Sequence record: NC_020079.1
Length of the DNA stretch: 64,000 nucleotides
From: Escherichia phage phAPEC8
Direction: 5' to 3' (one strand)
The notes under the pieces: model-generated
What the model saw: only the letters and a program-made list of their open reading frames with translations
What the model was told of the DNA's origin: nothing
Databases searched by the model: none
Made by a program: the position numbers and the translations under genes
Part shown: positions 1 through 64,000 of the stretch, in pieces
How the letters are laid out: the number at the start of each line of letters is the position of its first letter
How positions within the stretch are numbered: position 1 is the stretch's first letter

Positions 1-504
1 ATCGTGCAGCCAAAAAGATTCTACTCTACAAACACAAATACCGTTGATAATGAAATCTACACAGGCTTTATTATTTTCGCACACTTGTTGACTATAAACA
101 ACCCCTAAAGAGTCATAAAGTGATCTCACTGTTGCTACCATTTCATCTGTTTCGTCTTCCTGTGAAACAAAGAAAACGAATACAGACAAGTTATTAGCGA
201 AAGTATTGCTATTCTCTACTTCAACCGACTTACAAGGTAAAAAGGAGTAATATTTACCGTTAGGTATCAATTTCGCCTCAACCTGGTTAAGTATGCTTTG
301 AGATGGTTTTGTTACATAAAAAAGATTTTCTGTTGGGTTTTCAACATTACTCCTTACTATGCAACGAGTGGGGTTCGAAGGATCAAAAACATGATCGAAA
401 TCGACACACACAGGTAAGTTAACAACTTTAAACTTTTTGCTAAGAATGCTTACTGCTGTAAAAATCAAACCAGCATTTATTTTGCCAGTGAAAGTTGAAC
501 GCAT
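1..504 (-). CDS. hypothetical protein, 3' end truncated by window edge
   Basis: ATG at 504..502 preceded by GGAG RBS; hand translation shows no stop down to position 1 (MRSTFTGKINAGLIF...); not in the ORF track because it runs off the edge. Confidence 0.5.
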   Translation of the reverse strand, partial: MRSTFTGKINAGLIFTAVSILSKKFKVVNLPVCVDFDHVFDPSNPTRCIVRSNVENPTENLFYVTKPSQSILNQVEAKLIPNGKYYSFLPCKSVEVENSNTFANNLSVFVFFVSQEDETDEMVATVRSLYDSLGVVYSQQVCENNKACVDFIINGICVCRVESFWLHD

Positions 505-518
505 AACTACTCCTCGGA

Positions 519-713
519 TCATTCTACCAAAGAGAATTCCGCCTCTTCCAGGTAGATTACAGACCTTGTTGCATGATATTTAACGCTCCAGAAATTACCT
601 TCGCGCCGTAAAAGTATCTCATTCACATCAAGATTGCTTAGAAAAACCATATAACTTAAAGCTTGTTGACGCGTTGAGAATTGTTTCTCTAAAAGTTCTT
701 CTCCGCTCTGCAT
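519..713 (-). CDS. hypothetical protein (64 aa)
   Basis: ORF track; co-oriented with the leftward gene block. Confidence 0.4.
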   Translation of the reverse strand: MQSGEELLEKQFSTRQQALSYMVFLSNLDVNEILLRREGNFWSVKYHATRSVIYLEEAEFSLVE

Positions 714-758
714 AATCCCTCCTTAAAATACTCCCTCCGAAAAGGGAGTATAAGTATA

Positions 759-962
759 TCACGTAGTTGTTATGTTGTCTTCTTGGATTCTAGAATCCAC
801 TTCTGCAAACATATCTTCTGCACTGTAATTATTTCCAGTCCAGCGTGATAAAAGGATAGCACCAATCTCTTTTGCATGAGATTCGGACTCCGCATAAACG
901 TTAGTCCCAGTGTCACCTTTTTTCTTTTCATGTGCATAAATGCAGTAATAATTGTAAGCCAT
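759..962 (-). CDS. hypothetical protein (67 aa)
   Basis: ORF track; stop/start abuts next gene. Confidence 0.4.
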   Translation of the reverse strand: MAYNYYCIYAHEKKKGDTGTNVYAESESHAKEIGAILLSRWTGNNYSAEDMFAEVDSRIQEDNITTT

Positions 963-1198
963 TAATCTTCCCAGTCATTGCCCTCGGTAGAGTGAACTAA
1001 AGCTCGCACGATACCACCGTAATCTACTGCCTGATTTGCAGCATGTTCGGCATAAACTTCAATGGCTTTTTTGAAGAAAAGAGCAGTAGCTGCTTCAATA
1101 TTATCCATTTCGCCATCTACGTCAGTAGAAAGTGAAAGGTTGAGGCTTTCATCTACTTCATCAAAATCAATAGCCACTGTCATAATTAGTTTACCCAT
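962..1198 (-). CDS. hypothetical acidic protein (78 aa)
   Basis: ORF track; tight packing with neighbours. Confidence 0.4.
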   Translation of the reverse strand: MGKLIMTVAIDFDEVDESLNLSLSTDVDGEMDNIEAATALFFKKAIEVYAEHAANQAVDYGGIVRALVHSTEGNDWED

Positions 1199-1210
1199 AG
1201 TTCACACTCC

Positions 1211-1720
1211 TTAAACAAAATAAAATGGTTGAGAGAGGCCCAAACGATTCTTTGGGTCGTATACATACCAAGCGTATGCTGTCTTATCTGTTCCACCTGC
1301 AACAAACGAAGGCCGTTCTGAAAGGACTATAAGGTTTGTTGGTGGATTCTTTTGATGGAACTCTCGTCGTTTCTTTGACTCCAAGAAGCCCAACCGAAGA
1401 AGATAAATACAAACATCCGCCTCTTTTAAGCTCTTTTCCAAGAACTCCATTGCTAACTTAAATGGAGGATTTGTGATTATAATATCGGGACGATTTTCCC
1501 ATTTATGACTAAAATAATCTTTACCTTCTTCAAGTTCGCAATATTCTGAACCTTCAGGAAAATGGCGATAAATCGCTTCAGCTTCACCTCTACAAGGTTC
1601 TGCAAAAACCCAACCTTCTTCCTTTAGATTTTTGAAATCTATAACACTAAACAAACTATTGATTGCTTTTTGCGGTGTCGGATAATAATCGCTCGTTGGG
1701 CGATCATAATCTAATGCCAT
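1211..1720 (-). CDS. small phage Dam-like DNA N6-adenine methyltransferase
   Basis: DYYPTP near N-terminus and catalytic-type motif DIIITNPPF; about 169 aa as in small phage Dam-family enzymes. Confidence 0.55.
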   Translation of the reverse strand: MALDYDRPTSDYYPTPQKAINSLFSVIDFKNLKEEGWVFAEPCRGEAEAIYRHFPEGSEYCELEEGKDYFSHKWENRPDIIITNPPFKLAMEFLEKSLKEADVCIYLLRLGFLESKKRREFHQKNPPTNLIVLSERPSFVAGGTDKTAYAWYVYDPKNRLGLSQPFYFV

Positions 1721-2138
1721 CTAAAATCTCCTCTTTTGTAATATTATCCAACTCTTTAAAGGATGAAATCTCGTTTAATAATCCTATTTGATCAGCTTCT
1801 AGAGGATAAGTGTTTTTATCTGTTTTTCTAGACAGGATATCTTCAACAAACTTATCAATAGCCAAAGAAGAATCATAAAATTTTAAAAGTTGGTAATCCA
1901 TAGGAGATATTTTGTCATCTCTTAGAAATATTTCTAACATGTTTTCAGGAGTATCGTGGTTTAGTTTATGTTCACCAAAAATATTAACTTCGTAAACATC
2001 TTTGCCAAACCAACGTTTCTTCTTTTCAACAGTATAGGTTTTTGCCACCAGACCATCTAAACAGTTTCTTGCCCTCTTACATGTTTGACGGTAAGAGTGG
2101 ATAGCGCCTTCAACAAACTTAGCAGGAACTTGTAACAT
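1704..2138 (-). CDS. hypothetical protein (144 aa)
   Basis: ORF track. Confidence 0.4.
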   Translation of the reverse strand: MLQVPAKFVEGAIHSYRQTCKRARNCLDGLVAKTYTVEKKKRWFGKDVYEVNIFGEHKLNHDTPENMLEIFLRDDKISPMDYQLLKFYDSSLAIDKFVEDILSRKTDKNTYPLEADQIGLLNEISSFKELDNITKEEILDGIRL

Positions 2139-2183
2139 TATTAATCTCCTATGTTTAAGAAATGCCCCCGAAGGGGCAGTTTG

Positions 2184-2876
2184 TTAAATAGCGGTTCCTT
2201 CGAAATCCGCCACATTTACGAGATTAATATTTTCAGATTTAGAAGTCAAGTTGTTTTCTGCAACAGATTTTTCTTCAGTATCCGCCTCGTTACCTGCCAC
2301 GTTACGAGGTTCTTCTTCACCGTAGGGATTACCGAATTTCAAAAGATTGATCAATTCTTCTTTGGAGAAGTTTTCTAAATCATCGTCTGTTAATTCAATA
2401 ATCTCGTCTTGTTCTTCAATAAATGTTTCACCACCAGAAAAAGCATCTCGCTTTTTAGCTACTTCCATAGCCTGTTCTGGTGTTGCCCCTGCATCAAGAG
2501 CAGCTAAAGCAAAGTCTGACCCACTTCCTACCGCATAATATTCTTCATCAATCGGATATGCACGTGTTGGGTTGTTACCTTCGTGCAGGAAAATACGTCC
2601 GTCTGGATGAACAACAAGTGCAATAAACTCTTCATCTTCTTTATCTGGATCAGAGTGAATCATCAAACCAGGGACAGCATCACGTGCTGCTTCGCACTGT
2701 AGATTTTGTTCAAACCATTGAAAGAAAGAAAGCACGGAGGTCAGACGACCAGCACCACCTACAAGGTAATCTCCAATTTTTCGGACCTTTTTGAAATTAA
2801 TAGAATCTACACGTCCACCAAAAGTTACCTTACCGTCACTCAAAATCTTATTTTTGGTTGCAATAATTGTCGTCAC
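2184..2876 (-). CDS. HslV-like N-terminal-threonine peptidase (proteasome family) with acidic C-terminal tail
   Basis: N-terminus MTTIIA (Thr right after Met), KVRKI, GGAGRLTS, AVGSGS motifs align with E. coli HslV (TTIVSV, KVRRL, AGGTADAF, AIGSGG). Confidence 0.55.
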   Translation of the reverse strand: MTTIIATKNKILSDGKVTFGGRVDSINFKKVRKIGDYLVGGAGRLTSVLSFFQWFEQNLQCEAARDAVPGLMIHSDPDKEDEEFIALVVHPDGRIFLHEGNNPTRAYPIDEEYYAVGSGSDFALAALDAGATPEQAMEVAKKRDAFSGGETFIEEQDEIIELTDDDLENFSKEELINLLKFGNPYGEEEPRNVAGNEADTEEKSVAENNLTSKSENINLVNVADFEGTAI

Positions 2877-3379
2877 TATTCTTCCTCCTCTGTTAATGTT
2901 TTAAGAACCGCTTTCCCGCCATTCACATATTTGCAGATGTATTCTATCGCACGTAGTGTCTCTTTGTCAACAAAAATTTGATCAGACGTTGCGAGCGGGT
3001 TATTAAGAAGATCACTGCAATCACGAACAAGCAGTGCTTTCTTATTAAACAAATTACTTAAGAACAGTAACTTCGCCTCTTCTTCTGTTATGTGCAGAAG
3101 GCTAGGATCGGAGCCAGCTATTCCTATTATACAATCAAACAAGCTTTCTTTACTATCAGAAAGTTCTTGAAAATGGTTTAAAAGCCAATCTTCTCCTAGA
3201 CACCAACATTTAAACATTTCCAGTTTATCTCGGAGGGTCATATTCTCTAAAGTAAGAGCAATCTCTTTTTCAATATGGTTTACACAAATTTGACGAAATT
3301 CGTTAGGTTTTACGAGTCCCGTTTGATAGCACTCATCTATACCGCTTCTTCCGATAGCTATTGTTGCTACACCCATCAA
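2876..3379 (-). CDS. hypothetical protein (167 aa)
   Basis: ORF track. Confidence 0.4.
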   Translation of the reverse strand: MMGVATIAIGRSGIDECYQTGLVKPNEFRQICVNHIEKEIALTLENMTLRDKLEMFKCWCLGEDWLLNHFQELSDSKESLFDCIIGIAGSDPSLLHITEEEAKLLFLSNLFNKKALLVRDCSDLLNNPLATSDQIFVDKETLRAIEYICKYVNGGKAVLKTLTEEEE

Positions 3380-3411
3380 TCCTCCTTATAAATGGCTTCC
3401 CTGCCATGTTA

Positions 3412-4221
3412 TTAAATAAACACTTCAGTAATCAGTTTAGACAAACGTCCACGTTTATTATCGTCCGTTGTCAGTTCAACGTATCCAATAAAATCTACAA
3501 TTGGCTCACGAACACCTTCTTCATTTTCTGGATATAAAAGTTCCAAAATTTGATGCAGACCATTGCTACGTTTTTTAATTGCATATGTCTGGCGAACATC
3601 GCCTAATACAATAACATGCGTATTAATACCTGCACGTTCAATAAGAAGTTTAAGTGTTTCTGTTGACATAAGTTGTGCTTCGTCAATAATGACGATTGTA
3701 TTATCCAGGGTGGCCCCCAACAAATAGTTAGGAATATTCAATTCGATCTTACCTGATCCAATATCGTTTTCCAATTTGTTGGCTGTCATGAATTGCTGGA
3801 AAATACGTTTTGTAGATTCATAGTGTGCTGCTAGTTTATCTGTTTTATCCCCAGACAAGAAACCAATCTGGTCATCTCCTACTTCAGTAGGGTTCTTGAT
3901 AAAAAGTAGTTTACGGAAGTCTCCTGAACGAAGCATCTGCAAAGCTTTCCATAAAGCAACAGAGGTTTTACCAGTCCCTGCCGGAGCATTTACAACAGTC
4001 AGATCATTCCAGATCATGCTTTGAACAATCTTATTTTGGTCCCCTTCAGGCATAAATTCATCTAAACGGTAATCGTCATTACCTACCGCTTTTGCTGCAT
4101 AACGGCTTTCAATCTTTGCTGAATTAGCCAATTTCTGCCGTTGTGTTTTAGCTGCGGTTTTATTTCCCATAGTAGCACTCCTTTTAGAAGGGGCCGAAGC
4201 CCCTTTATTAGTTGTAAGCAT
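3412..4221 (-). CDS. phoH: PhoH-like ATPase
   Basis: Walker A NAPAGTGKTS and PhoH signature IGFLSGDKTDK. Confidence 0.8.
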   Translation of the reverse strand: MLTTNKGASAPSKRSATMGNKTAAKTQRQKLANSAKIESRYAAKAVGNDDYRLDEFMPEGDQNKIVQSMIWNDLTVVNAPAGTGKTSVALWKALQMLRSGDFRKLLFIKNPTEVGDDQIGFLSGDKTDKLAAHYESTKRIFQQFMTANKLENDIGSGKIELNIPNYLLGATLDNTIVIIDEAQLMSTETLKLLIERAGINTHVIVLGDVRQTYAIKKRSNGLHQILELLYPENEEGVREPIVDFIGYVELTTDDNKRGRLSKLITEVFI

Positions 4222-4708
4222 CTAAAGTTCCAGAAGTCAGAACTTTAATTACTCGTTCAGCACGGTTTGGCGTCTGGCTATACCATTGGCTTTTACGCAT
4301 GTTTTTACCTGCTTGAGTATAATATGCATTGCTGATTAAAGTCAAGCTATTTTGAAACCCTTCAGCACCTTTTAACCCCAACTGGAAAACCATGTTGATT
4401 ATTCCCAATTTACGAGTATCACTAACCTTATCATAGATTGGTGATAAGATAGCACTGTTTTTTATGTCTCTCTTCACTTTTGCAACATCGTCAGCAAAGA
4501 TTTGACGGGCTTCTTTTTCTGTGATAACTCCATTAGTCTTACGACCAAGAAGATTATCTAAGATTTGAATAGCCTTTGCTTTATCTTTTATTTTAGTCAG
4601 AAGGTGTCCTATGCCGACTGTCCAATAACCAAGATGGTCTTGATAAACAGTAAGCTTCAGTCCTTCATCGACTCGTAGCATATCAAACTCATCTACTACT
4701 TTAGCCAT
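4208..4708 (-). CDS. T4 e-type lysozyme (endolysin)
   Basis: Near-collinear with T4 lysozyme: MLRVDEGLKLTVYQD..GYWTVGIGHLL..INMVFQLG..WYSQTPNRAERVI. Confidence 0.85.
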   Translation of the reverse strand: MAKVVDEFDMLRVDEGLKLTVYQDHLGYWTVGIGHLLTKIKDKAKAIQILDNLLGRKTNGVITEKEARQIFADDVAKVKRDIKNSAILSPIYDKVSDTRKLGIINMVFQLGLKGAEGFQNSLTLISNAYYTQAGKNMRKSQWYSQTPNRAERVIKVLTSGTLDAYN

Positions 4709-4715
4709 TTACTTC

Positions 4716-4865
4716 CTATTCGTCGTCTCCTACTCCGTGATCCAACTCGTTAAACAACAGATGTTCTGGAGAAGTTTCACGTTTTGGTTTCGTTTTCTTT
4801 ATGTTGGACTTCAGCTCATTTGCCAAAGCACGAGAAAAGATCTTACGTTTCTGTTTACTTTTCAT
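4716..4865 (-). CDS. small basic hypothetical protein (49 aa)
   Basis: Hand-translated sub-threshold ORF with GGAG RBS; MKSKQKRKIFSRALANELK... Confidence 0.3.
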   Translation of the reverse strand: MKSKQKRKIFSRALANELKSNIKKTKPKRETSPEHLLFNELDHGVGDDE

Positions 4866-4870
4866 AATTG

Positions 4871-5131
4871 TTACTCCGCAATTTGAGCCATGAGATCACG
4901 CAGTTCGGTAAAACCGCCTACGTATGTTACCTCCCCGTTCACTTCAGACAGAATTTGTGGAAATGTGCGTGGAGGAACTCCGGTAAGATCAACAACTGTT
5001 TTAGTCATTGATTCTAAATCATAGTCTTGATCAAGACTTAAATATTCAAACTGTTTATTGCGCATGGTTAATAGTTGTTTTGACATTTCACAAAATTGAC
5101 AGTTAGGTTTACCAAAAATTACAAATTCCAT
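4871..5131 (-). CDS. glutaredoxin-like protein (NrdC/NrdH type)
   Basis: CQFC redox motif near N-terminus, TFPQI and GGF motifs; adjacent to the nrd genes. Confidence 0.65.
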   Translation of the reverse strand: MEFVIFGKPNCQFCEMSKQLLTMRNKQFEYLSLDQDYDLESMTKTVVDLTGVPPRTFPQILSEVNGEVTYVGGFTELRDLMAQIAE

Positions 5132-5973
5132 TACCTCTCCTTATTAAGTAATACTGCTAAAGACTGTTCAATACCTTTATTTAAATCTGATTTTGTAAGA
5201 TAGTGACTGGTTACTAGTTGTGACTTCATCGGACGTGCTGCTGGAGCATTATAGGTTGAAGCTGATACCGCCGATATCTTAACAGGTTCTGGCATCTGTG
5301 TCAAGATCTTTTCCGCAAACTCCGCCCAAGAAATAAGATGGCTTCCTGCAAAATGGTAAGTCTTAACAGACCTTGACCAACCTGTTCTTAATACTTCAAA
5401 AATAGCTTCTGCTAAATCTGGAGCATATGTTGGACAAGAGAACTGATCAGCAACAATAATAAAATCACGTTGTCCATCATTATAGCGAGACAACATGGTT
5501 TTTAGAAAGTTATTTCCAAATTCGCTATATACCGAGGCTGTTCGAATAATATATGCATTTGGGTTAACTCCTCGCACCATTTTTTCACCAAGTTCTTTCG
5601 TATACCCATAATTGTTTATTGGGTTAGGTGTAGTATCTTCAAAAATAGGATGAGAATAATTAAAAATATAGTCTGTAGAAATATGCACAAAATCAATTTT
5701 AAGTTTGCTGCACACTGCCGCAATATTTGCAGGTCCATACGCATTAACAGCCAAAGCAGTAGCAAAATCATGTTCTGCTTTATCTACAGCCGTATAAGCG
5801 GCGCAATTAATAACACCATCTACATAATCTTCAATAATAGCGTTTCGCACAGCTTCAAAATTTGTAATATCTACACGTTCTTTAGGATAAATTAAAGATA
5901 CATTTGAAGGAGCCACTTTACGTAAAGCTTGTCCCAGTTGTCCATTACCGCCCAATACCAGATATGTTAGCAT
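5131..5973 (-). CDS. rmlD: dTDP-4-dehydrorhamnose reductase
   Basis: GGNGQLG Rossmann motif, NCAAYTAVDKAE, STDYIF, YGYTK motifs matching RmlD. Confidence 0.85.
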   Translation of the reverse strand: MLTYLVLGGNGQLGQALRKVAPSNVSLIYPKERVDITNFEAVRNAIIEDYVDGVINCAAYTAVDKAEHDFATALAVNAYGPANIAAVCSKLKIDFVHISTDYIFNYSHPIFEDTTPNPINNYGYTKELGEKMVRGVNPNAYIIRTASVYSEFGNNFLKTMLSRYNDGQRDFIIVADQFSCPTYAPDLAEAIFEVLRTGWSRSVKTYHFAGSHLISWAEFAEKILTQMPEPVKISAVSASTYNAPAARPMKSQLVTSHYLTKSDLNKGIEQSLAVLLNKER

Positions 5974-6533
5974 ACACCCTCGCTACGTAACTGTTGAAAA
6001 GATTTAGCCATTGCATCTTTTGTTGATAGAATAGGTTTAAAACCTTCGTCAAAAATCATATCGAAGCCCCAATCGATCCCTATATCAGGATCATCCCAAC
6101 GTAAACTTTGTTCACTAGAAGGGTCGTATGGAGTTGTGCATTTGTATTCAAAGATAGCATCCATACTCAAAACTATAAAACCATGAGCCAAACCAGGCGG
6201 AAGCCAAAACTGCGTATGGTGTCGTGCACGAAGAACAACACCGTCCCAAGCACCGTAAGTTGGACTATCTTTACGTAAATCTACAGCGAAATCCAATACT
6301 TCCCCACTTACACAACGAACTAGCTTACCTTGCGGGTTATTTGTTTGAAAGTGCATTCCTCGCAAAACACCGAAGTTTGATTTAGACATGTTATCTTGAA
6401 CGAAAGTTTGTCTACCAATAATATCTTCGTATTTTTGTTCATTATATGTTTCTAGAAAGAAACCACGATCATCTTTATAAACGTCTGGTTTGATAATTAC
6501 CGCACCTTCAATTTTTGTTTTTTCTACTTTCAT
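5967..6533 (-). CDS. rmlC: dTDP-4-dehydrorhamnose 3,5-epimerase
   Basis: Start moved to the internal ATG at 6533 ([26 protein letters not shown]..), giving an ATGA overlap with rmlA; the track ORF extends 40 codons further into rmlA. Confidence 0.8.
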
Positions 6534-7408
6534 TTTCTCTCCGCTAATTTGAGTAGGTATTGCCCGTACTCTGTTTTCTTCAGTGAGTTTCCATGATACA
6601 CCAAAGTCTCTAAAGAAATCCACCCTTTTTTGAAAGCAATTTCTTCCAAGCACGCAATCTTCAATCCTTGACAGTTCTCAATAGTCTGCACGAATTGACC
6701 AGCTTCCATCAGACTGGCGTGTGTTCCTGTGTCAAGCCAAGTAAATCCTCGTCCGAGAACTTCCACTTGTAACTTCCTGTCTTCTAGGTAGCTGCGATTG
6801 ATATCAGTGATCTCCAGTTCTCCACGCGCGGAAGGGGTTACTTCTAATGCACGTTGAATAACAGAGTTATCATAGAAATACAAACCTGTGACAGCATAAT
6901 CTGATTTAGGATTTTCAGGTTTCTCTTCAATAGAAATAGCTTGACGATTACTCCCAAATTCAACCACACCGAATCGTTCAGGATCTTTCACCAAATACCC
7001 GAAAATACAAGCTCCGCCCCAAACATCTACCATCTCACTGGCGTTAATCAGTAGTTTACCAAAGCTTTGTCCGAAGAATAGGTTGTCACCTAAAATAAGA
7101 GCAACAGAGTCTTCTCCGATAAAATCTTTACCTATGATGAAAGCTTCCGCAAGACCTCGTGGCTCGGATTGGATTGCGTAAGTGAGTTTTATCCCAAACA
7201 TAGACCCATCTCCGAGAAGATACTCAAAGTCTTCCTGATCACCTGGTGTGGTGATGATTAAAATATCCTTAATGTCAGCCAACATCAATACCGATAAAGG
7301 GTAGTAGATCATGGGTTTGTCATACACAGGGAGCAATTGCTTGCTCACACTGCGTGTTACCGGATGAAGGCGGGTTCCACTTCCTCCCGCCAAAATAATA
7401 CCTTTCAT
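6530..7408 (-). CDS. rmlA: glucose-1-phosphate thymidylyltransferase
   Basis: [19 protein letters not shown]-terminal nucleotidyltransferase signature; 292 aa. Confidence 0.9.
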
Positions 7409-7416
7409 AACCCTCC

Positions 7417-8409
7417 TTAAATTTTCTCACTCCACCATTGAGGGTTGTTTAAGTACCATTCAATCGTTGAGTAGAGATCTTGTTCAAATGTAGAGTTTGC
7501 ACTCCAGCCCAGTTCAGACTCTATCTTAGAAGGATTGATTTCATAACGCAAGTCATGTCCTTTACGATCTTCAACAAAAGTTATCAAGTTGGAAGAAGGG
7601 TAGGTTACTGCTTCTGGATGTACAGTATCCATATAGTCACAAACCATATAGATGATCTCCATATTGGTTTTGGGATTACGTGTTCCAACATTATACGTTT
7701 GACCTGGTTCTCCACCTGTTGCCACTTGAAGAATAGCTCGCGCATGATCCTCAACAAAAAGCCAGTCTCGCACCTGGTCGCCTTTACCATACACCGGAAT
7801 CTCTTTATTCGTCAAGATACTTGTGATGATTTTTGGGATCAGCTTTTCTGGATGTTGATAAGGCCCAAAGTTATTGGAGCAGTTGGTTATCACAACAGGC
7901 AAATCGTAGGTGCGGTGCCAAGCTTTCACAAGATGGTCAGATGCTGCCTTAGACGCACTGTACGGGCTTGAAGGGGCATAAGCTGTCTCTTCGGTAAAGG
8001 GAACGCCAGAGTCTGCCATATCGCCGTACACTTCGTCTGTGGAGACGTGTACGAACATCTTCAGTTTATTTTTTGGGAGGAGCCTTGCAGCTTCCAATAA
8101 ATTGTATGTACCGATAATATTGGAGTCGATGAAAACTCGTGGATTCTTGATAGAATTATCCACATGACTTTCTGCCGCTAAGTGAATGATGAAGTCAGGA
8201 TTGCACTCTACTACTAAACTTTTGACCTGGGTTTCGTTTGCCAAATCTGTCATGCTTAGTTTAACGTGAGTGATATCGCCTACATTCTCAATATCTGCTG
8301 CATAGCCCATCTTATCAACGACAAAAACTTCGTTATTAGGATCTTGACAAAGAGAGCGCACCACGGCACTCCCAATAAAACCAAGACCACCTGTTACCAG
8401 ATAGCGCAT
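7417..8409 (-). CDS. rmlB: dTDP-glucose 4,6-dehydratase
   Basis: [24 protein letters not shown] and YSASK motifs of SDR dehydratases; 330 aa. Confidence 0.9.
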
Positions 8410-8418
8410 CAGTTCTCC

Positions 8419-8745
8419 TTACCAGACATGTTGAGAAATAATAGTTTCCGTTTTAATGTTATATTTTTCAAGTAGCTTTGCATAGGCTTCTTTTGCATTC
8501 TCATTCAATTGCTCAAGATCTACAGCTATGCTTCCCTCTCCGCCTTCTAAATCAAGGCCATATATGCAATAAGACTCATCCGCATCGTAGAAAGGAGAGA
8601 TGCGGCTTAAGTCCAGACCTTCTTGTAAGAACCAGTTAAAATCTCCATCAAATTCTTCTTCAATTCTAGGATCTTCTCCTACAGCCTCTTCCCATTTATT
8701 AAAAGGTGCACCCTGTAACATACGCCATTCAATATCAATACCCAT
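8419..8745 (-). CDS. hypothetical acidic protein (108 aa)
   Basis: ORF track. Confidence 0.4.
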   Translation of the reverse strand: MGIDIEWRMLQGAPFNKWEEAVGEDPRIEEEFDGDFNWFLQEGLDLSRISPFYDADESYCIYGLDLEGGEGSIAVDLEQLNENAKEAYAKLLEKYNIKTETIISQHVW

Positions 8746-8920
8746 TTTTCATCTCCTCCTCTTCTTGAGCAGCTTTAATAATTGCTTCATAAATATCGTA
8801 AGCAATGCCTCCACAACATCTAGCTTCGAAAGCTATTGCTTCTGCAATGTGATCTGTTAATTCTCGTGGAATACGGACATACTCTTTTTCATTCTCCATC
8901 TTCCACCTCTTCTTTTTCAA
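8735..8920 (-). CDS. hypothetical protein; true start probably the internal ATG (MENEKEY..)
   Basis: ORF track (TTG-started); internal ATG overlaps the stop of the upstream zinc-ribbon ORF. Confidence 0.35.
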   Translation of the reverse strand: MKKKRWKMENEKEYVRIPRELTDHIAEAIAFEARCCGGIAYDIYEAIIKAAQEEEEMKNGY

Positions 8921-9035
8921 AGACTACTACTCGTCCCTCACCATGACAATTCAGGCAAGGAAATGTTACCATAATTTCCACTTCCATCTGTCCAGTCCCA
9001 CCGCACACAGGACAAAAAATAAGTTTTTCAGCCAT
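8889..9035 (-). CDS. small zinc-ribbon protein (48 aa)
   Basis: Hand-translated: MAEKLIFCPVCGG...CLNCHGEG; two CxxC pairs; start overlaps the upstream stop (TAATG). Confidence 0.35.
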   Translation of the reverse strand: MAEKLIFCPVCGGTGQMEVEIMVTFPCLNCHGEGRVVVFEKEEVEDGE

Positions 9036-9244
9036 TATTCCTCCTTAATTATTTCAAACTTGGCAACACCATTTACAATAATATGACCACAAGACATAAC
9101 TCCTAGCCAAGGATCGCCGTTTTTCTTCAGGCGTTTACCGAATACATCACAAAAACCATTCTTCATTTCGGAGGCTTCATAAGAAGCCCCTTTATCAAAA
9201 ACGTCTTTGAATGTGTCGATTATACCAACACATCTCAAAATCAT
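9035..9244 (-). CDS. hypothetical protein (69 aa)
   Basis: ORF track. Confidence 0.4.
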   Translation of the reverse strand: MILRCVGIIDTFKDVFDKGASYEASEMKNGFCDVFGKRLKKNGDPWLGVMSCGHIIVNGVAKFEIIKEE

Positions 9245-10329
9245 TAGAAGTCAAGCTCCTCATCATCAGAGAGATCTTTGTTAGCTGAATTCAATTTGTA
9301 ATTAGTTAACTGAATCTCTTGGGCTGCTGACTGAATCAAATCAGGATTCAACCATTTTTCCATCCAAGCTAAAGGACTATGTTTAGGTGCTTTAAACTTG
9401 GCTTTCATTTTCAATCGACGATAAATAGGAGCAGCATTGAAATAAACCCACTGTTTAGACAATTCGGCGTTAAGACCTACAATAAAACGACCTTCACTAA
9501 ACAGGTAGTCACACCACTGTTCCTCTTGTTCAACAACAGTGTCGAGGATCAAAGTCAACTCTTCAATATTGTCTTCGTAAATTTTACGCCAAATTGGGTC
9601 ATGCATCAATGCATCAATTACAGCATAATCCATCTTAACATGCAAGATTTCATCTAGCATAATTTTCTGGATCAGTTTACAAGCCCCAACAAACAGTTGT
9701 TGTTCTGCCATAGCAAAAGTAGCAGAGAAGGAAGATATAAACTGAATACCTTCTAATCCAATCAGGGCTACCATCCCTTTAAGAATCAACAATCGAAGTT
9801 CATCGTTAGCTTCAATCAATCCTAGAGCATACTTATGACCAGCTTCTTCCAACTGACCCATGATATCAGCAATGATACCCATACGATTGAAAATTTTATC
9901 ATTAACCATAATCTGATTGATGACTTCAATTGGATCTGGAGTACATTGGCGGATTATTTCAGAATACGTTAACGCATGGAGAACTTCCATTTCACTCTGC
10001 TTCATCATCATAGCACAGGCTTCATTGTTACTCAAGAATGGAGAGAACAAAGTGATGATTGATTTTGCAAGAGAATCATTTTCCCATTGGAACGATAAGT
10101 TTTTAATCATAACGTCATAGTTGTTTTTAGAACAAGCTACGAAATCTTTACGTGTCTGATCCAGATTAACTTCGTTTTCATCCCAATCTTGTGCTTTTTG
10201 AAGTTTGTAGAGTTTGTGCATTTCTGGATAAGTTACGTTAACAGAATCAAAGATCCCTAATTGCTCCCCCAAAAATACTGGATATTTCCCTGTCTTGTAA
10301 ACTTCGTTGTGTAAATTAATTGCTGCCAT
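9244..10329 (-). CDS. nrdB: ribonucleotide reductase class Ia small subunit
   Basis: 361 aa, adjacent to nrdA; length and overall pattern fit the R2 ferritin-like subunit. Confidence 0.75.
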   Translation of the reverse strand: MAAINLHNEVYKTGKYPVFLGEQLGIFDSVNVTYPEMHKLYKLQKAQDWDENEVNLDQTRKDFVACSKNNYDVMIKNLSFQWENDSLAKSIITLFSPFLSNNEACAMMMKQSEMEVLHALTYSEIIRQCTPDPIEVINQIMVNDKIFNRMGIIADIMGQLEEAGHKYALGLIEANDELRLLILKGMVALIGLEGIQFISSFSATFAMAEQQLFVGACKLIQKIMLDEILHVKMDYAVIDALMHDPIWRKIYEDNIEELTLILDTVVEQEEQWCDYLFSEGRFIVGLNAELSKQWVYFNAAPIYRRLKMKAKFKAPKHSPLAWMEKWLNPDLIQSAAQEIQLTNYKLNSANKDLSDDEELDF

Positions 10330-10654
10330 TTAAATCCTCCACTATTTCACAAAAACCTCTTAAGCTTAAAATATCTTCTTCCTCAAAATCATTGCTCCGG
10401 TAGAAAGCTTCCAGTGCTTCCCATACGCTTCTACCAAGTATAACAGTCACTGTTTCTTCACTTCTTGCCCTTATTATTGCGTAAGCCGTGGCTTCTGGAT
10501 AAAAAGATTCCCAAATCTGCATGTTAGCTATTTCAAGACCGCCAAGATAATGGTGACACCAAGTAGGGGTAAAATCTTCAGGGCGAATCAACAGAGGCTT
10601 AAACCCAGGTCGGTAGATTGGGGTTACTCCAGGTAAAACTATAAGTGTGCTCAT
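10316..10654 (-). CDS. hypothetical protein between nrdB and nrdA
   Basis: Start moved to the ATG at 10654 with GAGGAGG RBS (track start 10723 would overlap the nrdA 3' end). Confidence 0.4.
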   Translation of the reverse strand: MSTLIVLPGVTPIYRPGFKPLLIRPEDFTPTWCHHYLGGLEIANMQIWESFYPEATAYAIIRARSEETVTVILGRSVWEALEAFYRSNDFEEEDILSLRGFCEIVEDLNGSN

Positions 10655-10694
10655 AATCCTCCTCAATAAAAAGGGGCTGAAGCCCCTAGTTTCA

Positions 10695-12935
10695 TCACAT
10701 TTTGCAAGCTTCACAACCACCATCAGAATCTTCTTGTGCTAAAGAGTCTGCTGATTTTGTTCTACTGTTAAGGTAATACAATGACTTGCCACCAAGTCTA
10801 GCAAAATTCAGAATAAACTGCATCTCAGCTTTCACTGATAAACGTCCACCTACCAATTTAGAATAATCTAGCCAAGAATCACAAGAAATTCCTTGGTCCG
10901 TAAACTTGGTAAAGATACCATACATTTCTGCAAGATCTTTAGCCGGAGTGTCCCAGGCAGACTGGTAGAACATTTTCAGTTTTTCATAGTCTGGAACAAT
11001 AAATAATACACTACCTTTCTGACTTTGTTTATACATAATAGTATCACGAACAGGATACAGAGAGTTAGTAGTATTGCTTACCAAACTGCTGGACTCATTA
11101 GGTGCAATAGCAGCCAAGACACTGTTACGGATACCACCTTGTTCAATGATTTCAGCACGTAAGCCTTCCCAGTCCATTTTAAGATCAAAATTACCGATAC
11201 TATCTACTGTTTTAGCATAAGTGTCAATTGGTAGCCAACCTTGAGGCCATTTGGTCTTATCGATCCATTCTGCATTACCTTTTTCCTTAGCCAGACGCAG
11301 AGAGGCTTTTGCCAACCAAAAGTAATGACGTTCTGCAAGTTCATGCATTAATTTTTTAGCATAAGCGTCTGAATAATTTACAAAATTACTTGCCAAATAA
11401 TGCGCTAAGTTTGTAATGCCTACACCAATAGATCTACGTGCTTTAGCAGTTATTTCGTTATGTTTAAATGGATAATCCATTGTTTCAATAACGTTGTCAA
11501 TTGTCAATACAGTGTAGTATGCAACATCCTCATATTCTTCAGGTAAGACACGACCAGCAACAATAGAAGATAAGAAGCATAAAGCCAATTCTTGATTTTC
11601 TGTATTCTCACCAGTAAAGAGATCCGGCATACTGTGGAAAGCTTTAGTTGGTAAGAAGATCTCTTGACACAGGTTTGATTGATACACCGTATCCAGGAAA
11701 GGTGTATGGTTGTTAACGTTGTCAGCAAAGAACATGTAAATACGTCCTGTTTCTGCACGTTGAACAATAATCTCTGTCAGAAGATCACGAGCCTTAACAA
11801 ATTTTTTCTTAATGCGACGACGGCTTACTTTGTCATAAACTGCATCAAACTCTTCTTCACTTTTATACAAAGCTTCATAAAGTTCAGGAGCATCATCACA
11901 ACTAACTAACATCCAATCTTCGTTTTTTGCTGCTCGACGCAAGAACGAACGGTTAACAACAATAGAATAATCCAGTTTGTCTACTCGTTTATCTATAGGT
12001 GTTGTTGGATTCTTCAGTCGAATCAGATCGTCGAAGTCTGGTTCAAGTATGGTAAAGGTAACTGTAGCACTACCTCCACGGCTTGCTTGCTTCGAAGCTC
12101 CAACACTATCTTCCATCCATTTCAGATACGGAAGAAGACCACCATGAATAATACGATTATTCTTAACACCTTGACCTGTGGCACGAGTTTGAAGATTAAC
12201 ACCAATACCTGCGTTATTCAACGTATACTCATGAGCTAAGTAATTAGCAATGGCTAAAGACTCTGCCGTATCGTCTGCACGGAACAAACAACAAGACGCA
12301 CTTCCTTTGATTGGAGTTCGTAGAGTTGTCAGATACGGCGATGGCAGATTAATCTTAAGATCGCTAACATAAGTATAAAGTTTTTTAATATCTTCTATAC
12401 GGCGTTCTTTTGGTTGGATCTCCATAACCTTCATTGCGATACCAATGAAAAGAAACTGTGGAGACTCATGCACCACATCGTTTACTGCATCTCGAATAAG
12501 ATATTTATCTACCATCTGACGTAAAACAGAATAACCATAAGTTAGATTTTTATTATGCTTTACAATCTTACCGATTTCTTTGATCTCTTCATCAGTATAA
12601 TCCATTTTAGCCCAATGTCCACGTTCTACCATATCATGATAAAAGGTATTCAGTGAAGGGATACTGTGGTATCCCCCATGAGCCTGTTTGTAAATCATAC
12701 CCAGAAGAAGTCTTCCTGCCATATCACTGTAAGCTTGTGTTTTCTTGTCAATACACGCTGCAATCATTGCTTTATGCAGATCACGTGTAGACACACCGTC
12801 ATAACACCGCTTCACAGCTTCTAATTCAATTTCAGACCAGTTTAGTTTACCTGCTGCAAATTCAGACCACTTGCGAAGTTTTTCTGGATTAAACTCCTCT
12901 GTCTTACCGTTAGATTTAGTTACAAAACGAATCAA
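10695..12935 (-). CDS. nrdA: ribonucleotide reductase class Ia large subunit
   Basis: 746 aa; N-terminal ATP-cone-like region, NLCQEIFLPT active-site motif, C-terminal redox pair ..GGCEACKM; TTG start with GGAGG RBS. Confidence 0.9.
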   Translation of the reverse strand: MIRFVTKSNGKTEEFNPEKLRKWSEFAAGKLNWSEIELEAVKRCYDGVSTRDLHKAMIAACIDKKTQAYSDMAGRLLLGMIYKQAHGGYHSIPSLNTFYHDMVERGHWAKMDYTDEEIKEIGKIVKHNKNLTYGYSVLRQMVDKYLIRDAVNDVVHESPQFLFIGIAMKVMEIQPKERRIEDIKKLYTYVSDLKINLPSPYLTTLRTPIKGSASCCLFRADDTAESLAIANYLAHEYTLNNAGIGVNLQTRATGQGVKNNRIIHGGLLPYLKWMEDSVGASKQASRGGSATVTFTILEPDFDDLIRLKNPTTPIDKRVDKLDYSIVVNRSFLRRAAKNEDWMLVSCDDAPELYEALYKSEEEFDAVYDKVSRRRIKKKFVKARDLLTEIIVQRAETGRIYMFFADNVNNHTPFLDTVYQSNLCQEIFLPTKAFHSMPDLFTGENTENQELALCFLSSIVAGRVLPEEYEDVAYYTVLTIDNVIETMDYPFKHNEITAKARRSIGVGITNLAHYLASNFVNYSDAYAKKLMHELAERHYFWLAKASLRLAKEKGNAEWIDKTKWPQGWLPIDTYAKTVDSIGNFDLKMDWEGLRAEIIEQGGIRNSVLAAIAPNESSSLVSNTTNSLYPVRDTIMYKQSQKGSVLFIVPDYEKLKMFYQSAWDTPAKDLAEMYGIFTKFTDQGISCDSWLDYSKLVGGRLSVKAEMQFILNFARLGGKSLYYLNSRTKSADSLAQEDSDGGCEACKM

Positions 12936-12951
12936 CTTCTCCTCCCTATTA

Positions 12952-13206
12952 TTAATGCATATTCAAAACATCTACATCATAACCGAACTTCATTTCATTA
13001 AAAAGTCCATTAGCATATAGAAAACCTTCAAAATGAGTTATGTCATCAAACCCTTTTGCTTTTGCTCGACGGTCTGCTTCTTGTCTTTTAGGAGATAAAC
13101 GTTTTGAAGTGTCTAGAATTACAGTTACATTACAACCAACAGTTTCATCAAAATAGACTTCGATTTCACAGCCTTCATATTTATTATCAGTCATTGTCCC
13201 TCTCAT
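12952..13206 (-). CDS. hypothetical protein (84 aa)
   Basis: ORF track. Confidence 0.4.
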   Translation of the reverse strand: MRGTMTDNKYEGCEIEVYFDETVGCNVTVILDTSKRLSPKRQEADRRAKAKGFDDITHFEGFLYANGLFNEMKFGYDVDVLNMH

Positions 13207-13613
13207 TGATTAGTATCATCTGCTTTCGCAGGATCATAAGAGTTACCGAAATCATCCATCTTAATATGTGACGCACCCCAACCTGTAAATTCTTCATCAC
13301 CAAAATGAAAAATATCATTTTCTTGATAGATTCGTTTAAAACCACAATTAGGTGAAACAGGGAAAGTGAAAAGCGTTGTATTTGAAAACACTACTCGCTT
13401 ATCGTTATTGCTTCGGATATTCACATTACGCTCAACAGAATAGTGTGAATCTTCAGCCATACCCAGCATTACAAGCGACGCTCTAATAACAGCATTTTGT
13501 TTCTCGTGTGGGATATTGCCATTGTGTTTATTTGATTCTAGTTTCCAGATAGGGGTAGACATTACAGTAGACATGCTTACGGTAGCCCAAGTTGTAGTAT
13601 TTACTAATGACAT
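13203..13613 (-). CDS. hypothetical protein
   Basis: ORF track; start moved to the ATG at 13613 with AAGGAG RBS. Confidence 0.4.
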   Translation of the reverse strand: MSLVNTTTWATVSMSTVMSTPIWKLESNKHNGNIPHEKQNAVIRASLVMLGMAEDSHYSVERNVNIRSNNDKRVVFSNTTLFTFPVSPNCGFKRIYQENDIFHFGDEEFTGWGASHIKMDDFGNSYDPAKADDTNQ

Positions 13614-13711
13614 ATTTTCTCCTTCATTTTGAATGGGAGGACTCACCTCCTCCCAGTATTGTGCTATATTATACTAAAACTAATACTAAAGTCAATAACT
13701 ATTTAAACAGA

Positions 13712-14710
13712 TCACCATTTAGTATGATTTGTTAAAAGTTGACGATGTTGAATCCAGCCTTTGAAATTGCCAGACCAAAACTTACCATTACGATCTACAT
13801 GGGTAATACCTGGTTCCCAAGAGTTAAAATCCCAAGGAGCATTGATAAACAAATCTTCAAAACAGTTCTCTCCATATTGTTCGCATGTTTCTTGAATTGG
13901 AGTGGCTTGATGTTCAAACGGAGAAGCATGAACCTTGCGCCCAGTCAGCAAACGACCATAGATATCTAAAGCTTTATCTTTAGTTGCATTTAAACGACGA
14001 TAGCTAACCTGTGCACAACATGAAGCTGAAATAGCTTTGGCTTCTTCCAAAGTAAGCACAACAACTTCTCCAGATTCATCTTGAACGTAGTATCCACCAA
14101 AAACAAAATGATCGTCACCTTCTGTGCCAATATTATCGTAGAAATGGTCTACATAAGGTGTGTGCCATTGCCCTGGTTTCAGCACTTCTGGTGTAGATCC
14201 TTCATACTCTTTGTGCATCTCTTTAGCCAAAGCTTCGATAGTAGGATCGGCTTCTTTGTCATCACGTAGCCACCAGAAATTTTCATATTCTGTTGCTGTC
14301 AGAACTGTTTTAATTCGTTGGAAAGGTTCCAGAAGACGGTTTGCAACTTGTTTGTGGTACCCTGCCAAAGAGAATTCTTCTGCAAAACGTGCTGCACTAA
14401 GCGCGGCAAGATCCCACCACTCTTGAGCAGTATAACCTGCATCAATAAGAGCGTCATGATCAACACCTTTATCCTGCATACCAGGTTGGTTAGCCCCAAA
14501 ACGATAAGGACGAGCAGGTTGATTTCGCACCATTTCAATCAGTGTTTTAACAGGTATAGCACGGCTAGAAGCAGCATTACGACTGAACAGGCGGTGAGTC
14601 ATCAATTCTGAATGAATAATACGTGGATATTCTAGTTCAAAAGTTACAATCTCTTTTCCGTCTTCAGTGATGGAATGCGCAATAATACTAGCCGAAATCT
14701 GTTTTGTCAT
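13712..14710 (-). CDS. ThyX-like (FAD-dependent thymidylate synthase family) protein with divergent motif
   Basis: THRLFSRNAASSR aligns with the ThyX RHRx7-8S motif (compare RHRIASYNELSGR), but the first Arg is replaced by Thr; 332 aa. Confidence 0.55.
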   Translation of the reverse strand: MTKQISASIIAHSITEDGKEIVTFELEYPRIIHSELMTHRLFSRNAASSRAIPVKTLIEMVRNQPARPYRFGANQPGMQDKGVDHDALIDAGYTAQEWWDLAALSAARFAEEFSLAGYHKQVANRLLEPFQRIKTVLTATEYENFWWLRDDKEADPTIEALAKEMHKEYEGSTPEVLKPGQWHTPYVDHFYDNIGTEGDDHFVFGGYYVQDESGEVVVLTLEEAKAISASCCAQVSYRRLNATKDKALDIYGRLLTGRKVHASPFEHQATPIQETCEQYGENCFEDLFINAPWDFNSWEPGITHVDRNGKFWSGNFKGWIQHRQLLTNHTKW

Positions 14711-14719
14711 TTTTTCTCC

Positions 14720-15328
14720 TTAGTTTTTAAAATTGTTCAAAGTGTTAAAAACATCCAAACATGTTAGCCACTGATCTTCTAAACCTGTGATCACAACATT
14801 TGGTTTTTTCTTTAGTTCTTCTAGATGGTTATCTTTATAAGGCGTATTAAAATATATTTTAACCACTTCATCTGGAAAATATAGTAGGTTATCAGACCTG
14901 TCATCTATTGCTATATCACAAGGCAATAAGTATTTTTCTTTCGTAGCAAAAAAGCCGTTACCAGATCCTTTGCTAAAATCAATCGTATCTAACGTTCTTA
15001 AAACATGCTTATGTTTAGAACTTAAGTGACCACCTTTTGTCACACTTGCGATCAAAAGATTGCTACCTTTCCTTGAAACATACTTTAAGAAATCTGGCAT
15101 ACCTGGAACAAAACCCATTGTATCATAGAGATGAGGATTATCCAGAAATCCGTAAGGATCTATATTGAACTCCTCCCTGAAACCAGGAAAGTAGTTGGTA
15201 AGATCATAGTCTGCATTTTTTGTGAATGTGTCTATCTTAACACCAAGTCCACTAATCTTATTCAACCATTCTAACCAAGCAACATCTAATGGAGCCACAA
15301 CTAAATCCCAATCACATACTATCTGCAT
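14720..15328 (-). CDS. putative HAD-family 5'(3')-deoxyribonucleotidase
   Basis: N-terminal DxDxV-type motif (CDWDLVV); position within the nucleotide-metabolism module. Confidence 0.4.
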   Translation of the reverse strand: MQIVCDWDLVVAPLDVAWLEWLNKISGLGVKIDTFTKNADYDLTNYFPGFREEFNIDPYGFLDNPHLYDTMGFVPGMPDFLKYVSRKGSNLLIASVTKGGHLSSKHKHVLRTLDTIDFSKGSGNGFFATKEKYLLPCDIAIDDRSDNLLYFPDEVVKIYFNTPYKDNHLEELKKKPNVVITGLEDQWLTCLDVFNTLNNFKN

Positions 15329-15364
15329 AAAACCTCCTCTCTCTTTTAGTATAGTTATCTTATA

Positions 15365-15940
15365 CTAACTTTCAATTTCCTGCAATAGGATTTTGACTAT
15401 TTGTTTGCGGCGTTTCGCTACTGTGCTTTCAGGTTCTATTTTACGCTTCTTCAACCAAGCTTTATCTTTCTTAGCTCTACACAAAGCTATTGCTTCTTTT
15501 TCAGCTTTCGCTTCTTCAAAAGATATACCTTGTTTATCTGCATAAGCAAGAATAGAGTTGCACAATTTACAAACCATTCGCAAATCTTCTTCTTTCACAT
15601 AGATCAAACGGAAAACAAAAAGGGGAATATCCTCAAAACATTGAAGTTGTTTTGCTGCGTGAATATGATCCACTTGGAAGTCTTTCATTCCTCCTCTGTG
15701 TCCACATATTTCGCACTCACAATTCCAAACTTGTTTTGGTTTTCCAGTTTTCTTGTCTATCATCACATTGCCGTCTTTATCTACACGATCAACTTTAAAA
15801 CGCCTTGCATTGATAACCTTAATTTTATTAGGGTGTCTCATCCATGCTTTTCTAAAACATCCCCTAAGATAAGTATAAAATTCAGCTTGTGTTTTCCAGG
15901 GTGTTCCTTCACCCCACATTATTTTTGGTTCACCTGCCAA
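15365..15940 (-). CDS. HNH endonuclease (free-standing, homing-type)
   Basis: CECEICGH...VDHIHA and downstream CKLCNS motifs typical of HNH zinc-finger nucleases. Confidence 0.5.
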   Translation of the reverse strand: MAGEPKIMWGEGTPWKTQAEFYTYLRGCFRKAWMRHPNKIKVINARRFKVDRVDKDGNVMIDKKTGKPKQVWNCECEICGHRGGMKDFQVDHIHAAKQLQCFEDIPLFVFRLIYVKEEDLRMVCKLCNSILAYADKQGISFEEAKAEKEAIALCRAKKDKAWLKKRKIEPESTVAKRRKQIVKILLQEIES

Positions 15941-16163
15941 TATTGCTCACCTTTTTAGCTGTATATTCCCCTGGTGGGATATTGTGTTTAAAAAACAAAA
16001 GGCGGTCTAACCCCGCCTTGCACATTGTTTCTGGAATAGTCAAAGTTAGTAAAAGTTTATCACCTTTTCGGTTGAATATTTTATAAACTTCTCCTGCTCC
16101 ATATTGTTTAGTATTGCTCGCCACTAATACGTTCCTTAAGTTGTTTAATAGCTTCGATTGCAT
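15930..16163 (-). CDS. hypothetical protein (77 aa)
   Basis: ORF track. Confidence 0.3.
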   Translation of the reverse strand: MQSKLLNNLRNVLVASNTKQYGAGEVYKIFNRKGDKLLLTLTIPETMCKAGLDRLLFFKHNIPPGEYTAKKVSNIGR

Positions 16164-16509
16164 CTACATAAGAAGAGTTATACATGTGTTTCAGTGCTAC
16201 TCGTACTAAAGGATCTTTTGTGAAGAAATCAATAAGAAGCATAGCTTGATCATGTTTAGCTGCATTTGTCATAGATGGATAATTTTCACGAACCATATAC
16301 GTGTTATTTTGCATAAGGGTTCTTTCTAGTTCAATACAATGAATAGCTTTATCTAGGTTAATCTGACGTTCACCTTTAATACGTGTTGCGTATTTTGCCA
16401 ATTTGCAAAAACAAGGTGTGCCACCAACCAAATAAGCTAGTTCAATAGGTTGCATTGCCATTTTTGTGTAGTGATCACCGTCAACCTGATTATCAAAAGC
16501 ATTAGACAT
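16108..16509 (-). CDS. hypothetical protein, DUF3310-like (GDHY motif)
   Basis: N-terminal QVDGDHY motif recalled from a common phage domain of unknown function. Confidence 0.35.
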   Translation of the reverse strand: MSNAFDNQVDGDHYTKMAMQPIELAYLVGGTPCFCKLAKYATRIKGERQINLDKAIHCIELERTLMQNNTYMVRENYPSMTNAAKHDQAMLLIDFFTKDPLVRVALKHMYNSSYVDAIEAIKQLKERISGEQY

Positions 16510-16765
16510 AATTTTCCTCCTGAATTCCTACTGCACCTTCTTCTGGGTAGTCTGCATAATAAGCTACCCTACCTTGATAGATAACATCACCATCATTATT
16601 GTAGATTGCTGTATCTTCTTGAATTGTTATTTCAACATCAAGTAAATCTGGGTCTTTCTCGATGGTATAGTTCAAACCTAACATTTCAAACAGTTCGAAA
16701 ATTTCGTTACCTGTTAATGTAATGCTCATATTTCCTCCTTTTATTGTGGTTAGCAGAGTATACAC
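16502..16765 (-). CDS. hypothetical acidic protein (87 aa)
   Basis: ORF track. Confidence 0.35.
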   Translation of the reverse strand: MYTLLTTIKGGNMSITLTGNEIFELFEMLGLNYTIEKDPDLLDVEITIQEDTAIYNNDGDVIYQGRVAYYADYPEEGAVGIQEENYV

Positions 16766-16815
16766 TAATATAAAATTTTTGTCAATAAAAAAGGGAGCAA
16801 TAAGCTCCCTGATTA

Positions 16816-17775
16816 TTAGATTCCAATAATAGTTGCTGCTCGTTTATCCTTGGATCTGGTGTTTGCTCTACTACGTGACAAACCGCCGCAAGATTCACAA
16901 CGAATGATATCGAAAGAACTTACCGCAGTGTGGTATTGTTTACCAGTAACAACGTGAACGTGATCACTGCCACAACGAGAACAACGGACCTTCTCATCTG
17001 GGTAATAAGCGGATAAGTTAGGATGCTGTGGAATCCACGGAAGGATTTTCATATACAAATCACGGAGTGAAACAACATCACCATCATTGTAAATCTGCAT
17101 ACGTTCAAAAGCATCACGATCACCTTCACAACATGCTTTCCATAAAGGGAATCCCTCGTTATCCAGTTTTTCACTTTCTGTTTCGAAATATGCTCCCATT
17201 TCTTTAAGGGAGTTGGAAGGAAGTGCAAATTGTTTCTTAGCTGCCTTCAATGTATCAACAACTACATAATTAGAAGGAGGAGCCATATCGTGATATGCAA
17301 ATCGTTGGTTAATGTATGCACGGTCAAACTTATACCCGTTGTGTGCCACAACTACATCTGCCTCATTCAGAAGGTTCCAAAGATCTTGGCAAAGCTCCCA
17401 ATCATCTGTATGATCAATATCAAAAAGAGGATAAGAAGACAAGTTCTTACCTTCCACTTCACCAGTATACAGGTCAGCAGAAGAGTAAGATAACAAATAA
17501 CCCCTACGAATTACTTGATCTGGAGAAATGAAGGCTTTGAATCGACGGAAAGTATATGCAATCTCTGGTGCAGTTTCAACATCAATAATTTTAATAACGG
17601 GTTGTTTCTTTTTAACTAGCTCTTGTTTACTTGCTCCAAATCGTGCAAGGAAATCGTTCACTGTGCTTTTTCTTGTTGGACTACCTAAAACAATTGCTGC
17701 AATATTACGAGAAGACATACCCTCTGCACTCATACTAAGGATATCTGCTTTCTGCTCTTCTGTTAATCTGCTCAC
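16816..17775 (-). CDS. DEDD-type 3'-5' exonuclease with N-terminal HTH and C-terminal zinc ribbon
   Basis: Exo motifs IDVETAP (DxE), VAHNGYKFD, YNDGD; N-terminal HTH-like region; C-terminal CSRCGS...CESCGG. Confidence 0.5.
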   Translation of the reverse strand: MSRLTEEQKADILSMSAEGMSSRNIAAIVLGSPTRKSTVNDFLARFGASKQELVKKKQPVIKIIDVETAPEIAYTFRRFKAFISPDQVIRRGYLLSYSSADLYTGEVEGKNLSSYPLFDIDHTDDWELCQDLWNLLNEADVVVAHNGYKFDRAYINQRFAYHDMAPPSNYVVVDTLKAAKKQFALPSNSLKEMGAYFETESEKLDNEGFPLWKACCEGDRDAFERMQIYNDGDVVSLRDLYMKILPWIPQHPNLSAYYPDEKVRCSRCGSDHVHVVTGKQYHTAVSSFDIIRCESCGGLSRSRANTRSKDKRAATIIGI

Positions 17776-18890
17776 TCTGCCTCCTGTTGTGAGATGTATG
17801 ACTGAAGCATACTCTCAAATGTTGTATCGTCATTATCCCAGCGTTTCATGTATACCAACTGGAAAATTGTTTCTATCCATTCATCTGTTGTCATATGGAC
17901 TTCTTCTCCATCCCAAGAAGTAAAATTAACACCATCTGGGAACCATGAGTAGTAAGTATCTTTAACTGTTTGGAAAAGTTCTGCTTGAGTTTTACAAGCT
18001 GAAAGAAGATTAAAACAAGTAATATCTCCGAACTTAATATCAAAATCTTGATAAGGTCGGATACTATCTGTTTTATCTCCCATTAGCATCTGATATGCTA
18101 ACCAGTAACTGCCCCAACCTTTAACTTCTTTCTTTTTACCTTTATCTACGATCCATATATCGCCAATAGACTCGTCAATAAGAATTATATCTGGATTTTT
18201 AAATACTCCATCCTCTTTGTAGAAATTAAAAAGGATACTAGGAGTATGTAAACTATCTTTATCTATAGATACTACGATATAAGAAAATTTACCCGTCCTT
18301 TTATAATCTTTATAACCTTGGAAACCATACTTCTCTAACTCATCATCAGCTTCTATTACAGTAACAACATCACCATTGTGGAACTCCACAAGATAATCTT
18401 TGGTTTCTGAAAGCTGAAGTGGTTTGATATCTAATCGTTCAGATTTATATTCTACAGGCATTTTGAAGGCGTGTCTGAAAGTTTTTCCTACGCCAATAAC
18501 TCCGCAATATTTTTCTAAACGTAGATGTTTTAGAATACCTAAGACTTTTGTTTTAGCTGCTTGGAAGGTGTGTCCGATATCTTCTGGCGGGTATTGCTTA
18601 TCAATGATTTCGAACTCTTCCTTTGTGAAGGGACGTTTGTTTTTGGAGGCTCTTTCTGCATTTGTATCTCCTAGCCAACCTCCAATTTTAGTCTTGCTTT
18701 TACCCCAAAACTCTGTCTTATTTTTAAATTCCTTTTGAGCACCTGAAGGGATGTGCTTCGCAATGATTGTTCTTTTCTCTAATGCAGACGCTGCTTGGAA
18801 AGCGATCTGATCATAATCAATTGCAGCTATTGTTTCTTCATTGACATATAAATGAAGATCTTCAGGTTTAATTAAAATATAACCGCTAAT
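17772..18890 (-). CDS. RNase H / flap endonuclease (T4 rnh-like 5'-3' exonuclease); start codon non-canonical or unresolved
   Basis: Motifs AAIDYDQIAFQAAS, IEADDE, VSIDKDSLH, LMGDKTDSIRP match T4 RNase H in order; frame is open 146 codons upstream of the first ATG (18461) with no in-frame ATG/GTG/TTG; candidate ATT at 18890..18888 after a GGGGGA run. Confidence 0.55.
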   Translation of the reverse strand: MSGYILIKPEDLHLYVNEETIAAIDYDQIAFQAASALEKRTIIAKHIPSGAQKEFKNKTEFWGKSKTKIGGWLGDTNAERASKNKRPFTKEEFEIIDKQYPPEDIGHTFQAAKTKVLGILKHLRLEKYCGVIGVGKTFRHAFKMPVEYKSERLDIKPLQLSETKDYLVEFHNGDVVTVIEADDELEKYGFQGYKDYKRTGKFSYIVVSIDKDSLHTPSILFNFYKEDGVFKNPDIILIDESIGDIWIVDKGKKKEVKGWGSYWLAYQMLMGDKTDSIRPYQDFDIKFGDITCFNLLSACKTQAELFQTVKDTYYSWFPDGVNFTSWDGEEVHMTTDEWIETIFQLVYMKRWDNDDTTFESMLQSYISQQEAE

Positions 18891-18902
18891 ATTTCCCCCT
18901 AG

Positions 18903-19112
18903 TTATTCATCGTCATCCTCTGTTGAGAATGTTTTAGTATACGGACATTGACGACTTTTCGGGATTGCTATAACTTCATCTTGGTTAGCGTTAGAATAGT
19001 AGCAATATTTTGTATTGCCATTAACTTCAGAATCAGACAAGATTAAAGTAATTTGACCTGCTGCTACTGTGAAACTAAAAGCTAAAAGAACGACTGTCAG
19101 AATCTTTTTCAT
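18903..19112 (-). CDS. small secreted or lipoprotein-like protein (69 aa)
   Basis: AGGAGG RBS; hydrophobic signal-like N-terminus MKKILTVVLLAFSFTVAAG; two Cys. Confidence 0.45.
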   Translation of the reverse strand: MKKILTVVLLAFSFTVAAGQITLILSDSEVNGNTKYCYYSNANQDEVIAIPKSRQCPYTKTFSTEDDDE

Positions 19113-19184
19113 AACGCCTCCTAAAAAGCCTACCTCATTAAGTAGGTAGGCATAATATCATAACTAATCCCGCAAGTCAAGAAC

Positions 19185-20063
19185 TTATTTAAGGATTGTT
19201 GCTTTGGTTAAATCTTCCATCAGACCTCGAATCTCATTGAAGCACAGAAGGACTGAAGCTTCAATACTGCCTTCTTCGTCTGCAAAATATTTCGGAAAAC
19301 GTAGTTTAGAAAGTTTAAACTCTTTATCCACTACGAAATCTACAACACCGTCATATTCAAGACCGATTGCAACAACATCTTTACCATCTTCTTTTAGTTC
19401 GACAGCTTTAGACTCGTATAGGGATTCTTTACTCCAAACAACAACGCCCTCGCTATCCTCCATTTTGATATAATTTCCGAGAGTAATACGATCTGCTTCG
19501 TGATTCTCCAGCAATTCACCAAAACCTTTTACAATAGCTTCTTCATGCACACTAAAACCTACCGAAGGGAAAGTCCCCAGAACGGAACGGAGGAAAGAAG
19601 TAATCTCTTCTGCAACCTTTTTACTTCCATTAAGAACATAAAGAAGATTCGTAGTTTTATCCAAGACAACATAGTTAAAGAAATCTTCAGGTTCTGTTTC
19701 AGGCAATAGTGCAAATTCAATATCTTCCTTCATTGCTTTTACTACTTCTTTATCGACATAAAACTCTTTACCTTCGCTCTCCATGTCCTGACGCATTTCT
19801 TCTAGACGTTCATTCAGAATACGTTTAACTTTCTTTTTATCTACCTTCTTCACAGATTGACCTACATTAAGCAGTTCAAGATCTGAAAACTCTTTTACAA
19901 ATTTAGAGTCATCTTCGAAACGAACAAGACCGATAGTGTGTGACTGGGAGCCTTCTGCTGTTACAAATTCCAGAGGAATATCTGTAATGTTGTTAAGGGA
20001 TGCTACAGAAGCATTGTCACCAACAACCATAGGCAGAGCGGATTTAAAAGATTTTACAAACAT
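19185..20063 (-). CDS. RdgC-like recombination-associated protein
   Basis: 292 aa; C-terminal region (KLSKLRF...EASVLLCFNEIRGLMEDL) resembles E. coli RdgC (SLKRLKF...DADFILMTGELAALIQNL). Confidence 0.45.
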   Translation of the reverse strand: MFVKSFKSALPMVVGDNASVASLNNITDIPLEFVTAEGSQSHTIGLVRFEDDSKFVKEFSDLELLNVGQSVKKVDKKKVKRILNERLEEMRQDMESEGKEFYVDKEVVKAMKEDIEFALLPETEPEDFFNYVVLDKTTNLLYVLNGSKKVAEEITSFLRSVLGTFPSVGFSVHEEAIVKGFGELLENHEADRITLGNYIKMEDSEGVVVWSKESLYESKAVELKEDGKDVVAIGLEYDGVVDFVVDKEFKLSKLRFPKYFADEEGSIEASVLLCFNEIRGLMEDLTKATILK

Positions 20064-20119
20064 GTTTCCTCCTATTTAATACATCTCACATTACCGCCCG
20101 TAAAGGGCGGCTTACAACA

Positions 20120-20845
20120 TTACTTGTTAATAATACCTGCAATATTAGGTTTGACAAAGGTCGATGGTTTCATGATCTTACCTTTATCATCAAAGAACAC
20201 ATACACTTTCTGTTTTTCATTATAAACAGCATGAACACCAGTGTATGCCCCTTCTGGACGATTGGCATTTCGTTCTTCAATTGCAGCGCATTCTTGTGCA
20301 ATGGCTGAATCGATATCCGAAGTTTTCCAAGTTTTCAGCAACTGTTGTTTAGTTGGATACTTGGAATCATTACTTTTCAATACCTCTTTAATAACTTTCT
20401 TTTCTGGATATTTTGAACGGATTAGAGTGTCACGAGACATACGCATAATACCAGCAGCCATTAGTGCCATTTGAACTGGCTCTGTAAATGTTTGTTCCAA
20501 AGCATCAAAATCAGTATACACAGTTGGAGTAAAAACATCGCCTACAGCATAGTCCAAGAAATTCATCGTATGTTCTTCACCAAAGAACATGTAAGTCAGA
20601 TAACTGGATACTACAAAAATATCCGCTGCTGCATCCAAGAGTTCTACATGATCGTTTACTTTCGCGGCTGTTTCATACTCTTTAAGCTCTTCACGAACGA
20701 ACCCGATTTGGGACATAAATAACTCTTGAGTGAATTCAGGTTGTTCACCACCTCGTGCTTTGGCATTCCAATCAATTACGTGCTTTGCTGCATTTTTGAA
20801 AAATTCAGTATCGAATTTAATATCTTTAAAAAAATTCTCGATCAT
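20120..20845 (-). CDS. putative MazG-like nucleotide pyrophosphohydrolase
   Basis: FVREELKEYETA...ELLDAAADIFVV resembles the MazG EExxE...D helix pattern; weak. Confidence 0.3.
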   Translation of the reverse strand: MIENFFKDIKFDTEFFKNAAKHVIDWNAKARGGEQPEFTQELFMSQIGFVREELKEYETAAKVNDHVELLDAAADIFVVSSYLTYMFFGEEHTMNFLDYAVGDVFTPTVYTDFDALEQTFTEPVQMALMAAGIMRMSRDTLIRSKYPEKKVIKEVLKSNDSKYPTKQQLLKTWKTSDIDSAIAQECAAIEERNANRPEGAYTGVHAVYNEKQKVYVFFDDKGKIMKPSTFVKPNIAGIINK

Positions 20846-20854
20846 TATAACTCC

Positions 20855-21037
20855 TTATTTAAAATAGCTTTCTAGAAAGTTGCTAATATTTACTACAGAC
20901 TCACCCATGTAAATCCCTGCGAAACCGAAAACAAGCATACGTGGAATATTGAAATACCATTTATCTGCCGGAAAAGATGCCAGAATTACAATAGCAATTG
21001 CTATCAACATCATAAGAATTGTTGCTAAAATTATCAT
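20855..21037 (-). CDS. small membrane protein (60 aa)
   Basis: Strongly hydrophobic N-terminal half. Confidence 0.35.
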   Translation of the reverse strand: MIILATILMMLIAIAIVILASFPADKWYFNIPRMLVFGFAGIYMGESVVNISNFLESYFK

Positions 21038-21090
21038 AAAAATGCCTCCAGGTATTTTTCACAATGATAAGCTAAGAACATTTTTCCTCC

Positions 21091-22218
21091 TTATTCTGCT
21101 GGTTCCCAAGTGCCTGGGATCATTTCTCGAATACGAACACCAACAGGTTTTGTTGGAATACCTTCATCTGAAAATTCTTCATACTCTATTTCAACGAACT
21201 GATTAATCAAGGTAGAAGCATTCTCTGCTTTACGATAATTGATAGTCTCATGAGCATCTTTACGCATTAAGAATTCGACTACTTTACCATTTTCCATCTC
21301 GCCTGTCAACACTCCATCACCATTTTTATCACTTTTTGAATTTATTACTTTAACTTCAAGCGTATGACGAGGCTTACGTTTAATAACATCATAAGAACGT
21401 TTATCAAATTCGTAAACTCCGTGAGCATTACGATATACTACACCTTCAGCTTTCTCAAGTAAAGCTTTTTCATAGAAAGCATCAAACTGTTCTTGGTTTT
21501 CAATATACTCTGTATGAACTACACAAATAAGCTCATCAAGACCATAATCCTCCACTACTGCCTTAAGAGCAGTAAGAACATCAACACGTTTTTCAAACGG
21601 TAGATCTGGAACTGGAATATCGTATACGTAATAGTTCAGCAAAGGTGTATTTGCATTATGCTTCTTCCAGGCACTGTTAATTTGTTGTAGACTAAGGACA
21701 CCTAACCCAGCAAACACTTCACCATCAAGAGGATGACCAACAACTTCACTAATAAAGTTTGGAATACCTTTCCAATGAGGTGGCAGGTTATACACTTCCC
21801 CAGCTTTTGATAAACACTCCCCTTTCATGTTAATCATAGAACGTAACCCGTTCAGTTTGTATTGTGCATAACCAGGGAACACAACCCTTTCAGGATAATC
21901 TTTATAATCCTGGCATTTCATTGGTGTGGAAGGAACATGGTTTTCAGCTTCTTCTTTTGTTTTATAATAGCCATTCTTTAACTGTTTTGTCCATTTGGCA
22001 AAAGCTTCAAGTTCAGCTTGTTCTTCCGGTGTTGTTTCATTGGAACGACCAATGTTTTTTGCTTCTGCTGTATAAGATTTTTCTGTGATTTTTCCACCTA
22101 CCCTTCCATGAGCTACAGTAACAACTGCACCATCTGTATACACTGTCCACTGTTTAAGTTTTCCTTTTGAATCTTTACCATACAGCGTTTGATTTGTTTG
22201 TTGCATTAGTCCTCCCAT
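21091..22218 (-). CDS. putative ATP-dependent DNA ligase (nucleotidyltransferase superfamily)
   Basis: KLNGLR at about residue 121 fits the ligase motif I Kx(D/N)GxR; 375 aa. Confidence 0.45.
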   Translation of the reverse strand: MGGLMQQTNQTLYGKDSKGKLKQWTVYTDGAVVTVAHGRVGGKITEKSYTAEAKNIGRSNETTPEEQAELEAFAKWTKQLKNGYYKTKEEAENHVPSTPMKCQDYKDYPERVVFPGYAQYKLNGLRSMINMKGECLSKAGEVYNLPPHWKGIPNFISEVVGHPLDGEVFAGLGVLSLQQINSAWKKHNANTPLLNYYVYDIPVPDLPFEKRVDVLTALKAVVEDYGLDELICVVHTEYIENQEQFDAFYEKALLEKAEGVVYRNAHGVYEFDKRSYDVIKRKPRHTLEVKVINSKSDKNGDGVLTGEMENGKVVEFLMRKDAHETINYRKAENASTLINQFVEIEYEEFSDEGIPTKPVGVRIREMIPGTWEPAE

Positions 22219-22538
22219 TTAAAAACTGAAATTTTCAATCTGTTACACACTTCATCCAAATCTGCGTCGAGTAACGTTGTAGATGTTGCCAACATATAAT
22301 CAATGCTTGTGAAACCTTGCCCTTTGGCATAGTCAAACATATCTTCATACATATCTTCTTCAGTCCCGAAACAGAAGTCACCCAAATGCCACATCTTGAC
22401 ACCTGGACTCGTAGCGCATTTATTCCATGCTTCGATCAGTGCTTCTGTCATGTGGTCCATATCTTCCCACGGTCGATATTCAGGAGCAAACTCTCGTATA
22501 CGTTTGTGCATAAAATGCAAATCACTTGTAATAAACAT
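22206..22538 (-). CDS. hypothetical protein with metallophosphoesterase-like N-terminal motifs
   Basis: SDLHFMH ... HLGDF motifs; only 110 aa. Confidence 0.3.
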   Translation of the reverse strand: MFITSDLHFMHKRIREFAPEYRPWEDMDHMTEALIEAWNKCATSPGVKMWHLGDFCFGTEEDMYEDMFDYAKGQGFTSIDYMLATSTTLLDADLDEVCNRLKISVFKWED

Positions 22539-22894
22539 TAGTATAATCCCTCGCTAAATAGGTCACGATCATGACCATTACGTTCGTAGTCAATCTGGTC
22601 TGCGTGTTTTGCAATAATGTATGCATCTTCACGACTCCACCAATTGTAGTATTGATCAATAAAACCTTGATTGTTTGGAAGACAATGCACTTTATCAAGC
22701 ACACCTGCTTCTTTCAATACATTCAACTGTGTAGATAATACAGGATTTGCATGTCGAACACAAGGAATAATTAACTCTTCACCATTATTCAAAATATACT
22801 TATTCGCAGCACAGACTATAACACGTTGCGCATAATGACCCTCACCAATCCAGGTAAGAGGCTGGTAACAAATGTTGTTTTCAATACCACTCAT
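22538..22894 (-). CDS. hypothetical protein (118 aa)
   Basis: ORF track; GAGGAGG RBS. Confidence 0.4.
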   Translation of the reverse strand: MSGIENNICYQPLTWIGEGHYAQRVIVCAANKYILNNGEELIIPCVRHANPVLSTQLNVLKEAGVLDKVHCLPNNQGFIDQYYNWWSREDAYIIAKHADQIDYERNGHDRDLFSEGLY

Positions 22895-22900
22895 TGTTTC

Positions 22901-23044
22901 CTAATCCTCCTCTCTTAAGTTATCCTCTAAAAAGCTAGTATCTGGAAGTAAAAGATCATTACTTGTGTCGGGCCAACCCTCTTCTTCTCGGTAGATAAAG
23001 TAACCTTCGTCCTCTTCTTGTTCTGACCAAACCGAATGATGCAT
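22901..23044 (-). CDS. small acidic hypothetical protein (47 aa)
   Basis: Hand-translated sub-threshold ORF with AAGGAGA RBS filling the gap between track ORFs. Confidence 0.3.
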   Translation of the reverse strand: MHHSVWSEQEEDEGYFIYREEEGWPDTSNDLLLPDTSFLEDNLREED

Positions 23045-23053
23045 GTTCTCTCC

Positions 23054-23398
23054 TTAATAGTGCACACGAATCATTTTAATACCATAACGCAGCATGGATT
23101 CTTTTGCAAGCATGAATTTATCCCCAGCGGCGGGATTAGAAGTATGCACGAAAATGGTAGGTGAACCAAAGCAAGGTTTACCAAACGCCAGAAGTTCTTC
23201 CAGGTACAGGAAAACATCATACCCATCTTGGTCTGACTCCATACCTAAATCATTGTCAAAAGACCACTCGGTTACTCTTCGATACAGTTTAGCAGGATCA
23301 TTAAGAAAAGCCATAGCTTCTTGTGACGTTTTAAACCAAATTGCATCTTCCTGTCCATAGTCGGCTGGGTTCCGCATATCATCTATCCAAACTTTCAT
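23054..23398 (-). CDS. hypothetical protein (114 aa)
   Basis: ORF track. Confidence 0.4.
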   Translation of the reverse strand: MKVWIDDMRNPADYGQEDAIWFKTSQEAMAFLNDPAKLYRRVTEWSFDNDLGMESDQDGYDVFLYLEELLAFGKPCFGSPTIFVHTSNPAAGDKFMLAKESMLRYGIKMIRVHY

Positions 23399-23408
23399 AT
23401 AACCTCCT

Positions 23409-23879
23409 CTAAGCTGGCATGATTAAAAAAGAACTCTCCACTTCAAAATGCCAATCCTCCACAAGCCCTGATTCCCAGTCCTTCTCTTCGTGGAAGGAAC
23501 AGATCCAACGGTACATTCCTGGCGGTGTATTCTCCACATCTTCCGGCAACCCATAATCCAAGGCTGTCTTGCCATTCTCTGTAAAACCAGGGTGGAGATT
23601 AGGAGCTTTCAGTACAGAAACCATACCTCCAACATCCACAGCTACGATCCACTCTGTCATGTATGGGCTGTCATATTGAGGCTCATCAGAACCTACCTCA
23701 ACAGCCTCTGTGCGTAAGATGATAATAGGCTGCTCTGTGATTGGGGCTTTGACAATATAACCGTGGTCCTCAAAAAGATCGATAACCTCGAACTCATCGC
23801 CGTTTTCGACACCATAGCTCTTATTCAAAGAGATAAACTTCGGGTTATCATCATAAGCTTTAGTTACTTTAATTCTCAT
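23409..23879 (-). CDS. hypothetical protein (156 aa)
   Basis: ORF track. Confidence 0.4.
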   Translation of the reverse strand: MRIKVTKAYDDNPKFISLNKSYGVENGDEFEVIDLFEDHGYIVKAPITEQPIIILRTEAVEVGSDEPQYDSPYMTEWIVAVDVGGMVSVLKAPNLHPGFTENGKTALDYGLPEDVENTPPGMYRWICSFHEEKDWESGLVEDWHFEVESSFLIMPA

Positions 23880-24100
23880 TTTCCCTCCTTCACTTTAACC
23901 TCAAATTCTACAGGCTTACCCTCAATGTAAAAACACTGATACTCTGCCTTATCATCCTCATCACGAGGCCAAGTTACCAAGGAGTTATAGCAATCTTCTG
24001 GTGCTTTGAAGATGGTTTTAGTCTCCATAGTAACATTCCCATTAAGTGTTGCCAATACCACCCACCCAGCTACAGGGATCATAGTGCCTCCACTTTCCAC
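23876..24100 (-). CDS. hypothetical protein (74 aa)
   Basis: ORF track; 4-nt overlap with neighbour. Confidence 0.35.
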   Translation of the reverse strand: MESGGTMIPVAGWVVLATLNGNVTMETKTIFKAPEDCYNSLVTWPRDEDDKAEYQCFYIEGKPVEFEVKVKEGK

Positions 24101-24261
24101 GTTTTACCCTTATCAACCAAGGTCTTTGCTACAGCATACTCCTTCCCATTAACAAGGAAATAATAAACTATAAAAGATTTCCCGATTGTTACTGTCTTAG
24201 TAACCTCTACACGTTTAACACCTTGCATGTATTTTGCCTTACCGGAATAGAGTAAAATCAT
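24079..24261 (-). CDS. hypothetical protein (60 aa)
   Basis: ORF track. Confidence 0.3.
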   Translation of the reverse strand: MILLYSGKAKYMQGVKRVEVTKTVTIGKSFIVYYFLVNGKEYAVAKTLVDKGKTWKVEAL

Positions 24262-24539
24262 TTTGCATTCCTCTTGTTGTTGATAACATCCATAGCAGTA
24301 TATGGTTTATTAGTGCCATGATACTCTAGAATCATTGGAGAGCCTTCTTGCACTACTTCAAAAATACCATAAACAGAACTTTCAGCAAATACCATTTGCT
24401 TCGTTCCTTCATCGTTTACAACGAGAGAAAACTTCTTACCTGTCCCGTTGAGGATCTCGTATTTCTTGCCAGCAGTGAATAATCCAGAGTACCACTCACT
24501 ATCTGTTGCTTTTACACACTTCAGGAAAGTCTTGATCAT
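24258..24539 (-). CDS. hypothetical protein (93 aa)
   Basis: ORF track. Confidence 0.35.
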   Translation of the reverse strand: MIKTFLKCVKATDSEWYSGLFTAGKKYEILNGTGKKFSLVVNDEGTKQMVFAESSVYGIFEVVQEGSPMILEYHGTNKPYTAMDVINNKRNAK

Positions 24540-24889
24540 TTCTTTTTGCTCCTCTTCTTAGATTTATCATACAAACCTAACACAGCAGCCTCTTTTGCAC
24601 AAGTAGGGACTGAAGTCATTCCTCTTCGCTTTGCATCGGGCAGGTTGAGCGTCCACCATCCGAACCAGTAGATTTGGTCTTCCGTGAGTGGTTCAGCCAT
24701 TGGATCTGCCTCCTGCTTCTCAAGACGTTGCAACGCTTCTTCAATCTTCTCAATTGGTGTGTCAAAGACGAATGCCTCCGTATCAAACTTATCTTTCTTA
24801 GGAACTGATTTGGCTACTTTGAGAACCTCGTTTTTCGGTTTCTTAGTAACGTTCTTTGGCTTTGATAACTTCTTCGGTGTTTTCGCCAC
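24536..24889 (-). CDS. hypothetical lysine-rich protein (117 aa)
   Basis: ORF track; very basic N- and C-termini. Confidence 0.35.
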   Translation of the reverse strand: MAKTPKKLSKPKNVTKKPKNEVLKVAKSVPKKDKFDTEAFVFDTPIEKIEEALQRLEKQEADPMAEPLTEDQIYWFGWWTLNLPDAKRRGMTSVPTCAKEAAVLGLYDKSKKRSKKK

Positions 24890-25082
24890 TTACTACCTCC
24901 ATACGATCTAAAAAGTCATTCACAAATCTCCAATAACGTTGACCTGTTCTAAGATCTTCATAGATAACAACAGGATCAAACACTTTAGATATTCCGGCAG
25001 GTTTTGGAAATTCCACGACCGTATATAAGCCACCTTTTGATACACAAGAATAGGTTACACCTGTAATTGGATATTTGCTCAT
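24843..25082 (-). CDS. hypothetical protein (79 aa)
   Basis: ORF track. Confidence 0.3.
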   Translation of the reverse strand: MSKYPITGVTYSCVSKGGLYTVVEFPKPAGISKVFDPVVIYEDLRTGQRYWRFVNDFLDRMEVVSGENTEEVIKAKERY

Positions 25083-25273
25083 TTCTTTACGTACTCCATG
25101 ATTGGGGTATGGTCGCCAGTGAGCGTCACACGGTTGTAGGAAACGTTTTGTGTCTTCAACGTCTCAACCCATTCCAGGAAATGTTCTTTCGCTTCTGTGT
25201 AGTTCTGGGTGCCTTTAACAACATGAATATCATCCAGGGTGACACGGAATACCATTTGAATAACGTCTTTCAT
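25079..25273 (-). CDS. hypothetical protein (64 aa)
   Basis: ORF track. Confidence 0.3.
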   Translation of the reverse strand: MKDVIQMVFRVTLDDIHVVKGTQNYTEAKEHFLEWVETLKTQNVSYNRVTLTGDHTPIMEYVKK

Positions 25274-25386
25274 TTCTTACCTCCTTTGTTGTCAAAATAG
25301 CTTACCAGAACATCGTGAACCACACAAATGGCAAAAATCAGAACAATTGTTGCCAGGATTGGGTTCTCACTAATTAGTGCTATCAT
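25270..25386 (-). CDS. very small membrane protein (38 aa)
   Basis: Internal ATG with GGAGGTGG RBS inside the track ORF 25270..25467; hydrophobic core. Confidence 0.3.
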   Translation of the reverse strand: MIALISENPILATIVLIFAICVVHDVLVSYFDNKGGKK

Positions 25387-25693
25387 CTTTAACCACCTCC
25401 AATTGCCTTTCGAGTTTGACTCTGTTTGAGAACTGATAATGACACAACTTACATTGCATGTCAACAATCTGATCGTGATTTAACCCTACAATTTTAACTT
25501 CCTTTGCACCATCCCACTCCAAATACTCAAAGCCATCCAAATGATTACTCTTGTCCAACAGGAATGCTATCTGCTGCCATTCAATCTGAATGTCATTTAA
25601 ATGATATGCTGCACAGAAGATATCCTCATAGTAAAAGACGATCATTGTCATTGCTTCGTCCAGCACAACTACTTCTTGTCTTGTAAATCTCAT
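25370..25693 (-). CDS. hypothetical protein, first gene of the leftward block (107 aa)
   Basis: ORF track; begins right after the divergent intergenic region. Confidence 0.4.
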   Translation of the reverse strand: MRFTRQEVVVLDEAMTMIVFYYEDIFCAAYHLNDIQIEWQQIAFLLDKSNHLDGFEYLEWDGAKEVKIVGLNHDQIVDMQCKLCHYQFSNRVKLERQLEVVKDDSTN

Positions 25694-26164
25694 TCTAGCC
25701 TCCTAAACGCGTCTCTGACGCACTTTTTATATATAAGATGATAAATCACCTTACCTAGTAAGTAAGCTTGCTCTACGAGCCTCTTATGAAGCTTAAGTTA
25801 TACTATTGCTACCTGTTTAAGCAAGGTTTTGCACACAGAAAATAATTTTTAATAAAACTCTTGACTTTTGTGTTCGAAGTATGCTACCCTAGAAATCTAT
25901 TAACGAGCGCAGCGAGTTAAGGTTTTAGGTTGTTGATGTAGTACTCTGTACTAAAGCACTGTACTCCGTACTAGATTAATAATTATTAAATATTAATAAA
26001 TAATTATTAGATCTAACAAACAGGTACAGTGTATCAGAACTGGTACGTACATATCAACTTCTATCAATTAAAAAATAAAATAATAAATTATTATAAATAA
26101 TACTTGATCTATAAATCAGTATGAAGTACAGTACGTAACATCTTAACAAGAATGGAGGTGTGCA
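25694..26164. promoter_or_regulatory. divergent AT-rich control region between the leftward and rightward gene blocks
   Basis: About 470 nt without a credible ORF; GTAC-containing repeats (GTACTCTGTACT, CTGTACTCCGTACT, GTACAGT, GTACGTAC) and AT-only near-palindromes. Confidence 0.45.
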
Positions 26165-26350
26165 ATGATTAGTGAGAATCCGTGCAAATGGCATCATGTG
26201 CCTATTAAAGATTGTATGTCTTGTAATCCACGTTCTATTTATAACATTGCATCTTATGATGATGACAATGTGTTAGACGATGATGAAGGCTGGGAGGATT
26301 TAGATTGGACTGGTTATGAAACCAAAAAGGATAAAATTATTCCTAGTTGA
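26165..26350 (+). CDS. small Cys-containing acidic protein (61 aa)
   Basis: ORF track; GGAGG RBS. Confidence 0.4.
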   Translation: MISENPCKWHHVPIKDCMSCNPRSIYNIASYDDDNVLDDDEGWEDLDWTGYETKKDKIIPS

Positions 26351-26387
26351 CTTAAGATATCCTTCGTGCTAAACTAGAAGTGAGGAG

Positions 26388-26639
26388 ATGCCGATCACTC
26401 CCCATTTGGGGTTCGAAGGATATATGCAAAATAGCTTTTATTTTAGGTGCCGTGCTTGTAATAGGCATTTGACAAACCACTCCAGACGTGATAAAAATGG
26501 AGTCATCAAGGAATCAGACCTCTGTTCTATTTGCACAGGTTTGGCTTTTGATGATAGTCCCGAAAGGGTTTATCAGCATCAATGTATAACAGACGTTCTC
26601 GTGTCAAACTTGGTAGAGGACGAACAACTAACAGATTAG
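26388..26639 (+). CDS. zinc-ribbon protein (83 aa)
   Basis: CRACN ... CSIC Cys pairs. Confidence 0.4.
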   Translation: MPITPHLGFEGYMQNSFYFRCRACNRHLTNHSRRDKNGVIKESDLCSICTGLAFDDSPERVYQHQCITDVLVSNLVEDEQLTD

Positions 26640-26647
26640 GAGGAACA

Positions 26648-26896
26648 ATGTCTCTATTAGAAAAACACGTGTTTGAAGATGGTAACGGCAATGCAGTTTT
26701 TCTTTTCCATCCAGAAAAATACACATCTGAAAACAATGGTACAACTTCTATTGTAATCACTAAAGATGTTAAAGTTATTGATTTCTTGGCTCTGATGCGA
26801 GAGATGGATCTTGAAATTAATACTTTTAACGCAGAAGCTTTGGTTGTTGCTCTTCTGGAAAAGAAAGATAGTGAAGAAGTAGCAGAATATGCTTAA
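26648..26896 (+). CDS. hypothetical protein
   Basis: Start moved to the ATG at 26648 (MSLLEKH..) with AGGAGG RBS; track ORF starts earlier in the overlap. Confidence 0.4.
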   Translation: MSLLEKHVFEDGNGNAVFLFHPEKYTSENNGTTSIVITKDVKVIDFLALMREMDLEINTFNAEALVVALLEKKDSEEVAEYA

Positions 26897-26903
26897 ATAA
26901 CTA

Positions 26904-26933
26904 TTGACAAACGTATCCTTCATATGTTAGGAT
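26904..26933 (+). promoter_or_regulatory. sigma70-like promoter upstream of the tRNA operon leader
   Basis: CTATTGACA -35 box, about 17-nt spacer, weak TAnnnT -10. Confidence 0.4.
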
Positions 26934-27142
26934 ACGTTCATCAAGTGTGGTAACAGGGTCGTTGACTTTTGTTAAGAGGGGCTTGCACTGCGGTAGTGTT
27001 AGAGACTACTTCTTCAGAGGTTAGCTACCAAAGAGGAAAAGGAATAGTCTCGGCTCAAGAACTTTTACGCTGAAAGTTGGGCTTGGTCTTAGAGAATGTA
27101 GCGGTTCTCTACAATCGTCAGCGTCTCTGTTACCACATTTAT

Positions 27143-27217
27143 GGCCCTGTAGCTCAATGGGAGAGCTGTCGGCTCATAACCGATAGGTAGCTGGATCGAA
27201 ACCAGCCAGGGCCACCA
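27143..27217 (+). tRNA. tRNA-Met (anticodon CAT)
   Basis: Hand-folded cloverleaf: acceptor GGCCCTG/CAGGGCC, anticodon loop CTCATAA, encoded CCA; T-loop ATCGAAA. Confidence 0.7.
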
Positions 27218-27219
27218 AC

Positions 27220-27294
27220 GTCTTTATGGTGTAATGGATAGCACAGGAGTCTTCTAAACTCTTAGTCAAGGTTCGATTCCTTGTAAAGACACCA
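27220..27294 (+). tRNA. tRNA-Arg (anticodon TCT)
   Basis: Acceptor GTCTTTA/TAAAGAC, anticodon loop CTTCTAA, T-arm CAAGG-TTCGATT-CCTTG, CCA. Confidence 0.7.
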
Positions 27295-27490
27295 GAACAT
27301 TTTAACATGAATTAGCTCAAGTGATTTGAACCCACTACTGATCATGGTGGCAGAGAATGAGGCAAGTATGTCAGACATTATAAACAAAGGCCACGGTTAC
27401 ATTAGAAGACATAAATGCTCGAAGAGCACCGTTCGTGGAGAACGGGGGTTGGTGGAGTCACCATTCATGGTAAAATGTTTTAAAAAACTA

Positions 27491-27520
27491 TTGACAACTA
27501 ACATTATTTTATGTTAGATT
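27491..27520 (+). promoter_or_regulatory. sigma70-like promoter inside the tRNA operon
   Basis: CTATTGACA, 17-nt spacer, TTAGAT/TAGATT -10; a few nt upstream of tRNA-Ser. Confidence 0.45.
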
Positions 27521-32827: not shown

Positions 32828-34393
32828 GTGTCAACAGGAAAAAGAACGTACACTAAAAAGTCAGAATACTGGGACAAAGGTGCTGCAAATAAAGCTGCTC
32901 TCTCTCCAACAAAAGAGGCAGAGAAAGAGAAAACGTTACTCCTGTCACCTGAAATAGGAACGATCGGATTAAACTCAATCAAAGCATTTACGAATTTCAT
33001 GCAACCTTATGAGACTCGTTTCCCAGAATGTATTCGCACTTTTAAAGAGATGGGTGAAGACCCTGATGTAGCTACTGCTCTTGACGCTACATATATCTTT
33101 GTAGATAGAGCATTCTTTGATTTCAAGATAAAATACAATGTAAACTCGGCAAAGTCAAGAAAAGCTGCCAAGTTTATTGATTACATGTTACGCAATATGC
33201 AAGCCCCTCTACGTCAATATGTTAGATCACTTTTGACATATAAGCAATATGGTTTTGCATTCGCAGAGAAAGTTTATGAGTTGGATGAAGATCCTAAAAG
33301 TCCTTACTTTGGGTATTGGCGATTGACCAAATTGGCTTTTAGACCACAAGACACTCTTCACATGGCTCAACCTTTTACATATTCGGCAGACGGACGTTCT
33401 ATTCTATCTGTTAACCAGAATATCACCAATACGATGTTAGCTCCAGGTAATACAACTTTAGAAACTGGTATCAAAGAAATTCCTTTCAGTAAAGTTTTAT
33501 TTGTTGGTAGCAACATTACAGAGAATAACCCACTAGGAGTTAGTCCGCTTTTAGCTGTATATCGTAGCTGGCGTGAAAAATCTCTTATTCAGGAATTTGA
33601 GGTTATTGGGGTATCTAAAGATTTAGGCGGTATGCCAGTTCTCAAGGTTCCAAGTGACATTCTAAACAGGGCATCTTTAGATCCTGCTGGGGATGAAGCA
33701 CAATCTCTTCGAGTTCTCCAAGCCAACATCGCTAACCTGCACTCTGGTGAGCAAGCCTACATGGTATTGCCTTCAGACGTTTATGAAGGTACAGTGATGC
33801 GTCAATACGATCTTGTATTCCAAGGTGTTGATGGCACGGGTAAACAGTTTGACACTCAAGCGCTAATCAAACAACGCAAACTGGATATTTATAACCGTTT
33901 TGGTGCGGGTGTGTTGATTATGGGTGATGGTGATGCAGGAAGTTTTGCGCTTTCTGACAACAAACAAACACTATTGTCTCATTTTATTGAGCGAGATGTA
34001 GATATTGTTGTAGAAGCTATAAACTCTCAACTGATCCCTCAAACACTACGATTAAACAATATCTTCCTCTCTGATGAAGATATGCCTAAGTTTGTCAGTG
34101 GTGAAATGGGTGATCCTGATATTGAAGTAAATGCTAAAGCTATTCAGCAGTTGGTAGCCTCTGGTGCAATACCTTTAACCCCAGAAGTTATTAACGAGTT
34201 CCTTGAAAAAATTGGTTTTGAATATCGCATCCCTGATGATATTGTTGCCAACAAAGAGAAATTCTTTGAATTCATGGATAACTATATGCCTGACAAAACT
34301 TCACGATCAGGAGATGGTTTAGCTACAGCAGGAACTGGAACATCTGATAGCATTTCTGCTTTAGATCCTTCAGCACAAAACCTGTCGAATTAA
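32828..34393 (+). CDS. portal protein
   Basis: 521 aa, directly downstream of the terminase large subunit; GTG start with GGAGGA RBS. Confidence 0.65.
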   Translation: MSTGKRTYTKKSEYWDKGAANKAALSPTKEAEKEKTLLLSPEIGTIGLNSIKAFTNFMQPYETRFPECIRTFKEMGEDPDVATALDATYIFVDRAFFDFKIKYNVNSAKSRKAAKFIDYMLRNMQAPLRQYVRSLLTYKQYGFAFAEKVYELDEDPKSPYFGYWRLTKLAFRPQDTLHMAQPFTYSADGRSILSVNQNITNTMLAPGNTTLETGIKEIPFSKVLFVGSNITENNPLGVSPLLAVYRSWREKSLIQEFEVIGVSKDLGGMPVLKVPSDILNRASLDPAGDEAQSLRVLQANIANLHSGEQAYMVLPSDVYEGTVMRQYDLVFQGVDGTGKQFDTQALIKQRKLDIYNRFGAGVLIMGDGDAGSFALSDNKQTLLSHFIERDVDIVVEAINSQLIPQTLRLNNIFLSDEDMPKFVSGEMGDPDIEVNAKAIQQLVASGAIPLTPEVINEFLEKIGFEYRIPDDIVANKEKFFEFMDNYMPDKTSRSGDGLATAGTGTSDSISALDPSAQNLSN

Positions 34394-34421
34394 AAATATT
34401 TAATATTTTTTAATTTTTCTA

Positions 34422-34450
34422 TTGACAAAACAACAAATATCCTGTAGACT
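34422..34450 (+). promoter_or_regulatory. sigma70-like promoter upstream of the head-assembly genes
   Basis: ATTGACA, 17-nt spacer, TAGACT. Confidence 0.4.
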
Positions 34451-34486
34451 AAGATTTATGGGATATCTGTTTTTAAGAGGTTTCAA

Positions 34487-34966
34487 ATGGAACTCAATAA
34501 AGATACACTGTGGGAACTCTTCAAAACCTTCGCTGGTTTTAAAGAGAATTCTGAATCCCAACAAGATTCTATACCATCTCAAAAACCTGAAACTCTAGTC
34601 AAACAAAATAAATTTGATGAAGAAAAGATGCAGGTTATTGAGGTCTTGTATTGTCCACCTGAAGAAGACGATCTCCACGGAGAGCGCATGTCTGATTTGG
34701 AAATCAGGAAGATGGTTGACAACTTCAATGAGAATATTACCAACATTAGTGGTAATCTTGGTCACATGAAGAACACCGATAAGTTTTCTCCAATTAAAGC
34801 TTGGGTAAATGAAGTCGATTGTTACATTGGTGACGAACTCGTTGTGGAAGGAACTCCCCTCGTTAAAATCCAATTCAACGACCCTGAATTATATCAAGCT
34901 CGTAAAGACGGCGTTCTTAAAGGTTTGAGTATAGGCGCAATGGGCGTTAAAGTCAAGAAGGACTAA
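34487..34966 (+). CDS. putative head morphogenesis protein (159 aa)
   Basis: Position between portal and scaffold-like genes; no motif recognised. Confidence 0.3.
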   Translation: MELNKDTLWELFKTFAGFKENSESQQDSIPSQKPETLVKQNKFDEEKMQVIEVLYCPPEEDDLHGERMSDLEIRKMVDNFNENITNISGNLGHMKNTDKFSPIKAWVNEVDCYIGDELVVEGTPLVKIQFNDPELYQARKDGVLKGLSIGAMGVKVKKD

Positions 34967-34968
34967 TC

Positions 34969-36084
34969 GTGGCAAATACATATTTAACTAACGTAGACTT
35001 TTCAGGAAAAGCTACGGAAGAGTCACTAGGTGCTCATATTGCTTACACTTTTGATTTTCAAGGTGGAGCGGCATCTGGTTATAATACCCCCCTTTTATTT
35101 AAGTCAGACGGATCTCCAGACATAACTTTTGAAAAGTTAGAAGCTCTCACTAAAATGGGAGAAGATGTTACAGAGTTACGTAAAAGCTATATTCAACAAG
35201 TGATGGATCGCATTTCTGAAAAAGTGCGTGAAAAATTTGAAGCTGGTTGGGATTGGGTTTACGTTATTGATGCTGACTTCGATGCGAACGTTGCAATTTT
35301 CTGTTCAGATAACGGTATGTTCTCTGTTGGCTTTAAAGTTGACGGACTGAATGTTGAAGTTGAAGAGGTTGCTAAACCTGTTGTTCGTGTTACTGATTAT
35401 CAAGTTGTTGATGGTGATGTAATGATCTCCATTGATTTCTTTGAGGACGTTTTAGACGATGCTTTGAGTAATCTCGTTAAGAGTTCCTTGAAACAAAGTC
35501 AAGTTAAAGATTATTTAGTGAAAGCTCACGCTAAAGCTAATACAAACTCTGTGGATGCAGAGGCTAACCCCGCAGGTGATAAATCTGCAAACACAACTGG
35601 AATCAATAAAGGAGAAACCCCTTTGGAAAATATCAACAAAGAAGAATTCCTGAAATCTGCTGAATTCCAAGAACTGATGAAAGCACAGATTGCTGAAGCT
35701 GTAGAAAAAGCAGCAGCAGATGCACGTGCAGCCGCAGAACTTGAAGCACAGGAAAAAATCGCTAAGGCAGAACAGGAAGCAGAAGAACTTCGTAAAGCTG
35801 AACAAGCTCGTATCGAAGAAGAATATACAACTGTTGTTAAATCCTATTCTTTCGTAGAAGAAGACAAAGTTGAAGCTCTCGTTAAATATCTGGTAGACAA
35901 TAAAGATATCGCTGAAACTATCGTCAAAGCATTCGAAAAAGCACGTGCAGAAGTGGACGCAGTTAAGAAAGAATTTGGAACAGAACGTGGTGTTGACGTG
36001 ATCAATACTCAACCTGTAGCTAAATCTTCTTCTGAACTGATTAGTCAGAAAGCTGCTGAACTTAAAAAAGCCCAGAAACAATAA
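34969..36084 (+). CDS. putative scaffolding protein
   Basis: 371 aa; C-terminal half Ala/Glu/Lys-rich and helical (AEAVEKAAADARAAAELEAQEKIAKAEQEAEELRKAEQ); immediately upstream of the decoration and capsid genes. Confidence 0.4.
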   Translation: MANTYLTNVDFSGKATEESLGAHIAYTFDFQGGAASGYNTPLLFKSDGSPDITFEKLEALTKMGEDVTELRKSYIQQVMDRISEKVREKFEAGWDWVYVIDADFDANVAIFCSDNGMFSVGFKVDGLNVEVEEVAKPVVRVTDYQVVDGDVMISIDFFEDVLDDALSNLVKSSLKQSQVKDYLVKAHAKANTNSVDAEANPAGDKSANTTGINKGETPLENINKEEFLKSAEFQELMKAQIAEAVEKAAADARAAAELEAQEKIAKAEQEAEELRKAEQARIEEEYTTVVKSYSFVEEDKVEALVKYLVDNKDIAETIVKAFEKARAEVDAVKKEFGTERGVDVINTQPVAKSSSELISQKAAELKKAQKQ

Positions 36085-36103
36085 TCTTAGGAGATTAAAT
36101 TAA

Positions 36104-36502
36104 ATGGCTAAAGGAATTACTTTATCTAACTCTCGCCAGGAATTCGGACACCTGGTTCTGGGTGGAGTGTTTAGCTCTGACCTTGGACACTGTGTACGTG
36201 AAGTTAACCTGGTTAAAACAGCAACCATGAAAATTGGTTCTATCCTGAAAGCTGACAACACTGAAGCTGCTAAAGCTGAAGCTGCCGATGCTGCTAAAGT
36301 TCTGATTTGGACTGATGCTCTGTTCGGTATTGACGATGTAGCAGTAGGTGACACTTTCACCGCAGTTGTTGGCGTACGTGATCTTACTCTGAACCGCTTT
36401 GCAGTATACTACAAAGATGGCTCCCTGGTAGATGACGCTGGCGTAGCAGCACTGGAAACACATGATCTGAAACTGACCGAAAAAGTCGTTTTCACTTCTT
36501 AA
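36104..36502 (+). CDS. head decoration protein (lambda gpD-like position)
   Basis: 132 aa; strong RBS TAGGAGATTAAATTAA; high-expression codon bias; sits immediately before the major capsid gene. Confidence 0.5.
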   Translation: MAKGITLSNSRQEFGHLVLGGVFSSDLGHCVREVNLVKTATMKIGSILKADNTEAAKAEAADAAKVLIWTDALFGIDDVAVGDTFTAVVGVRDLTLNRFAVYYKDGSLVDDAGVAALETHDLKLTEKVVFTS

Positions 36503-36523
36503 TTTTAATAGGAGATTAATATA

Positions 36524-37525
36524 ATGCCAGCAGTAATTTTAGATCAGGTTGTAGATTTCAGCCCTATGATCGAACTTCAGGATTCCCCTGATACACTGAT
36601 TGCCAGCCTGAATCTGTTCAGTGTTGACTATCATTCAACTACCGCTATTGAAATCGGTAAAGAAAAAGCTGAAGATGCTCTGATCTCCGCTCGTGAGCGT
36701 GGTGGTGAGCGTAACTTCCTGACCATGAAAAATCCAGAACTGAAAGCGTTCCGCATTCCGTTCTTCCCTCTGGATAAAAACATCAAAGCTCAAGATATTC
36801 AATCTTTCCGTAGCTTTGCAATGGCAGGAATCAATGACTCTCTGCGCACAGACGCTGAAGTTGTTAACCGCTATATGTCCCAGATTCTGCGTGACGTAGC
36901 AAAAACCAAAGAGAAAATCTTTGCAGAAGCAGTTATGGGTCGTGCCTATAACGGCGTAGGTGGTGCAGCTAACTCTGCATACAACTGGTATACCGAATGG
37001 GGTGCTACCCAGAAATCTGTTGCTGTAGACTTTGCTTCTACCACTGTTTCTCCAGCAGCCACTATCGAACAAGAAGCTCGTGCTTACATCATCGATACTA
37101 AACAAGATGGCTCTACCGCTACCCGTATCGTAGCTCTGTGTTCTCGTGAATTTTTCGCATCTCTGGTTAACTCTCCGTTTGTTCGCCAGGCGTATCAGTA
37201 TTTCCAGGGAACTCCTAACCTTCTGCGTGACCGCCTTAGCGGTAACATGGATGTTCAGGTGTTCGAATGGAATGGTGTAACTTACATTGAAGATATCCAC
37301 GGTAACATCCCTGCTGGTGAAGCATATGTTCTGCCTATGGGTATCGAAGGTATGTTCCAGGCGCACTACGCTCCTGCGGATACTCCAGAACTGGCTAACA
37401 CCCAGGCTCGTGAACTGTATACCTTCATGATCAGCCAGCACCGCACTATTCAGCTTCAGTCTGAATTCTCGCTGCTCGCAGTTAACACCCGTCCAGAACT
37501 GGTAGTTAAACTGACTACGGCTTAA
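36524..37525 (+). CDS. major capsid protein (lambda gpE-like)
   Basis: 333 aa; C-terminal ANTQARELYTF.. resembles lambda E (GNTQARGLRTYG..); strong RBS, codon bias, terminator downstream. Confidence 0.7.
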   Translation: MPAVILDQVVDFSPMIELQDSPDTLIASLNLFSVDYHSTTAIEIGKEKAEDALISARERGGERNFLTMKNPELKAFRIPFFPLDKNIKAQDIQSFRSFAMAGINDSLRTDAEVVNRYMSQILRDVAKTKEKIFAEAVMGRAYNGVGGAANSAYNWYTEWGATQKSVAVDFASTTVSPAATIEQEARAYIIDTKQDGSTATRIVALCSREFFASLVNSPFVRQAYQYFQGTPNLLRDRLSGNMDVQVFEWNGVTYIEDIHGNIPAGEAYVLPMGIEGMFQAHYAPADTPELANTQARELYTFMISQHRTIQLQSEFSLLAVNTRPELVVKLTTA

Positions 37526-37546
37526 TAGAACTCTGTTAATATTAGA

Positions 37547-37575
37547 GGCTCGTCCGTGATGGGCGAGCCTTTTCT
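37547..37575 (+). terminator. rho-independent terminator after the major capsid gene
   Basis: GGCTCG...CGAGCC hairpin followed by TTTTCTGTTT. Confidence 0.5.
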
Positions 37576-37609
37576 GTTTACAATAAGAGTTTACAATGAG
37601 GAGATTGAT

Positions 37610-37954
37610 ATGTCAAACCCAGAATTGAAACGTTACTTTAGTTATCACGAAATGATTCGTGATTTCGAATCGCTTTCACCACTGATTGATGCTGATAAAA
37701 CATTAGTATCTGCGCCACCAATGTCTTTCTATCTGAAAGATGGTCGTATTGCATTAGGTGGAAACTTCATTCACTTCCTCACGCGTTTGAGAGAAGAAAC
37801 AGGTATTCTTGTGCATCCTTTTGCAAGTGAAGAACACATGGGTTACTATCTTGTGAGTTACGAAGACTATGCACCTGTAAAAATCAAAGAAGAAGTTTTA
37901 AAAGTAGAAGCGGTAGACACTCCAGCTAAAAAACGTTCCCTTCGTAAAAAATAA
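37610..37954 (+). CDS. hypothetical head-tail joining region protein
   Basis: Start moved to the ATG at 37610 (MSNPELKRY..) with GAGGAG RBS; the track start lies inside the terminator hairpin. Confidence 0.35.
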   Translation: MSNPELKRYFSYHEMIRDFESLSPLIDADKTLVSAPPMSFYLKDGRIALGGNFIHFLTRLREETGILVHPFASEEHMGYYLVSYEDYAPVKIKEEVLKVEAVDTPAKKRSLRKK

Positions 37955-37963
37955 GGTGGGCTT

Positions 37964-38512
37964 ATGCTGAATGCGGTAGAGTTGGCACCACTGATCCGAA
38001 TTCTTGTTTATAACCCTTCTCAAGAAGTATTGCCAGATGCAATGCTGATTCAGATCATCCAAACTTGGATTGATATTATAGGGAATGAAGATAAGGATAA
38101 GTGTGCAGTATTGTGGAACAGCTTGATTTCTGTTTTAGAGTATTTATGGAACAACGATGTTCTTAACAACAGTACTCAAACAGGGGGAGCTATGTCCCGC
38201 AGAGAAAAGATGGGTGAAGTCGAAGTTGAAGTTAAATTTAACAACGGTCAAATCACTTATAAGTCTCCGTGGGAAGATATCTATCATAACTATTTAAATG
38301 GTCTTATGGTCATTCCTGGGTGCACGGCAGGACGAGGAGCAACCAGTAAAGTTCTTATTGGTGGTGTTGATGCTCGTGAGATTGATCGAGTAAACAGCGA
38401 TCCTAACTCTGTAAATGGTCTTGGTAATGTTGCAAGTGTTGATCGTAATACACGCAACGTTAATTATTTGCGAAATTACGGACCTGTTTCTTTTTATCGT
38501 AGGGACAAATAA
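37964..38512 (+). CDS. hypothetical structural protein (182 aa)
   Basis: ORF track; within the head-to-tail module. Confidence 0.35.
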   Translation: MLNAVELAPLIRILVYNPSQEVLPDAMLIQIIQTWIDIIGNEDKDKCAVLWNSLISVLEYLWNNDVLNNSTQTGGAMSRREKMGEVEVEVKFNNGQITYKSPWEDIYHNYLNGLMVIPGCTAGRGATSKVLIGGVDAREIDRVNSDPNSVNGLGNVASVDRNTRNVNYLRNYGPVSFYRRDK

Positions 38513-39000
38513 TGGAAAGTGAGATCTTACCAGGGGACGATACAGATTGGGAAACCATTATCAAAAAGATGATGGACCTTGAACAAGTTCAAATCGAAGC
38601 TGGTTTTTTAACAAACAGAAGGCATCCTGAATCAGATCTCACTATTCCTGCAATAGCAGCTATTCAACAATATGGTAATGAAACAAATAACATACCTGCT
38701 CGCCCTTTTATAACAGATGGTGCTGTTATCTCACAGAACAATATCGCTAAAAAGATGAAGCAGGTGTTTGCAAATTACTTAATGCATAATGTTGGGTTAG
38801 CTGTTTTTGAGCCTATAGCGAGAGCCTCTAGAGAAGGAATAGCTCAAGCGATTGCAATGCAACGTTATCGTCCTTTATCTCCTGTGACAATTAAGATACG
38901 ACAAGATAAAGGCAACTATTCTAATCATATCTTAATAGATACGGCACACATGATAAATGCAATCGAAACAAAAATCACAAAAAGCAAGTCTAAAAAATAA
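38512..39000 (+). CDS. hypothetical structural protein (162 aa)
   Basis: ORF track; start overlaps the previous stop. Confidence 0.35.
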   Translation: MESEILPGDDTDWETIIKKMMDLEQVQIEAGFLTNRRHPESDLTIPAIAAIQQYGNETNNIPARPFITDGAVISQNNIAKKMKQVFANYLMHNVGLAVFEPIARASREGIAQAIAMQRYRPLSPVTIKIRQDKGNYSNHILIDTAHMINAIETKITKSKSKK

Positions 39001-39045
39001 CTTGCATAAACTTTGTTTTTGATGTATACTAAAAAGGAGATACAA

Positions 39046-39462
39046 GTGTTACTAGATCAATTTACTCTCCTTGATCTAACTGAATACCAAGGTCGTAGAC
39101 GAGTCTACAAAGAGGCCGTTGGTTCAGTTATTGCTAACTTAGAAAGTAGTGTAGAATATGAACCATTTACTATTGAAGCTGCAAGCTTACAACCGATATC
39201 TGGTAAAACACTGAATGCACTACCTGAAGGTTACAGATCTAAGGCTCAATATAGTTTCTGGACTAAAACAGAAATGAAGGGGTTACAACAAGGAACAGAA
39301 CAGTTATCAGATCAGATATTGATAGATGGTAAATGGTATTCTGTTTATTCCCTTAAAGATTGGACCAGAACATCTTTCTTAGTCCATCATCACTGTGTTG
39401 CAATATTAGATGATCAAAACAACTCCTGGTCTTATGGAACAGAAGGAGGAAATTTTGGCTAA
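39046..39462 (+). CDS. hypothetical structural protein
   Basis: Start moved to the GTG at 39046 with AAGGAGA RBS. Confidence 0.35.
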   Translation: MLLDQFTLLDLTEYQGRRRVYKEAVGSVIANLESSVEYEPFTIEAASLQPISGKTLNALPEGYRSKAQYSFWTKTEMKGLQQGTEQLSDQILIDGKWYSVYSLKDWTRTSFLVHHHCVAILDDQNNSWSYGTEGGNFG

Positions 39463-40093
39463 TATTTACCAACAAATAGAAGCATACGAAAATGCCATCT
39501 ACTTAAATATAGGTGGCTTCCTTCAAGAATTAGTGGGGTTGCCAGTCTATGTTATGGATAAGCCATTCATTAAACCGGATACTCCTTACCTAGCACTACG
39601 TATTATCACTTCCAGCGATTCTGGAGGTTGGTCTTACCGAAGCTCTATTCAAAATGATATGTATTCCTACGAGATGGATAATACCTACGAGATTGAACTT
39701 GTAGCCTATCGTGGAAGACCTACCACTTTGATGAGCTATGTTCTGGCTGCTCTCCGTGGTGCAGAGGAATTAAAATACAAACATCTCTATTCTAAAGGTC
39801 TTGGTTTTTTAGGAGCCTCTAATATAGCTCAAGCCAATACAATTGTAGACGGAGATAAGACTGAATTAAGAGCGCGTATGGTTATGACGTTCAACACTCG
39901 TATGAGTATTGAAGATATTGCTACTACACCAATAGAAGCAATCAACATGCACATCCGTTCATTCAGAGATAGTTACAATGATCCTATCCCTTTAGATTTA
40001 ATTCTAAACAGGGTTTATGCAATTACTTTGGTTCCAGGCGAATACTCGTCAGTTAATCAAAATGGATCATTATTTAACAACCCTACCGAATAA
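39434..40093 (+). CDS. hypothetical neck or tail-completion protein
   Basis: Start uncertain (ATG 39434, or TTG 39455 after AAGGAGG); precedes the sheath gene. Confidence 0.35.
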   Translation: MEQKEEILANIYQQIEAYENAIYLNIGGFLQELVGLPVYVMDKPFIKPDTPYLALRIITSSDSGGWSYRSSIQNDMYSYEMDNTYEIELVAYRGRPTTLMSYVLAALRGAEELKYKHLYSKGLGFLGASNIAQANTIVDGDKTELRARMVMTFNTRMSIEDIATTPIEAINMHIRSFRDSYNDPIPLDLILNRVYAITLVPGEYSSVNQNGSLFNNPTE

Positions 40094-40127
40094 ACTCATT
40101 GGAATTAAGTTTCTAACAGGAGCATAA

Positions 40128-41501
40128 ATGGCAACTTTTCGTGAAAAGGTAGCAACCGTAACTTTACTGTATGGTGCTACATCAATTCGTGAAACCCAGT
40201 TCGATATTCCCCTGATCCTTACAGGTCAGAACGTAACTGGCGAAGCGATTCAATATTACTCTTCTTCCGATGCACTTTTGGAAGCAGGTTATGGATTAAA
40301 TGATCCAGCGTATATTATGGCAGTCAAACTGTTTAACGGTTTGTTCCCACCAGATCAAGTCATGGTTGGTAAGCGTGAAGTTACAAACTTTACTCTAACT
40401 CCAATCGTAGAAGATAGTGCAACTTACACAATTACCATCAAAAATGGTACCAAGAAAAAAGAATTTAAATTCATTGCTGATGACACTGCAACTGCACAAG
40501 AGATTGTAGTTGGTCTGACTGAAATGATCAATGCAGATCTTGTTTATGGCCCACTGTTTACAGTAGCTAACAACGGTGCTGCAATGACTTTCACTCCAGT
40601 AGAAGGTAAGTTTGGTTCTATTGACAGCACAGGTTTCACTCAAGAAACTGTCTATGCTAATGCTATTACGGAAGATATTGCTGCTCTGCATGATATTGAT
40701 AGTAGCTGGTTCTGGACCCTTTCAGATTCCCATGAAACAGAAGATGTTCTAGCTTTGGCTGCATGGGTAGAAGAGAATGATAAAGTTTACTTCTTCTCTA
40801 GCTCTGAACCTGGAATTAAAACGAAAGCAGAAGATAACGTTCTGGAACGACTGAATGACCTCGGTTATAATAACACTTGCTTTGCTTTGTGGATGACCGA
40901 TGCAGATTCTGTATTCCCAGAAGCAGCAGTTGTTGGTGCAATCTGTTCTCGTCAACCTGGTTTAACTACTCTTCACGGTAAAACACTGGTAGGCGTAGAG
41001 ATCGAGAAACTGGATCAGACTTCGGAAAACAATATTGTTCAACAGAACGGTAACATCTATCGTAAAGAGCATGGAACTCTGTTCTATCGTGACGGATTGA
41101 TGGTTAGCGGTTTCTTTGTTGACTATGTTGTTCATGCTTTGTGGTTTAAAGCTCGCACAGAAGAATCACTGTTTACACTGTTTAAACAACAGTCTATGCT
41201 GGGTGGTGGTGTTCGTGCTACTTCAAATGGTCTGGCTTTGATTCGACAAGCTGTTCTGGCTAACCCGATCCAAGTAGGTATCCTCAACGGTTCCATCGCT
41301 AATGAAGTTGTTACTTCTGAAGAGACTGGTTTGCGTGTCGATCTGAAACCTATCGTTTATATTCCTTCTCGTGCCGATATGACTGATGCGCAAATCAATG
41401 CTCGTCTGGTCGATGGGATGAAGATTGAATATGTTTACGCTGGCTTCTTCCATTACGTTAAAGTTCAGGTTAACGTCCTGACTAACCGTACTGCAAACTA
41501 A
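40128..41501 (+). CDS. tail sheath protein
   Basis: 457 aa; high-expression codon bias; followed by tube, chaperone and tape-measure genes in canonical contractile-tail order. Confidence 0.55.
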   Translation: MATFREKVATVTLLYGATSIRETQFDIPLILTGQNVTGEAIQYYSSSDALLEAGYGLNDPAYIMAVKLFNGLFPPDQVMVGKREVTNFTLTPIVEDSATYTITIKNGTKKKEFKFIADDTATAQEIVVGLTEMINADLVYGPLFTVANNGAAMTFTPVEGKFGSIDSTGFTQETVYANAITEDIAALHDIDSSWFWTLSDSHETEDVLALAAWVEENDKVYFFSSSEPGIKTKAEDNVLERLNDLGYNNTCFALWMTDADSVFPEAAVVGAICSRQPGLTTLHGKTLVGVEIEKLDQTSENNIVQQNGNIYRKEHGTLFYRDGLMVSGFFVDYVVHALWFKARTEESLFTLFKQQSMLGGGVRATSNGLALIRQAVLANPIQVGILNGSIANEVVTSEETGLRVDLKPIVYIPSRADMTDAQINARLVDGMKIEYVYAGFFHYVKVQVNVLTNRTAN

Positions 41502-41547
41502 TACGGCGGGGGTTAAGCCCCCGTTATCAAAATAAAGAGGATCTATA

Positions 41548-42027
41548 ATGGATAAAATGCTTACTGGCGTAATGGCCTACGACCCATCTCAAGTTATCCT
41601 TTCATTAGGTGGTTGGGAACCGTGGGGTTTTGCGGCTGATACTAAAATCGTTATTGCTAAATCTAACGATATTATCAACCCTTATTCAGGGACTGATGGC
41701 GACGTTTCACTAGCTTTGAGTCGTAACCGTTTAGGAACACTCACAATGTCTTTGCAACGCACATCTCCAGCTAACGAAGTACTTGCAACATATGCACAAA
41801 CAATGTATTCTACTCGTCAAGTAGCGTTCAGTGTTTACTTGGAAGACCCACGTGGCTATTACATTAGCACGATTGGATGGATTCAAAGTCAGCCTGAAGA
41901 TACTATTGGCGAAATGATTACAGAGAACCAATGGGTTATTGGTCTTAAAGATGCAAGCCTTCTGCGTAATGAAGTTGGTGTAGGTTTGAGCACCCTTAAC
42001 TCAATCTCTGCTCTGACAATTCAATAA
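41548..42027 (+). CDS. tail tube protein
   Basis: 159 aa gene immediately after the sheath gene; terminator hairpin downstream. Confidence 0.5.
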   Translation: MDKMLTGVMAYDPSQVILSLGGWEPWGFAADTKIVIAKSNDIINPYSGTDGDVSLALSRNRLGTLTMSLQRTSPANEVLATYAQTMYSTRQVAFSVYLEDPRGYYISTIGWIQSQPEDTIGEMITENQWVIGLKDASLLRNEVGVGLSTLNSISALTIQ

Positions 42028-42034
42028 TAAATAA

Positions 42035-42056
42035 AGGGCAGAAATGCCCTTTTTAT
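42035..42056 (+). terminator. rho-independent terminator after the tube gene
   Basis: AGGGCA-GAAA-TGCCCT hairpin followed by TTTTT. Confidence 0.55.
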
Positions 42057-42072
42057 CATTAGAGAGGAAAAT

Positions 42073-42555
42073 ATGTCACAAGAACAAGATAACACAATTC
42101 AAAAATATGCTCGACCAGAAGAAGTAGTTGAGATTCCGTTAGATGGAAACAGATCTGTTACTTTCCGTATTATGAAGTGGAGTCCATCTAAAGTGTTTGA
42201 CAGGATTCCAGAATTAGGTAGTGTTCTGGTTGTTCCTATGACTATGTATAGCACAGCAACAATGTCCGCAGACGAAGACCTTGAGTCACGTATTGCTATG
42301 GCACTGATCCAACTTTTTGCAGGTTTGGAAGAAAAGAATTTAACTGTCTTTTTGCGTAAAATTTTAGATGAGGTTTATACTCAAGACGGTTATAACGTTG
42401 CAGAAAATTTTGATGAATTATTTATGGCTCACCCAGAACTAGTGTTAGATCTTACGGCTAAAGTTCTGGAGGTAAACTACGGCCCTTTTTTCAAACGAGG
42501 TTTCGGAAAACTGTTCACACAGCTTCAGGCGATGACGAGTTTAGCAGCAAATTAA
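42073..42555 (+). CDS. tail assembly chaperone (lambda G-like, zero-frame product)
   Basis: 160 aa ORF directly upstream of the tape measure gene; contains a slippery heptamer near its 3' end. Confidence 0.5.
   Translation: MSQEQDNTIQKYARPEEVVEIPLDGNRSVTFRIMKWSPSKVFDRIPELGSVLVVPMTMYSTATMSADEDLESRIAMALIQLFAGLEEKNLTVFLRKILDEVYTQDGYNVAENFDELFMAHPELVLDLTAKVLEVNYGPFFKRGFGKLFTQLQAMTSLAAN
42486..42492 (+). other. -1 programmed ribosomal frameshift slippery heptamer T_TTT_TTC
   Basis: X_XXY_YYZ heptamer in the zero frame of the chaperone gene; the -1 frame is open from 42462 to 42821. Confidence 0.5.
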
Positions 42556-42821
42556 CACCTGCGATTGAACATGCTATCGACACAGCAACGAAAACCCTTA
42601 CTTTGAAGTGGTATGAGGTTATTCTTTGCAAAGTCGTTAAAGATACCTCGGAAACACTGAAAACATTGGATAACTACGGTGTAGATTATCTTTTAAAACT
42701 ATATGAGTATTTAACATACGAAGAGTATGTTGAAGCCATGTATGTTAAAGACACTTCAATAAAGAGAAAACATCAAAACCAGACAAATAAAATGTCAGAT
42801 TTGTTTAAGAAACTTGTTTAA
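42492..42821 (+). CDS. frameshift extension of the tail assembly chaperone (GT-like)
   Basis: -1 frame open across the overlap and continuous with the track ORF 42603..42821; fusion about 249 aa. Confidence 0.45.
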   Translation, partial: QTRFRKTVHTASGDDEFSSKLTPAIEHAIDTATKTLTLKWYEVILCKVVKDTSETLKTLDNYGVDYLLKLYEYLTYEEYVEAMYVKDTSIKRKHQNQTNKMSDLFKKLV

Positions 42822-42841
42822 TCCAACACGAGGAACATACT

Positions 42842-44830
42842 TTGTTAGAAATTAACGCCTCCAAAATTAGTAACGTGGTTACGTTTAAGGTGGACAAGAA
42901 CAGTCTCAAGGAAGCAAAAGATGCCGTGTTGAGTGTTCAGAAGTTTGCAAATAAAATGCAACCCACTATGAACATGACCAAGTTTAGACAGCAAATGAAA
43001 GAGATTGAGCGTGAACTTAAGAAAGCTCAAACTCAAAGTCAAAAACCTATGCGAGCACCTACTCCCGCTGGAGCGGGTGCTCCTGTAGGAGGATCTGGTA
43101 GACCTAGAACTCCTAAAACCCCGCAAGGAAGAGAAGAAGAAAAAGCTCGTAAAGCTGCTGAACGCGAAGCTAAAGCAGCAGCACGTAGGGAAGATTTAGG
43201 TAATCTTCGTTTGCAGAACTTTAACTATCGAGCAAGAGCATTTAGTAAAGCTAGTCCTGGCGCTATGCAAGAAGCTAGAGACGTTATGGGTAAAGCTGTA
43301 GAACAATACAAAAAGGGTGAAATAACTCTTCAACGTATGAACCAAGCTCTTGCTCACCAGTTAGATGCCTTACGCAGATCTCATCGTGAAAAGAATGCTG
43401 AAATAGAAGACGAGGTTCGCGGTCGTCGCCGTATTCGTAGAGAGCTAGAAGCAGAAGCTAAAATGCGTATACGTATGCGAAATCGTGAACTTAGAGATAT
43501 AGAACGCAACCGTAAGCGTGAATTAGCTCAACAAAAACGTGATCGTGATCGTCGATATGGACAATTAAAAGAAGGTGCAGCAGGTCTTAATCCACGCATG
43601 ATTGCATCCTCTTTAATAGGTGCTGGGCTGTTTGCAGGTGGTTCTGTAGTTGGTAACACGTTGATGAATACTAACGAAAGAATTAAACTTGTAAGTCGTG
43701 GTGCTGAAAACGTTCAGACAAACGCCAACGCTATTTTGGCAATGACAGCTTGGGGTGAACAGAACGGTGTAGACTCTGCAAATATTATTAAGTCAATAGA
43801 TAATATTAAAGACGTTCGTGAACGTCTTGGTAATACAGTTTTAGCCTCAAAATGGAATGAGAAAGAAGGGAAGTGGAAAGGCGGTGATAATGGCATAAAT
43901 GACATTATGAACTTGTTTGGATGGAATCCAGAACAGCTTAAACCTTTACAGAACGATCCTTTAGCTTTTATTCAGGCTACTGTTAATGAAGGTGAGCGTC
44001 GAGGTATGAACTCTGCTCAAATCGGGCGACTTCTTGAAAACCTTGGTGATGACCTTATGCACTACCAACGTATGTTTAGTAAAAACGGCGAAGGGTATAA
44101 TGAAGTATTGAAAATGCTTCAAAGAACAGGTGCAACATTAACTCAAGAACAAATAGATGCTTCTAAAGAGTTTACTCGTTTTGCTGCAACAGTTCAGCTT
44201 GTAGGTCAAGGTATGCAGAACCATTTCTTAGAGGGTTTTGTAAAAGCTTTACCTAAAGATGATTCTTGGTTGGATAACGTTAAAGTGCTAGATCAGTTCG
44301 CCAAAGATTTAGGTGAAGAACTTGGTAAAACAACAGTTCAACTTGGTGGTTTTGCTAAAGAATTAGGAGATGGTTTCGGATCTTTTACCAATTGGCTTAA
44401 AGAAACATTCCCAGATACCTTCGGAGACAACACAGATCCTAATAAATCTTTGGCACAAAAAGCATACGAGGCAACGCAAAGTGGAGACAGCAATCCTGTA
44501 GCAGATTGGTTGTACAATTTAACAGGTATTGATACACAAGATATTGGTCGTATGTGGAGAGGAGAAGAAACAAGGACACGTGCTTTTGGATTTGGTAATC
44601 CTCTTGAAGATTTACGTGAATCAGCCTATACACCTAACGTAAGTTTGGCTCGTAATCAACCTGTTGTTGAGAATACGGTAGCAATACCAAGTGATCTTAT
44701 CAAAGTTACGATCAGCCCTTCTTCAGAGTTTGGAAATATTCTTGATGCAAGAATTCAAAATAGCGGAAATAGCATTTTCCAACGTTTGTCTCTTTCAACT
44801 CTAAGTGGACAATCTAACACTGGTGGTTAA
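42842..44830 (+). CDS. tail tape measure protein
   Basis: 662 aa; Arg/Lys/Glu-rich N-terminal third; follows the chaperone pair; TTG start. Confidence 0.7.
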   Translation: MLEINASKISNVVTFKVDKNSLKEAKDAVLSVQKFANKMQPTMNMTKFRQQMKEIERELKKAQTQSQKPMRAPTPAGAGAPVGGSGRPRTPKTPQGREEEKARKAAEREAKAAARREDLGNLRLQNFNYRARAFSKASPGAMQEARDVMGKAVEQYKKGEITLQRMNQALAHQLDALRRSHREKNAEIEDEVRGRRRIRRELEAEAKMRIRMRNRELRDIERNRKRELAQQKRDRDRRYGQLKEGAAGLNPRMIASSLIGAGLFAGGSVVGNTLMNTNERIKLVSRGAENVQTNANAILAMTAWGEQNGVDSANIIKSIDNIKDVRERLGNTVLASKWNEKEGKWKGGDNGINDIMNLFGWNPEQLKPLQNDPLAFIQATVNEGERRGMNSAQIGRLLENLGDDLMHYQRMFSKNGEGYNEVLKMLQRTGATLTQEQIDASKEFTRFAATVQLVGQGMQNHFLEGFVKALPKDDSWLDNVKVLDQFAKDLGEELGKTTVQLGGFAKELGDGFGSFTNWLKETFPDTFGDNTDPNKSLAQKAYEATQSGDSNPVADWLYNLTGIDTQDIGRMWRGEETRTRAFGFGNPLEDLRESAYTPNVSLARNQPVVENTVAIPSDLIKVTISPSSEFGNILDARIQNSGNSIFQRLSLSTLSGQSNTGG

Positions 44831-44837
44831 TAAAATA

Positions 44838-44860
44838 CCTCGCTTCGGCGGGGTTTTTTC
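44838..44860 (+). terminator. rho-independent terminator after the tape measure gene
   Basis: CCTCGC-TTCG-GCGGGG hairpin followed by TTTTTT. Confidence 0.6.
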
Positions 44861-44867
44861 GTTTCCC

Positions 44868-44897
44868 TTGACACGAAGTTTCTATATGTGTTACAAT
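44868..44897 (+). promoter_or_regulatory. sigma70-like promoter for the baseplate genes
   Basis: TTGACA, 18-nt spacer, TACAAT. Confidence 0.5.
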
Positions 44898-44956
44898 AAT
44901 CAATATGGGAAGATCTTGCATCTTCCTTTTGGCATTATCATTACTACGAGGTTATC

Positions 44957-45658
44957 ATGGCAGCAATGACTCCACAACAGTCGGTGAGAGCCGTCTATAA
45001 GGCAGAACAGGAAATCAACTCTACCGAGAATAAAAATACCTCGGCATCTACTGTAAAGGGTGATAATGGTTTCTGCATTTTAGCAAGTGTTTATAATAGT
45101 TCAAGTGATCAATATATTCAAAACTTTAAAGCAATTACTTTCGATTCAGTCCCTGAAATAGGTGTAACTCGTGAGGCAGATGTTACAAGTTTTCCAGTAG
45201 AATCAGGATCAGATGTAAGTGACCACGTTCAAATAAAAAACAACAGATTTAAACTTTCAGGTATAATTACCGAAACACCAATTCGGCTTATGCGAGATCA
45301 ACTATACAGCGCAGGTGTAAATGGGGCAAGGATTTCTCAAGCAATAGAATATCTAGATCAAATATTTGAGTCAAGACAACCAATAGTTCTTTTGACAGAA
45401 CACAGGACTTTTGAAAATGTTATTCTGAAAGGCTACTCTTATGATTATAAATCTGAATTTGCTATGCAATTTGATTTAGAGTTCGAACAAATTCGTCTAG
45501 TCTCTAAGGCCACTACTAATGCTATTGCTGTAAAAACAGCACCAAATAAGTCAACTGGTGGTGATGTGAAAGGTCAAGTCGCTTCTAATGGTCCTAAGTC
45601 AGATATTACAGTAAGAACTGCTGAAGCTACTAACACCCCAACAAACAACGGAGGTTAA
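44957..45658 (+). CDS. hypothetical tail or baseplate protein (233 aa)
   Basis: ORF track; first gene after the tape measure gene. Confidence 0.35.
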   Translation: MAAMTPQQSVRAVYKAEQEINSTENKNTSASTVKGDNGFCILASVYNSSSDQYIQNFKAITFDSVPEIGVTREADVTSFPVESGSDVSDHVQIKNNRFKLSGIITETPIRLMRDQLYSAGVNGARISQAIEYLDQIFESRQPIVLLTEHRTFENVILKGYSYDYKSEFAMQFDLEFEQIRLVSKATTNAIAVKTAPNKSTGGDVKGQVASNGPKSDITVRTAEATNTPTNNGG

Positions 45659-45660
45659 TA

Positions 45661-46074
45661 GTGACAACTTATTCTAAAACAACAAGGTCTACAAGTAATA
45701 CAGGCTACAGTGCAGTTTATCTGGAGGACCATTCTACTTATTTTGCATGGTATCTGAAAACTGAAGAGTACCCTGATCAAACATATACAGTTACATTGGA
45801 TGGAGTTGATTATGACATTCGTTTAAGGTGGAACACTAGGGACGAGTCTTGGCAATGTCAGATCGGATTATCTGGAGATGATCCAAGTATAAGTTTCAAA
45901 GTTACAAATGGTTTAGATCTTCTTAAACCTTATAAATATCTTGAAAGTGTGCCAGATGGTCAATTGTATATAGTAGATACAGTTAAGATTAATGGTCGTC
46001 CTGGGTATACAACTACAGGTCGAGATAAACGTTTTGTATTGGTTTATATTGATAACAAACCTAATCAGGCGTAA
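45661..46074 (+). CDS. hypothetical tail or baseplate protein (137 aa)
   Basis: ORF track. Confidence 0.35.
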   Translation: MTTYSKTTRSTSNTGYSAVYLEDHSTYFAWYLKTEEYPDQTYTVTLDGVDYDIRLRWNTRDESWQCQIGLSGDDPSISFKVTNGLDLLKPYKYLESVPDGQLYIVDTVKINGRPGYTTTGRDKRFVLVYIDNKPNQA

Positions 46075-46083
46075 GGAGATAAT

Positions 46084-47094
46084 ATGGCAGAAAGAGAGTA
46101 TACAAAAGCTCCTGCCCCTAATTTAAACAGGGCATACAAATTATTAATTGGTTCTGCCACAAACACAATACAGAAGAGAACTAAGAACTCGGCATTTAAA
46201 TCTACAGTAGATTTGGATACCAAGTTAGGAACAACAGAAAAATCCTCTTCTAATTTGTATTTGTTGCAAGACCATCAAATAACCTTCAGTATTAAGAAAG
46301 ATAATAACAAAGATCCTAACCAAGCAGAGATTGTAGTTTATAACCTTTCGGATGATACTGTTAACTATATAAACCGTGGTATCCGAAATAACTTGGCTGT
46401 TGCTTTAGCGGTAGGATACGAAGGTGAAGAGTTGGTTATGGTCTTCAAAGGAACTATCCAGTGGGTTAGTGATACTTTTGACTCGGTAGACAGGAAAACC
46501 ACTTTACACTGTTTGGATGGCGGTATTAACATTGCAGAAGCAAGAACAAGCCGCAGTTATCCAAAAGGAACTAAAATCAAACGTGTTGTGACAGATTTGG
46601 TAAAGGATTTAGGAACTACAGAAGGTAATATACACGTAGATAATGATCAAACCTTATCCTCAGCAACAGCTATGTGTGGAAACACTTCACATTACCTAGA
46701 ACATATTTGTAAAAGTATTGATCACAATGTGTCAATACAAGATGGATCTGTTTATGTCACTCCTCGTTCACAAATGTCTAGTGCACGTAGCGCCTACATT
46801 AGCCCTGAAACTGGTCTGATAGGAAGTCCAGAACCATTCCACAACGATATAAAACCTACTAAAAAAGTTACCAAGTCATCTAAGAAGGCAAAGAAACCTA
46901 CAGATGGTGTTAAATTCAAATGCCAAATGAATGGTGCAATATTACCAGAAAAAACAATCTGGTTAAAAAGCCGAGATTATGATGGTCCATTTAAAGTTGT
47001 TTCTGTTTCTCACAATGGTGATAAAGAGGGTAAAGAGTGGGTTACTGAAGTGGAGTGTGTATCCGTGTCTGAAATAATGACTAAGGAGAAATAA
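46084..47094 (+). CDS. putative baseplate hub protein (336 aa)
   Basis: Position immediately upstream of the spike gene. Confidence 0.3.
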   Translation: MAEREYTKAPAPNLNRAYKLLIGSATNTIQKRTKNSAFKSTVDLDTKLGTTEKSSSNLYLLQDHQITFSIKKDNNKDPNQAEIVVYNLSDDTVNYINRGIRNNLAVALAVGYEGEELVMVFKGTIQWVSDTFDSVDRKTTLHCLDGGINIAEARTSRSYPKGTKIKRVVTDLVKDLGTTEGNIHVDNDQTLSSATAMCGNTSHYLEHICKSIDHNVSIQDGSVYVTPRSQMSSARSAYISPETGLIGSPEPFHNDIKPTKKVTKSSKKAKKPTDGVKFKCQMNGAILPEKTIWLKSRDYDGPFKVVSVSHNGDKEGKEWVTEVECVSVSEIMTKEK

Positions 47095-47828
47095 TGGATG
47101 CATTGAATTTTGTCACAGCAATGCGTGGCTTAATGACAGAACAATTAGCAGAAGTCCATACAGCCTTGCCAGTCCGTGTGACTGGCGTTAATTATGGTGC
47201 TAAAACTGTCACTTTAGAATCTATTGTTAAAAACACACGATCTAGTGAAGATGAAATAGATTACCCTACTTTTGAAGATGTTCCTTTTATGGTTAATGGC
47301 GGGGGGACAGGAAGAATCTCATTCCCTATTAAAGCTGGTGATTTAGGAACTGTTATATTTTCTGAAAGAGATCCTTCTAATGCACTGCAAACTAGTGGGG
47401 AAACCTCTTCATCATCCACTTTTATGCAGCCTTGTGGATTATACCCTATTTGTTTTATTCCCAAAATAGCTACAGGAACAGATTCAACAGAAGCTGTAGA
47501 TTCTGAAAAGGTAGTTATTTCTAATAACAAAAACACGTACGCTTCTTTCGACCCTACAGGTAATATTTCAATATGGAATAGTCAAGGGATGAAAATAGAT
47601 ATTACTACCTCTGGTATTACTATTACAGATGGCACAGGGACTTTGGATCTAAAAGGTGGTAATTTAACTTTCAAAGGCGGCGTAGCAGATATTAATGGTC
47701 TTAAAATAGATCAGAACGGTTTGATGACAGATGGTAATGGCATCGGATTCCATACTCACACGCACACGGTTCGTAACATTCAGAGCGGTAGCTCAAGTGC
47801 CGAGTCCTTAAAACCAACAGGAGCCTAA
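47094..47828 (+). CDS. baseplate central spike (Mu gp45 / P2 gpV-like)
   Basis: C-terminal GIGFHTHTHTV HxH repeat typical of iron-binding spike tips; 244 aa. Confidence 0.5.
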   Translation: MDALNFVTAMRGLMTEQLAEVHTALPVRVTGVNYGAKTVTLESIVKNTRSSEDEIDYPTFEDVPFMVNGGGTGRISFPIKAGDLGTVIFSERDPSNALQTSGETSSSSTFMQPCGLYPICFIPKIATGTDSTEAVDSEKVVISNNKNTYASFDPTGNISIWNSQGMKIDITTSGITITDGTGTLDLKGGNLTFKGGVADINGLKIDQNGLMTDGNGIGFHTHTHTVRNIQSGSSSAESLKPTGA

Positions 47829-47829
47829 C

Positions 47830-48456
47830 ATGGGAATCCCTTTTGACTTAAAACTTGGACCAAACAACGACCTCATCATGGATGATGGGGATTTGGTCCT
47901 CACTACAACCAGAACAGAAATTGCAGCACAAACTCTTGGGATAACTCTGAACACGTATCGTGGGGAGTGGTTTTTAAATACTAACTTCGGTGTTCCTTAC
48001 TTACAAGAGATTATTGGTGTTGCTAGAAAGAAAGATATTGTAGACAGAATATTTTTAGCAGAGATTGCCAAAAACGTTTACATAGATACAATAAACAGTT
48101 ATAAATCTGCTTATGATATGGATCAACGTTATTACTCAATGACAGTTATGGTCACAGTTGGAGCAGATACAGTAACATCTATATTCAATACTCAACCTTC
48201 TGAAGAGTTTATTTACCCTGAAGCTGGTGAAGACAATGCAGCGATCATTTGTGAAGCTTACAGTATTGTTGAGAATTCGAATAGACTTTATCGCTTTATC
48301 AACTTTGTTGGTTTGCCACGTGATACCTACTCTACTTGGTGGAATGAATGGTCTACAGAGTCAGCAGTGGAAAGAATCATGGTTAACGAAAAAGGTGATG
48401 CATTAGCTACAAACAATAATTTCGGTATAACAGCTATGACAGGAGTAGAAGAGTAA
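47830..48456 (+). CDS. putative baseplate protein (208 aa)
   Basis: ORF track; gene order. Confidence 0.3.
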   Translation: MGIPFDLKLGPNNDLIMDDGDLVLTTTRTEIAAQTLGITLNTYRGEWFLNTNFGVPYLQEIIGVARKKDIVDRIFLAEIAKNVYIDTINSYKSAYDMDQRYYSMTVMVTVGADTVTSIFNTQPSEEFIYPEAGEDNAAIICEAYSIVENSNRLYRFINFVGLPRDTYSTWWNEWSTESAVERIMVNEKGDALATNNNFGITAMTGVEE

Positions 48457-48929
48457 TGGCAGATTTAACTACGATCAAAATTTCTGATCTTACACAAACA
48501 ACCTCTGTGTCTGATACAGATTTCTTTGTAACAGATCAGGCTGGAATAACAAAGAAAACTTCTTTGAAAGTGCTGTTGAGTGGTGCAGGGGTAACTAGAA
48601 ACCGTTTAAATGCACGTGGAACAGTAACTAGCACCTTGGCATTAGATATTAGTTCAGCAGAATATTTTTCGGCAACTTTATCTTCTGCAACATGCACAAT
48701 TAGTTTTACTAATATTCCAGTAGCAACAAATGCAGTTTTAAACTTTACTTTAGCTTTGCGTCAAGGAAGTGGTGCAAATAAAGTTGTATGGCCTTCTTCT
48801 GTAAAATGGAGTTTTGGTCGTTCCCCAGTTTTGAGTTATCGTCAAGGTGCAACAGACACTTTTGAGTTTATCAGTTATGATAATGGTGCAACTTGGACAG
48901 GTAGCTTAGTTTTAGCAGGAGTTATTTAA
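48456..48929 (+). CDS. hypothetical baseplate or tail protein (157 aa)
   Basis: ORF track; start overlaps the previous stop. Confidence 0.3.
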   Translation: MADLTTIKISDLTQTTSVSDTDFFVTDQAGITKKTSLKVLLSGAGVTRNRLNARGTVTSTLALDISSAEYFSATLSSATCTISFTNIPVATNAVLNFTLALRQGSGANKVVWPSSVKWSFGRSPVLSYRQGATDTFEFISYDNGATWTGSLVLAGVI

Positions 48930-51805
48930 TGTCAAGAGTTAAGCACAATATTGACAACACGTTTCAGTTGATTGAAGGGTTGGTTCAGTTTTTGGAAAGA
49001 AATACTGGGCTTACCATAGATCCTACGGTTCAGCATTACATTATCAACCCACAAAACGTATTGGCGAACAACAGACACTTTATTAACTGGACAGCGCAGG
49101 AAGGGCAACCAAACGGTGACGCTACTACCGAAGGTCAATCTGTGCTTATCACTGGTTTTGCCTATGCATATTTGGCTACAGGGGATAAAAAATATCTTGA
49201 ATCTGCCGAGAAGTATTGGCAAGCCTATATAGATCACTTCTTCGGGGGCCAACCTATTCCTGATCCTCCGGCTAAATATCGTCCCAACTGGATCATCAAT
49301 GGTAAAGAACCACGTTTAGCACATTACCCTCTCACAGATGATGGGTATCCTACGCACGGTGGGTTCAAAGGTAGCATGATGACTTGGATTAACGGAAGGA
49401 CTGTTATTCCTAAAGGTGCACCGCATTGGGGGGAATACTTAGATAAAGCTTGGTTTGCTTTCAATGGCAATCTTGGTTGGAACTCCGTTAACGCAACAGT
49501 TTATGCAACTAACCCAGATGGTTCAACCAACTGGAAAGAATATGGAGATCAGTGGGACGTTGAATGGATTATAGACCGTCTAGGACGTAAAGTTGATTGG
49601 GATGGTAACATTTTATCTACTGGTCATAGCTTTGCAGAATATGGAACAGTACAACTTAAAAATGCTTCTGTGAACGGGGACTATAAATTCAACTACGCTA
49701 CATGCAATCCTGTAGAACACGGTGGATATCTGCTTAAGCGTAATGAGATGTGGCATAACCGTCCTGTAAACGTTCCGGTAGAGTTAGGCTATCAAGATAA
49801 TGCTTCCGATGCTGAAACGTGGTGGTGTGATGCAAACTACTTGATGTATCAGATCACAGGAGAGAGAAAATACTGGCTTTGCTGGCAATCTTCTTTATTG
49901 TTGTGTCAAGACTACTCAAACATCGATATGTTTGATAAATTCTTCCGTAGATCTACGACAGCAATAATTCCTTTTACAGATGGTATCTCGTATGATTACT
50001 CATACCCATCTACAGCAATACCTAAATATTCTCGTGACGAATTAGGATACACAGTAATTCGCCAAGATGTTTCAGCACAAACAACTCTAGAACAACAGGC
50101 AGTTTGGTTCAGAGTAGATCAGAATTCAAAACTGCGTATTGAGTTTCAAGGTGTAGATGATGCAGGGGAAGGTGTTCTTTTCCGTCCAGAGCTAGAATTA
50201 AGCAAAACTAAGAGTGAAACAGACACAGTGACATATCGTTGTGGCTTACCTCTTGGTGCAGCTAATATGACTAAGATGGATATACCTTTATCTAGTTTTA
50301 TGCGCACCGAACCTCCTGGAGGTGGTGTATATATTATTGCTGAACCTAGAATTATTGTTGACTGGGGAAGCAATACTGTGATACAATATAAATATGCAAC
50401 TGGTATTGCTGGGACAAATAGTGATCAGATAGTTTCTGCTAATATGGATTCAGATGGTGGTTTTACTGTTGGGTTTTGGTTAACACCAACTAAAACAGCC
50501 AATTTAAAATCTATTACGTATCGTTCATACGCAGATGATTTTAACATCACTATTACGGATTCCGCAGGTTGGAGATGGTGGGCCATGTTAGAAAAAACAA
50601 ATTCTGCATGGGTTACTAAAGCTTTAAGTCCTGCTGATTTCAAATTAAGCACTTGGCAACCCAATCATAACGACACAGAGACAAAACCTTCGTCAATAAA
50701 CCTGACTGCTGTTGATCAGATCAACATTGCATTGGATTCTGAACCTGCAAATGGCTTGACAGGGGCAATCGATTTTTATTGTGTTAACGATATCCCATCT
50801 TTGTATTCTTCAGCCGCTGGTGATGATTACACAATGTATTTCAGGGTTACAGTTTCATCTGAAAATCCTTATACAGCAAAACTTGGAGATTGTACAATAC
50901 TGGACTATAAACTTGACAGTTTGAATTATACTCCAGGAATCATTCCATTTTCCAATATTAGTGATCCTAACACAGCATTATATGACGGTTGGCGTGGTAT
51001 TCCTTACCCAGGTTATCAATACCCATCCTTATATTGTTTTAAAGGGAGAGATATTGACTGGGTTCGTATGAACAACAGTATAGACTTTTTATATGATTCA
51101 CAAATGTGGTTTTATAATAAGTTTGCCCCTGTGATGCCTGGGCCAATGGCACAAGCTTATGTTTGGGATCGTTGGGATGCTCATAAATACGGAAACAAGA
51201 ATGAGTTCACAATGTATCATTGGAACGATAAAGCTTGGGATGGTTATGAAGCACGAGCATTCTTCTGTGCGTGTCATACAGTATACGAACTGAAGCAACG
51301 AGGAGCAGAAGTTCCTGAAAAACTTTTAACAGTTTGTAAAAACTGGATCAATTATCTGAAGTGGTTCCAGGATAACAACGAAGGAAGAACACCAACAATA
51401 TTTTATCCCAACGGAGAAGTGGCTGCGCCTGTAGATGACTTTACAAGTCACATGTCTGCGCTCTTTATGGCGGGATGTGCTATAATGGGGATGGCTGGAT
51501 ATGATTCAGAAATTCCTAACATTAAAATAGTAGCAGATCGCTGTTTTGAACTTATTCAGGAAAATTATATTGTTCTTGGTCCTAATCACGTTATGAATGG
51601 TTGTTGGAGTGCTGCTCCTAGACCAGACAGTGATAACGGAGTCTTCTTTGGCTTCCACGCCGGAGAGTTGTTACGTGGTTTTGGGTTGTATGCCTTATAC
51701 AAAAAACTTAATCCCCAAAATGCATTACCTGTTTTGGATTCGAGCAATATTCCTGCACTTACTGTTTTGACAATGGCAAACATTAGTGTGGACGTTACCG
51801 AGTAA
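48929..51805 (+). CDS. large Trp-rich tail-associated protein, possible glycan-degrading enzyme (958 aa)
   Basis: ORF track; many Trp/Tyr/Asp residues reminiscent of glycoside hydrolases; no motif firmly recognised. Confidence 0.3.
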   Translation: MSRVKHNIDNTFQLIEGLVQFLERNTGLTIDPTVQHYIINPQNVLANNRHFINWTAQEGQPNGDATTEGQSVLITGFAYAYLATGDKKYLESAEKYWQAYIDHFFGGQPIPDPPAKYRPNWIINGKEPRLAHYPLTDDGYPTHGGFKGSMMTWINGRTVIPKGAPHWGEYLDKAWFAFNGNLGWNSVNATVYATNPDGSTNWKEYGDQWDVEWIIDRLGRKVDWDGNILSTGHSFAEYGTVQLKNASVNGDYKFNYATCNPVEHGGYLLKRNEMWHNRPVNVPVELGYQDNASDAETWWCDANYLMYQITGERKYWLCWQSSLLLCQDYSNIDMFDKFFRRSTTAIIPFTDGISYDYSYPSTAIPKYSRDELGYTVIRQDVSAQTTLEQQAVWFRVDQNSKLRIEFQGVDDAGEGVLFRPELELSKTKSETDTVTYRCGLPLGAANMTKMDIPLSSFMRTEPPGGGVYIIAEPRIIVDWGSNTVIQYKYATGIAGTNSDQIVSANMDSDGGFTVGFWLTPTKTANLKSITYRSYADDFNITITDSAGWRWWAMLEKTNSAWVTKALSPADFKLSTWQPNHNDTETKPSSINLTAVDQINIALDSEPANGLTGAIDFYCVNDIPSLYSSAAGDDYTMYFRVTVSSENPYTAKLGDCTILDYKLDSLNYTPGIIPFSNISDPNTALYDGWRGIPYPGYQYPSLYCFKGRDIDWVRMNNSIDFLYDSQMWFYNKFAPVMPGPMAQAYVWDRWDAHKYGNKNEFTMYHWNDKAWDGYEARAFFCACHTVYELKQRGAEVPEKLLTVCKNWINYLKWFQDNNEGRTPTIFYPNGEVAAPVDDFTSHMSALFMAGCAIMGMAGYDSEIPNIKIVADRCFELIQENYIVLGPNHVMNGCWSAAPRPDSDNGVFFGFHAGELLRGFGLYALYKKLNPQNALPVLDSSNIPALTVLTMANISVDVTE

Positions 51806-51813
51806 GGGGTAAA

Positions 51814-53967
51814 ATGAAACAAGCTATATTTACTGTCACGCGAGACAAGAGAGTAAATGCGAGTTCATTTAACTACACGACTGTTGATGGAACAGCAGTC
51901 GCTGGTAGAGATTATATTGCAAAATCGGGAACACTTGTGTTCCCTGATGATGCTGATTCTGCTACCATTGTGGTTGAAGTATTTGAACGACCAAAGAACT
52001 CAATAGATCTTAACTTCTCCCTCCAAGTTTCAGGGATTAGTCAAAATAATATGATGGTTGAAACAACCATCAATTGTATTATAACTACTATCCAAGAAAA
52101 TACTACTCCAATAACTTGGACTACAAAAGACGTTAAAATGTTCTCTCCTATGTATTGGACAATAGATTCTCAAGCAACGGAAAGTTGTTCTATTGTATCT
52201 CATGGAGACTCTTTTACTGCAAGATTTGTAAACAGAACAACAGCAGGTTTGGCAGGGGTTATCTGGAGCACAGTTGACAAATATGACCATAAAGGTGTTG
52301 GGTATTTACCCCACACAGATTTAAGTTCAGAGAAACTTTGGTTTAAAATGGAAATTAGTCAAAACATGCCAGGTTTTAAAGAAGAACCTTTGGTGCCGAC
52401 TTTGACTGTAACTCTCCTGGATAAAAGTGTTCATTATGTCAGTTTAGGATTCTACGCTTCAGATATTTCAGAAGATGGTAAAACAGCTACAATCAAGTTA
52501 GATTTTGGTAATATCTTTTCTGGCCCTAATAATGATATTCCTTTGGATATGAGTGCTGTAGATAATATTTTCTTCTCTTTGATTACAGCAAGGTATGAAG
52601 AAATAGAAGAGGTTGTACCTATTGACAGTCAAGAGGCTTGGTTTACTTTCACTCTTCTTGAACCTACTTCTGGTTACAGTATGATGAAAGTCAGCAACCT
52701 TGTCCAGCCTGAACATGATATTCGCATGTGCACATCTTATGATGATATGTATAACCTGACTCCAGAGAGAGTTATTTATAATACATATGCACTAGGTTAT
52801 CGTGGGATGATTAACCATTATAACGGAATGTCTCACTATTATGAGTTCTCATGGAATGGAACATCTTGGGCTTTAAATAAATCTGTTTTCCTGAATCCGG
52901 CTACAGAAGCTTGGCTTAACAGCTTTCATTCTATAGCAAACGAGAAGGGCTACACAATAATGAACTCTTTAAGTTTTGAATTGATGAGCACAGTTTGTCC
53001 TGTAGAATGGGTCCAGCATGATTGGAACGATGCTCTTGCAGCAACAGGGTATAAACCTCCTAGTTATGTGTTGTCTCCAACTATTGACGAAGGTATGGAA
53101 TATTTGCAAAATGTTATTAATAAAATAGCATCTATTTCTCAAGCTAACAATATTCCAGTCGTCATTCAAATTGGTGAACCTTGGTGGTGGTATAATACAG
53201 CAAGTAAAATGCCTTGCATATATGATTACACTACCAAACTGGCATTCAACACAGAAACAGGTTTATTTGCACAAGATGCAGGAACAATAGATAATTATAA
53301 AACAGGAACGCCGTTTGACGAATACTATGCATTTTTGTCTCGTAAACTAGGATTAAGAGTTACAAAGTTTGCAACAGATCCCAGAGCAACTTACCCAGGA
53401 GCCAAGGTAACATTGCTTCCGTTCTTGCCATCAATTATCGGCAACGGTTTGATGGAGAAAGTTAACTTTCCGTCTGATTACTACATTCCTGAAACTTTTG
53501 ATTTTTACTGTTCAGAGTGTTACGACTGGCTTCTGGAAGGTAAAATGATGAAAGCATTCGATGCAATTACCATACCACATGAAAAATTAGGTTTTGAATA
53601 TTCTGATATTCACTATCTTTCGGGTTTTGTTCCAGATGCTACTCTTGCACCTTTGTATGGCTTCGATCCTGAATCAAACTACCGAACGTATCTTTGGAAA
53701 ATGATTATAGGCAATATAGTATTGAACGCCAACAAGTTTGACGGACTTACACAATATATATGGGCCTATCCTCAAATAATGCACGATTCCATCACGGTAG
53801 TTAATTCTCAATCTCAAGTTTTCTATATGGGTAACGTGCCTTTGAACGTTTATTTACAGGATATCACTCTTAAACAGGTAAATGTTGAGATTGCCACCAT
53901 AAGTGGAATTACATTAGCCACTAAATCTGGAGAAGATTTGGTAACAACACAAAAATTTTATATATAG
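51814..53967 (+). CDS. tail-associated protein with N-terminal Calx-beta-like domain (717 aa)
   Basis: TVDGTAVAGRDYIAKSGTLVFPDDADSATIVVEV matches the Calx-beta consensus pattern. Confidence 0.4.
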   Translation: MKQAIFTVTRDKRVNASSFNYTTVDGTAVAGRDYIAKSGTLVFPDDADSATIVVEVFERPKNSIDLNFSLQVSGISQNNMMVETTINCIITTIQENTTPITWTTKDVKMFSPMYWTIDSQATESCSIVSHGDSFTARFVNRTTAGLAGVIWSTVDKYDHKGVGYLPHTDLSSEKLWFKMEISQNMPGFKEEPLVPTLTVTLLDKSVHYVSLGFYASDISEDGKTATIKLDFGNIFSGPNNDIPLDMSAVDNIFFSLITARYEEIEEVVPIDSQEAWFTFTLLEPTSGYSMMKVSNLVQPEHDIRMCTSYDDMYNLTPERVIYNTYALGYRGMINHYNGMSHYYEFSWNGTSWALNKSVFLNPATEAWLNSFHSIANEKGYTIMNSLSFELMSTVCPVEWVQHDWNDALAATGYKPPSYVLSPTIDEGMEYLQNVINKIASISQANNIPVVIQIGEPWWWYNTASKMPCIYDYTTKLAFNTETGLFAQDAGTIDNYKTGTPFDEYYAFLSRKLGLRVTKFATDPRATYPGAKVTLLPFLPSIIGNGLMEKVNFPSDYYIPETFDFYCSECYDWLLEGKMMKAFDAITIPHEKLGFEYSDIHYLSGFVPDATLAPLYGFDPESNYRTYLWKMIIGNIVLNANKFDGLTQYIWAYPQIMHDSITVVNSQSQVFYMGNVPLNVYLQDITLKQVNVEIATISGITLATKSGEDLVTTQKFYI

Positions 53968-53975
53968 GAGTAAAA

Positions 53976-56741
53976 ATGTCAACTACAATTACTAATTTAC
54001 CCGAAACATCAAAAGTTAATGGTTCTGATTACCTGGTTTTAGATCAACCTGATAAGACTGTTAAAAGCACAGTTTCCAACTTTCTTACTGACACTGGGGT
54101 GGTTTTAGCCACCCAGCTAAAAGATACTTCTGGAGCTACCAAGTATCCAGAACTTCAAATGTCACGTTGGAGAGATGAAGGTGATCCTAGAGGATGGGGA
54201 GCAGTAGGTGACGGAGCAACAGACGATACTAATGCCATAACACAGCTTCTTGCTGCTATGCCTGATGGATGGATTGTTGATGGGCGTAATCTCACTTTCA
54301 AGGTTACAACACTACCAGATATAAGCAAGTTTAAAAACGCTGCTTTTGTTTACGAGCGTATTGTTGGACAACCCCTTACTTACGTATCTGAGGGTTTCTT
54401 TGATGGAAATCTGACAAAAATTACGGATACACCATTTTACAATGCTTGGACGCAAGATAAGACGTTTGTTTATGACAATGTTATATATGCACCATTTATG
54501 GCTGGCGAACGTCATGGTGTACAAAACCTCCATGTAGCGTGGGTTAAATCAGGAGATGATGGACAAACTTGGTCTATGCCAGAATGGTTAACTCCAATTC
54601 ATCCTGATTATAATGCCTCTTCAGCAAACAAAGTTAACTATCATTGTATGAGTATGGGTGTATGTGGTAATCGCTTATATGCGGTGATCGAAACCCGTTA
54701 CTTATCTAACATGCGATTGAAGAAAGCAGAACTTTGGTCACGTCCAATGCCTTATTATAGAAGGCCAACTGGAGGCATAACAATTAGTTCTGGGTCTACT
54801 ACAGCGACAATTGTTTTAGAAAAGCATGGTCTTAAAGTTGGAGATGCTGTTAACTTTTCCAATTCAGGTGCAACTGGCGTATCTGGAAATATGACTGTTG
54901 CATCTGTAATTAACAAGGATACATTTACTGTTACATTAGCGAGTGCTGCCACATCTAATATAGATAATACAGGAACTACTTGGCATTTTGGAACACGTTT
55001 CTGGGATAGCCCTTGGGAAATTACAGAATTACCAGATGTTGCCTATTCTACTAATGCAGATTTATGTGTTACAGAAACCCATAGTTTTACAGTTATAGAT
55101 GATGATAATTACACTTTTGCTGTTGGTTATCACAATGGTGATGTTTCCCCAAGAAGATTAGGTATTTTGTATTTCAATAATGCTTACTCTGACCCAAGTT
55201 CTTTTACTCGTAGAACAATTAGTCAAGAATATGCTGACAATGCAGCAGAACCCTGCATTAAATATTATGATGGAATTTTATATTTAACTACCAGGGGTAC
55301 TTCAACTTCTGCTGCTGGTTCTACATTAGCAATGAGTACCGACCTTGGAGAAAACTGGAACTACTTAAGATTCCCTAACAACGTTCATCATACAAACTTA
55401 CCATTTGCAAAAGTTGGTAACTACCTTTATATCTTTGGTACAGAACGTTCATTCGGAGAATGGGAAGGAGAAGAACTAGATAATAGATATAAAGGCACGT
55501 ATCCTCGAACGTTTATGTGCAAGATTAATGTATCTTCATGGCCTACATCTTTATCCGATGTTCAATGGTTTAATATCACTGATCAGATGTATCAAGGGCA
55601 TATTGTTAATTCTGCATGTGGTGTTGGTTCGGTATGTGTTAAAGATGGTTGGTTATATTATATCTTTGGAGGCGAAGATTTCTTATCTCCTTGGTCTATT
55701 GGGGATAATAGTAAAAAATTATGGTACAAGCATGATGGTCATCCAGCCGATTTATATAGTTATAGACTAAAGATTACCGAACATGATTTTGTATCACGTG
55801 ATTTCAAATATGGAGCTACGCCAAACCGTACATTGCCTGTATCTATGGGTACAGATGGGGTAAGGCATGTCTCAGCCCCTGTAACTTTTGATAATGATGT
55901 ACAAGTATACTCTTTAACAGTTACTGGCCTTGAGCATGATGGGACACAACAATCTGCCGTTAGAATAAAATTAGATGGTGATTATGGGGTTGTTGCAAAA
56001 AATGTCCCAATAAAAAATCCTTCTAAACAGCGACTAATCCTATGTGGAGGAGAAACTCCTTACGTTACTGATGGATCGCTATTACAACTATATGGTTCAA
56101 ACCATACGTATCCAAACAGAGCAGTTTTATATGCCCCAGGAGGAGCATATACCCAAAATAATTTCATGCCGTATTTAGATGGACAAGTTGCATTAGGCGG
56201 TGCGTCTAACAGATGGTCAGAAGTGTACGCATCTACAGGAACCATTAATACTTCAGATGGAACATTAAAAACTAAACCTACAGAGATTGAAGATATTTTA
56301 CTGAAAGCATGGGAAGATATTCATGTAATCTCTTACCAATGGCTTAGTGCTGTCGCGGAGAAAGGAGATTCTGCGCGTATTCATTTTGGTGTTATAGCTC
56401 AAGATGTAAGAGATATTCTGATTAATTATGGCTTAATGGATGAAAATAGCACTGATTGTAAGTATGCTTTTCTGTGTTATGATGAATACCCTGCTATGTA
56501 CGATAGTGTTGTTACGGGACAAAAAGAAATCCCTTTATTTGATGATGAAGGGAATGTTGTAATTGATGAAGAAGGTAATCCAGTAACAATCGTAGAAGAT
56601 GTTGTAGAAACTATCGAAATAATTCCAGCAGGATCGCGATGGGGTATCCGCGCTGACCAAATGTTTTTTATTGAGATGGCTTATCAACGTAAAAAGTTAA
56701 AAGCTCTTGAAGAAAGACTTGCAACCCTGGAAAGTAAATAA
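53976..56741 (+). CDS. sialidase-like (Asp-box) tailspike or fibre with C-terminal intramolecular chaperone domain
   Basis: Asp-box repeats SGDDGQTW and STDLGENW; last about 163 aa (from 56250: TSDGTLKTK...GVIAQDV...AYQRKKLKALEERLATLE) match the endosialidase / T5 pb1 chaperone domain. Confidence 0.6.
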   Translation: MSTTITNLPETSKVNGSDYLVLDQPDKTVKSTVSNFLTDTGVVLATQLKDTSGATKYPELQMSRWRDEGDPRGWGAVGDGATDDTNAITQLLAAMPDGWIVDGRNLTFKVTTLPDISKFKNAAFVYERIVGQPLTYVSEGFFDGNLTKITDTPFYNAWTQDKTFVYDNVIYAPFMAGERHGVQNLHVAWVKSGDDGQTWSMPEWLTPIHPDYNASSANKVNYHCMSMGVCGNRLYAVIETRYLSNMRLKKAELWSRPMPYYRRPTGGITISSGSTTATIVLEKHGLKVGDAVNFSNSGATGVSGNMTVASVINKDTFTVTLASAATSNIDNTGTTWHFGTRFWDSPWEITELPDVAYSTNADLCVTETHSFTVIDDDNYTFAVGYHNGDVSPRRLGILYFNNAYSDPSSFTRRTISQEYADNAAEPCIKYYDGILYLTTRGTSTSAAGSTLAMSTDLGENWNYLRFPNNVHHTNLPFAKVGNYLYIFGTERSFGEWEGEELDNRYKGTYPRTFMCKINVSSWPTSLSDVQWFNITDQMYQGHIVNSACGVGSVCVKDGWLYYIFGGEDFLSPWSIGDNSKKLWYKHDGHPADLYSYRLKITEHDFVSRDFKYGATPNRTLPVSMGTDGVRHVSAPVTFDNDVQVYSLTVTGLEHDGTQQSAVRIKLDGDYGVVAKNVPIKNPSKQRLILCGGETPYVTDGSLLQLYGSNHTYPNRAVLYAPGGAYTQNNFMPYLDGQVALGGASNRWSEVYASTGTINTSDGTLKTKPTEIEDILLKAWEDIHVISYQWLSAVAEKGDSARIHFGVIAQDVRDILINYGLMDENSTDCKYAFLCYDEYPAMYDSVVTGQKEIPLFDDEGNVVIDEEGNPVTIVEDVVETIEIIPAGSRWGIRADQMFFIEMAYQRKKLKALEERLATLESK

Positions 56742-56789
56742 TACAGCTTAGGTGGTATTTCAATCTTTATATCCCACTTAGAGGTACTC

Positions 56790-57053
56790 ATGGCTAAAGA
56801 GAAAAATGGTTTTAAAAAATTTATTCGCGGAATGTTCTGCACTTACCCCGGCAACGGGGTAAGCTCTACGAAAGTCTGGAACGCTGTAGGCATGTCTGTT
56901 ATGACAGGCATGTTTATCTTTTTAGGAATAGAAAAAGAAATTCCTGAATGGATGGGCTGGGCTTTTGTTTTCATGATAACCCCTTCTCGCCTCATGAAAA
57001 ATCTTATTGATTTACGTTGGGGCAGATCACAATCTACCAAAGAGGATGACTAA
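56790..57053 (+). CDS. small two-segment membrane protein (87 aa), holin-like topology
   Basis: Two hydrophobic stretches and a charged C-terminus. Confidence 0.3.
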   Translation: MAKEKNGFKKFIRGMFCTYPGNGVSSTKVWNAVGMSVMTGMFIFLGIEKEIPEWMGWAFVFMITPSRLMKNLIDLRWGRSQSTKEDD

Positions 57054-58540
57054 TGGACGAATATGGTTTGACAGATGCGGGATTTGTAATCCCGACTTTT
57101 GACGATGTTTTAAACAACTACATGACAGCAGTAAAAAACACATTTGGTGCAGATGCAGCCACTTCGGAAGACACTGTGATCGGGCAACTGTTTAGAATAA
57201 TTGCATACACAGATTACACATTGTGGGAAGGTATGCAAGGTGTTTATAATACTCAAACACTGGATGGTGCAGAAGGTATTTATCTTGACGAAATCTTTTC
57301 TAAACGCGGTTTCTATCGAGCAGGGGCAGCAGCAAGTACAGGTTATGCATATGTTAAGAGCAATAACAAAGCAGCTTGGACTTATGAGCTAGGCACGGAT
57401 ATTTACTTCAACTCTGATAGTGATATGAACTACTATGTTAGCACACCAACTATGTTGAATGCTAAGATTGCAGCTTATCAAATCTCTTGTGCTAATGCAA
57501 CTGCTACAGGTGTTCCAAATATTACTTTTTATGCACAAAGTGCGGTAGATGGAGGACTAAACAGTAAAACACTTGCACCTGGTTCTTCTACATTTATAAC
57601 CGATCTTGAAACTTTTATCAAGGCAAATTTAACAGAAGCTGATCGTAGTCTTGTATTTTCTGATTCAGGTAACTTATCAATTGGTTTTACTTCTTTAACT
57701 AGTGATACTCCAGTGGGACTGGTAACTCCTATTAAATTTTATGCTAGTGTTCCGGTTGGAACCAAGTGGAGTGAGATTCCGGTAGTTGCAGCAGAGAAAG
57801 GATACAACCCTGTTGGCGTGGAGTCTATTACAGGGATATCTTCTACCTTTACAGGTTATCTTGACAGTGGTAACTTTTATTCATTTTCTCCTGGTCGGGA
57901 TGTTGAGACAGACGCAGAATTCCGCTCTCGTTTCAATGACAACGTTGATGAAGCTAACGCAGGGACACGAGCAGCTATTGTGAAAGCTCTGCTACTTACA
58001 GATGGTGTTACTAAGGTGAAGATTTATGATAACCCTACATTACATGATCAAGAACATGCTCCGGCTATGACTTTCCAGACTATAGTTTATGGAGGAAGTG
58101 CTGAAGAAGTTGCTGAAGTTATTTACAAAACTAAACCAATCAACAGTTTGACACATGGAACAACCAACATAACTGTTACAACGGAAGACGGAGGACAAGA
58201 AATTATTCGTTTTTCTCCTGGTGCTTCTGCTACGTATTCCGTAAAACTTGTTTATCAAACTGTCAACGGAACAACTTTAAGTGGAACAGAAAAACAAAAC
58301 ATTGTAGAAGCTTTACAAAACCTGCAAGCTTACTTTGAATTAGGTTCTTCAGTAACGAACGATCAAATCAAAGGTGTTATTTATGCAGCACTTGCTTTTG
58401 GACGCTTGACTTCTCTTCGTGTTTATGTTAAACTTAATACTGAGGATGACAGTAAATATACAGAGAATAATATAGTTCCTGCTTATAATGTTGTCCCTTC
58501 TTTTGACCTTGATAACATTTCTTACGAGTATGGAGTGTAA
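57053..58540 (+). CDS. putative baseplate wedge protein (J-like)
   Basis: 495 aa; position in the baseplate and fibre module. Confidence 0.3.
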   Translation: MDEYGLTDAGFVIPTFDDVLNNYMTAVKNTFGADAATSEDTVIGQLFRIIAYTDYTLWEGMQGVYNTQTLDGAEGIYLDEIFSKRGFYRAGAAASTGYAYVKSNNKAAWTYELGTDIYFNSDSDMNYYVSTPTMLNAKIAAYQISCANATATGVPNITFYAQSAVDGGLNSKTLAPGSSTFITDLETFIKANLTEADRSLVFSDSGNLSIGFTSLTSDTPVGLVTPIKFYASVPVGTKWSEIPVVAAEKGYNPVGVESITGISSTFTGYLDSGNFYSFSPGRDVETDAEFRSRFNDNVDEANAGTRAAIVKALLLTDGVTKVKIYDNPTLHDQEHAPAMTFQTIVYGGSAEEVAEVIYKTKPINSLTHGTTNITVTTEDGGQEIIRFSPGASATYSVKLVYQTVNGTTLSGTEKQNIVEALQNLQAYFELGSSVTNDQIKGVIYAALAFGRLTSLRVYVKLNTEDDSKYTENNIVPAYNVVPSFDLDNISYEYGV

Positions 58541-58542
58541 AA

Positions 58543-59172
58543 ATGGCAGTGAGTGTTGACCATGTAACAACTTGGGCCAGTATCAATGAAGACGTTAAAA
58601 ACCTTCTGATTGAAGATTTTAAATCTTCTCCTAACATTGTCAAGCTCCTCTACATCGTATCCAGTGAAAAGCAAAAGATAGATCAGGCAATGATCTATCT
58701 TGCTAAACACCGCTTGATCTCCACAGCCACAGGCAAATACCTAGATATCTTAGGAGAAGAAATGGGGATCGAACGTAATGGCTCTGATGATGAAGAGTAT
58801 AGAACAATATTAAAAATCAGGGCTTACCGCGTAGCCTCATCGGGGACTCGTGGTGACATAATTGATATCTTCGCCCGTTTCACAGGAACAGAGCGTGAAA
58901 CGCTTAATACTTACGTAGGTTTGAATAAAACCTTTGATGTGTTTTTCTACAACCTGTGTCTTCAATCTGATCAAGCTTTAGAGCAGTTGCTAAGTGTTTT
59001 CCCTATTATTAGTAGCTACCGTCTTGGAGCAAAAGCAGGATCAGCTTTTGGTTTTAGTTCTTATTATGCTACCAAACCGCCTCATGGTATTGGTGGTTTA
59101 GGTTCCCTGTACATGGAATCTACTGGGGATGAAACAGGACGCATGTGTACGCTTCTCAAGCAAATAGATTAA
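58543..59172 (+). CDS. putative baseplate protein (209 aa)
   Basis: ORF track; gene order. Confidence 0.3.
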   Translation: MAVSVDHVTTWASINEDVKNLLIEDFKSSPNIVKLLYIVSSEKQKIDQAMIYLAKHRLISTATGKYLDILGEEMGIERNGSDDEEYRTILKIRAYRVASSGTRGDIIDIFARFTGTERETLNTYVGLNKTFDVFFYNLCLQSDQALEQLLSVFPIISSYRLGAKAGSAFGFSSYYATKPPHGIGGLGSLYMESTGDETGRMCTLLKQID

Positions 59173-59181
59173 GGAGTTTAA

Positions 59182-60243
59182 ATGGCGAAGCCAATATATT
59201 ATCCTGACTGGGCTACACAAACTGTAACGCTCCCAGGAACTTTAAACACAAACAAAATTAGACCTAAAGAAACCATCCGCACAATTGGTATGGATTATGG
59301 TCAAATCATGACTTGCGAAGAGATGAACTGGATTCTTAATAATATCGGTTTATGGATTCGCTATTTGGTGGATGATTTTCTTCCAACTTTACCTAATACC
59401 TACTTGCCTTTAGTGGGAACTAAGATTACAATGGCAGGTGATGCTACTGGTGAGGCCACTTGGAACGGTAACAAAGAAGTTACTTTATCTATCCAAGTTC
59501 AAGATAACAGTCATAATCACTTGTCAGCAAACATTACAGATGCTACTAGTTCAACAGTAACACCAAACGTGTTGGTAAAACGTGATGCGGGTGGTGCTAT
59601 TTATGGTGGCGATGTTTATGTTAACGGTACTTCCACAACAGATCCTGCAACACTGTTCTTCAAAAACTTTGCAGGACAAACAAATGGTGAGATTTCTGCC
59701 GAGTATCAAAGCGGAGGTCAGCTTTACATCTATCGTAGAAATCCTAGCACAGGTAGTGTATCGGCAGGTGTTCGTTTATATGATGCAGGTTATGTTCTAA
59801 TAGATAATCCAAGATCGAACAGTGGACAAGATACTTCTAACGGAAATGCTTTAGTTCGTTTAGATTATCTGAACTCTCGTTTGACTTCCCTTCAGAACAC
59901 ATTGCAGACGAATATTAACACTGTTCAAAACAACTTGAATAATGTTAACAACAACCTCTCTTCTCGTATAAACAATGTAGAAAGTAATCATCAAAGTCAG
60001 ATTACAAATAACTACAACTATGCTAACGGAACCTTTGTAAGAGATATTCGTTATACTAGCCAAGGTGTGTATTATCCACCAGGGAACGAGGTTTCTTGGA
60101 CTTATATCTGTTCTTCTGGTTATGTTCTTTCTGGTATTATCGTACAGGAAACAGGACGTAGCTCTGCGGATAACATCGGTGGGGTTTACTTCAAACGCCT
60201 CCAGCGCAACGTTAACGGAAACTGGTACGATATTGGAGGCTAA
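59182..60243 (+). CDS. putative tail fibre protein
   Basis: 353 aa; Asn/Gln-rich heptad-like segment NTLQTNINTVQNNLNNVNNNLSSRINNVESN. Confidence 0.4.
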   Translation: MAKPIYYPDWATQTVTLPGTLNTNKIRPKETIRTIGMDYGQIMTCEEMNWILNNIGLWIRYLVDDFLPTLPNTYLPLVGTKITMAGDATGEATWNGNKEVTLSIQVQDNSHNHLSANITDATSSTVTPNVLVKRDAGGAIYGGDVYVNGTSTTDPATLFFKNFAGQTNGEISAEYQSGGQLYIYRRNPSTGSVSAGVRLYDAGYVLIDNPRSNSGQDTSNGNALVRLDYLNSRLTSLQNTLQTNINTVQNNLNNVNNNLSSRINNVESNHQSQITNNYNYANGTFVRDIRYTSQGVYYPPGNEVSWTYICSSGYVLSGIIVQETGRSSADNIGGVYFKRLQRNVNGNWYDIGG

Positions 60244-60789
60244 ATGATATTTACAAACTTTAAAAAATATATTCCTGAAGACCCTGAACTAAAAGAATTG
60301 GTAGAAGCAGAGAACATTCTTTTTCTTCGTTGCGATCAAGGTTACGACTGGTATGATTTACGTAGCACAGAATTCAATAACGATAAAATGAAAGTCGTTT
60401 TTGATGATCAAAATCGTATTGTGTTTTGGAATACTGATCCTACACTACTTTGCCCTGAAGATCTTTCTATAGCACAAGTAGATTTTAATATAGATACTTT
60501 TGAGGATATTAGGAACAAGGTTCTGGATTTAGAAACCTTAACTCTTAAGGATAAAGAGTATTCCCGTGAAGAGTTGATGACACAAGCTAGTGCAAAAATT
60601 CGCTCTTTACAAGAAACAGCGGTAGCACTTATAACACCTTTACAGTATGCTAAAGATTTAGAAATGGCTACTGAAGACGAATTAGCTTATCTTAAAAATC
60701 TTCAAGTTTATGTAGTTAAACTAAATCGTGTTCCGCTTCAAAAAGACTATCCTTACGCTATAGATTGGCCTACATTACCGACAGAATAA
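60244..60789 (+). CDS. putative tail fibre assembly protein
   Basis: 181 aa gene directly after the fibre gene (ATGA overlap). Confidence 0.3.
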   Translation: MIFTNFKKYIPEDPELKELVEAENILFLRCDQGYDWYDLRSTEFNNDKMKVVFDDQNRIVFWNTDPTLLCPEDLSIAQVDFNIDTFEDIRNKVLDLETLTLKDKEYSREELMTQASAKIRSLQETAVALITPLQYAKDLEMATEDELAYLKNLQVYVVKLNRVPLQKDYPYAIDWPTLPTE

Positions 60790-60798
60790 GGGATCACT

Positions 60799-61134
60799 AT
60801 GGAATTTCAAGAAGCATGGGGACTTGCAAAGGATGCAATAATCCCTTTAATCGGAGTCATCTGGTTCTTTTTCAAACAAAAAATGGATAAATTCGGCTCT
60901 GATCTTGAGGAAATGGAGGAGAAAAGTCGAGAGCTAGAGAAGAAGTTGGTCTTTGTTGAATCAACTTACGCAACTAAAGCCGAACTTACCCAGATGCTAA
61001 ATCAAATTAACTCTACATTAATGGCAAATAACAACACCCTTGAGCAAAAAATTGAAAAGATTATGGACCTCAAGAATGCGACTATCCAAATGATGCTAGA
61101 TGACATAGTTAAACGTACACAGAATAAGGGGTAA
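60799..61134 (+). CDS. small membrane-anchored coiled-coil protein (111 aa)
   Basis: N-terminal hydrophobic segment IIPLIGVIWFFF followed by a charged helical region. Confidence 0.3.
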   Translation: MEFQEAWGLAKDAIIPLIGVIWFFFKQKMDKFGSDLEEMEEKSRELEKKLVFVESTYATKAELTQMLNQINSTLMANNNTLEQKIEKIMDLKNATIQMMLDDIVKRTQNKG

Positions 61135-61137
61135 TTA

Positions 61138-64000
61138 ATGGCAACATTCCCAACATATCCAGCAACGTCTCTCGAACAGGGCGTAGACCTGGTTATTTTC
61201 TCATCTAACCAACTCCATGATGTTATTAATGGAAGTGCTACAGAGAGTATTGAAACAGAATCAGGGTTGATACCAACCCTGAGAAAAGCCCTTGTTGACA
61301 ACTTTTTCTTTAAAAGTCCATTAGATTGGGCGCAAGGCACAAACGAAACAGTTTTTAACCAACTTCGTTATTTCCAGAACGGGGTGTTGAGTGGTTATTA
61401 CTATGCGCCTAACGCTACACTGGTAAACCCAATTCCTATGCAAGGGACTCCAGTAGGAGATAACAACTGGGTATTGTGGGGACTGAAGACAGAACAACTA
61501 GCAACAGAAGTCACCCCTTGGGTATATTCTGGTGCAACTGGTTATGAAACAGTAATCAGTCCTCCCTACATCTTTGATAGTGCTATTGTTACGATCAATG
61601 GTGTTATTCAGGTTCTGGGAGAAGCTTTCCGCATAGAAGATAGTAAAATCATCTTATCTGAACCTTTGGGACACGATCCTGCAACAGGACTGCCAAACAA
61701 ACTTTTTGCCTATATTGGTAAAATCGTAGCTTCCGCAGATACAGATCCTAACTTAGAAAACCGTCTTGTCAGTTTAGAAACAAAAACTGAAGAACTGACA
61801 GAAAGCATGGATAAAGTACCTTTACAAACTATTGCTCGTAAATACGGTTTGTTGGATGATGAAGTAGCTTACGCAACAGCGGGTCAATCGTTAACAGGGA
61901 TTAAAGCTCTGTATGATCCAGTAGCACAATCTTCCTACACATTGCCTCCTAACATCACAGGGACTTTAACATCCTTGTCTGTTTCTGGAGTAATGACTTA
62001 TTCTGGCGGATCTGTAGATCTTTCTGCATTGGCTGTTGAACGTGGACAGTTTGTTCATTTGCCTACAAGCTTTGGTAATAACGTAACTCTGACAGCTAAA
62101 AATCAGACGATTGGACGTGGTGCTGGTCGTTATCGTTGGGCTGGGAGTTTACCAAAAAGTATTTTGGCCTCAGATACATTGGAGACAAGCGGTGGATTAG
62201 GTCCAAATGCATGGGTTCTGACCAATACAGAAGGACTGTTAACCCCTCGTGGTGGAACATACAACGATTTATTCGATGTTGTCTACTTATCAGAATTTGC
62301 TAACAACACAACAACATATACCACACCAGAAGCAGCTTTCCAAGCGGCACTGTTAGCAGCAAAAGCTTCGAAAAGCAAGATTCTCGATGCTTACGGTTGC
62401 GATATGACTTTCACGACAAGCTCTTTTGATATTCAAGGTATCACTTTGCGTGGGGGTGTGTTCCGTGGTCAACGCGACTATCGTGTGCAAAATGCTACAG
62501 TAGAAGGCACAACTTTCCGTAACTCTCGTGTTATGTATTGGGGTGGTGCTGTGCGCATGTTCGATTGTTTGTGGGACGGTGCTCCTCGCGCAGGTCAAGT
62601 TGGTAGCTTGGTATTCCAAGGCAACCCAATATCAGGTACTTTTGAAATTGATAACTGTACTTTTAAAAACGGGTTGTATGGCATCCTTCAACAAGGAACA
62701 GGGGAACCAGTAACACGTGGTGTCTTCCGTAACCTTACCTTCATGGACATGCAAGGTGATGCAATAGAACTGAACGTCATCAATAAACATTATGACGATG
62801 GTTGTGTGATTGAGAATATTTACCTGTCTAATATCGATGGGACTAACGCTCCTATTCCTCTGTCCAACTGGGGTATCGGTATCGGTGTAGCTGGTAAAGG
62901 ACCATATGGTTACGGAATCCCTGATGATCAATATTGCAAGAATATTACAATTCGTAACGTTTTTGCAAAACGTTGTCGTCAGATTGTCCACGTAGAAGTT
63001 GGTCGTAATATCTCTATCGAAAACATTCATGGCGATCCAGACCAGACCGTATCTGTTGGGACAGGTTTGGCAACTGGCGCAGTTGTAATGTATGGAAGTA
63101 AAGATTTTACGATTGACGGTGTTTACGGAGAGCCTAAAACAGACGGTAGCACACTTGCAAGTAATATCCGTATGATTTATTTGGAGTGGGGAACTAACGC
63201 AGTTCTGGACGAAGAGGGTAATCCGGTAGTTCCGGCACAGGGTAGACCTTCAAACCCATGCTTTAACTATTCTGTTCGTAATATTCACACCAAAACTGGG
63301 CGTGTTTTTGCAGGAGTTTCCGCTGGGCCAGGTTATGAAAACAGAGTTAGCTTTGAAAATATTCGTTGCGCTGCATTGCAGTTATTCGGTATAGCTTCTT
63401 GGCTTTCAATGTCTAACATCACCTGTAATATCTTCGATTGTGTTGGTCAACCTGAATCTGGTCCAGGGACATTTTATGATGGATTCTTCCGTAGAGAAAA
63501 ATCTGTTCTTGAAATGGTTAACGTGAACTGTTACCCAGATGGCAAGACGATGGTTACTGGTCGTCCACAGTGGAGCCGTTGCCGTTACTCGGATATTCAT
63601 CGTGTCAATTGTAATGTTGAAGCTAATATGTATACCAATATCGCAGGTGGTATTGGAGCTATTGTAGGGACAACGGGCAAAGTTTATTACTTAGAGCCTA
63701 ATCCTAGTCGAAACATTGATGGAATGCATTTCCCAACAGGGAAAGAGTTTGACAAAGGTGATATGATAGTCAAGGCGGATAATACGTTCTTCCTTGTAAC
63801 AACAAGTGGGGCATATATTCCAGATATCCCAGCTTTCGGTATTCGAGCTACACAGGCAGGAGATACCTTCCTGACACAGAACTTGACTCCTAACGGGACA
63901 GCAACAAATGCTTCTTGGTTGTATCATTACCCTCTGTCAGCAGGGACACGTATCCGTATTCCTGGCGCTGGTGTAGGTGGAGCAGATTTGGACACAGTTA
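61138..64000 (+). CDS. tailspike with parallel beta-helix (pectate-lyase-like depolymerase fold), 3' end beyond the window
   Basis: Hand-translated from the ATG at 61138 with no stop to 64000; repeated beta-helix-type segments (NITIRNVF, NISIENIHG, VRNIHT); absent from the ORF track because it lacks a stop. Confidence 0.5.
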   Translation, partial: MATFPTYPATSLEQGVDLVIFSSNQLHDVINGSATESIETESGLIPTLRKALVDNFFFKSPLDWAQGTNETVFNQLRYFQNGVLSGYYYAPNATLVNPIPMQGTPVGDNNWVLWGLKTEQLATEVTPWVYSGATGYETVISPPYIFDSAIVTINGVIQVLGEAFRIEDSKIILSEPLGHDPATGLPNKLFAYIGKIVASADTDPNLENRLVSLETKTEELTESMDKVPLQTIARKYGLLDDEVAYATAGQSLTGIKALYDPVAQSSYTLPPNITGTLTSLSVSGVMTYSGGSVDLSALAVERGQFVHLPTSFGNNVTLTAKNQTIGRGAGRYRWAGSLPKSILASDTLETSGGLGPNAWVLTNTEGLLTPRGGTYNDLFDVVYLSEFANNTTTYTTPEAAFQAALLAAKASKSKILDAYGCDMTFTTSSFDIQGITLRGGVFRGQRDYRVQNATVEGTTFRNSRVMYWGGAVRMFDCLWDGAPRAGQVGSLVFQGNPISGTFEIDNCTFKNGLYGILQQGTGEPVTRGVFRNLTFMDMQGDAIELNVINKHYDDGCVIENIYLSNIDGTNAPIPLSNWGIGIGVAGKGPYGYGIPDDQYCKNITIRNVFAKRCRQIVHVEVGRNISIENIHGDPDQTVSVGTGLATGAVVMYGSKDFTIDGVYGEPKTDGSTLASNIRMIYLEWGTNAVLDEEGNPVVPAQGRPSNPCFNYSVRNIHTKTGRVFAGVSAGPGYENRVSFENIRCAALQLFGIASWLSMSNITCNIFDCVGQPESGPGTFYDGFFRREKSVLEMVNVNCYPDGKTMVTGRPQWSRCRYSDIHRVNCNVEANMYTNIAGGIGAIVGTTGKVYYLEPNPSRNIDGMHFPTGKEFDKGDMIVKADNTFFLVTTSGAYIPDIPAFGIRATQAGDTFLTQNLTPNGTATNASWLYHYPLSAGTRIRIPGAGVGGADLDTV

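Follow-up and report, generated by a model that had tools for sequence, protein, structure and literature searches.

A candidate stand-alone DEDDy 3'-5' exonuclease with helix-turn-helix and zinc-ribbon modules in Escherichia phage phAPEC8

A gene on the minus strand of Escherichia phage phAPEC8 (NC_020079.1) raises the question of what role a phage exonuclease flanked by its own DNA-targeting modules may play. An earlier note had described the product as a DEDD exonuclease fused to an N-terminal helix-turn-helix (HTH) and a C-terminal zinc ribbon, and had put forward host-DNA degradation, replication proofreading and anti-defence as possible roles. Table 1 presents an overview of the gene and its surroundings within the window, the 64,000-nucleotide stretch of DNA that was analysed. 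The reading frame was confirmed at these coordinates, on a strand that the earlier note had left unspecified, with a GTG start at 17775 and a TAA stop at 16816-16818; the plus strand of the same interval gives a stop-riddled translation. Over 8 kb around the gene, sequence identity is 99.9% with Escherichia phage vB_EcoM_ASO2A and 99.2% with the RefSeq genomes nieznany and tuntematon. The closest relatives are members of Phapecoctavirus (subfamily Stephanstirmvirinae), phAPEC8-like E. coli myoviruses of ~145-155 kb. The RefSeq name of nieznany gp024 is "DNA polymerase exonuclease subunit", and elsewhere in the records the same gene appears as "putative exonuclease", "DNA polymerase" or "DNA polymerase III".

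Table 1. Features of the exonuclease gene, its neighbourhood and one related metagenomic locus. Coordinates are those of the window except in the last row, which uses the coordinates of locus L078.
Feature	Coordinates	Strand	Remarks
HTH-DEDDy exonuclease-zinc ribbon CDS	16816..17775	-	319 aa; PHROG 403; equivalent to nieznany gp024
Shine-Dalgarno AGGAGG	17780..17785	-	4 nt 5' of the GTG start
N-terminal HTH module	17635..17775	-	residues 1-47; helices 6-17, 22-30 and 33-47 (model)
Lys-rich linker	17596..17634	-	residues 48-60; lowest model confidence, pLDDT ~75
DEDDy 3'-5' exonuclease domain, RNase H-like fold (predicted)	17005..17595	-	residues 61-257
Exo I IDVETAP	17566..17586	-	residues 64-70; D65 and E67 each in 65/65 homologs
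Exo II VAHNGYKFD	17323..17349	-	residues 143-151; N146 63/65, F150 62/65, D151 65/65
Exo III YNDGD	17077..17091	-	residues 229-233; Y229 65/65, D233 64/65
Cys4 zinc ribbon (predicted)	16861..16992	-	residues 262-305; C265, C268, C293, C296
Basic C-terminal tail TRSKDKRAATIIGI	16819..16860	-	family consensus RxRxNxxxK
Intrinsic-terminator-like hairpin AGGGAGC-TTATT-GCTCCCT + T-run	16792..16810	-	6 nt 3' of the DEDDy stop
Sigma-70-like promoter TTGACA-17-TATACT	16785-16757	-	11/12 consensus match; directly 3' of the terminator-like hairpin; candidate promoter of the next genes
PHROG 107 5'-3' exonuclease (predicted), coupled partner	17772..18890	-	~372 aa at full length; putative ATT start
69-aa ORF with signal-peptide-like N-terminus MKKILTVVLLAFSFTVAAGQ...	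18903-19112	-	between rdgC and the exonuclease pair
Promoter-like TTGACT-17-TATTAT with TG extension	within 19128-19180	-	precedes the 69-aa ORF
HNH endonuclease	15365-15940	-	one of several in the replication/nucleotide-metabolism block
Four dTDP-rhamnose pathway ORFs	~5131-8409	-	match to a relative's annotation
11 tRNA genes (Met x2, Arg, Ser, Tyr, Asn, Thr, Gly, Gln, Pro, Ile)	27143-29148	+	
L078 exo-less polymerase and family member	4831-6198 and 7977-8930		polymerase is a bare domain ending ...WWGCH

The three exonuclease motifs quoted in the earlier note are all present in the 319-aa protein at the expected residues. That note had singled out the conservation of the catalytic Asp and Glu residues as the decisive point. 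Across an alignment of 65 homologs with 28-81% identity to the query, D65, E67 and D151 are invariant and D233 is retained in 64, so that the assignment as a DEDD exonuclease stands, and profile matches agree with it. The PHROG 403 profile covers nearly the whole protein (residues 5-318, aligned with positions 3-319 of a 321-position profile; E=7.4e-107) and Pfam RNase_H_2 (PF13482) covers residues 107-243 (E=9e-10), with sub-threshold matches to DNA_pol_B_exo1 in Pfam and to DnaQ epsilon subunit models in NCBIfam. Pfam searches of the 65 homologs return RNase_H_2 for 55 of them, RNase_T for 36, DNA_pol_B_exo1 for 19, DNA_pol_B_exo2 for 16 and DNA_pol_A_exo1 for 13. The motifs take the forms of the DEDDy subtype, namely D-x-E in Exo I, N-x3-[F/Y]-D in Exo II and Y-x3-D in Exo III. 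It is the last of these, with Tyr in place of His, that assigns the subtype; the H-x4-D form of DEDDh enzymes was considered and rejected, given Y229-x3-D233 and an invariant Tyr.

Structure prediction, which the earlier note had proposed as a check, gives an RNase H-like alpha/beta fold for the catalytic domain, and the closest folds to the modelled core are polymerase proofreading domains. A direct sequence search of the PDB returned marginal matches alone (E>=0.3), to a chain deposited as exodeoxyribonuclease III and to epsilon. The nearest catalytic cores belong to the exonuclease domains of family B polymerases (Pyrobaculum and Pyrococcus PolB, Pol epsilon and E. coli Pol II) and of T7 gp5. 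However, identity to these domains is only 15-19%, and the phage protein is free-standing, without a polymerase domain, and carries an HTH and a zinc ribbon that they lack. E. coli DnaQ (Pol III epsilon) is a DEDDh enzyme with His in Exo III, whereas the phage protein is DEDDy and ends in a zinc ribbon instead of the epsilon C-terminal segment, which binds the alpha subunit. Equivalence to DnaQ epsilon was rejected, the NCBIfam models scoring ~18-22 bits (best 22.4) against cut-offs of 196-245. T4 DexA and E. coli ExoI and ExoX offer the closest functional analogy, being free-standing DEDD 3'-5' DNA exonucleases that serve breakdown, repair or recombination and not proofreading. They are of the DEDDh subtype and have neither HTH nor zinc ribbon, and while ExoI and ExoX also turn up in the fold comparison, sequence kinship with this group is undetectable beyond the superfamily. 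In terms of molecular identity, the protein is very likely a stand-alone DEDDy 3'-5' exonuclease.

Both flanking modules described in the earlier note are recovered as well. For the N-terminal HTH, the evidence consists of a three-helix bundle in the model, Pfam matches among homologs and a profile of the N-terminal segment. The family N-terminus has an HTH-like consensus, GxSSRxIA...KSTVND. In the set of 65 homologs, there are 7 matches apiece to HTH_23, HTH_SB and HTH_38 and 4 to HTH_7. Compared with the PDB, the profile finds a designed DNA-binding HTH protein (E=0.004) and, more weakly up to E~1, the Sleeping Beauty PAI subdomain, gamma-delta resolvase, NarL and DeoR-type regulators. A Pfam search of the protein's own N-terminus gives no HTH match even at E<=1; support for the module comes from the homologs, the sub-alignment profile and the model. 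The Lys-rich linker that follows (residues 48-60) is probably flexible, as judged from the model. At the other end of the protein, four conserved Cys residues, three modelled beta strands and profile matches all point to the zinc ribbon. The Cys residues lie in CSRC (265-268) and CESC (293-296), each retained in 64 of 65 homologs, and the strands (273-282, 287-293 and 299-305) are modelled with a pLDDT of ~95. The C-terminal segment profile matches the ribbons of RNA polymerase subunit P/Rpo12, RPA12, S27e, L37ae and Spt4, although the CxxC pattern alone accounts for some of the signal. With a pair of CxxC knuckles set on a small beta sheet, the segment is predicted to form a zinc ribbon. The HTH is an optional module, absent or vestigial in ~14 of 65 homologs; those without it (245-270 aa) begin at the exonuclease domain or a few residues earlier. 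Because the HTH is missing from these homologs and the cysteines are kept in 64 of 65, the alignment points to the exonuclease and zinc ribbon as the family core, with the HTH as a common accessory.

The gene is a typical member of a very large phage family that has already been annotated, and the finding is to that extent already known. The family was identified by tblastn in 1,586 of 50,697 phage records, among them 609 for Mycobacterium, 216 for Escherichia, 214 for Pseudomonas and 95 for Vibrio. When 1.84 billion representatives were searched exhaustively with an HMM, 3,064 clusters were returned at E<=1e-30 and 4,895 at E<=1e-10, each cluster being defined at 50% identity. The number of phage records, combined with the PHROG 403 and PF13482 E-values given above, places the reading far beyond chance. 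In a viral structure library, the best match is a full-length one, to a "YprB RNase H-like" protein of the phiKMV-like phage LKA1 (TMq 0.77). Members of PHROG 403 and of cluster F.23, such as nieznany gp024 and the LKA1 protein, have the same three modules with the DEDDy and Cys4 residues and likewise reside within replication/recombination gene blocks, and nothing of substance sets the phAPEC8 protein apart from them. Cluster F.23 is a phage-only PF13482 cluster that Majorek et al. (2014) placed beside the PolB-exo clusters; the PF13482 families are uncharacterised, presumed 3'-5' exonucleases classified by bioinformatics (PMC3985635). Literature searches for a biochemical or genetic study of any PHROG 403 member found none. 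The nearest experimental data come from putative kin, the toxic "DnaQ-like exonucleases" of mycobacteriophages Girr, Hammy and Adephagia that were identified in M. smegmatis overexpression screens (PMC11075535, PMC11373665). Distant tblastn matches include cluster F mycobacteriophages. In three family representatives of 571-587 aa (P0137, P0155 and P0204), the profile matches two separated stretches, as would be expected if the exonuclease gene had acquired an insertion there, perhaps an intein or a homing endonuclease.

Turning to expression, the N-terminus MSRLTEEQK lines up with the N-termini of homologs and M1 is almost invariant. The GTG (17775-17773) overlaps the TGA (17774-17772) of the upstream PHROG 107 gene as GTGA, an arrangement typical of translationally coupled genes, and the annotation of Justusliebigvirus VEcB has an identical 4-nt overlap between its two exonuclease genes. 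Since a hairpin with a T-run and then a promoter lie directly 3' of it, the DEDDy gene is probably the last in its transcription unit.

The upstream partner is represented in public records by its last 229 aa alone (17772-18461), which leaves an apparent gap of 440 nt at 18462-18902. Its frame stays open to 18902. With the translation extended, 375 aa align to a 379-aa rV5-like homolog at 37% identity (E=5e-83), and the PHROG 107 match improves from 6e-43 as annotated to 1.4e-55. The 147 codons upstream of the annotated start contain no ATG, GTG or TTG, and only an ATT at 18890, located 3 nt downstream of GGGGGA, fits as a start with the N-terminus of the homolog. In VEcB, the same ATT and subsequent peptide SGYILI follow a canonical AGGAGG, although the annotators picked an internal GTG; the rV5-like homolog starts with TTG. 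The partner gene is truncated in public annotation and the conserved ATT is its probable start, which would serve as an annotation fix. Neither the truncated nor the full-length partner gave a significant Pfam match or a PDB sequence match. Its assignment as a putative 5'-3' exonuclease derives from PHROG 107, from the PHROG it shares with MR12 gp28, a phiKMV-type "DNA exonuclease", and from SIDKD and GDKTDS motifs that we take to be FEN-like. MR12 gp28 is presumably the counterpart of gp21 of Burkholderia phage JG068. The latter was matched by HHpred to the T5 5'-exonuclease with 100% probability (PMC3765740).

Upstream of the exonuclease pair and in the same orientation are genes for RdgC, a MazG/PRA-PH-like NTP pyrophosphohydrolase and an ATP-dependent DNA ligase, and downstream of the DEDDy gene are genes for ThyX and the large and small subunits of ribonucleotide reductase (RNR). 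The order of the pair is conserved. A PHROG 107-type gene is located upstream, on the same strand and within ~3 kb, in 60 of 80 diverse IMG/VR loci, and downstream or on the opposite strand in 0 of the 80. When the DEDD proteins are clustered at 60% identity, 28 clusters can be evaluated and 18 of them have this order. The loci were gathered with a 12-sequence alignment. PHROG 107 was detected by phmmer with just three queries, so that both counts are minimum values. The rV5-like phage isim has, in order, the PHROG 107 exonuclease, a small protein, a RuvC-like resolvase, an Endo VII-like nuclease, a small ORF and the family member, while in the phiKMV-like MR12 a polymerase is followed at some remove by the PHROG 107 exonuclease, Endo VII and the family member. 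As a clue to the function of the DEDDy protein, gene order is circumstantial.

Several other features of the region were observed in passing. The isim homolog of the 69-aa ORF is named 'putative membrane protein', and the promoter-like site before this ORF comes directly ahead of a terminator-like hairpin, an unusual arrangement. Free-standing HNH genes are found in nieznany as gp006, gp028 and gp034, the last of these between the two RNR subunit genes, and their scatter suggests active homing-endonuclease traffic in the replication/nucleotide-metabolism region. The tRNA cluster separates the minus-strand early/metabolic block from a block of long plus-strand ORFs. The dTDP-rhamnose set, a phage-borne sugar-nucleotide pathway for which phAPEC8-like phages already have an annotation, comprises a glucose-1-phosphate thymidylyltransferase, a dTDP-glucose 4,6-dehydratase, a 3,5-epimerase and a reductase.

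The role proposed for the DEDDy protein is that of an accessory enzyme in the replication/recombination module, a DNA exonuclease that processes 3' ends; we would give this proposal an even chance. D65, E67, D151 and D233 would hold two divalent metal ions and Y229 would position the attacking water, with nucleotides cleaved singly from a free DNA 3' end. The flexibly linked HTH and the zinc ribbon may provide the enzyme with its own grip on DNA or on a partner protein. Through translational coupling, the DEDDy protein would be made from the same mRNA as the FEN-like 5'-3' exonuclease, and it would work with that enzyme and with the RdgC and DNA ligase encoded alongside. It would most likely act on intermediates of replication and recombination, trimming their 3' ends, flaps or overhangs, and broken host DNA could be a further substrate. 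The analysis shows the reading frame, the conserved motifs, the fold, the domain layout, the family to which the protein belongs, the coupling to the partner gene and the conserved order of the pair; the substrate, polarity, metal dependence and biological role given here are those that we infer for the protein, and the choice of DNA over RNA is drawn from its nearest structural relatives alone.

An alternative is suggested by the PHROG 403 and RefSeq name itself: the protein may be a trans-acting proofreading subunit that associates with the family A polymerase of the phage, or with the primer terminus, to remove wrongly incorporated nucleotides. The resemblance of its fold to polymerase proofreading domains is in keeping with this possibility, as is the presence of a PolA gene no more than 8 kb upstream of the family member in 10 of 28 clusters. 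The polymerase of the lineage argues otherwise. No polymerase gene was found within the 64,000-nt window; in nieznany, the 99.2% identical relative, the polymerase is gp205, a T7 gp5-like family A enzyme of 1,189 aa (348-3917 of locus L002). Its N-terminal WDIEANG, VAHNGINYD and YYCIYD align with SDIEAN, FHNGHKYD and YNVQD of T7 gp5, stretches that we take to form the exo site of T7, whose catalytic residues include D5, E7 and D65. Because these motifs align with the T7 gp5 exo site and all of its DEDDy residues are retained, the phAPEC8-like lineage, judged from the nieznany polymerase, already encodes proofreading in cis. Since its PolA keeps the DIEAN, HNGINYD and YCIYD motifs, the DEDDy protein is probably not the main proofreader of a phAPEC8-like phage. 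Furthermore, gp205 and gp024 are at least 55 kb apart in nieznany and in different transcription units, and the DEDDy protein carries predicted DNA-binding modules of its own. A recent duplication of the polymerase exonuclease domain was also considered and rejected, as BLASTP against the phage polymerase N-terminus finds Exo II alone in common (E=0.17). Within gp205, an insert of ~300 aa (residues ~635-950) between polymerase motifs has a weak match to the PI-PkoII endonuclease and is probably an intein; separately, an HNH endonuclease gene directly follows the gp205 gene.

Elsewhere in the family the picture is more varied. In metagenomic loci L078 and L085, a T7-like polymerase of ~455-475 aa without exo motifs lies 1.6-1.8 kb upstream of a full HTH-DEDDy-zinc ribbon member. 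These loci represent a possible natural split of polymerase and proofreader, and such an arrangement may be the origin of the "subunit" name. Since exo-less polymerases adjoin family members there, trans-proofreading is plausible for part of the family. Both loci were flagged by a regex screen of neighbouring polymerases for exo motifs, which was crude and included many ORFs cut by locus ends; by the same screen, several neighbouring polymerases in other loci retain the ExoI and ExoII motifs. Also weighing against a trans-acting proofreader, distant members of the family are found in temperate mycobacteriophages, which to our knowledge carry no polymerase. Overall, we consider this alternative unlikely, and the dedicated proofreading suggested in the earlier note is improbable for a phAPEC8-like phage, whose polymerase has its own exo site. 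The name "DNA polymerase exonuclease subunit" over-interprets the function in the Phapecoctavirus lineage, whose polymerase appears to keep its proofreading site intact.

A second alternative with similarly small prospects is the breakdown of host DNA for nucleotide salvage, in which the DEDDy protein and the 5'-3' exonuclease, joined in relatives by a resolvase or endonuclease, would reduce a nicked chromosome to mononucleotides. Precedents exist in T7 gp3 and gp6 and in T4 DexA. The gene block is rich in nucleotide metabolism (ThyX, the large and small RNR subunits and the MazG-like NTP pyrophosphohydrolase), and the phiKMV-like trio of endonuclease, 5'-3' exonuclease and 3'-5' exonuclease mirrors the class II nuclease set of T7. 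However, bulk degradation does not need an HTH of the sequence-reading type. The family is also found in mycobacteriophages of clusters F and K, and temperate phages are not expected to destroy the host chromosome; those of cluster K have been described as temperate (PMC11075535, PMC11373665). The gene context agrees with a part in DNA end-processing or in the degradation of host DNA, the latter being among the suggestions of the earlier note; salvage is doubtful as the primary role.

A broader and still more speculative alternative, to which we attach rather little weight, regards the protein as a portable 3'-end-editing module that docks itself on DNA and acts in trans with any polymerase or nuclease at hand. 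Three cases would be covered. It could proofread for an exo-less phage PolA, as in L078 and L085; where a phage encodes no polymerase of its own, it could assist the host replisome as a backup or interfere with it; and in Phapecoctavirus it could form one half of a two-polarity nuclease pair whose dose is set by coupling to a weak ATT start. Finally, an anti-defence or RNA-directed nuclease that destroys retron msDNA, oligonucleotide messengers or guide RNAs, or that processes RNA primers or tRNAs, is very improbable: the nearest structural and sequence relatives are DNA-editing domains of polymerases and not RNases, the gene is located in a replication/recombination block and not in an early anti-defence island, a PADLOC search of the DEDDy protein and its partner with a library that covers defence and not anti-defence gave no match, literature searches found no support for such a role, and the anti-defence proposal of the earlier note is left without support.

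The analysis mainly confirms the existing general annotation of the gene, which is sensible, and adds detail at the level of residues and fold, and its importance is limited to that extent. A better label for the phAPEC8-like gene would be "stand-alone DEDDy 3'-5' exonuclease". With ~3,000 clusters at 50% identity and no biochemistry to date, the family presents a reasonable, low-risk target for characterisation.

Follow-up and report, generated by a model that had tools for sequence, protein, structure and literature searches.

What is encoded by the run of small genes just leftward of the control region of Escherichia phage phAPEC8 (type member of Phapecoctavirus), and should it be regarded as a host-takeover locus? 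The sequence-only reading of the 64,000-nt window analysed here (NC_020079.1) described positions 22206–25693 as a block of about 14 promoter-proximal ORFs of 38–156 aa without recognisable homologs, in a location typical of host-takeover and anti-defence genes. That description holds in part. The coordinates and ORF sizes are exact, but the ORF list contains 13 co-oriented minus-strand genes (phAPEC8_00139 to 00127, here p1 to p13 in the leftward direction), and all 13 proteins match PHROG families, with cREC_REC recognisable in p10, T4_Y16D in p12, DUF8046 in p9 and the phosphoesterase family phrog_547 in p13. The genes are real and already annotated (the proteins looked up were 100% identical to annotated phAPEC8 proteins, three of the sequences being on record from the 147,737-bp phAPEC8 contig alone), and the finding was largely on record before. 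We put at roughly 70% the probability that the block is the head of the leftward arm, made up of nine small genes (p1–p9) followed by a broken RNA healing-and-sealing cassette (p10–p13).

The tight packing with overlapping stop and start codons is as first described: 99.3% of 22206–25693 is coding on a single strand, neighbouring genes overlap by 1–4 nt at eight junctions and by 17 and 47 nt at two others, and an SD-like motif precedes every one of the 13 ORFs. DNA identity of the region to more than 50 phage genomes is 95–96.5%. Sequence comparison gives clear indications of purifying selection for 11 of the 13 genes, whose NG86 dN/dS values against Schickermooser and phiWec188 were 0.04–0.26; synonymous changes far outnumbered non-synonymous ones in 11–12 ORFs, and pN was far below pS for the 10 ORFs common to the block and phi92. 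Gene order of 10 of the 13 ORFs is kept in phi92, in which p2, p8 and p9 are missing. The excess of synonymous changes, the SD motifs and the single-strand coding density make it very improbable that these ORFs are chance frames or non-coding, although p2 shows no purifying selection. On this comparative evidence p1–p9 are conserved genes of the subfamily, not a hypervariable accessory island.

The position claimed for the block, directly leftward-downstream of a control region, was also correct, as a 471-bp divergent intergenic region (25694..26164) adjoins p1. Beyond the block, the leftward arm encodes DNA ligase, MazG, RdgC, an RNase H-like protein, ThyX and ribonucleotide reductase, and on the rightward arm lie 11 tRNA genes together with those for terminase and portal. 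A consensus scan located a candidate leftward sigma-70 extended −10 promoter (TTGATA-18-TG-n-TACACT, 26057→26028; a consensus match alone) about 330 nt upstream of the block. Alignment with Schickermooser, phiWec188 and phi92 delimited conserved non-coding blocks at 25744–25757 and about 25877–25925, which occur once in the window; an Rfam search of the control region gave no match, and its fold z-score was −0.12. Since the block heads the DNA-metabolism arm after this divergent region, its early expression is plausible, by analogy with T4. Judging from position, the 13 genes would form the promoter-proximal 3.5 kb of a replication and nucleotide-metabolism arm and are probably expressed as one transcript continuing into DNA ligase and MazG. 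The ATP-dependent DNA ligase (21091..22206, minus strand; homolog annotation) is the next gene downstream of p13; its ATG overlaps the p13 stop and has an SD motif (GGAGG), and its start at 22206 follows from homology, the listed 375-aa ORF beginning 12 nt upstream. The immediate-early cluster of T4 and the pre-early cluster of T5 likewise consist of mostly lineage-restricted ORFs of 40–160 aa, dense and translationally coupled, that directly follow a divergent control region; however, p12 apart, they have no sequence relationship with the block, whose conservation is that of core subfamily genes and whose timing is judged only from its position and analogy.

The PHROG matches of p1–p9, all on the minus strand, are without exception classed as 'unknown function', and Pfam, NCBIfam and PDB searches gave no hit for these proteins beyond the domain assignment of p9. 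The first gene past the control region, p1 (phAPEC8_00139, 25370..25693), encodes an acidic 107-aa protein, has AGGAGG upstream, matches AFU62711 exactly and phrog_14390 with E 7e-61, and shows a dN/dS of 0.06–0.07 and 43% identity to phi92 gp106; no match was found in Pfam, NCBIfam or PDB. It is overlapped by 17 nt by p2 (phAPEC8_00138, 25270..25386; phrog_26968), a 38-aa product with one hydrophobic helix (GRAVY 1.06). This is the least certain gene of the block and is weakly supported: it differs from phiWec188, where it is unannotated, by 2 synonymous and 9 non-synonymous changes. The 64-aa p3 (phAPEC8_00137, 25079..25273) matches AFU62709 exactly and phrog_15683, with dN/dS 0.06–0.26 and 54% identity to phi92 gp105. 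p4 (phAPEC8_00136, 24843..25082; 79 aa, dN/dS 0.10) is possibly DUF1653-like, given a Pfam hit below cut-off (E 0.099), a hit to the same stretch of phi92 gp104 (E 0.077) and the remark 'DUF1653 like fold' in the gp104 record.

Overlapping p4 by 47 nt, p5 (phAPEC8_00135, 24536..24889; 117 aa, GTG start) is basic (net +10) with Lys-rich ends; phrog_6208 covers residues 24–117, identity to phi92 gp103 is 68%, and the gp103 record notes a resemblance to PVP-SE1 gp102. Within the block, DNA matches in Vequintavirinae-like phages are confined to p5. A 'transposase-like' label in records is unsupported, with no Pfam transposase match and precomputed Pfam assignments in 0 of 66 homologs. p6 (phAPEC8_00134, 24258..24539; 93 aa) matches AFU62706 exactly and phrog_10169, with dN/dS 0.10–0.15 and 65% identity to phi92 gp102. 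For the basic 60-aa p7 (phAPEC8_00133, 24079..24261; phrog_15376, dN/dS 0.04–0.14), tblastn matched 123 phage records, most of which bear the names of Escherichia phages akin to phAPEC8 and phi92, with no T4-like phage among the best 30. p8 (phAPEC8_00132, 23876..24082; phrog_15821) is genus-specific, has a dN/dS of 0.07 against phiWec188, and comprises 68 aa from its ATG or 74 aa from a GTG at 24100. The largest protein, p9 (phAPEC8_00131, 23409..23879; 156 aa, net charge −19), combines an N-terminal SH3-like beta-barrel (residues ~1–62) with a C-terminal DUF8046 (PF26219, ~65–155). p1–p9 are nine small proteins restricted, p5 apart, to phAPEC8/phi92-like phages (Stephanstirmvirinae), including a putative mini membrane peptide, a basic Lys-rich protein, possibly a DUF1653-like protein and an SH3-like barrel with DUF8046, apparently kept by purifying selection and, judging from position, most likely made early.

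That the whole block consists of early host-takeover or anti-defence effectors (for example blocking restriction, CRISPR or abortive infection, in the style of T4 and T7 early genes) we regard as possible but unlikely. Its place as the first block after the divergent control region fits such a role, as do the small, strongly charged products: p9 and p11 (net −14 in 47 aa) are acidic like DNA mimics, and p5 is strongly basic. The locus also shows gene flux, with an additional 609-bp gene in SKA64, an additional ORF and a replaced p11 in phiWec188, and the three absences in phi92. Against this, none of the ORFs matches a characterised anti-defence or host-takeover family in PHROG, Pfam, NCBIfam or PDB; in the same databases, nothing connected p1–p9 with known anti-restriction, anti-CRISPR or host-takeover families. 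Moreover, 10 of the 13 genes keep their order in both genera compared and evolve under purifying selection, in contrast to what is typical of hypervariable anti-defence islands. Homology supports an anti-defence role for cREC, T4_Y16D and the truncated metallophosphoesterase only.

The clearest homologies lie in p10–p12 (minus strand). p10 (phAPEC8_00130, 23054..23398; 114 aa) is an intact cREC (cyclic-phosphate processing receiver) domain protein, matching Pfam PF20274 cREC_REC with E 3.9e-17 and 63.1 bits (cut-off 27); D6, D7, D48, D50 and HTSNP at 85–89 are kept in phi92 gp100 (46% identity), and dN/dS is 0–0.13. cREC is a predicted 2',3'-cyclic phosphate or ADPr>P phosphoesterase (PMC7824862, PMC9503650). 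The extremely acidic p11 (phAPEC8_00129, 22901..23044; 16 D+E; phrog_18323) is 73% identical to phi92 gp099 (pN 0.17 versus pS 0.68), and its position in phiWec188 is taken by a 26%-identical ORF. p12 (phAPEC8_00128, 22538..22894; 118 aa) belongs to PF26092 T4_Y16D, a family with no solved structure and no structural relative found, whose invariant polar residues suggest an active site. Its 44% identity (E 1e-30) to a 153-aa ORF between arn and motA of a T4-like phage, within an early cluster, and the occurrence of the T4_Y16D fold inside 'large polyvalent proteins' are the remaining points in favour of an effector block. However, p12 is not Arn, the McrBC inhibitor: the 'anti-restriction nuclease' label in several records is a positional name transfer, with no similarity to the 93-aa Arn ORF. 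Against an RNA-repair role counts that, of the 7 distant lineages sampled, only 3 place T4_Y16D close to a ligase or phosphoesterase, and that T4-like phages do not.

The last gene, p13 (phAPEC8_00127, 22206..22538, minus strand; 110 aa), is by protein alignment an in-frame chimera. Residues 1–~60 correspond to the N-terminal end of a calcineurin-like metallophosphoesterase, with motifs DxH and GD only, and residues ~61–110 to the C-terminal end of the small protein encoded just before DNA ligase in relatives; phrog_547 matches residues 1–65 (E 2.7e-19) and phrog_16431 residues 38–110, and Pfam gives no match at E≤0.1, whereas full-length homologs match Metallophos. At the junction (22352..22358), 2,306 bp of relatives are missing: in BLAST against Schickermooser, window positions 21071–22358 correspond to 572–1859 of its sequence (L001) and 22352–27699 to 4166–9517. 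Of 120 related records, nearly all retain these 2,306 bp and none spans the junction. Gone with them are the genes for an Rnl1-type RNA ligase and a P-loop kinase, three small genes, and the two-thirds of the metallophosphoesterase gene that code for its catalytic part. Elsewhere in the 64-kb window (of the 147.7-kb genome), neither an Rnl1 nor a kinase homolog is found. A microhomology-mediated deletion joined what was left of the genes on either side into one reading frame. Only one assembly, from 2012 (the 147,737-bp phAPEC8 contig), documents the chimera; an assembly artefact is conceivable, at the same very low probability as chance frames: the clean 7-bp microhomology (TATCTTC; GAAGATA on the coding strand) and in-frame fusion are expected of a viable natural deletion, and the genome is shorter than most listed Phapecoctavirus relatives (about 148–156 kb).

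In relatives the order is cREC, acidic peptide, T4_Y16D, calcineurin-like metallophosphoesterase, Rnl1-type RNA ligase, P-loop polynucleotide-kinase-like protein, three small genes, DNA ligase and MazG, with Metallophos, RNA_lig_T4_1 (E 5.9e-15) and AAA_33 kinase-like proteins encoded exactly at the phAPEC8 junction site. A neighbourhood of Rnl1, cREC, nucleotide kinase and MazG, with or without calcineurin, is known from comparative genomics of V5/PVP-SE1-type phages (PMC9503650). The same domain set and order as in phage RNA healing-and-sealing systems (T4 Pnkp and Rnl1; V5/PVP-SE1-type) occur in Schickermooser, SKA64 and phi92, and the window has cREC, the metallophosphoesterase N-terminus, MazG and DNA ligase at the corresponding positions. 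However, both enzymes that define such systems, RNA ligase and 5'-kinase, are absent from the window, the phosphoesterase is truncated after motif II, and a sirtuin was not identified among the genes of the block. The phAPEC8 cassette is a remnant, not a working member of these systems. By analogy with T4 Pnkp/Rnl1, an intact cassette would act on tRNA cut by host anticodon nucleases, healing its 2',3'-cyclic phosphate and 5'-OH ends and joining them again; p10–p13 therefore read, from homology, as what is left of a decayed RNA (tRNA) repair cassette with a putative anti-defence role. With the phosphoesterase truncated and the ligase and kinase deleted, the sealing pathway is presumably non-functional in phAPEC8.

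cREC and T4_Y16D survived this loss intact, and purifying selection also keeps both intact in phiWec188 and AV126, two phages with neither ligase nor kinase; the two proteins may therefore serve some purpose other than RNA ligation. A stronger version, in which cREC, T4_Y16D and DUF8046 would make up a module that needs no ligase and still works in phAPEC8, for example by degrading immune signals of the cyclic-phosphate or ADP-ribose-derived kind rather than by repairing tRNA, strikes us as improbable. The intact ORFs may simply not have decayed yet since ligase loss, and DUF8046 is absent from phi92. The contextual points in favour of such a module are the intactness of these genes, with dN/dS 0.04–0.15, in at least two ligase/kinase-less lineage types (phAPEC8 and AV126/phiWec188), the candidate T4_Y16D active site, the literature prediction of ADPr>P or cADPr derivatives as possible cREC substrates besides RNA ends, and the recurrence of the order DUF8046-cREC-x-x-T4_Y16D on a divergent metagenomic contig.

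The interval 22206-25693 holds 13 minus-strand ORFs (here p1 to p13, corresponding to phAPEC8_00139 down to phAPEC8_00127) rather than the roughly 14 counted in the sequence-only reading, which was exact on their size (38-156 aa) and correct on their tight packing: 99.3% of the interval is coding, and neighboring ORFs overlap by 1-4 nt at eight junctions, by 17 nt between p1 and p2, and by 47 nt between p4 and p5. An SD-like motif lies upstream of every one of the 13. The surrounding region (22000-26200) shares 95-96.5% DNA identity with more than 50 Phapecoctavirus genomes, and dN/dS (Nei-Gojobori, calculated against phages Schickermooser and phiWec188) was 0.04-0.26 in 11 ORFs. Phage phi92, which belongs to a different genus, keeps 10 ORFs in unchanged order; their amino-acid identity is 43-83% and pN lies well below pS. 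ORFs p2, p8, and p9 were not found there. A signal of selection was missing in p2 only (38 aa, one hydrophobic helix). The ORFs of this block are real genes.

The block is also ordinary and already annotated. Ten block proteins submitted to an exact-sequence look-up were all identical to annotated proteins within phAPEC8_00127-00139 (the sequences of p11, p12, and p13 are on record solely from phAPEC8), which identifies the window as phAPEC8, type member of Phapecoctavirus (Stephanstirmvirinae). The block has carried annotation since deposition of the phAPEC8 record, for the most part under the name 'hypothetical protein'. The earlier description of these ORFs as lacking recognizable homologs did not survive database comparison: all 13 matched PHROG families and four received Pfam assignments. 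The value added here lies in corrected annotations and in recognizing the type phage as a natural deletion mutant of an RNA-repair cassette. In practical terms, it gains four family assignments and one gene identified as a deletion chimera, and three misleading product names are dropped.

In Schickermooser, SKA64, and phi92, the cassette begins with cREC, a ~47-aa acidic peptide, T4_Y16D, a metallophosphoesterase, and an Rnl1-type RNA ligase (PF09511, E 6e-15), and continues after the ligase with an AAA_33 kinase-like gene, a coiled-coil protein, a zinc-ribbon peptide, a 73-aa protein, and DNA ligase. The promoter-distal genes p10-p13 appear, from their homology to this array, to be an RNA-repair remnant. 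The first of them, p10, is a member of the cREC domain family (cREC_REC, PF20274), scoring 63.1 bits (cut-off 27; E 3.9e-17) over profile positions 1-83 of 88; its phi92 ortholog scores 54.3 bits. Residues D6, D7, D48, and D50 (FDNDLG) and the HTSNP motif at 85-89 are common to p10 and phi92 gp100 (46% identity), and D6, D7, and D48/D50 probably form the receiver-type acidic active site, with two Asp after strand 1 and one after strand 3 (PMC9503650). Comparative genomics established the cREC family, predicted its members to be phosphoesterases acting on 2',3'-cyclic phosphate or ADPr>P, and connected them with RNA ligases and kinases of phages, with MazG, and with calcineurin-like phosphoesterases (PMC7824862, PMC9503650). 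The next gene, p11, encodes an extremely acidic peptide (net charge -14 in 47 aa). SKA64 has an insertion between cREC and the DUF8046 gene: a 609-bp gene labelled 'putative DNA binding protein' (positions 4999-5607 of its comparison locus, L004).

Much of the cassette is missing from phAPEC8. Alignment with Schickermooser (locus L001) pairs 21071-22358 of the window with L001 572-1859 and 22352-27699 with L001 4166-9517, leaving a 2,306-bp gap whose flanks have a 7-bp TATCTTC in common at the junction. As a result, p13 (110 aa), read on the coding strand, follows the metallophosphoesterase to codon ~60 (...GDFCFGTEED) and then runs in frame into the 73-aa gene, of which it takes the final 50 codons (MYEDM...KWED). 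It retains only DxH (DLH, residues 6-8) and GD (53-54); in the protein alignment, unrelated sequence stands in place of GNHD and all that follows it. Full-length homologs match Metallophos and Metallophos_2, whereas p13 has no Pfam match at E<=0.1. We therefore rejected p13 as an intact calcineurin-like metallophosphoesterase (PF00149/PF12850), its motif set of DxH, GD, GNH(D/E), and C-terminal His being incomplete. The deleted 63-aa zinc-ribbon gene has no Pfam match, and its 'Lar family' label was likewise rejected.

None of 120 related records spans the deletion junction. Nearly all of these records carry the missing segment, and in 57 the match extends over at least 80% of it; in Justusliebigvirus records it takes in the kinase-ligase-phosphoesterase part, about 74-75% of the deleted-segment query. 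Kinase and ligase are lacking in only a few relatives, among them phiWec188/190, AV126, and PsgM04F. A second small deletion at 21037-21091, where ~140 bp of Schickermooser (L001 433-571) are missing, takes most of a 64-aa hydrophobic ORF (gp108) between a 60-aa ORF and DNA ligase and leaves its last 14 codons. The ORF list starts DNA ligase at 22218 (375 aa); its homologs begin at the ATG at 22206 (371 aa), and this ATG shares 1 nt with the p13 stop codon.

The ligase and kinase genes both lie inside the missing segment, and searches of the 64-kb window found no homolog of either Rnl1 (tblastn with the Schickermooser protein) or the AAA_33 kinase-like protein. Since the segment is deleted and neither gene has a match elsewhere in the window, we infer that phAPEC8 has lost the sealing and 5'-healing enzymes. 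A working phage healing-and-sealing cassette was rejected on the same grounds, as neither an RNA ligase nor a 5'-polynucleotide kinase is found in these 64 kb. As for 3'-end healing, the metallophosphoesterase is truncated and cREC, whose activity is predicted, is intact. In T4, Pnkp and Rnl1 act against anticodon nucleases, and by analogy repair of cleaved tRNAs by the sealing route should be unavailable to phAPEC8. The phage is a natural knock-out of RNA ligase, kinase, and phosphoesterase genes kept by nearly all of about 120 relatives, and together with near-identical ESCO13 or Schickermooser it forms a pair for asking whether the cassette protects against tRNA-cleaving defenses.

The family assignment of p12 bears on a label found in several records. 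PF26092 (T4_Y16D) is precomputed on all 44 p12 homologs, including a 98%-identical cluster representative, which makes p12 a T4_Y16D member. Its homolog in the T4-like phage AV115, an ORF of 153 aa, lies between arn and motA and is 44% identical (BLASTP E 1e-30). Homologs of p12 are named 'anti-restriction nuclease' in several records, a name not borne out by the 93-aa ORF at the Arn position, which is dissimilar (BLASTP E 0.79); from the T4 map, we take this ORF, beside the anti-sigma gene in AV115, to be Arn. Identity of p12 with Arn (the ~92-aa McrBC inhibitor of T4) was rejected as well, the true homolog being the adjoining 153-aa ORF. An alignment of 22 T4_Y16D members shows R47, H48, Q76, G77, F78, D80, R88, S114, and Y118 to be invariant, with an invariant polar set of RH...QGF-D...R...SE-LY. 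The AlphaFold model of p12 is confident (pLDDT 93.2), and the same fold occurs in many phage lineages (BFVD), nearly all named uncharacterized, and also inside 'large polyvalent proteins'. T4_Y16D is a domain widespread in phages and confined to them; its fold is predicted with confidence and has no solved relative. Among distant members, a metallophosphoesterase, NAD-dependent DNA ligase, or Rnl2-type RNA ligase lies at most three genes away in three of seven contigs, so we treat this linkage as a weak lead and not as an association.

Upstream of the remnant, p9 is a DUF8046 member: PF26219 is precomputed on 68 of 68 homologs, and 90 cluster representatives align by phmmer to residues ~60-153. 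Its predicted model combines an SH3-like barrel with an unmatched beta domain and does not support the name 'integron-associated effector binding / GyrI-like' given by one source. For p1-p8, Pfam, NCBIfam, and PDB-sequence searches returned only sub-threshold noise, and p1, p3, p6, p7, and p8 had no informative similarity, a Pfam 'no hit' being inconclusive for recent families because the Pfam-A set used lacked PF26092 and PF26219. The match of p4 to DUF1653 (PF07866) scored 13.5 bits (E 0.099), short of the 23.5-bit cut-off, and the same stretch of its phi92 ortholog gave E 0.077. The label 'transposase-like' given in records to p5, a basic protein with Lys-rich ends, was rejected: it has no Pfam or NCBIfam match, and none of 66 homologs carries a precomputed Pfam domain. 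One source names p7 a 'modifier of suppressor tRNAs'; tblastn found matches in 123 records, with no T4-like phage among the best 30 of the 123, and we rejected this name too.

A host-takeover or anti-defense role had been proposed for the whole block from its location. The positional argument is reasonable, and the decayed RNA-repair cassette is the only part for which homology supports an anti-defense role; the nine upstream genes bear no marks of known anti-defense families. Genes p1-p9 are conserved subfamily genes, and nothing we found marks the nine as unusual. Within the remnant, cREC and T4_Y16D are intact and constrained in lineages without ligase and kinase, and therefore they may, with low probability, act independently of RNA ligation. 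A more specific version would make T4_Y16D a new nucleic-acid-end or nucleotide-signal processing enzyme that forms, with cREC (and DUF8046 in Phapecoctavirus), a ligase-independent counter-defense module. Such a module would explain why both genes remain intact in phAPEC8, AV126, and phiWec188 after ligase and kinase loss, though we consider it improbable, at roughly one chance in eight. The contrast between phAPEC8 and ESCO13 or Schickermooser bears on whether cREC and T4_Y16D work alongside the ligase or on their own.

The genes that follow the block on its own strand encode DNA ligase, a MazG-like pyrophosphohydrolase, RdgC, an RNase H-like protein, ThyX, and both subunits of ribonucleotide reductase; on the opposite strand, beyond a 471-bp intergenic region (25694-26164), are three small ORFs, a set of 11 tRNA genes, and the large-terminase and portal genes. 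GC skew changes sign at ~26 kb. Together, the downstream DNA-metabolism genes, the opposite-strand arm, and the skew switch indicate that the block heads the DNA-metabolism arm. This arm also contains a GDP-mannose 4,6-dehydratase / NAD-dependent epimerase family gene (7417-8409, Pfam E 6e-80), a sugar-nucleotide enzyme not expected there, with a possible link to modification of surface glycans or DNA.

Literature searches turned up no transcriptome or functional work on this region for Phapecoctavirus or Stephanstirmvirinae. The best sigma-70-like leftward promoter in the intergenic region (minus strand, 26057->26028) is a candidate by consensus match only, with an extended -10 (TTGATA-18-TGaTACACT); its TTGAT and TG elements are also present in phiWec188. 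A structured RNA or leader in this region found no backing from Rfam (no match) or folding (z-score -0.12). Two non-coding blocks, read in the minus-strand sense, GAGGTAAGGTGATT (25744-25757) and CTCGCTGCGCTCGTT...TAGGGTAGCATACTT (about 25877-25925), are kept from phAPEC8 to phi92 within spacer that is not conserved. They show no sigma-70 spacing fit, Rfam match, or fold signal, and the conserved motifs were rejected as recurring phage promoters, being unique in the window. These blocks could represent a regulator site or an origin element.

In phiWec188, the leader that precedes the p1 homolog contains an inserted 70-aa ORF (locus L005, 6703-6915). The eleven tRNA genes (27143-29148; Met, Arg, Ser, Tyr, Asn, Thr, Gly, Gln, Pro, Ile, and Met) sit close to the RNA-repair remnant, on the far side of the control region; phage tRNAs are another known route around tRNA-targeting defenses. 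Directly right of the control region in phi92 are gp107-gp108 (locus L006, 7082-9780), PRPP-synthetase-like and nicotinamide phosphoribosyltransferase-like genes that resemble an NAD+ salvage pathway; the equivalent position in phAPEC8 is occupied by the three small ORFs and the tRNAs.

Follow-up and report, generated by a model that had tools for sequence, protein, structure and literature searches.

The minus-strand ORF at 21091..22218 of the window (the whole 64,000-nucleotide stretch of Escherichia phage phAPEC8, NC_020079.1) very probably encodes a phage ATP-dependent DNA ligase. [quoted passage not shown] The protein is an ordinary representative of the AsfvLIG-type ATP-dependent DNA ligases, which form a very large family in phages. 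The gene is already annotated as a DNA ligase in near-identical genomes, and its function is one expected of a phage.

The ORF was confirmed and codes for 375 aa when counted from its first ATG. The text immediately upstream of the ligase ORF reads ...AAATGGGAGGACTAATGCAA. The second ATG, at 22206 (Met5), is probably the real start, which gives a gene of 371 aa plus the stop codon. This start is likely because it is preceded by the Shine-Dalgarno sequence GGGAGGA, because it overlaps the stop codon of the upstream ORF (TAATG), and because relatives of 371-372 aa are annotated from the same position. Residue numbers refer to the 375-aa version unless stated otherwise; renumbered from the likely start, the motif I lysine is K117 and the N-terminal domain has ~93 aa. 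The features assigned to the gene, all encoded by the minus strand, are the following (evidence in brackets):

21091..22206 (longest ORF to the ATG at 22218), minus strand: probable ATP-dependent DNA ligase gene (ORF list, PHROG_114, annotation of relatives)
21928..22206, minus strand: predicted DNA-binding domain at the N-terminus, residues 5-97 (homology to the corresponding AsfvLIG domain; divergent WGR fold)
21367..21927, minus strand: adenylylation (nucleotidyltransferase) domain, residues 98-284 (PF01068; AsfvLIG, Chlorella virus ligase and Lig E aligned by profile)
21841..21858, minus strand: motif I KLNGLR, residues 121-126 (conservation; aligned to AsfvLIG KRNGVR and Chlorella virus KIDGIR)
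21715..21729, minus strand: motif III LDGEV, with E167 invariant (alignment)
21685..21693, minus strand: S-L177-Q, site of AsfvLIG Leu211 and human LIG1 Phe635 (profile alignment, AsfvLIG PLQ versus family sLq)
21616..21633, minus strand: motif IIIa YYVYDI, including D200 (alignment)
21430..21447, minus strand: motif IV EGVVYR, with E258 and G259 invariant (alignment)
21373..21387, minus strand: motif V VIKRK, with K280 and K282 invariant (alignment)
21094..21366, minus strand: OB-fold domain, residues 285-375 (AF2 beta-barrel strands 285-364; alignment to the C-terminus)
21124..21156, minus strand: motif VI variant P355-T356-K357-P358-VGVRIRE (profile alignments, co-variation tables)

The initial annotation had recognised a ligase-type nucleotidyltransferase with a KxNGxR form of motif I, and this description holds. 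The protein matches Pfam PF01068 (DNA_ligase_A_M) over residues 99-282 (E 1.2e-9, 38.6 bits for a cut-off of 26.2) and PHROG_114, "ATP-dependent DNA ligase" (E 2.2e-74), and a homolog is present in 1009 phage records that include rV5-like, Felix O1-like, Pseudomonas and Vibrio phages. KLNGLR is therefore not a chance motif. Partial matches to NCBIfam DNA-ligase models were also obtained, and the identical protein of phage EF1-1 is annotated as an ATP-dependent DNA ligase. Motifs I, III, IIIa, IV, V and VI are all present in canonical order in alignments of 17 and 58 relatives. Residues K121, G124, E167, E258, G259, K280 and K282 are invariant in these alignments, R126, L177 and Q178 are conserved in at least 90% of the sequences, and D200 is invariant in alignment A1 and at least 90% conserved in A2. 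K121 is the predicted AMP-accepting lysine, with N123 in the position usually held by Asp. Motifs III, IIIa, IV and V align with their counterparts in Lig E, AsfvLIG and Chlorella virus ligase; the initial annotation had named a lack of motifs III-V as the observation that would speak against its reading, and LDGEV, YYVYDI, EGVVYR and VIKRK all aligned. For the OB domain, PF14743 gives only a faint match in the query (E 0.051) but a significant one in family members, an OB barrel is present in the AF2 model, and the alignment with AsfvLIG and Chlorella virus ligase extends across motif VI. No biochemical test of any member of this phage ligase family was found in a literature search.

The best solved relative detected with the family profile is AsfvLIG (E 2.8e-36). 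The alignment pairs profile positions 37-364 with AsfvLIG residues 74-411 and takes in part of the N-terminal domain, while Chlorella virus ligase and Lig E come next (E ~1e-30) through the catalytic core only. The full-length AF2 model (pLDDT 94.7, pTM 0.85) finds its best Foldseek matches in the closed AsfvLIG:DNA complexes 6imk, 6iml and 6imn (E ~6e-24, TM 0.77, ~410 columns), whereas its TM to the open AsfvLIG complex 6imj is 0.48. The superposition on the closed complexes therefore indicates that all three domains are shared and that the model adopts a DNA-encircling arrangement. AsfvLIG (NP419L) and the phage protein both start with a DNA-binding domain of alpha/beta type and continue with adenylylation and OB domains. 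They have in common an Asn in motif I (N153 and N123, respectively), a nick-side Leu (L211 and L177), a pair other than R-F before the motif VI Pro, and the N-terminal DNA-contact loop KNxGKxNxTT with the Gln of the long helix. They differ by an overall identity of only ~21%, by ~35 more N-terminal residues in AsfvLIG, with extra strands and helices, by the chemistry of the motif VI pair (L402-Q403 in AsfvLIG, T356-K357 in the phage), and by the eukaryotic host of ASFV.

The ligase of Chlorella virus PBCV-1 and Lig E (2q2t, 4d05, 6gdr, 8u6x; Foldseek E 1e-17 to 1e-18) share the adenylylation and OB_2-type core with all its motifs. However, they lack the N-terminal DNA-binding domain, PBCV-1 ligase using a latch and Lig E neither, and they carry a canonical KxDGxR motif I and R-F in motif VI. 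The ligases of T4, T7 and Rhizobium phage P10VF are likewise phage-encoded, ATP-dependent and of the same chemistry, but the DNA-binding domain is alpha-helical in the T4 and P10VF enzymes (PMC12121391) and absent from T7 ligase. All three are far more distant in sequence (profile matches: T7 1a0i, E 0.0028; T4 6dt1, E 8.4e-22, core only). P10VF ligase (9fzx) was considered as a closer phage structure and rejected because of its T4-like helical DNA-binding domain and a match confined to the catalytic core.

An extra N-terminal domain, described initially as unrecognised, is indeed present, with ~97 residues ahead of the PF01068 match that starts at residue 99, but its relationships are visible: homology links it to the N-terminal domain of AsfvLIG and, from fold and profile evidence, it is assigned as a divergent WGR fold. 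It is predicted to form a four-stranded antiparallel sheet (residues 12-15, 21-29, 32-39 and 44-50), followed by the conserved loop K54-N55-I-G57-R58-S-N60-E-T62-T63 and a long helix (residues 64-81). A profile of residues 1-97 alone retrieved the AsfvLIG N-terminal domain (E 3.9e-4) and then the Bacteroides structure 2ra8 (E 0.02). The matched segment of 2ra8 (Q64V53) is a bona fide WGR domain (PF05406, E 6e-18), and direct comparison of the N-terminal profile with it by hhalign gave 94.9% probability (E 4e-8, 59 columns, 34% identity). PF05406 itself did not match the query at E up to 1, although WGR is the Pfam family most often matched, weakly, by the relatives (3/33, best E 9.3e-4). The WGR signature reads His-Gly-Arg (HGR) in the query; its first position is occupied by His, Tyr, Phe, Ser or Trp in 102 representatives, only 7 of which have Trp. 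The PARP1 WGR sequence gave no sequence signal against the N-terminal profile, and the link to PARP is one of predicted fold only. An RNase H match in the N-terminal domain (E 0.076, then 0.008) was discarded as a chance hit: it came from a single member, fell well short of the cut-off and had no fold support.

Classical WGR domains differ from the ligase-type domain by lacking a ~13-residue insertion, KNxG[RK]xNxT[TS], placed between sheet and helix and specific to the latter. This insertion (K54-N55-x-G57-[RK]58-x-N60-x-T62-[TS]63) is conserved in the family and is followed by an invariant Q67. The equivalents of the loop and Q67 in AsfvLIG are K85, N86, G88, K89, N91, T93, T94 and Q98. The crystal structures of AsfvLIG show the groove and backbone of the DNA contacted by the beta7-alpha3 loop and by the first part of the long helix, where these residues lie, and AsfvLIG without its N-terminal domain loses DNA binding and ligation (PMC6344480). 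By analogy, we infer that the phage N-terminal domain is the DNA-binding third of the clamp. Bacterial ATP-dependent ligases that contain WGR domains have been catalogued, and WGR domains are described as binding nucleic acids, RNA in some contexts (PMC7470946). PARP1/2/3 and MolR-like proteins are other carriers of the WGR domain.

The domain is widespread. Its profile matched 4,681 representatives (50%-identity clusters) at E up to 1e-3 among 1.84 billion, and in the best 150 of the 4,681 it is almost always N-terminal in proteins of 350-390 aa. Longer members of 715-785 aa (metagenomic) are the same ligase with an intein, inserted exactly inside motif I (KLDG / intein / C-R), that doubles the length of the protein. 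Intein-bearing relatives are P0127, P0134, P0168, P0200, P0238, P0195 and P0256, most of them with a LAGLIDADG homing endonuclease. Two other relatives depart from the usual organization. P0253 (273 aa) has an RNase H domain (residues 3-132, E 6e-31) and a ligase-type WGR-like domain (residues 182-268), after which it ends; this may represent another architecture or a truncation at a contig end. P0194 (228 aa) is extended by 88 aa at its N-terminus and has a true W-G-R motif (EWGRVGGK). A domain-only match in Salmonella phage GE_vB_B1 (H55), considered as a candidate stand-alone domain, was set aside as probably an assembly or frameshift artefact of an UNVERIFIED, unannotated 59.7-kb Felix O1-like record.

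Viral structure predictions (BFVD) that share the domain are the DNA ligases of the pithovirus-like LCPAC001, LCPAC403 and LCDPAC02 and of a solivirus, as well as ASFV NP419L; the matches of the pithovirus-like and solivirus ligases to the domain reach 38% identity over 78 columns. The AsfvLIG-type architecture is therefore found in several giant-virus lineages, not in ASFV alone. A "WGR domain-containing protein" of Agrobacterium phage Atu_ph07 was also matched in BFVD. In print, the N-terminal domain of AsfvLIG is described as a "completely novel" fold that only ASFV possesses, and our literature search yielded no report connecting it with phage ligases or WGR. The distribution described above suggests that it is a WGR-derived nick-binding module common to thousands of phage ligases and to several giant-virus ligases.

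The Asn of motif I has a precedent in AsfvLIG, whose motif I is KRNGVR and which is an active, structurally solved nick-sealing ATP-dependent DNA ligase (PMC6344480). N153, L211, L402 and Q403 are the nick-site residues of that enzyme that were called unique by the authors of the structures (PMC6344480). Profile alignment, checked against the numbering of the paper, places N153 at N123, L211 at L177 and P401-L402-Q403 at P355-T356-K357. The Asn and the Leu are matched exactly, and the phage protein has T-K in place of L-Q, likewise without R-F. The T356 and K357 sites correspond to R871 and F872 of human LIG1 and to the R-F of Chlorella virus ligase (P-R-F). In LIG1, D570 forms a salt bridge to motif VI R871, beside F872 (PMC6344480). 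The equivalent pair in LigIV is D275-R577, and the LigIV substitution D275A nearly abolishes nick sealing.

Position 123 is occupied by Asp in 98 and by Asn in 124 of 222 family members, and by nothing else; among 50%-identity representatives the count is 81 D versus 15 N. Asn forms mostly have T-K before the motif VI Pro, near Asp relatives have L-K or Q-K, and distant Asp forms have Q-F or R-F. The association of Asn with K357 has a Fisher p of ~0.002, calculated from raw counts that ignore kinship, and exceptions exist. Intermediates that combine Asp with L-K or Q-K, or Asn with x-F, led us to reject a strict pairing in two states, with T-K always beside Asn and Q/R-F always beside Asp. About 17 D/N changes are needed on a rough neighbour-joining tree. 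Given that number of changes and the restriction to D or N, Asn is therefore a recurrent, tolerated isosteric alternative within one orthologous family. As judged from these sequences, it is no marker of a different chemistry, but it could alter kinetics or metal use, by analogy with the effect of LigIV D275A.

The window belongs to a Phapecoctavirus-like (phAPEC8-type) E. coli myophage, and the 6 kb around the ligase gene are 97-98% identical to SKA64, ASO2A and many others. Records named as Campylobacter, Acinetobacter or Klebsiella phages are also 97% identical to the region (for instance, Acinetobacter phage vB_AbaM_ABPW7 and Campylobacter phage B15), and the host labels of such records may be unreliable. 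The ligase gene is surrounded by genes of replication and recombination, coding a recombination exonuclease, a nucleotide pyrophosphohydrolase, an exonuclease and a DNA polymerase exonuclease subunit. Just upstream, sister phages encode a metallophosphoesterase, a T4 Rnl1-family RNA ligase and an AAA_33 kinase-like P-loop protein. Relative to EF1-1 and all other close relatives examined, ~2.3 kb is missing upstream of the phAPEC8 ligase gene. This stretch comprises the rest of the metallophosphoesterase gene, those of the Rnl1-family RNA ligase and the AAA_33 kinase-like protein, and three small ORFs, and it looks like an RNA healing-and-sealing cassette. The deletion breakpoint lies at 22352..22358, where the flanking alignments overlap by 7 bp, an apparent microhomology. 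It leaves, directly upstream of the ligase gene, a 110-aa in-frame fusion ORF (22206..22538) that joins the N-terminus of the phosphoesterase to the C-terminus of a small hypothetical protein. The junction was found in 0 of the 119 matching phage records. Comparison with EF1-1 revealed two other differences: an HNH homing-endonuclease gene (L001 941-1546) is missing at ~24572..24591, and ~140 bp are missing at 21071..21078, just downstream of the ligase gene. Eleven tRNA genes (Met, Arg, Ser, Tyr, Asn, Thr, Gly, Gln, Pro, Ile, Met) are found at 27143..29148 on the plus strand. This cluster lies just past a point near 26000 at which the GC skew reverses its sign and coding appears to pass to the other strand.

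We infer ATP use, DNA specificity, nick sealing, clamp formation and the role of N123 from homology and the predicted structure, and the following sequence of events is proposed. Lys121 would attack ATP to yield the ligase-AMP intermediate, aided by motif VI of the OB domain as in standard ligase chemistry; the AMP would then be passed to the 5'-phosphate at the nick, and attack by the 3'-OH would seal it. The N-terminal domain would stand in for the helical DNA-binding domain found in larger ligases, with its long helix and KNxGRxNETT loop resting on the duplex so that the three domains encircle the nicked DNA. Asn123 might act as an isosteric stand-in for the motif I Asp, which in LIG1 and LigIV bridges the motif VI Arg on closure. 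The latter is missing in the clade (Thr356-Lys357), and the charged pair may have been replaced as a unit, as in AsfvLIG, where N153 is found with L402-Q403. The enzyme probably serves to seal Okazaki fragments and the nicks of recombination and repair in phage DNA, independently of the NAD-dependent LigA of the host.

The initial annotation considered the specificity uncertain between DNA ligase, RNA ligase and repair enzyme. This doubt does not hold in view of the presence of motifs III-VI, the activity of AsfvLIG with the same Asn, an N-terminal domain that can be recognised and an RNA-ligase profile that remains sub-threshold. It is very improbable that the protein is an RNA ligase, an enzyme of RNA repair or an RNA-splinted DNA ligase instead of a sealer of DNA nicks. 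The profile searches against DNA and RNA ligase families that had been proposed did return PF09414 (E 0.011), but at 16.3 bits for a cut-off of 27, while the DNA-ligase model PF01068 passes its own and PF09511 gave no match. The third residue of motif I is also not Asp in some RNA ligases, such as T4 Rnl2 with His37 (PMC6035275), and binding of RNA by certain WGR domains, mentioned above, would suit such an activity. However, the best sequence and structure matches are all DNA ligases, and an OB domain carrying motif VI, typical of DNA ligases, is present. Furthermore, the Rnl1-family gene of the sister phages (PF09511, E 5.7e-16), ~1-3 kb upstream, is separate from the ligase gene, which makes the joining of RNA a distinct function in this lineage. 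The RNA ligase reading was rejected on account of the sub-threshold PF09414 match and of this separate Rnl1-type enzyme.

A loss of activity caused by the Asp to Asn change, which would make the protein a pseudo-ligase or a DNA-nick-binding protein, is equally hard to credit. The severe defect of LigIV D275A is what such a reading would predict, but AsfvLIG is active with Asn and every other catalytic residue of the phage protein is intact and invariant. The Asn form is moreover kept, evidently by purifying selection, in over 100 distinct sequences, and the occurrence of Asp or Asn alone at position 123 indicates a constrained functional position. Less remote, though still unlikely, is a specialised repair ligase of relaxed fidelity like AsfvLIG, in which Asn123, Leu177 and Thr356-Lys357 would tolerate mismatched or damaged nick termini. 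Two of the four "unique" AsfvLIG nick-site residues are exact in the phage protein and the other two sites also lack R-F, in keeping with such a specialisation. Nevertheless, AsfvLIG swap mutants lost activity without a gain in fidelity, and their authors were unable to ascribe the low fidelity to those residues (PMC6344480). This region of the phage genome appears to hold no other DNA ligase gene, so that the enzyme probably serves replication too, and sister clades with Asp and Q-F hold the same genomic role. There is a somewhat better, but still small, chance that the sub-clade combining Asn with Thr-Lys has lost the Asp-Arg closing salt bridge, as AsfvLIG has, and hence forms ligases of naturally relaxed fidelity or unusual substrate. 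If true, the phage sub-clade could be useful as a reagent and as a tractable model for AsfvLIG.

An ordinary replicative and repair DNA ligase of AsfvLIG type thus remains the preferred reading of the phAPEC8 protein, and the family to which it belongs bears on the ASFV enzyme. The N-terminal domain and Asn153 of the ASFV ligase, proposed as drug targets for their supposed uniqueness, are both traits found in a very large family of phage ligases. The divergent WGR domain would be the same module that PARP enzymes use to sense DNA breaks. The ASFV ligase has already been grouped with ligases of bacteria and phages (PMC2806865), and the phage family described here would be an evolutionary source for the ASFV enzyme. 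The phage proteins, which are easily expressed, may serve to study how a WGR-type clamp and the D/N toggle of motif I affect nick recognition and fidelity.

Follow-up and report, generated by a model that had tools for sequence, protein, structure and literature searches.

A conserved cluster of candidate sigma-70-type promoters and a clade-restricted GTAC-bearing palindrome at the main strand-switch region of a Phapecoctavirus genome

The rrnB P1 promoter with its UP element and the early promoters of phages T4 and T5 have -35 and -10 hexamers, spacers of 17-18 nt and, often, an extended -10 TG, and the candidate promoters described in this study are alike in these respects. As at UP-element promoters, A/T-only tracts end 1-8 nt before -35 hexamers at this locus, and one tract is shared by two promoters placed back-to-back. 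The locus differs in that its tracts are unusually long (35-37 nt of pure A/T), in that one of them, called AT1 here, has no promoter, and in that one site, P_R1, combines an atypical -10 hexamer, TACCCT, with a conserved downstream box; the promoters here are candidates only. T4-type PeSL cassettes offer a second likeness, in that an early-type promoter with a conserved downstream element (P_R1 and its box) is present in three genome copies. However, the box is not a stem-loop, it is found in only these three copies, and there is no sign of cassette shuffling at this locus. Converging promoters are known from pR/pL of phage 186 and Pe/Pc of phage P2, and P_R1 would converge with a second candidate, P_x, in the same way, with an inferred overlap of about 100-150 bp in five lineages. 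Those pairs are lysis-lysogeny switches of temperate phages with known repressors, whereas the phage studied here is virulent.

Several origins and packaging sites have a comparable anatomy. The T7 primary origin is made of promoters phi1.1A and phi1.1B and an A/T-rich region, and T4 oriF and oriG of a middle promoter and a downstream DNA-unwinding element. In HSV oriS and oriL and in the SV40 core, divergent genes are separated by a palindrome that has an A/T center and short inverted repeats. The P1 pac site has clustered Dam hexamers (TGATCA/G) on both sides of the cleavage site. The locus described here resembles P1 pac in that several copies of a short, methylatable motif containing a palindrome flank a center on either side, but the termini of a related genus map elsewhere. 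It shares with the HSV and SV40 origins an A/T centre, an inverted short motif and divergent genes, which is an analogy of shape only: the element is clade-restricted and belongs to an entirely different biological system. It resembles the T7 and T4 origins in that a promoter is followed by very A/T-rich DNA within about 80-200 bp, and the relatives of this phage have a T7-like replisome (PMC3606486). It differs from them in that the A/T tract conserved across the subfamily lies upstream of two promoters, not specifically downstream of one.

The strand-switch region and its candidate promoters

Phapecoctaviruses are phAPEC8-like phages of the subfamily Stephanstirmvirinae, which are roughly 150-kb myoviruses of E. 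coli. Together with their relatives they rank among the E. coli phages isolated most frequently, and therapy cocktails make use of them. This study provides a map of the main strand-switch region of such a phage, with four candidate promoters, a shared UP-like tract, a family of three promoter-plus-box modules and a palindrome specific to one clade. The window is the whole 64,000-nt stretch of phAPEC8 that was analyzed, and in a 2-kb comparison it was 97-98.7% identical to about 60 Phapecoctavirus phages in GenBank. The complete genome of a relative, 536P1 (149,471 bp), was used as reference.

A reading made from the sequence alone had described a 470-nt ORF-free gap between a leftward and a rightward gene block, and this description stands, as the gap is bounded by an ATG at 25693 on the minus strand and an ATG at 26165 on the plus strand. 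The whole intergenic control region (25694-26164) was delimited from the ORF list and the sequence, the tRNAs and the annotation of relatives. Small ORFs that overlap it carry frame-shifting indels (-8, -5 and +/-1 nt) in close relatives, which argues against small ORFs in the A/T tract AT2 or the spacer. The annotation of the gap in GenBank records consists of two 'repeat_region' features over the A/T tracts and nothing else, and Rfam gave zero matches inside 25694-26164 at E <= 1. To the left, the leftward block of early/metabolic and small genes has its last ATG at 25693. To the right, the block that starts at 26165 encodes small Cys-rich proteins followed by 11-12 tRNA genes (27143-29148), and its 691-aa and 521-aa ORFs are taken, from size and position only, to be terminase and portal. 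The first rightward gene, which encodes a Cys/His-rich protein of 61 aa, has its RBS (GGAGG) and ATG at 26154-26167 (+). No Pfam domain was found in this protein or in its neighbors of 83 aa (two CxxC pairs) and 107 aa, and all three match only PHROGs without an assigned function. A small hairpin, GCGTC-AGA-GACGC, is present on the minus strand at 25709-25721, where it directly precedes the GGAGG RBS in the 5' leader of the leftward gene; it looked terminator-like on the plus strand in a scan. Stem-forming sequence is also found at this position in phages phiWec190, Tr1 and phi92, with different stem bases.

Conservation was assessed at two depths. Among close relatives the gap is about 95% conserved, compared with 97-98% for its flanks. 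The diverged lineages compared were phiWec190, Citrobacter phage Tr1, phi92 (Justusliebigvirus) and Klebsiella phage FKP3, which are those that retain homologues of the flanking 107-aa gene; across the window and these four lineages the mean column identity of the spacer is 62%. Against this background, the three promoter-like sites P_R1, P_x and P_R2 are conserved in all five lineages, with respect to position, strand and spacing as well as the hexamers and their key bases, while the intervening sequence has diverged. All three have -35 and -10 hexamers 17-18 nt apart, and all three have equivalents in phiWec190, Tr1, phi92 and FKP3. The proposal of a divergent promoter hub, also made from the sequence alone, is thus supported by phylogenetic footprinting.

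The first of these sites, P_R1 (25861-25890, +), has TTGACT, an 18-nt spacer and the extended -10 TGcTACCCT, with a predicted transcription start at about 25897. TTGAC and TG.TACCCTA are invariant in five of five lineages, with TTGAC(T/A) and a spacer of 17-18 nt. P_R1 was not called by a consensus scan because TACCCT matches TATAAT at only 3 of 6 positions. P_x (26028-26057, -) was listed by that scan and has a positional equivalent in all five lineages. It has TTGATA (26057-26052), an 18-nt spacer and TGaTACACT (-10 at 26033-26028), and its predicted start at about 26021 faces P_R1, so that the two predicted starts are face-to-face and about 125 bp apart. P_R2 (26104-26132, +), identified from the sequence and a five-lineage scan, has TTGATC, a 17-nt spacer and TACAGT; its predicted start at about 26139 is followed by the RBS and the first rightward gene. 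Its equivalents are TTGACT-18-TAGAGT in phiWec190, TTGACT-17-TAGAGT in phi92, TTGACC-17-TAGTAT in Tr1 and TTGACC-17-TACACT in FKP3. A fourth candidate, the proximal leftward P_L (25738-25765, -), came from the alignment and promoter scan of the five lineages. It has the -10 hexamer TATCAT (25743-25738) and, in the window, a weak -35, TTACTT (25765-25760). The -35 of P_L is the consensus TTGACT/TTGACA only in Tr1 and FKP3 and is poor in the clade of the window.

These data suggest that the region is probably a compound control region of host sigma-70-type promoters that is conserved across the Stephanstirmvirinae. It would consist of two back-to-back pairs, the first with P_L reading leftward and P_R1 reading rightward around a short A/T run, and the second with P_x reading leftward and P_R2 reading rightward around AT2. 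Judging from their position, the A/T-only tracts would serve as UP-element-like upstream DNA for the adjoining promoters. Overlapping transcripts from P_R1 and P_x could let leftward and rightward expression control each other, by interference or as antisense RNA. Activity of the promoters, the part of the tracts as UP elements and any role of the palindrome described below are to be read as putative. A T4-type late promoter was also considered for TATAAATA at 26094-26101 and was rejected, as rV5-type phages have no homologues of gp55 or gp33 (PMC3606486). No DnaA, IHF or ArgR consensus was seen in the region by eye.

P_R1 is followed by a promoter-proximal box, CGAGCGCAGCGAG (25904-25916, +), which would correspond to about +8 to +20 of the predicted P_R1 transcript. 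The box, CGAGCG-n-AGCGAG, is invariant in the five lineages, lies 13-14 nt downstream of P_R1 and occurs a single time in the window. A search of 536P1 for TTGACT...TATG(C/G)TACCCTA, 13-14 nt and CGAGCG(C or AT)AGCGAG found exactly three such modules, at 145,970 (+), 74,792 (-) and 107,344 (-), and the box is confined to these modules in that genome. P_R1 thus belongs to a three-member promoter family, whose marks are the -10 hexamer TACCCT and the box downstream of it. For the box, roles as an operator and as a leader element are both plausible. A wider box family was sought by scanning viral contigs with CGAGCGNAGCGAGNTAAGGT and was rejected: the scan returned one true relative (L006) and a 2.2-kb IMG/VR contig (L007) with three similar boxes. 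The second contig encodes Rep and an Arg-rich capsid protein, which marks it as a CRESS-DNA virus and its boxes as a chance match.

A/T-only runs and the 127-bp palindrome

The sequence-only reading had noticed long A/T-only near-palindromes in the gap, and these are real. The runs at 26066-26102 (AT2, 37 nt) and 25975-26009 (AT1, 35 nt) are the two longest A/T-only runs both in the window and in the 149-kb 536P1 genome, while the number of runs of at least 35 nt expected in 64 kb is about 0.001. AT2, the longest, lies between the -35 hexamers of P_x and P_R2. An A/T tract is present at this position in five of five lineages (85-97% A/T over 40 nt), and the 40 nt upstream of P_x are 88-97% A/T in the five lineages. 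The conserved order of P_x, A/T tract and P_R2 places AT2 exactly between two back-to-back -35 hexamers, and from this position AT2 would be a shared UP-element-like tract of both promoters. A 19-nt A/T-only run (25839-25857), the fourth longest in the window, is found at the UP-element position of P_R1 and ends 3 nt before its -35. The third longest (34388-34418) ends 4 nt before another promoter, TTGACA-17-TGtAGACT. DNA that is A/T-rich at about -40 to -60 is thus present at P_x, at P_R2 and at 34388-34428, and the three longest A/T-only runs of the genome lie either within 8 nt of a -35 hexamer or, in the case of AT1, at the center of a palindrome. AT1, itself a near-palindrome identified from the sequence and the ranking of A/T runs, adjoins no promoter-like site, and so the UP-element idea fails to account for it. 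Tandem Repeats Finder detected a 7- and a 10-nt periodicity in AT1, and the alignment shows that AT1 is missing from the four sister lineages. In UP17, a C insertion lengthens the left arm of AT1, which then matches AGATCT of the right arm.

Folding places AT1 at the center of an imperfect palindrome of 127 bp (25932-26058) with 46 predicted pairs, which is found in the core Phapecoctavirus clade only. Its outer arms are GTTGATGTAGTAC and GTACGTACATATCAAC, its middle arms are CACTGTAC and GTACAGTG, and its inner arms are the A/T-only AT1. The arms carry GTAC and, as GTAC is self-complementary, the GTACs of opposite arms face each other. The folding z-score of the palindrome is -4.7 as RNA and -3.8 as DNA, compared with -0.5, -0.5, +0.8 and -1.5 for the equivalent spacers of the four sister lineages. 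In a GC-corrected ranking, palindrome windows were sixth and ninth of 4258 sliding windows. In ten close relatives, 95.8% of the cells were paired. With a single compensatory double change, covariation among these 10 relatives did not reach significance (78/500 shuffles), and selection for pairing is thus putative.

The palindrome falls within the stretch that P_R1 and P_x would transcribe convergently. It arose in the core Phapecoctavirus clade alone, probably through slippage of repeats or a duplication, and is probably dispensable. Our best guess is that it has a modulating effect on P_R1 and P_x, for which it could serve as a binding platform or form a hairpin in the transcripts of both. 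A dispensable modulatory cis-element or a neutral repeat product is a more likely explanation of the palindrome than an origin.

Replication origin and genome ends

A replication origin had been offered as the other possible meaning of the gap, and the data presented here give it no specific support. In that model, transcription from P_R1 (or P_x) would enter the A/T-only tracts, which would act as a DNA-unwinding element, and either a persistent RNA or an initiator attached to the inverted GTAC(T) repeats on both sides of the A/T center would prime a replisome with a PolA-type polymerase and a gp4-like primase-helicase. The anatomy alone fits a transcription-primed origin, as the comparison with the T7 primary origin, T4 oriF/oriG, HSV oriS/oriL and the SV40 core suggests. 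The two longest A/T-only runs of the genome are found here, both downstream of P_R1, and the palindrome is exceptional. The related phage rV5 encodes a family A DNA polymerase and a gp4-like primase-helicase (PMC3606486). However, AT2 serves equally well as an UP element and is explained by its place between two -35 hexamers. The GTAC/AT1 palindrome is missing in sister clades whose flanking proteins are 87-92% identical, which means that an origin defined by the palindrome would be clade-specific. No initiator candidate co-varies with the palindrome: the GTACT repeats are found in one clade only, and the neighboring small proteins are also kept in clades without GTAC.

GC skew had been suggested as a check. 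The cumulative minimum does fall at this locus (at about 26 kb of the window) and would favor an origin, but it is not origin-specific. The whole 536P1 genome has two minima (about 76 and 146 kb) and two maxima (about 38 and 109 kb), and these four extremes are the four gene-orientation switches. The second divergent junction, also a skew minimum, is a plain 115-bp spacer. Since skew tracks gene orientation at all four switches, it was rejected as origin evidence and is unusable for placing the origin in these genomes. For the relative rV5, the genome paper draws the same conclusion on skew (PMC3606486). Taken together, an origin at this locus is unlikely; the region is mostly ordinary, and nothing in it specifically marks a replication origin.

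A pac site or genome terminus is far less probable still and would be very surprising here. It would lie upstream of the tRNA cluster and the presumed terminase-portal module, with GTACs flanking the cleavage site. The locus is indeed 4.5 kb upstream of the presumed large terminase (the 691-aa ORF, 30651-32726), with tRNAs and small ORFs in between, its short palindromic motifs are clustered on both sides of a center in a way that recalls P1 pac, and the GenBank record of phage nieznany ends inside the palindrome. However, the nieznany break lacks 68 nt inside the A/T-rich palindrome, which is typical of an assembly drop-out, and sister clades have the same gene order but lack the module. For the subfamily, the search for reported termini returned only those of phage BME3, which are direct terminal repeats of 342 bp identified with PhageTerm (PMC12210895). 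These repeats map to about 93-94 kb of 536P1, roughly 52 kb from the locus (146 kb), although this evidence on virion ends is indirect as BME3 belongs to a different genus.

The GTAC island

GTAC is rare in these genomes. The window contains 64 copies (1.0 per kb) compared with 194.6 expected under a Markov model, a ratio of 0.33, and in 536P1 GTAC is the most under-represented of the 256 tetranucleotides (observed/expected 0.31), followed by CCGG (0.36), GGCC (0.42) and CTAG (0.52). A 50-kb sample of E. coli K-12 gave a GTAC ratio of 0.90, and so GTAC avoidance is a trait of the phage and not of the host. The clustered GTAC motifs reported from the sequence alone were all found as written, and 9 of the 64 copies fall within 194 bp (25941-26134), where 0.2 would be expected from the window frequency (Poisson P ~1e-12). 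A motif search across 536P1 found this locus to be the sole GTAC cluster: 10 copies fall within 250 bp here, and the second-densest place has 3.

Four of the nine GTACs fall within core elements of P_x and P_R2, namely in GTACGTAC in the P_x spacer, in the P_x discriminator and in GTACAGTAC over the P_R2 -10. The remaining GTACs form an irregular tandem array, GTACTCT GTACTAAA GCACT GTACTCC GTACTAG (25941-25973, +), and array and AT1 together make up the 127-bp palindrome. The array has four GTACs in the window and five in relatives, and a Tandem Repeats Finder run gave it no score because it is too irregular. GTACT/GCACT resembles the TrpR half-site, GNACT, and CGTACTAG matches half of the trp operator; a full trp operator is absent from the region.

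The inference of iterated protein-binding sites, which had been drawn from these motifs, was not borne out as a demonstrated feature. The GTACs are missing in sister clades that have the same promoters and neighboring proteins, and GATC/AGATCT-containing sequence takes the place of the GTAC motifs there. In addition, the GTACs show slippage variation, and four of the nine are inside promoter cores. The small neighboring proteins were considered as GTAC binders and rejected. The 83-aa zinc-ribbon protein has 87% identity to its phiWec190 counterpart and 65-70% to those of phi92-like phages (Justusliebigvirus), Tr1 and FKP3, and it is kept in clades without the GTAC array; as the protein is conserved where the array is missing, the two do not co-vary. 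The GTAC motifs and AT1 are not part of the conserved promoter skeleton. The GTAC island is a real, statistically extreme and clade-specific feature, and it is best regarded as a curiosity. However, GTAC is counter-selected genome-wide (0.31) and yet persists here in 9-10 copies, and promoter function alone does not explain this.

Two further explanations address this persistence. One is that the palindrome/GTAC module is neutral, having been left behind by slippage and palindromic duplication in a transcribed spacer that tolerates such changes; GTACs would persist there because several sites in one 200-bp locus add almost no restriction cost to that of the first site. The other is that the palindrome is a functional cis-element acquired by this clade, either an origin or a platform for a GTAC(T)-recognizing protein, with its GTACs kept by positive selection while GTAC was purged elsewhere, presumably by GTAC-specific restriction in hosts. 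Both are possible, and each is considered rather improbable.

Variation among near-identical genomes speaks for the neutral explanation. Short tandem repeats (TTAAGGT/TTTTAGG, 25917-25931, +) vary in copy number among relatives; the TTAAGGT repeat is 7 nt longer in UP17 and Ro121lw and 9 nt longer in anhysbys. The loop of AT1 has a 3-nt TAA indel among relatives, and A-run indels are also found. The array is degraded in the dw-ec record, where 14 nt (about two units) are missing, and in that of KKP 3954. The periodicity of AT1, the absence of the module from sister clades and the non-significant covariation agree with this. On the other side, five GTACs outside the tandem array are found where about 0.2 are expected, and they are symmetric in the two palindrome arms. 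Two substitutions that are specific to the window each strengthen pairing within the palindrome. None of the nine cluster sites differs between the window and 536P1, compared with 22% of the GTACs outside the island, although with nine sites this reaches only P ~0.1.

The KKP 3954 record stands apart from the other relatives. Five of the nine cluster GTACs are altered in it, which indicates no strict need for individual GTACs of the island in the sequence as deposited. Elsewhere in that genome, 23 of 43 aligned GTACs (53%) are altered, compared with a mean loss of 9% for other tetranucleotides, and the GTAC ratio is down to 0.15. Either GTAC was purged in KKP 3954 under very strong selection, or the record contains systematic errors at modified GTAC sites. 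On both accounts these phages seem to be genuinely affected by GTAC-specific restriction or modification, a real pressure to which the GTAC island, the genome-wide avoidance and the loss in KKP 3954 together point. The changes in KKP 3954 are mostly to GTAT or ATAC, with 12 synonymous to 10 non-synonymous changes at GTAC compared with 871 to 207 for all substitutions.

Promoter candidates in and beyond the control region

The rightward promoter candidate and the box downstream of it (window 25861-25916) have counterparts in the complete genome of the relative 536P1, where a promoter family of three members was found at 145970 (+), 74792 (-) and 107344 (-). The members share TTGACT...TATG(C/G)TACCCTA, separated by 13-14 nt from the downstream box CGAGCG(C or AT)AGCGAG, and across the 149 kb of 536P1 this box is confined to the three members. 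Additionally, a minimal start-stop ORF (ATG TAG, with AGG ahead) lies 20 nt past the box at window 25936-25941 and is unchanged among close relatives, and the second family member, at 74792 in 536P1, has ATG TAA 10 nt past its box. The presence of start-stop ORFs after family boxes may be a chance coincidence.

A different arrangement was found beyond the window, at about 83.5-90.7 kb of 536P1, where at least seven repeated cassettes each consist of a strong promoter followed by GC-rich hairpins. The promoter predicted from the sequence reads TTGACA, 14 nt, TG(A/T/G/C)TA(A/T)(G/T/A)(A/C)T, and the GC-rich hairpin part 3' of it contains ...CA(T/C)A(G/A)GGCGG.... They are similar to the PeSL cassettes (promoter-early stem-loop) that T4-type phages carry. 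Within the window, a 31-nt A/T-only tract stands immediately 5' of TTGACA-17-TGtAGACT (34388-34450), between a 521-aa ORF taken as the portal and the next gene. Judged by its sequence, this site is a strong candidate for an internal promoter with an UP-like design like that of the divergent region (25694-26164).

Gene content of the leftward block and the tRNA cluster

The leftward block of the window (KKP 3954 coordinates 115864-119144) carries a dTDP-rhamnose biosynthesis set (rmlA/B/C/D-like) and also encodes PhoH, an HslV-like protease, RdgC and ribonucleotide reductase. Putative dTDP-glycosylation machinery in phi92-like phages was mentioned in the BASEL paper (PMC8594841).

In the tRNA cluster, a sub-threshold, tRNA-Sec-like Rfam match at 27529-27615 was not called by ARAGORN. 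Because the ASO2A record has an annotated tRNA-Ser(TGA) at the equivalent position, the window probably contains 12 tRNAs, not 11. Directly past the cluster, a weak RyhB-like match (29235-29289; 29.4 bits, E = 0.026), which scores well under the Rfam gathering score of 55, is probably a terminator hairpin.

Differences among related records

The nieznany record (MN850598) has both of its ends inside the stretch formed by the imperfect palindrome (25932-26058) and the neighboring A/T-only tract (26066-26102), and it lacks 68 nt (window 26028-26095). A drop-out during assembly of this A/T-rich palindromic DNA, rather than a true terminus, is the most likely explanation for the gap. On the leftward side, phiWec190, phiWec181 and PsgM04F carry an extra 70-aa gene (2573-2785 in L003, a record of these lineages), inserted between two candidate promoters, the conserved TATCAT promoter and a distal leftward promoter, and therefore the left half of the region tolerates gene insertion.

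When KKP 3954 (OR067838) was aligned to the window, 23 of the 43 aligned GTAC sites outside the cluster of nine copies at 25941-26134 were lost, whereas the average tetranucleotide loss in this genome was 9%. The lost sites were mostly replaced by GTAT or ATAC, and numerous changes were non-synonymous (e.g., Cys to Tyr). This suggests either an extreme restriction-driven purge of GTAC or systematic basecalling errors at modified GTAC in the record.

Follow-up and report, generated by a model that had tools for sequence, protein, structure and literature searches.

An apparently undescribed structured RNA family of phage tRNA islands, with a member between promoter and tRNA-Met in the tRNA cluster of Escherichia phage phAPEC8

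The window analysed here is a stretch of 64,000 nucleotides from Escherichia phage phAPEC8 (NC_020079.1), a phAPEC8-like E. coli myophage of the genus Phapecoctavirus, subfamily Stephanstirmvirinae. It contains a cluster of 11 tRNA genes on the + strand (27143-29148, as called by ARAGORN), flanked by leftward early and DNA-metabolism genes on one side and by rightward terminase and structural genes on the other. The element under study occupies the 209 nt from 26934 to 27142 and lies, as a sequence-only reading of the window had placed it, between the operon promoter, which ends at 26933, and the gene for tRNA-Met, which begins at 27143. The 1.1-kb stretch around it is 99.8% identical to Escherichia phage ETEC-TG and many others. 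The promoter consists of TTGACA (26904-26909), a spacer of 18 nt, TG (26925-26926) and TAGGAT (26928-26933), and is kept in phiWec179, PsgM04F and the IMG/VR contig L006. Transcription is predicted to start at about 26940-26943, at the foot of helix P1; with the promoter just upstream, the transcript would thus begin a few bases from the foot of the terminal stem. The features of the locus are the following:

26904-26933, + strand: sigma-70-type promoter with an extended -10 (10/12 hexamer matches, TG present)
26940-27142, + strand: whole predicted RNA, ~200 nt, with its ends predicted from the promoter and from the tRNA 5' end (RNase P site)
26943-26965, + strand: 5' arm of the terminal stem, P1 (26943-26958) and P1b (26960-26965), from fold and covariation
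26969-27073: 34-codon ORF with a TTG start, annotated as hypothetical protein in the ETEC-TG and PsgM04F records
26971-26977, + strand: junction strand GUUAAGA (family consensus GUUAARA), in all clades of family alignment A7
26978-26983, + strand: 5' strand of P2, with its partner at 27085-27090, from covariation
26985-26999, + strand: P3 hairpin (GCACU...AGUGU), from covariation
27002-27051, + strand: P4, a three-tier arm, from fold and covariation
27052-27083, + strand: P5 (27052-27057/27078-27083 and 27061-27067/27071-27077), from covariation
27085-27090, + strand: 3' strand of P2, from covariation
27091-27112, + strand: P6 hairpin (27091-27096/27105-27110) with loop UGUAGCGG, followed by a conserved CUAC, from covariation
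27118-27140, + strand: 3' arm of the terminal stem, P1b (27118-27123) and P1 (27125-27140), from fold and covariation
27143-27217, + strand: tRNA-Met(CAU), called by ARAGORN and Rfam; one record labels the gene tRNA-Ile

Two neighbours of the element have features of their own. The promoter carries an inverted repeat within 26904-26944, from the -35 hexamer to the start site (AACGTATCCT ... AGGATACGTT), which is preserved in phiWec179 by paired changes (AGCGTGTCTT ... AAGATACGCT); the second promoter of the cluster (27491-27520) has a similar repeat, CTAACAT ... ATGTTAG. These repeats could be operators or could form hairpins in read-through transcripts. T4-like Mosigvirus phages, HX01 and mobillu among them, carry a tRNA with 96-97% identity to the tRNA-Met gene (27143-27217), and jumbo phage 121Q carries one with 84% identity; such near-matches across phages indicate that tRNA genes evidently swap between phage families. 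Elsewhere, these relatives of tRNA-Met stand ~80 nt after an upstream ORF, without a long leader.

The 209-nt stretch folds with a minimum free energy of -76.8 kcal/mol, compared with -54.8 +/- 4.4 kcal/mol for dinucleotide shuffles (z = -4.95), and none of 200 shuffles folded as stably. Positions 26943-27140 form one domain shut by a terminal stem of 22 bp: 16 bp (26943-26958/27125-27140), a one-base bulge and a further 6 bp (26960-26965/27118-27123). Two bases (AU) separate the 3' arm of this stem from tRNA-Met. The 10-bp inverted repeat on which the sequence-only reading had built its case exists, at 26947-26956 (GTGGTAACAG) and 27127-27136 (CTGTTACCAC), 2 and 1 nt away from the starts it had given, and is the core of the longer terminal stem. 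The local hairpin GAGAA-TGTAGCGG-TTCTC that it had also named is located at 27092-27109 and is helix P6. The architecture is fixed: P1, then P2 enclosing P3, P4 and P5, then P6. P1 shuts a three-way junction of P1, P2 and P6, and P2 shuts a four-way junction leading into P3, P4 and P5. The three-way junction is shut by pairs between GU (26971-26972) and AC (27111-27112), which are present in the minimum-free-energy fold of the window and are predicted independently by RNAalifold in the other two clades. The three tiers of P4 are 27002-27007/27046-27051, 27009-27015/27033-27042 and 27019-27021/27027-27029. ARAGORN and an Rfam scan give no tRNA in the stretch, which agrees with the absence of a tRNA fold noted from the letters. 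No Rfam 15 family was matched on the stretch, either at the gathering threshold or at E <= 10, and no Rfam family was matched on four related loci in other phages.

Covariation was assessed at two depths. For the close lineages, a plain MAFFT alignment of 11 distinct Phapecoctavirus sequences was scored against the curated structure: across the three Phapecoctavirus lineages, 99.1% of the cells are paired and 10 pairs have changes on both sides, compared with 0-2 pairs in slid controls in which the partners were moved by 1-3 columns. These changes are located in P2, P3, P4, P5 and P6, while the terminal stem is invariant there. In the family alignment A7 (11 sequences), 95.9% of the cells are paired, a value inflated because A7 was fitted to the covariance model; both-side changes occur in 43 of 68 pairs, several of them counted in many related sequences since the family is small and has three deep clades. 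The slid controls of A7 yield 6-17 such pairs, and all measures exceed those of all 500 shuffles. When all clades are aligned together with MAFFT, only P1 and a portion of P6 come out, P1 with clear compensatory changes; this alignment is too diverged, and clade-wise alignments therefore served as the independent control. In these, RNAalifold on sequence-only alignments of Phapecoctavirus, of Tr1 with the Klebsiella phages and of the Salmonella podophages returned the same architecture in all three. Compensatory changes are thus found in seven helices, which argues for selection on RNA structure, and the covariation across related phages that the sequence-only reading had named as a check is strongly positive.

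The helices differ in how their sequence is kept. The terminal stem is invariant in Phapecoctavirus and wholly different in Tr1, the Klebsiella phages and the Salmonella phages, with the pairing preserved; both-side changes affect 15 of its 22 pairs in the family alignment, and the length of P1 ranges from 13 to 23 bp across the family, with 13 bp in the Salmonella podophages. The first pair of P2 varies by lineage (G-U, C-G, U-A). P3 keeps the sequence UGCAY...RUGU family-wide, followed by KAG, and its inner two pairs covary (CG, UA, AU, GC). P5 has a conserved GGYU, an AAG bulge on the 5' side and a GC in the loop, and 6 of the 7 pairs of P5b change on both sides across the family. All six pairs of P6 do so as well, and its loop reads GUAGC in Phapecoctavirus and GGCA in every other clade. 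Sequence conservation is densest at a few spots, namely the GUUAARA strand, P3, the bulge in P5 and the loops at the tips of P4, P5 and P6. Several tertiary motifs were considered and set aside. In Phapecoctavirus, the P6 loop (GUAGC) can kiss the P4 tip (GCUAC) of the same molecule, but the other clades do not conserve this pairing, and the reading was dropped. A contact between the P5 and P6 loops on a GC/GC core is compatible with all clades, but its register shifts, and it is therefore not claimed. K-turn, T-loop and RNase P-like motifs, noticed by eye, are not kept across lineages.

Relatives of the element were collected by transitive blastn and model searches, using a covariance model from the close lineages (R1) and a second model (R2). 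The covariance-model match at 26934-27142 itself scores 248 bits (E ~1e-69). By blastn, the stretch is found in 69 phage records only, 63 of them at >= 98.8% identity; the other six, the phiWec179 group and PsgM04F, are ~80% identical. IMG/VR adds a third Phapecoctavirus sub-lineage, contig L006. Beyond the genus, R1 finds a full-length match in Citrobacter phage Tr1 (L005, 4560-4764; 41.8 bits, E ~1e-10), which has the same helices and a completely different terminal-stem sequence. Klebsiella phage phi1_175008 scores 47.1 bits with filters off and IMG/VR contig L022 scores 53.9 bits. With R2, the Klebsiella phages FKP3, KP13-26 and KP2025 score 89, 88 and 83 bits, and the Salmonella podophages FSL SP-058, UTK0002 and TR2 (Schitoviridae, N4-like) score 62, 51 and 46 bits; the model-scored members under R2 span 46-129 bits. 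Two further Salmonella podophages, SP-076 and As2, are included on a blastn basis with no model score, at 99.4% identity to the SP-058 copy. The RNA is ~165-205 nt long across the family. Scanning metagenomes for the P1 arm returned two true copies besides one chance match. A first pattern scan of viral contigs gave no match; a looser scan for the core pattern gave 44, among which only the known clades score with the covariance model. In representative bacterial genomes, the pattern scan found two chance matches and no copy, and blastn against 5,426 E. coli genomes gave no match, which rules out a host origin of the RNA in these genomes. R1 with filters off found no second strong copy in the window, only weak matches to other long hairpins, e.g., 28167-28263 and 28561-28662. 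The first of these overlaps a nearly perfect hairpin of ~35 bp at 28178-28263, right after tRNA-Thr, which the family model matches weakly on both strands because of its long stem only; it is a candidate RNase III site.

The 34-codon ORF inside the element is spurious. Three lineages have its frame open, and it carries a hypothetical-protein annotation, which is what the reading of the stretch as a gene for a 34-residue protein can call upon. However, the TTG start has no ribosome-binding site, a 1-nt insertion in the P3 loop breaks the frame in the natural isolates REC, ukendt and UP17, and substitutions fall on the three codon positions as 6:9:6, i.e., without codon-phase bias. Across the homologous RNA of Tr1, the annotation places two different CDSs, both spurious. 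The likelihood that this stretch encodes the annotated protein is accordingly negligible, and the statement that the region has no credible ORF holds. The annotations of ETEC-TG, the WPEC phages, PsgM04F, Tr1 and FKP3 show hypothetical CDSs across the RNA, and several GenBank records that place hypothetical proteins over the RNA thus call for correction.

All family copies lie in tRNA islands. Most of them adjoin a tRNA, and the side varies: the gap is 2 nt before tRNA-Met in the window and elsewhere 0-8 nt after tRNA-Cys, tRNA-Asn or a tRNA-like gene. In Tr1 and phi1_175008, the start of the RNA meets or falls inside the CCA that the tRNA-Cys gene encodes, and a ribosome-binding site and an ORF come next; in L022, it stands behind another tRNA-like gene and, in the Salmonella phages, behind tRNA-Asn. 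The nearest called tRNA upstream, tRNA-Cys, ends ~45 nt before the RNA in KP2025 and ~130 nt before it in FKP3, where the gap probably holds an uncalled tRNA-like gene, as judged from sequence common with L022. The ORFs downstream of the RNA are mutually unrelated between phages, and the next ordinary tRNA downstream is tRNA-Arg(UCU) in all clades. In the FSL SP-058 record (L026, NC_021772.1), the RefSeq tRNA features lie ~1.1 kb off the tRNAs found by ARAGORN and Rfam, and this displacement puts the family member under a 'tRNA-Lys' label.

The label of a structured leader given to the stretch by the sequence-only reading calls for a correction: the structure is borne out, whereas the RNA is not specifically a leader, because in other phages it follows a tRNA and precedes ORFs or other tRNAs. 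A cis-regulatory leader controlling transcription of the tRNA operon, be it a riboswitch, an attenuator or a processive antiterminator like the HK022 put RNA, would suit the situation in Phapecoctavirus, in which the element is the first thing transcribed from the operon promoter. Yet 26934-27142 has no terminator-like site or alternative pairing, the element is not promoter-proximal in the five other lineages, where unrelated genes follow, and no copy of it accompanies promoters two and three of the cluster (27491, 28453). Neither the constant position nor the expression platform of a riboswitch or attenuator is found, position and downstream genes differing between clades. We consider such a leader highly improbable; of the alternatives of a processed or a regulatory RNA offered by that reading, a processed, free-standing RNA fits the anatomy and a regulatory role finds no support.

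The island position bears on a further explanation, that the element is what remains of an intron, or of a mobile insertion bounded by terminal inverted repeats, that came to lie between promoter and tRNA. In phi92 and Tr1, a homologue of the gene upstream of the element (26648-26896) is followed by a tRNA almost at once; in Tr1, no leader is found behind this homologue, and the RNA lies elsewhere in the island. In phi92 and three phi92-type IMG/VR contigs, tRNA regions of 7-8 kb contain no family member. Absence from the same site looks like an insertion, and the terminal inverted repeats and the different island positions between clades add to that picture. Against it stand the single copy per genome region searched with none in E. 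coli genomes, the lack of a linked endonuclease or transposase, and the compensatory changes in seven helices, which leave only a very slight chance for a relic.

A self-cleaving ribozyme of a new class, freeing the end of the adjacent tRNA, would account for the position right beside tRNA ends, above all in Tr1 and phi1_175008 with P1 beginning at or within the encoded CCA, and for the compact multi-junction fold with few invariant junction nucleotides. HDV-like theta ribozymes do sit beside phage tRNAs. The element nevertheless matches no Rfam ribozyme family even at E = 10, a pseudoknotted core was not detected, and the window copy lies upstream of its tRNA, the 5' end of which is made by RNase P anyway. 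A ribozyme is therefore very unlikely.

The main rival holds that the element is a cis-acting module for processing or insulation, the excised piece having no function of its own: a spacer that folds on itself so that the adjacent tRNAs fold right, with its duplex as an RNase III substrate or as a barrier to RNase E or exonucleases. The RNA usually adjoins a tRNA, and the terminal stem in the window is a near-perfect duplex of 16 + 6 bp. A duplex of this kind, 22 bp, is long enough for E. coli RNase III, which requires about two turns (20 bp or more). Moreover, all longer spacers of the cluster fold with their ends paired, and conservation extends to a second spacer (27710-27836), with compensatory changes in the stem that closes it; spacers may therefore have a structural role of a generic kind. 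On the other hand, many tRNA pairs in the same clusters are only 2-10 nt apart, which makes a 200-nt module unnecessary for processing. The interior junctions and loops are kept across two phage families, a conservation that insulation does not need; P1 of the Salmonella podophages, at only 13 bp, is short by RNase III standards; and the element stands 5' of a tRNA in one clade and 3' in others. Taken together, a purely cis-acting module appears unlikely, if less so than the other alternatives weighed thus far.

The second spacer and its neighbours deserve a description in their own right. The stretch 27710-27836, between tRNA-Ser(GCU) and tRNA-Tyr, is a second conserved structured RNA of ~127 nt, in which an A/U-rich stem of 11 bp encloses three hairpins. 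It is common to the phi92-type phages (L004, L008, L009), where the closing stem changes from G-C to A-U and from U-A to C-G and where two of the phages have a 45-nt insertion in one arm. The spacer after tRNA-Arg contains an ORF of 49 aa (27368-27517) with GAGG ahead of its ATG, which is likely a real small ORF; the C-terminal half (CSKSTVRGERGLVESPF) is conserved in L006 and the N-terminal half differs. It has no Pfam match. The spacer as a whole (27295-27480) folds with its ends paired. At 27529-27615 lies a type-II tRNA missed by ARAGORN, with the anticodon loop CU-UGA-AA (Ser, UGA); in Rfam, it is matched by the tRNA-Sec model only, at 37.4 bits and below threshold, and tRNA-Ser(tga) is called at the same place in relatives (L006, 4915-5004). 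Two more spacers, 28013-28102 and 28992-29069, resemble tRNAs that are degenerate or of unusual form: each is closed by a stem similar to an acceptor stem and contains a hairpin similar to a T arm (GCAGGTATCGAATCCTGC and GCTGGTTCGAATCCAGC, respectively). No tRNA is called at either place by ARAGORN or Rfam. At 29235-29289, Rfam gives a weak, below-threshold RyhB-like match (29.4 bits, E 0.009), the end of which is an intrinsic terminator (stem 29264-29282 and a T run), the only good one behind the tRNA cluster.

The reading that we prefer is that 26940-27142 is the gene for a free-standing structured non-coding RNA, freed by the promoter start and by RNase P and binding a partner through exposed elements; we regard this as probable. 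The seven-helix fold, the conserved junction and loops, the transfer between two phage families and the variable position next to tRNAs argue for a self-contained RNA gene rather than a leader or spacer, and as both side and neighbours vary between phages, the RNA behaves as a self-contained module. Being common to myoviruses and N4-like podoviruses, it moves with tRNA modules, with its fold under selection. The lack of the RNA in phi92-type relatives, at least in their tRNA region, counts against a free-standing RNA. On the proposed route, transcription by the polymerase of the host would begin from the extended -10 promoter, slightly ahead of P1 by a few bases, and cleavage by RNase P at the 5' end of tRNA-Met (27142/27143) would free the 3' end of the RNA. 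Such a cut in front of tRNA-Met follows from the universal pathway of tRNA 5' maturation. The released RNA of ~200 nt would have both termini held in the 22-bp stem, would presumably be stable and would require no further processing. In the other phages, the RNA would be internal to the tRNA transcript, with its 5' side set by tRNA 3'-end processing. It would then act in trans by binding a partner via the exposed loops of P4, P5 and P6 and the A-rich junction. An RNA-seq paper for the genus Phapecoctavirus was not found in the literature. The hosts of the family are easily grown E. coli, Klebsiella and Salmonella phages used for therapy, which makes genetics, Northern blots and structural work straightforward.

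The apical loop of P4 offers a more specific clue to how the RNA may act. It carries a palindrome, UAGCUA at 27022-27027 in the window, which differs by clade (UAGCUA, UGAUCA, CGUUAACG) and is invariant inside each clade, though the P4 stem varies. The chance of three such clade palindromes is ~0.0013 in a simple simulation and 0.005 when corrected for four loops, the argument being post hoc. The clade-specific palindromes hint at self-association through kissing loops, and loop-loop pairing of two copies through P4 would be the most specific testable idea of how the RNA may act. A wider version, in which the RNA pairs with itself via the P4 palindrome into a dimer or a larger RNA-only assembly and acts in trans on some host component with a link to tRNA or translation (luring away a defence nuclease that attacks tRNAs would be one example), is doubtful; it would make the RNA a small relative in kind of ROOL, GOLLD and OLE.

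The family can be set beside several known systems. Retroviral dimerisation initiation site hairpins expose in their apical loop a 6-nt self-complementary sequence, the identity of which varies between lineages. The P4 loop is alike in having a lineage-variable sequence that retains self-complementarity; it differs in its unrelated biology and in that the case for the phage RNA rests on three palindromes, with a chance of ~0.001-0.005. The RNase III stems that bracket rRNAs and the early RNase III sites of T7 are long-range duplexes. They resemble the present element in that flanking sequences form a duplex around a structured RNA within a polycistronic stable-RNA transcript, and they differ from it in that here the duplex varies from 13 to 23 bp and the enclosed domain is itself conserved; measured against the 20 bp or more of RNase III duplexes, the window has 16 + 6 bp and P1 of the Salmonella podophages 13 bp. 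As judged by ARAGORN and the Rfam tRNA clan, the element has neither the cloverleaf nor the T arm of a tRNA or tRNA-like RNA.

Y-like RNAs form a further point of reference. YrlA (RF02553) gives no match on the element, and the annotation of the near-identical phage ETEC-TG lists no Ro60-like product within 50 kb around its cluster (the equivalent of window positions 1-50000). In phi1_175008 (L019, 5635-7601), the island encodes a protein of 476 aa with DUF7788 and DUF2828 domains and a weak match to the Ro60 vWA domain; behind the gene lie two YrlA-like matches below threshold (36 and 34 bits), apart from the new RNA. L022 has one YrlA-like match of 42 bits (6775-6890), and a DUF2828 gene is present in the KP2025 island. 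For phi1_175008 and L022, this suggests a putative Ro60-like protein with Y-like RNAs inside a phage tRNA island.

Non-tRNA RNAs of unsolved purpose are a recurrent feature of phage tRNA islands: rnaC and rnaD of T4 have been known since the 1970s, and ROOL and GOLLD were added later. The T4 pair (species 1 and 2 stable RNAs) is still of unknown function (PMC9697503). It is similar to the new RNA in being small, non-tRNA, inside a phage tRNA cluster and adjoining a tRNA. The order in T4 is tRNA-Arg(UCU), rnaD, rnaC; the pair thus adjoins tRNA-Arg(UCU), the tRNA that comes first among the ordinary ones downstream of the new RNA in each clade. Homology is ruled out by R2, which with filters off gives no match on T4 70908-71171 (L076, 4909-5172). 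Furthermore, rnaC is tRNA-like with a T-arm-type hairpin, unlike the new RNA, which has no T arm, and rnaC and rnaD measure 119-139 nt compared with 165-205 nt for the new RNA. ROOL and GOLLD are ornate phage and prophage RNAs that are often found near tRNA islands and owe their quaternary structure partly to kissing loops (bioRxiv 10.1101/2024.12.08.627333). The new RNA shares with them the tRNA islands and a palindromic apical loop, but it is three to four times smaller, its oligomerisation is a hypothesis only, and its phages are virulent with hosts among the Enterobacteriaceae. The Rfam models of ROOL and GOLLD match neither the window (gathering threshold, E <= 10) nor the members in other phages. 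A catalogue of viral candidate RNAs holds ~10,000 entries, with motifs of 29-151 nt (PMC10690425). Matching neither Rfam 15 nor T4 rnaC or rnaD, the structured RNA family described here is real, conserved and apparently undescribed, and it adds a compact, covariation-backed RNA of ~200 nt to the tRNA-island RNAs of unsolved purpose.
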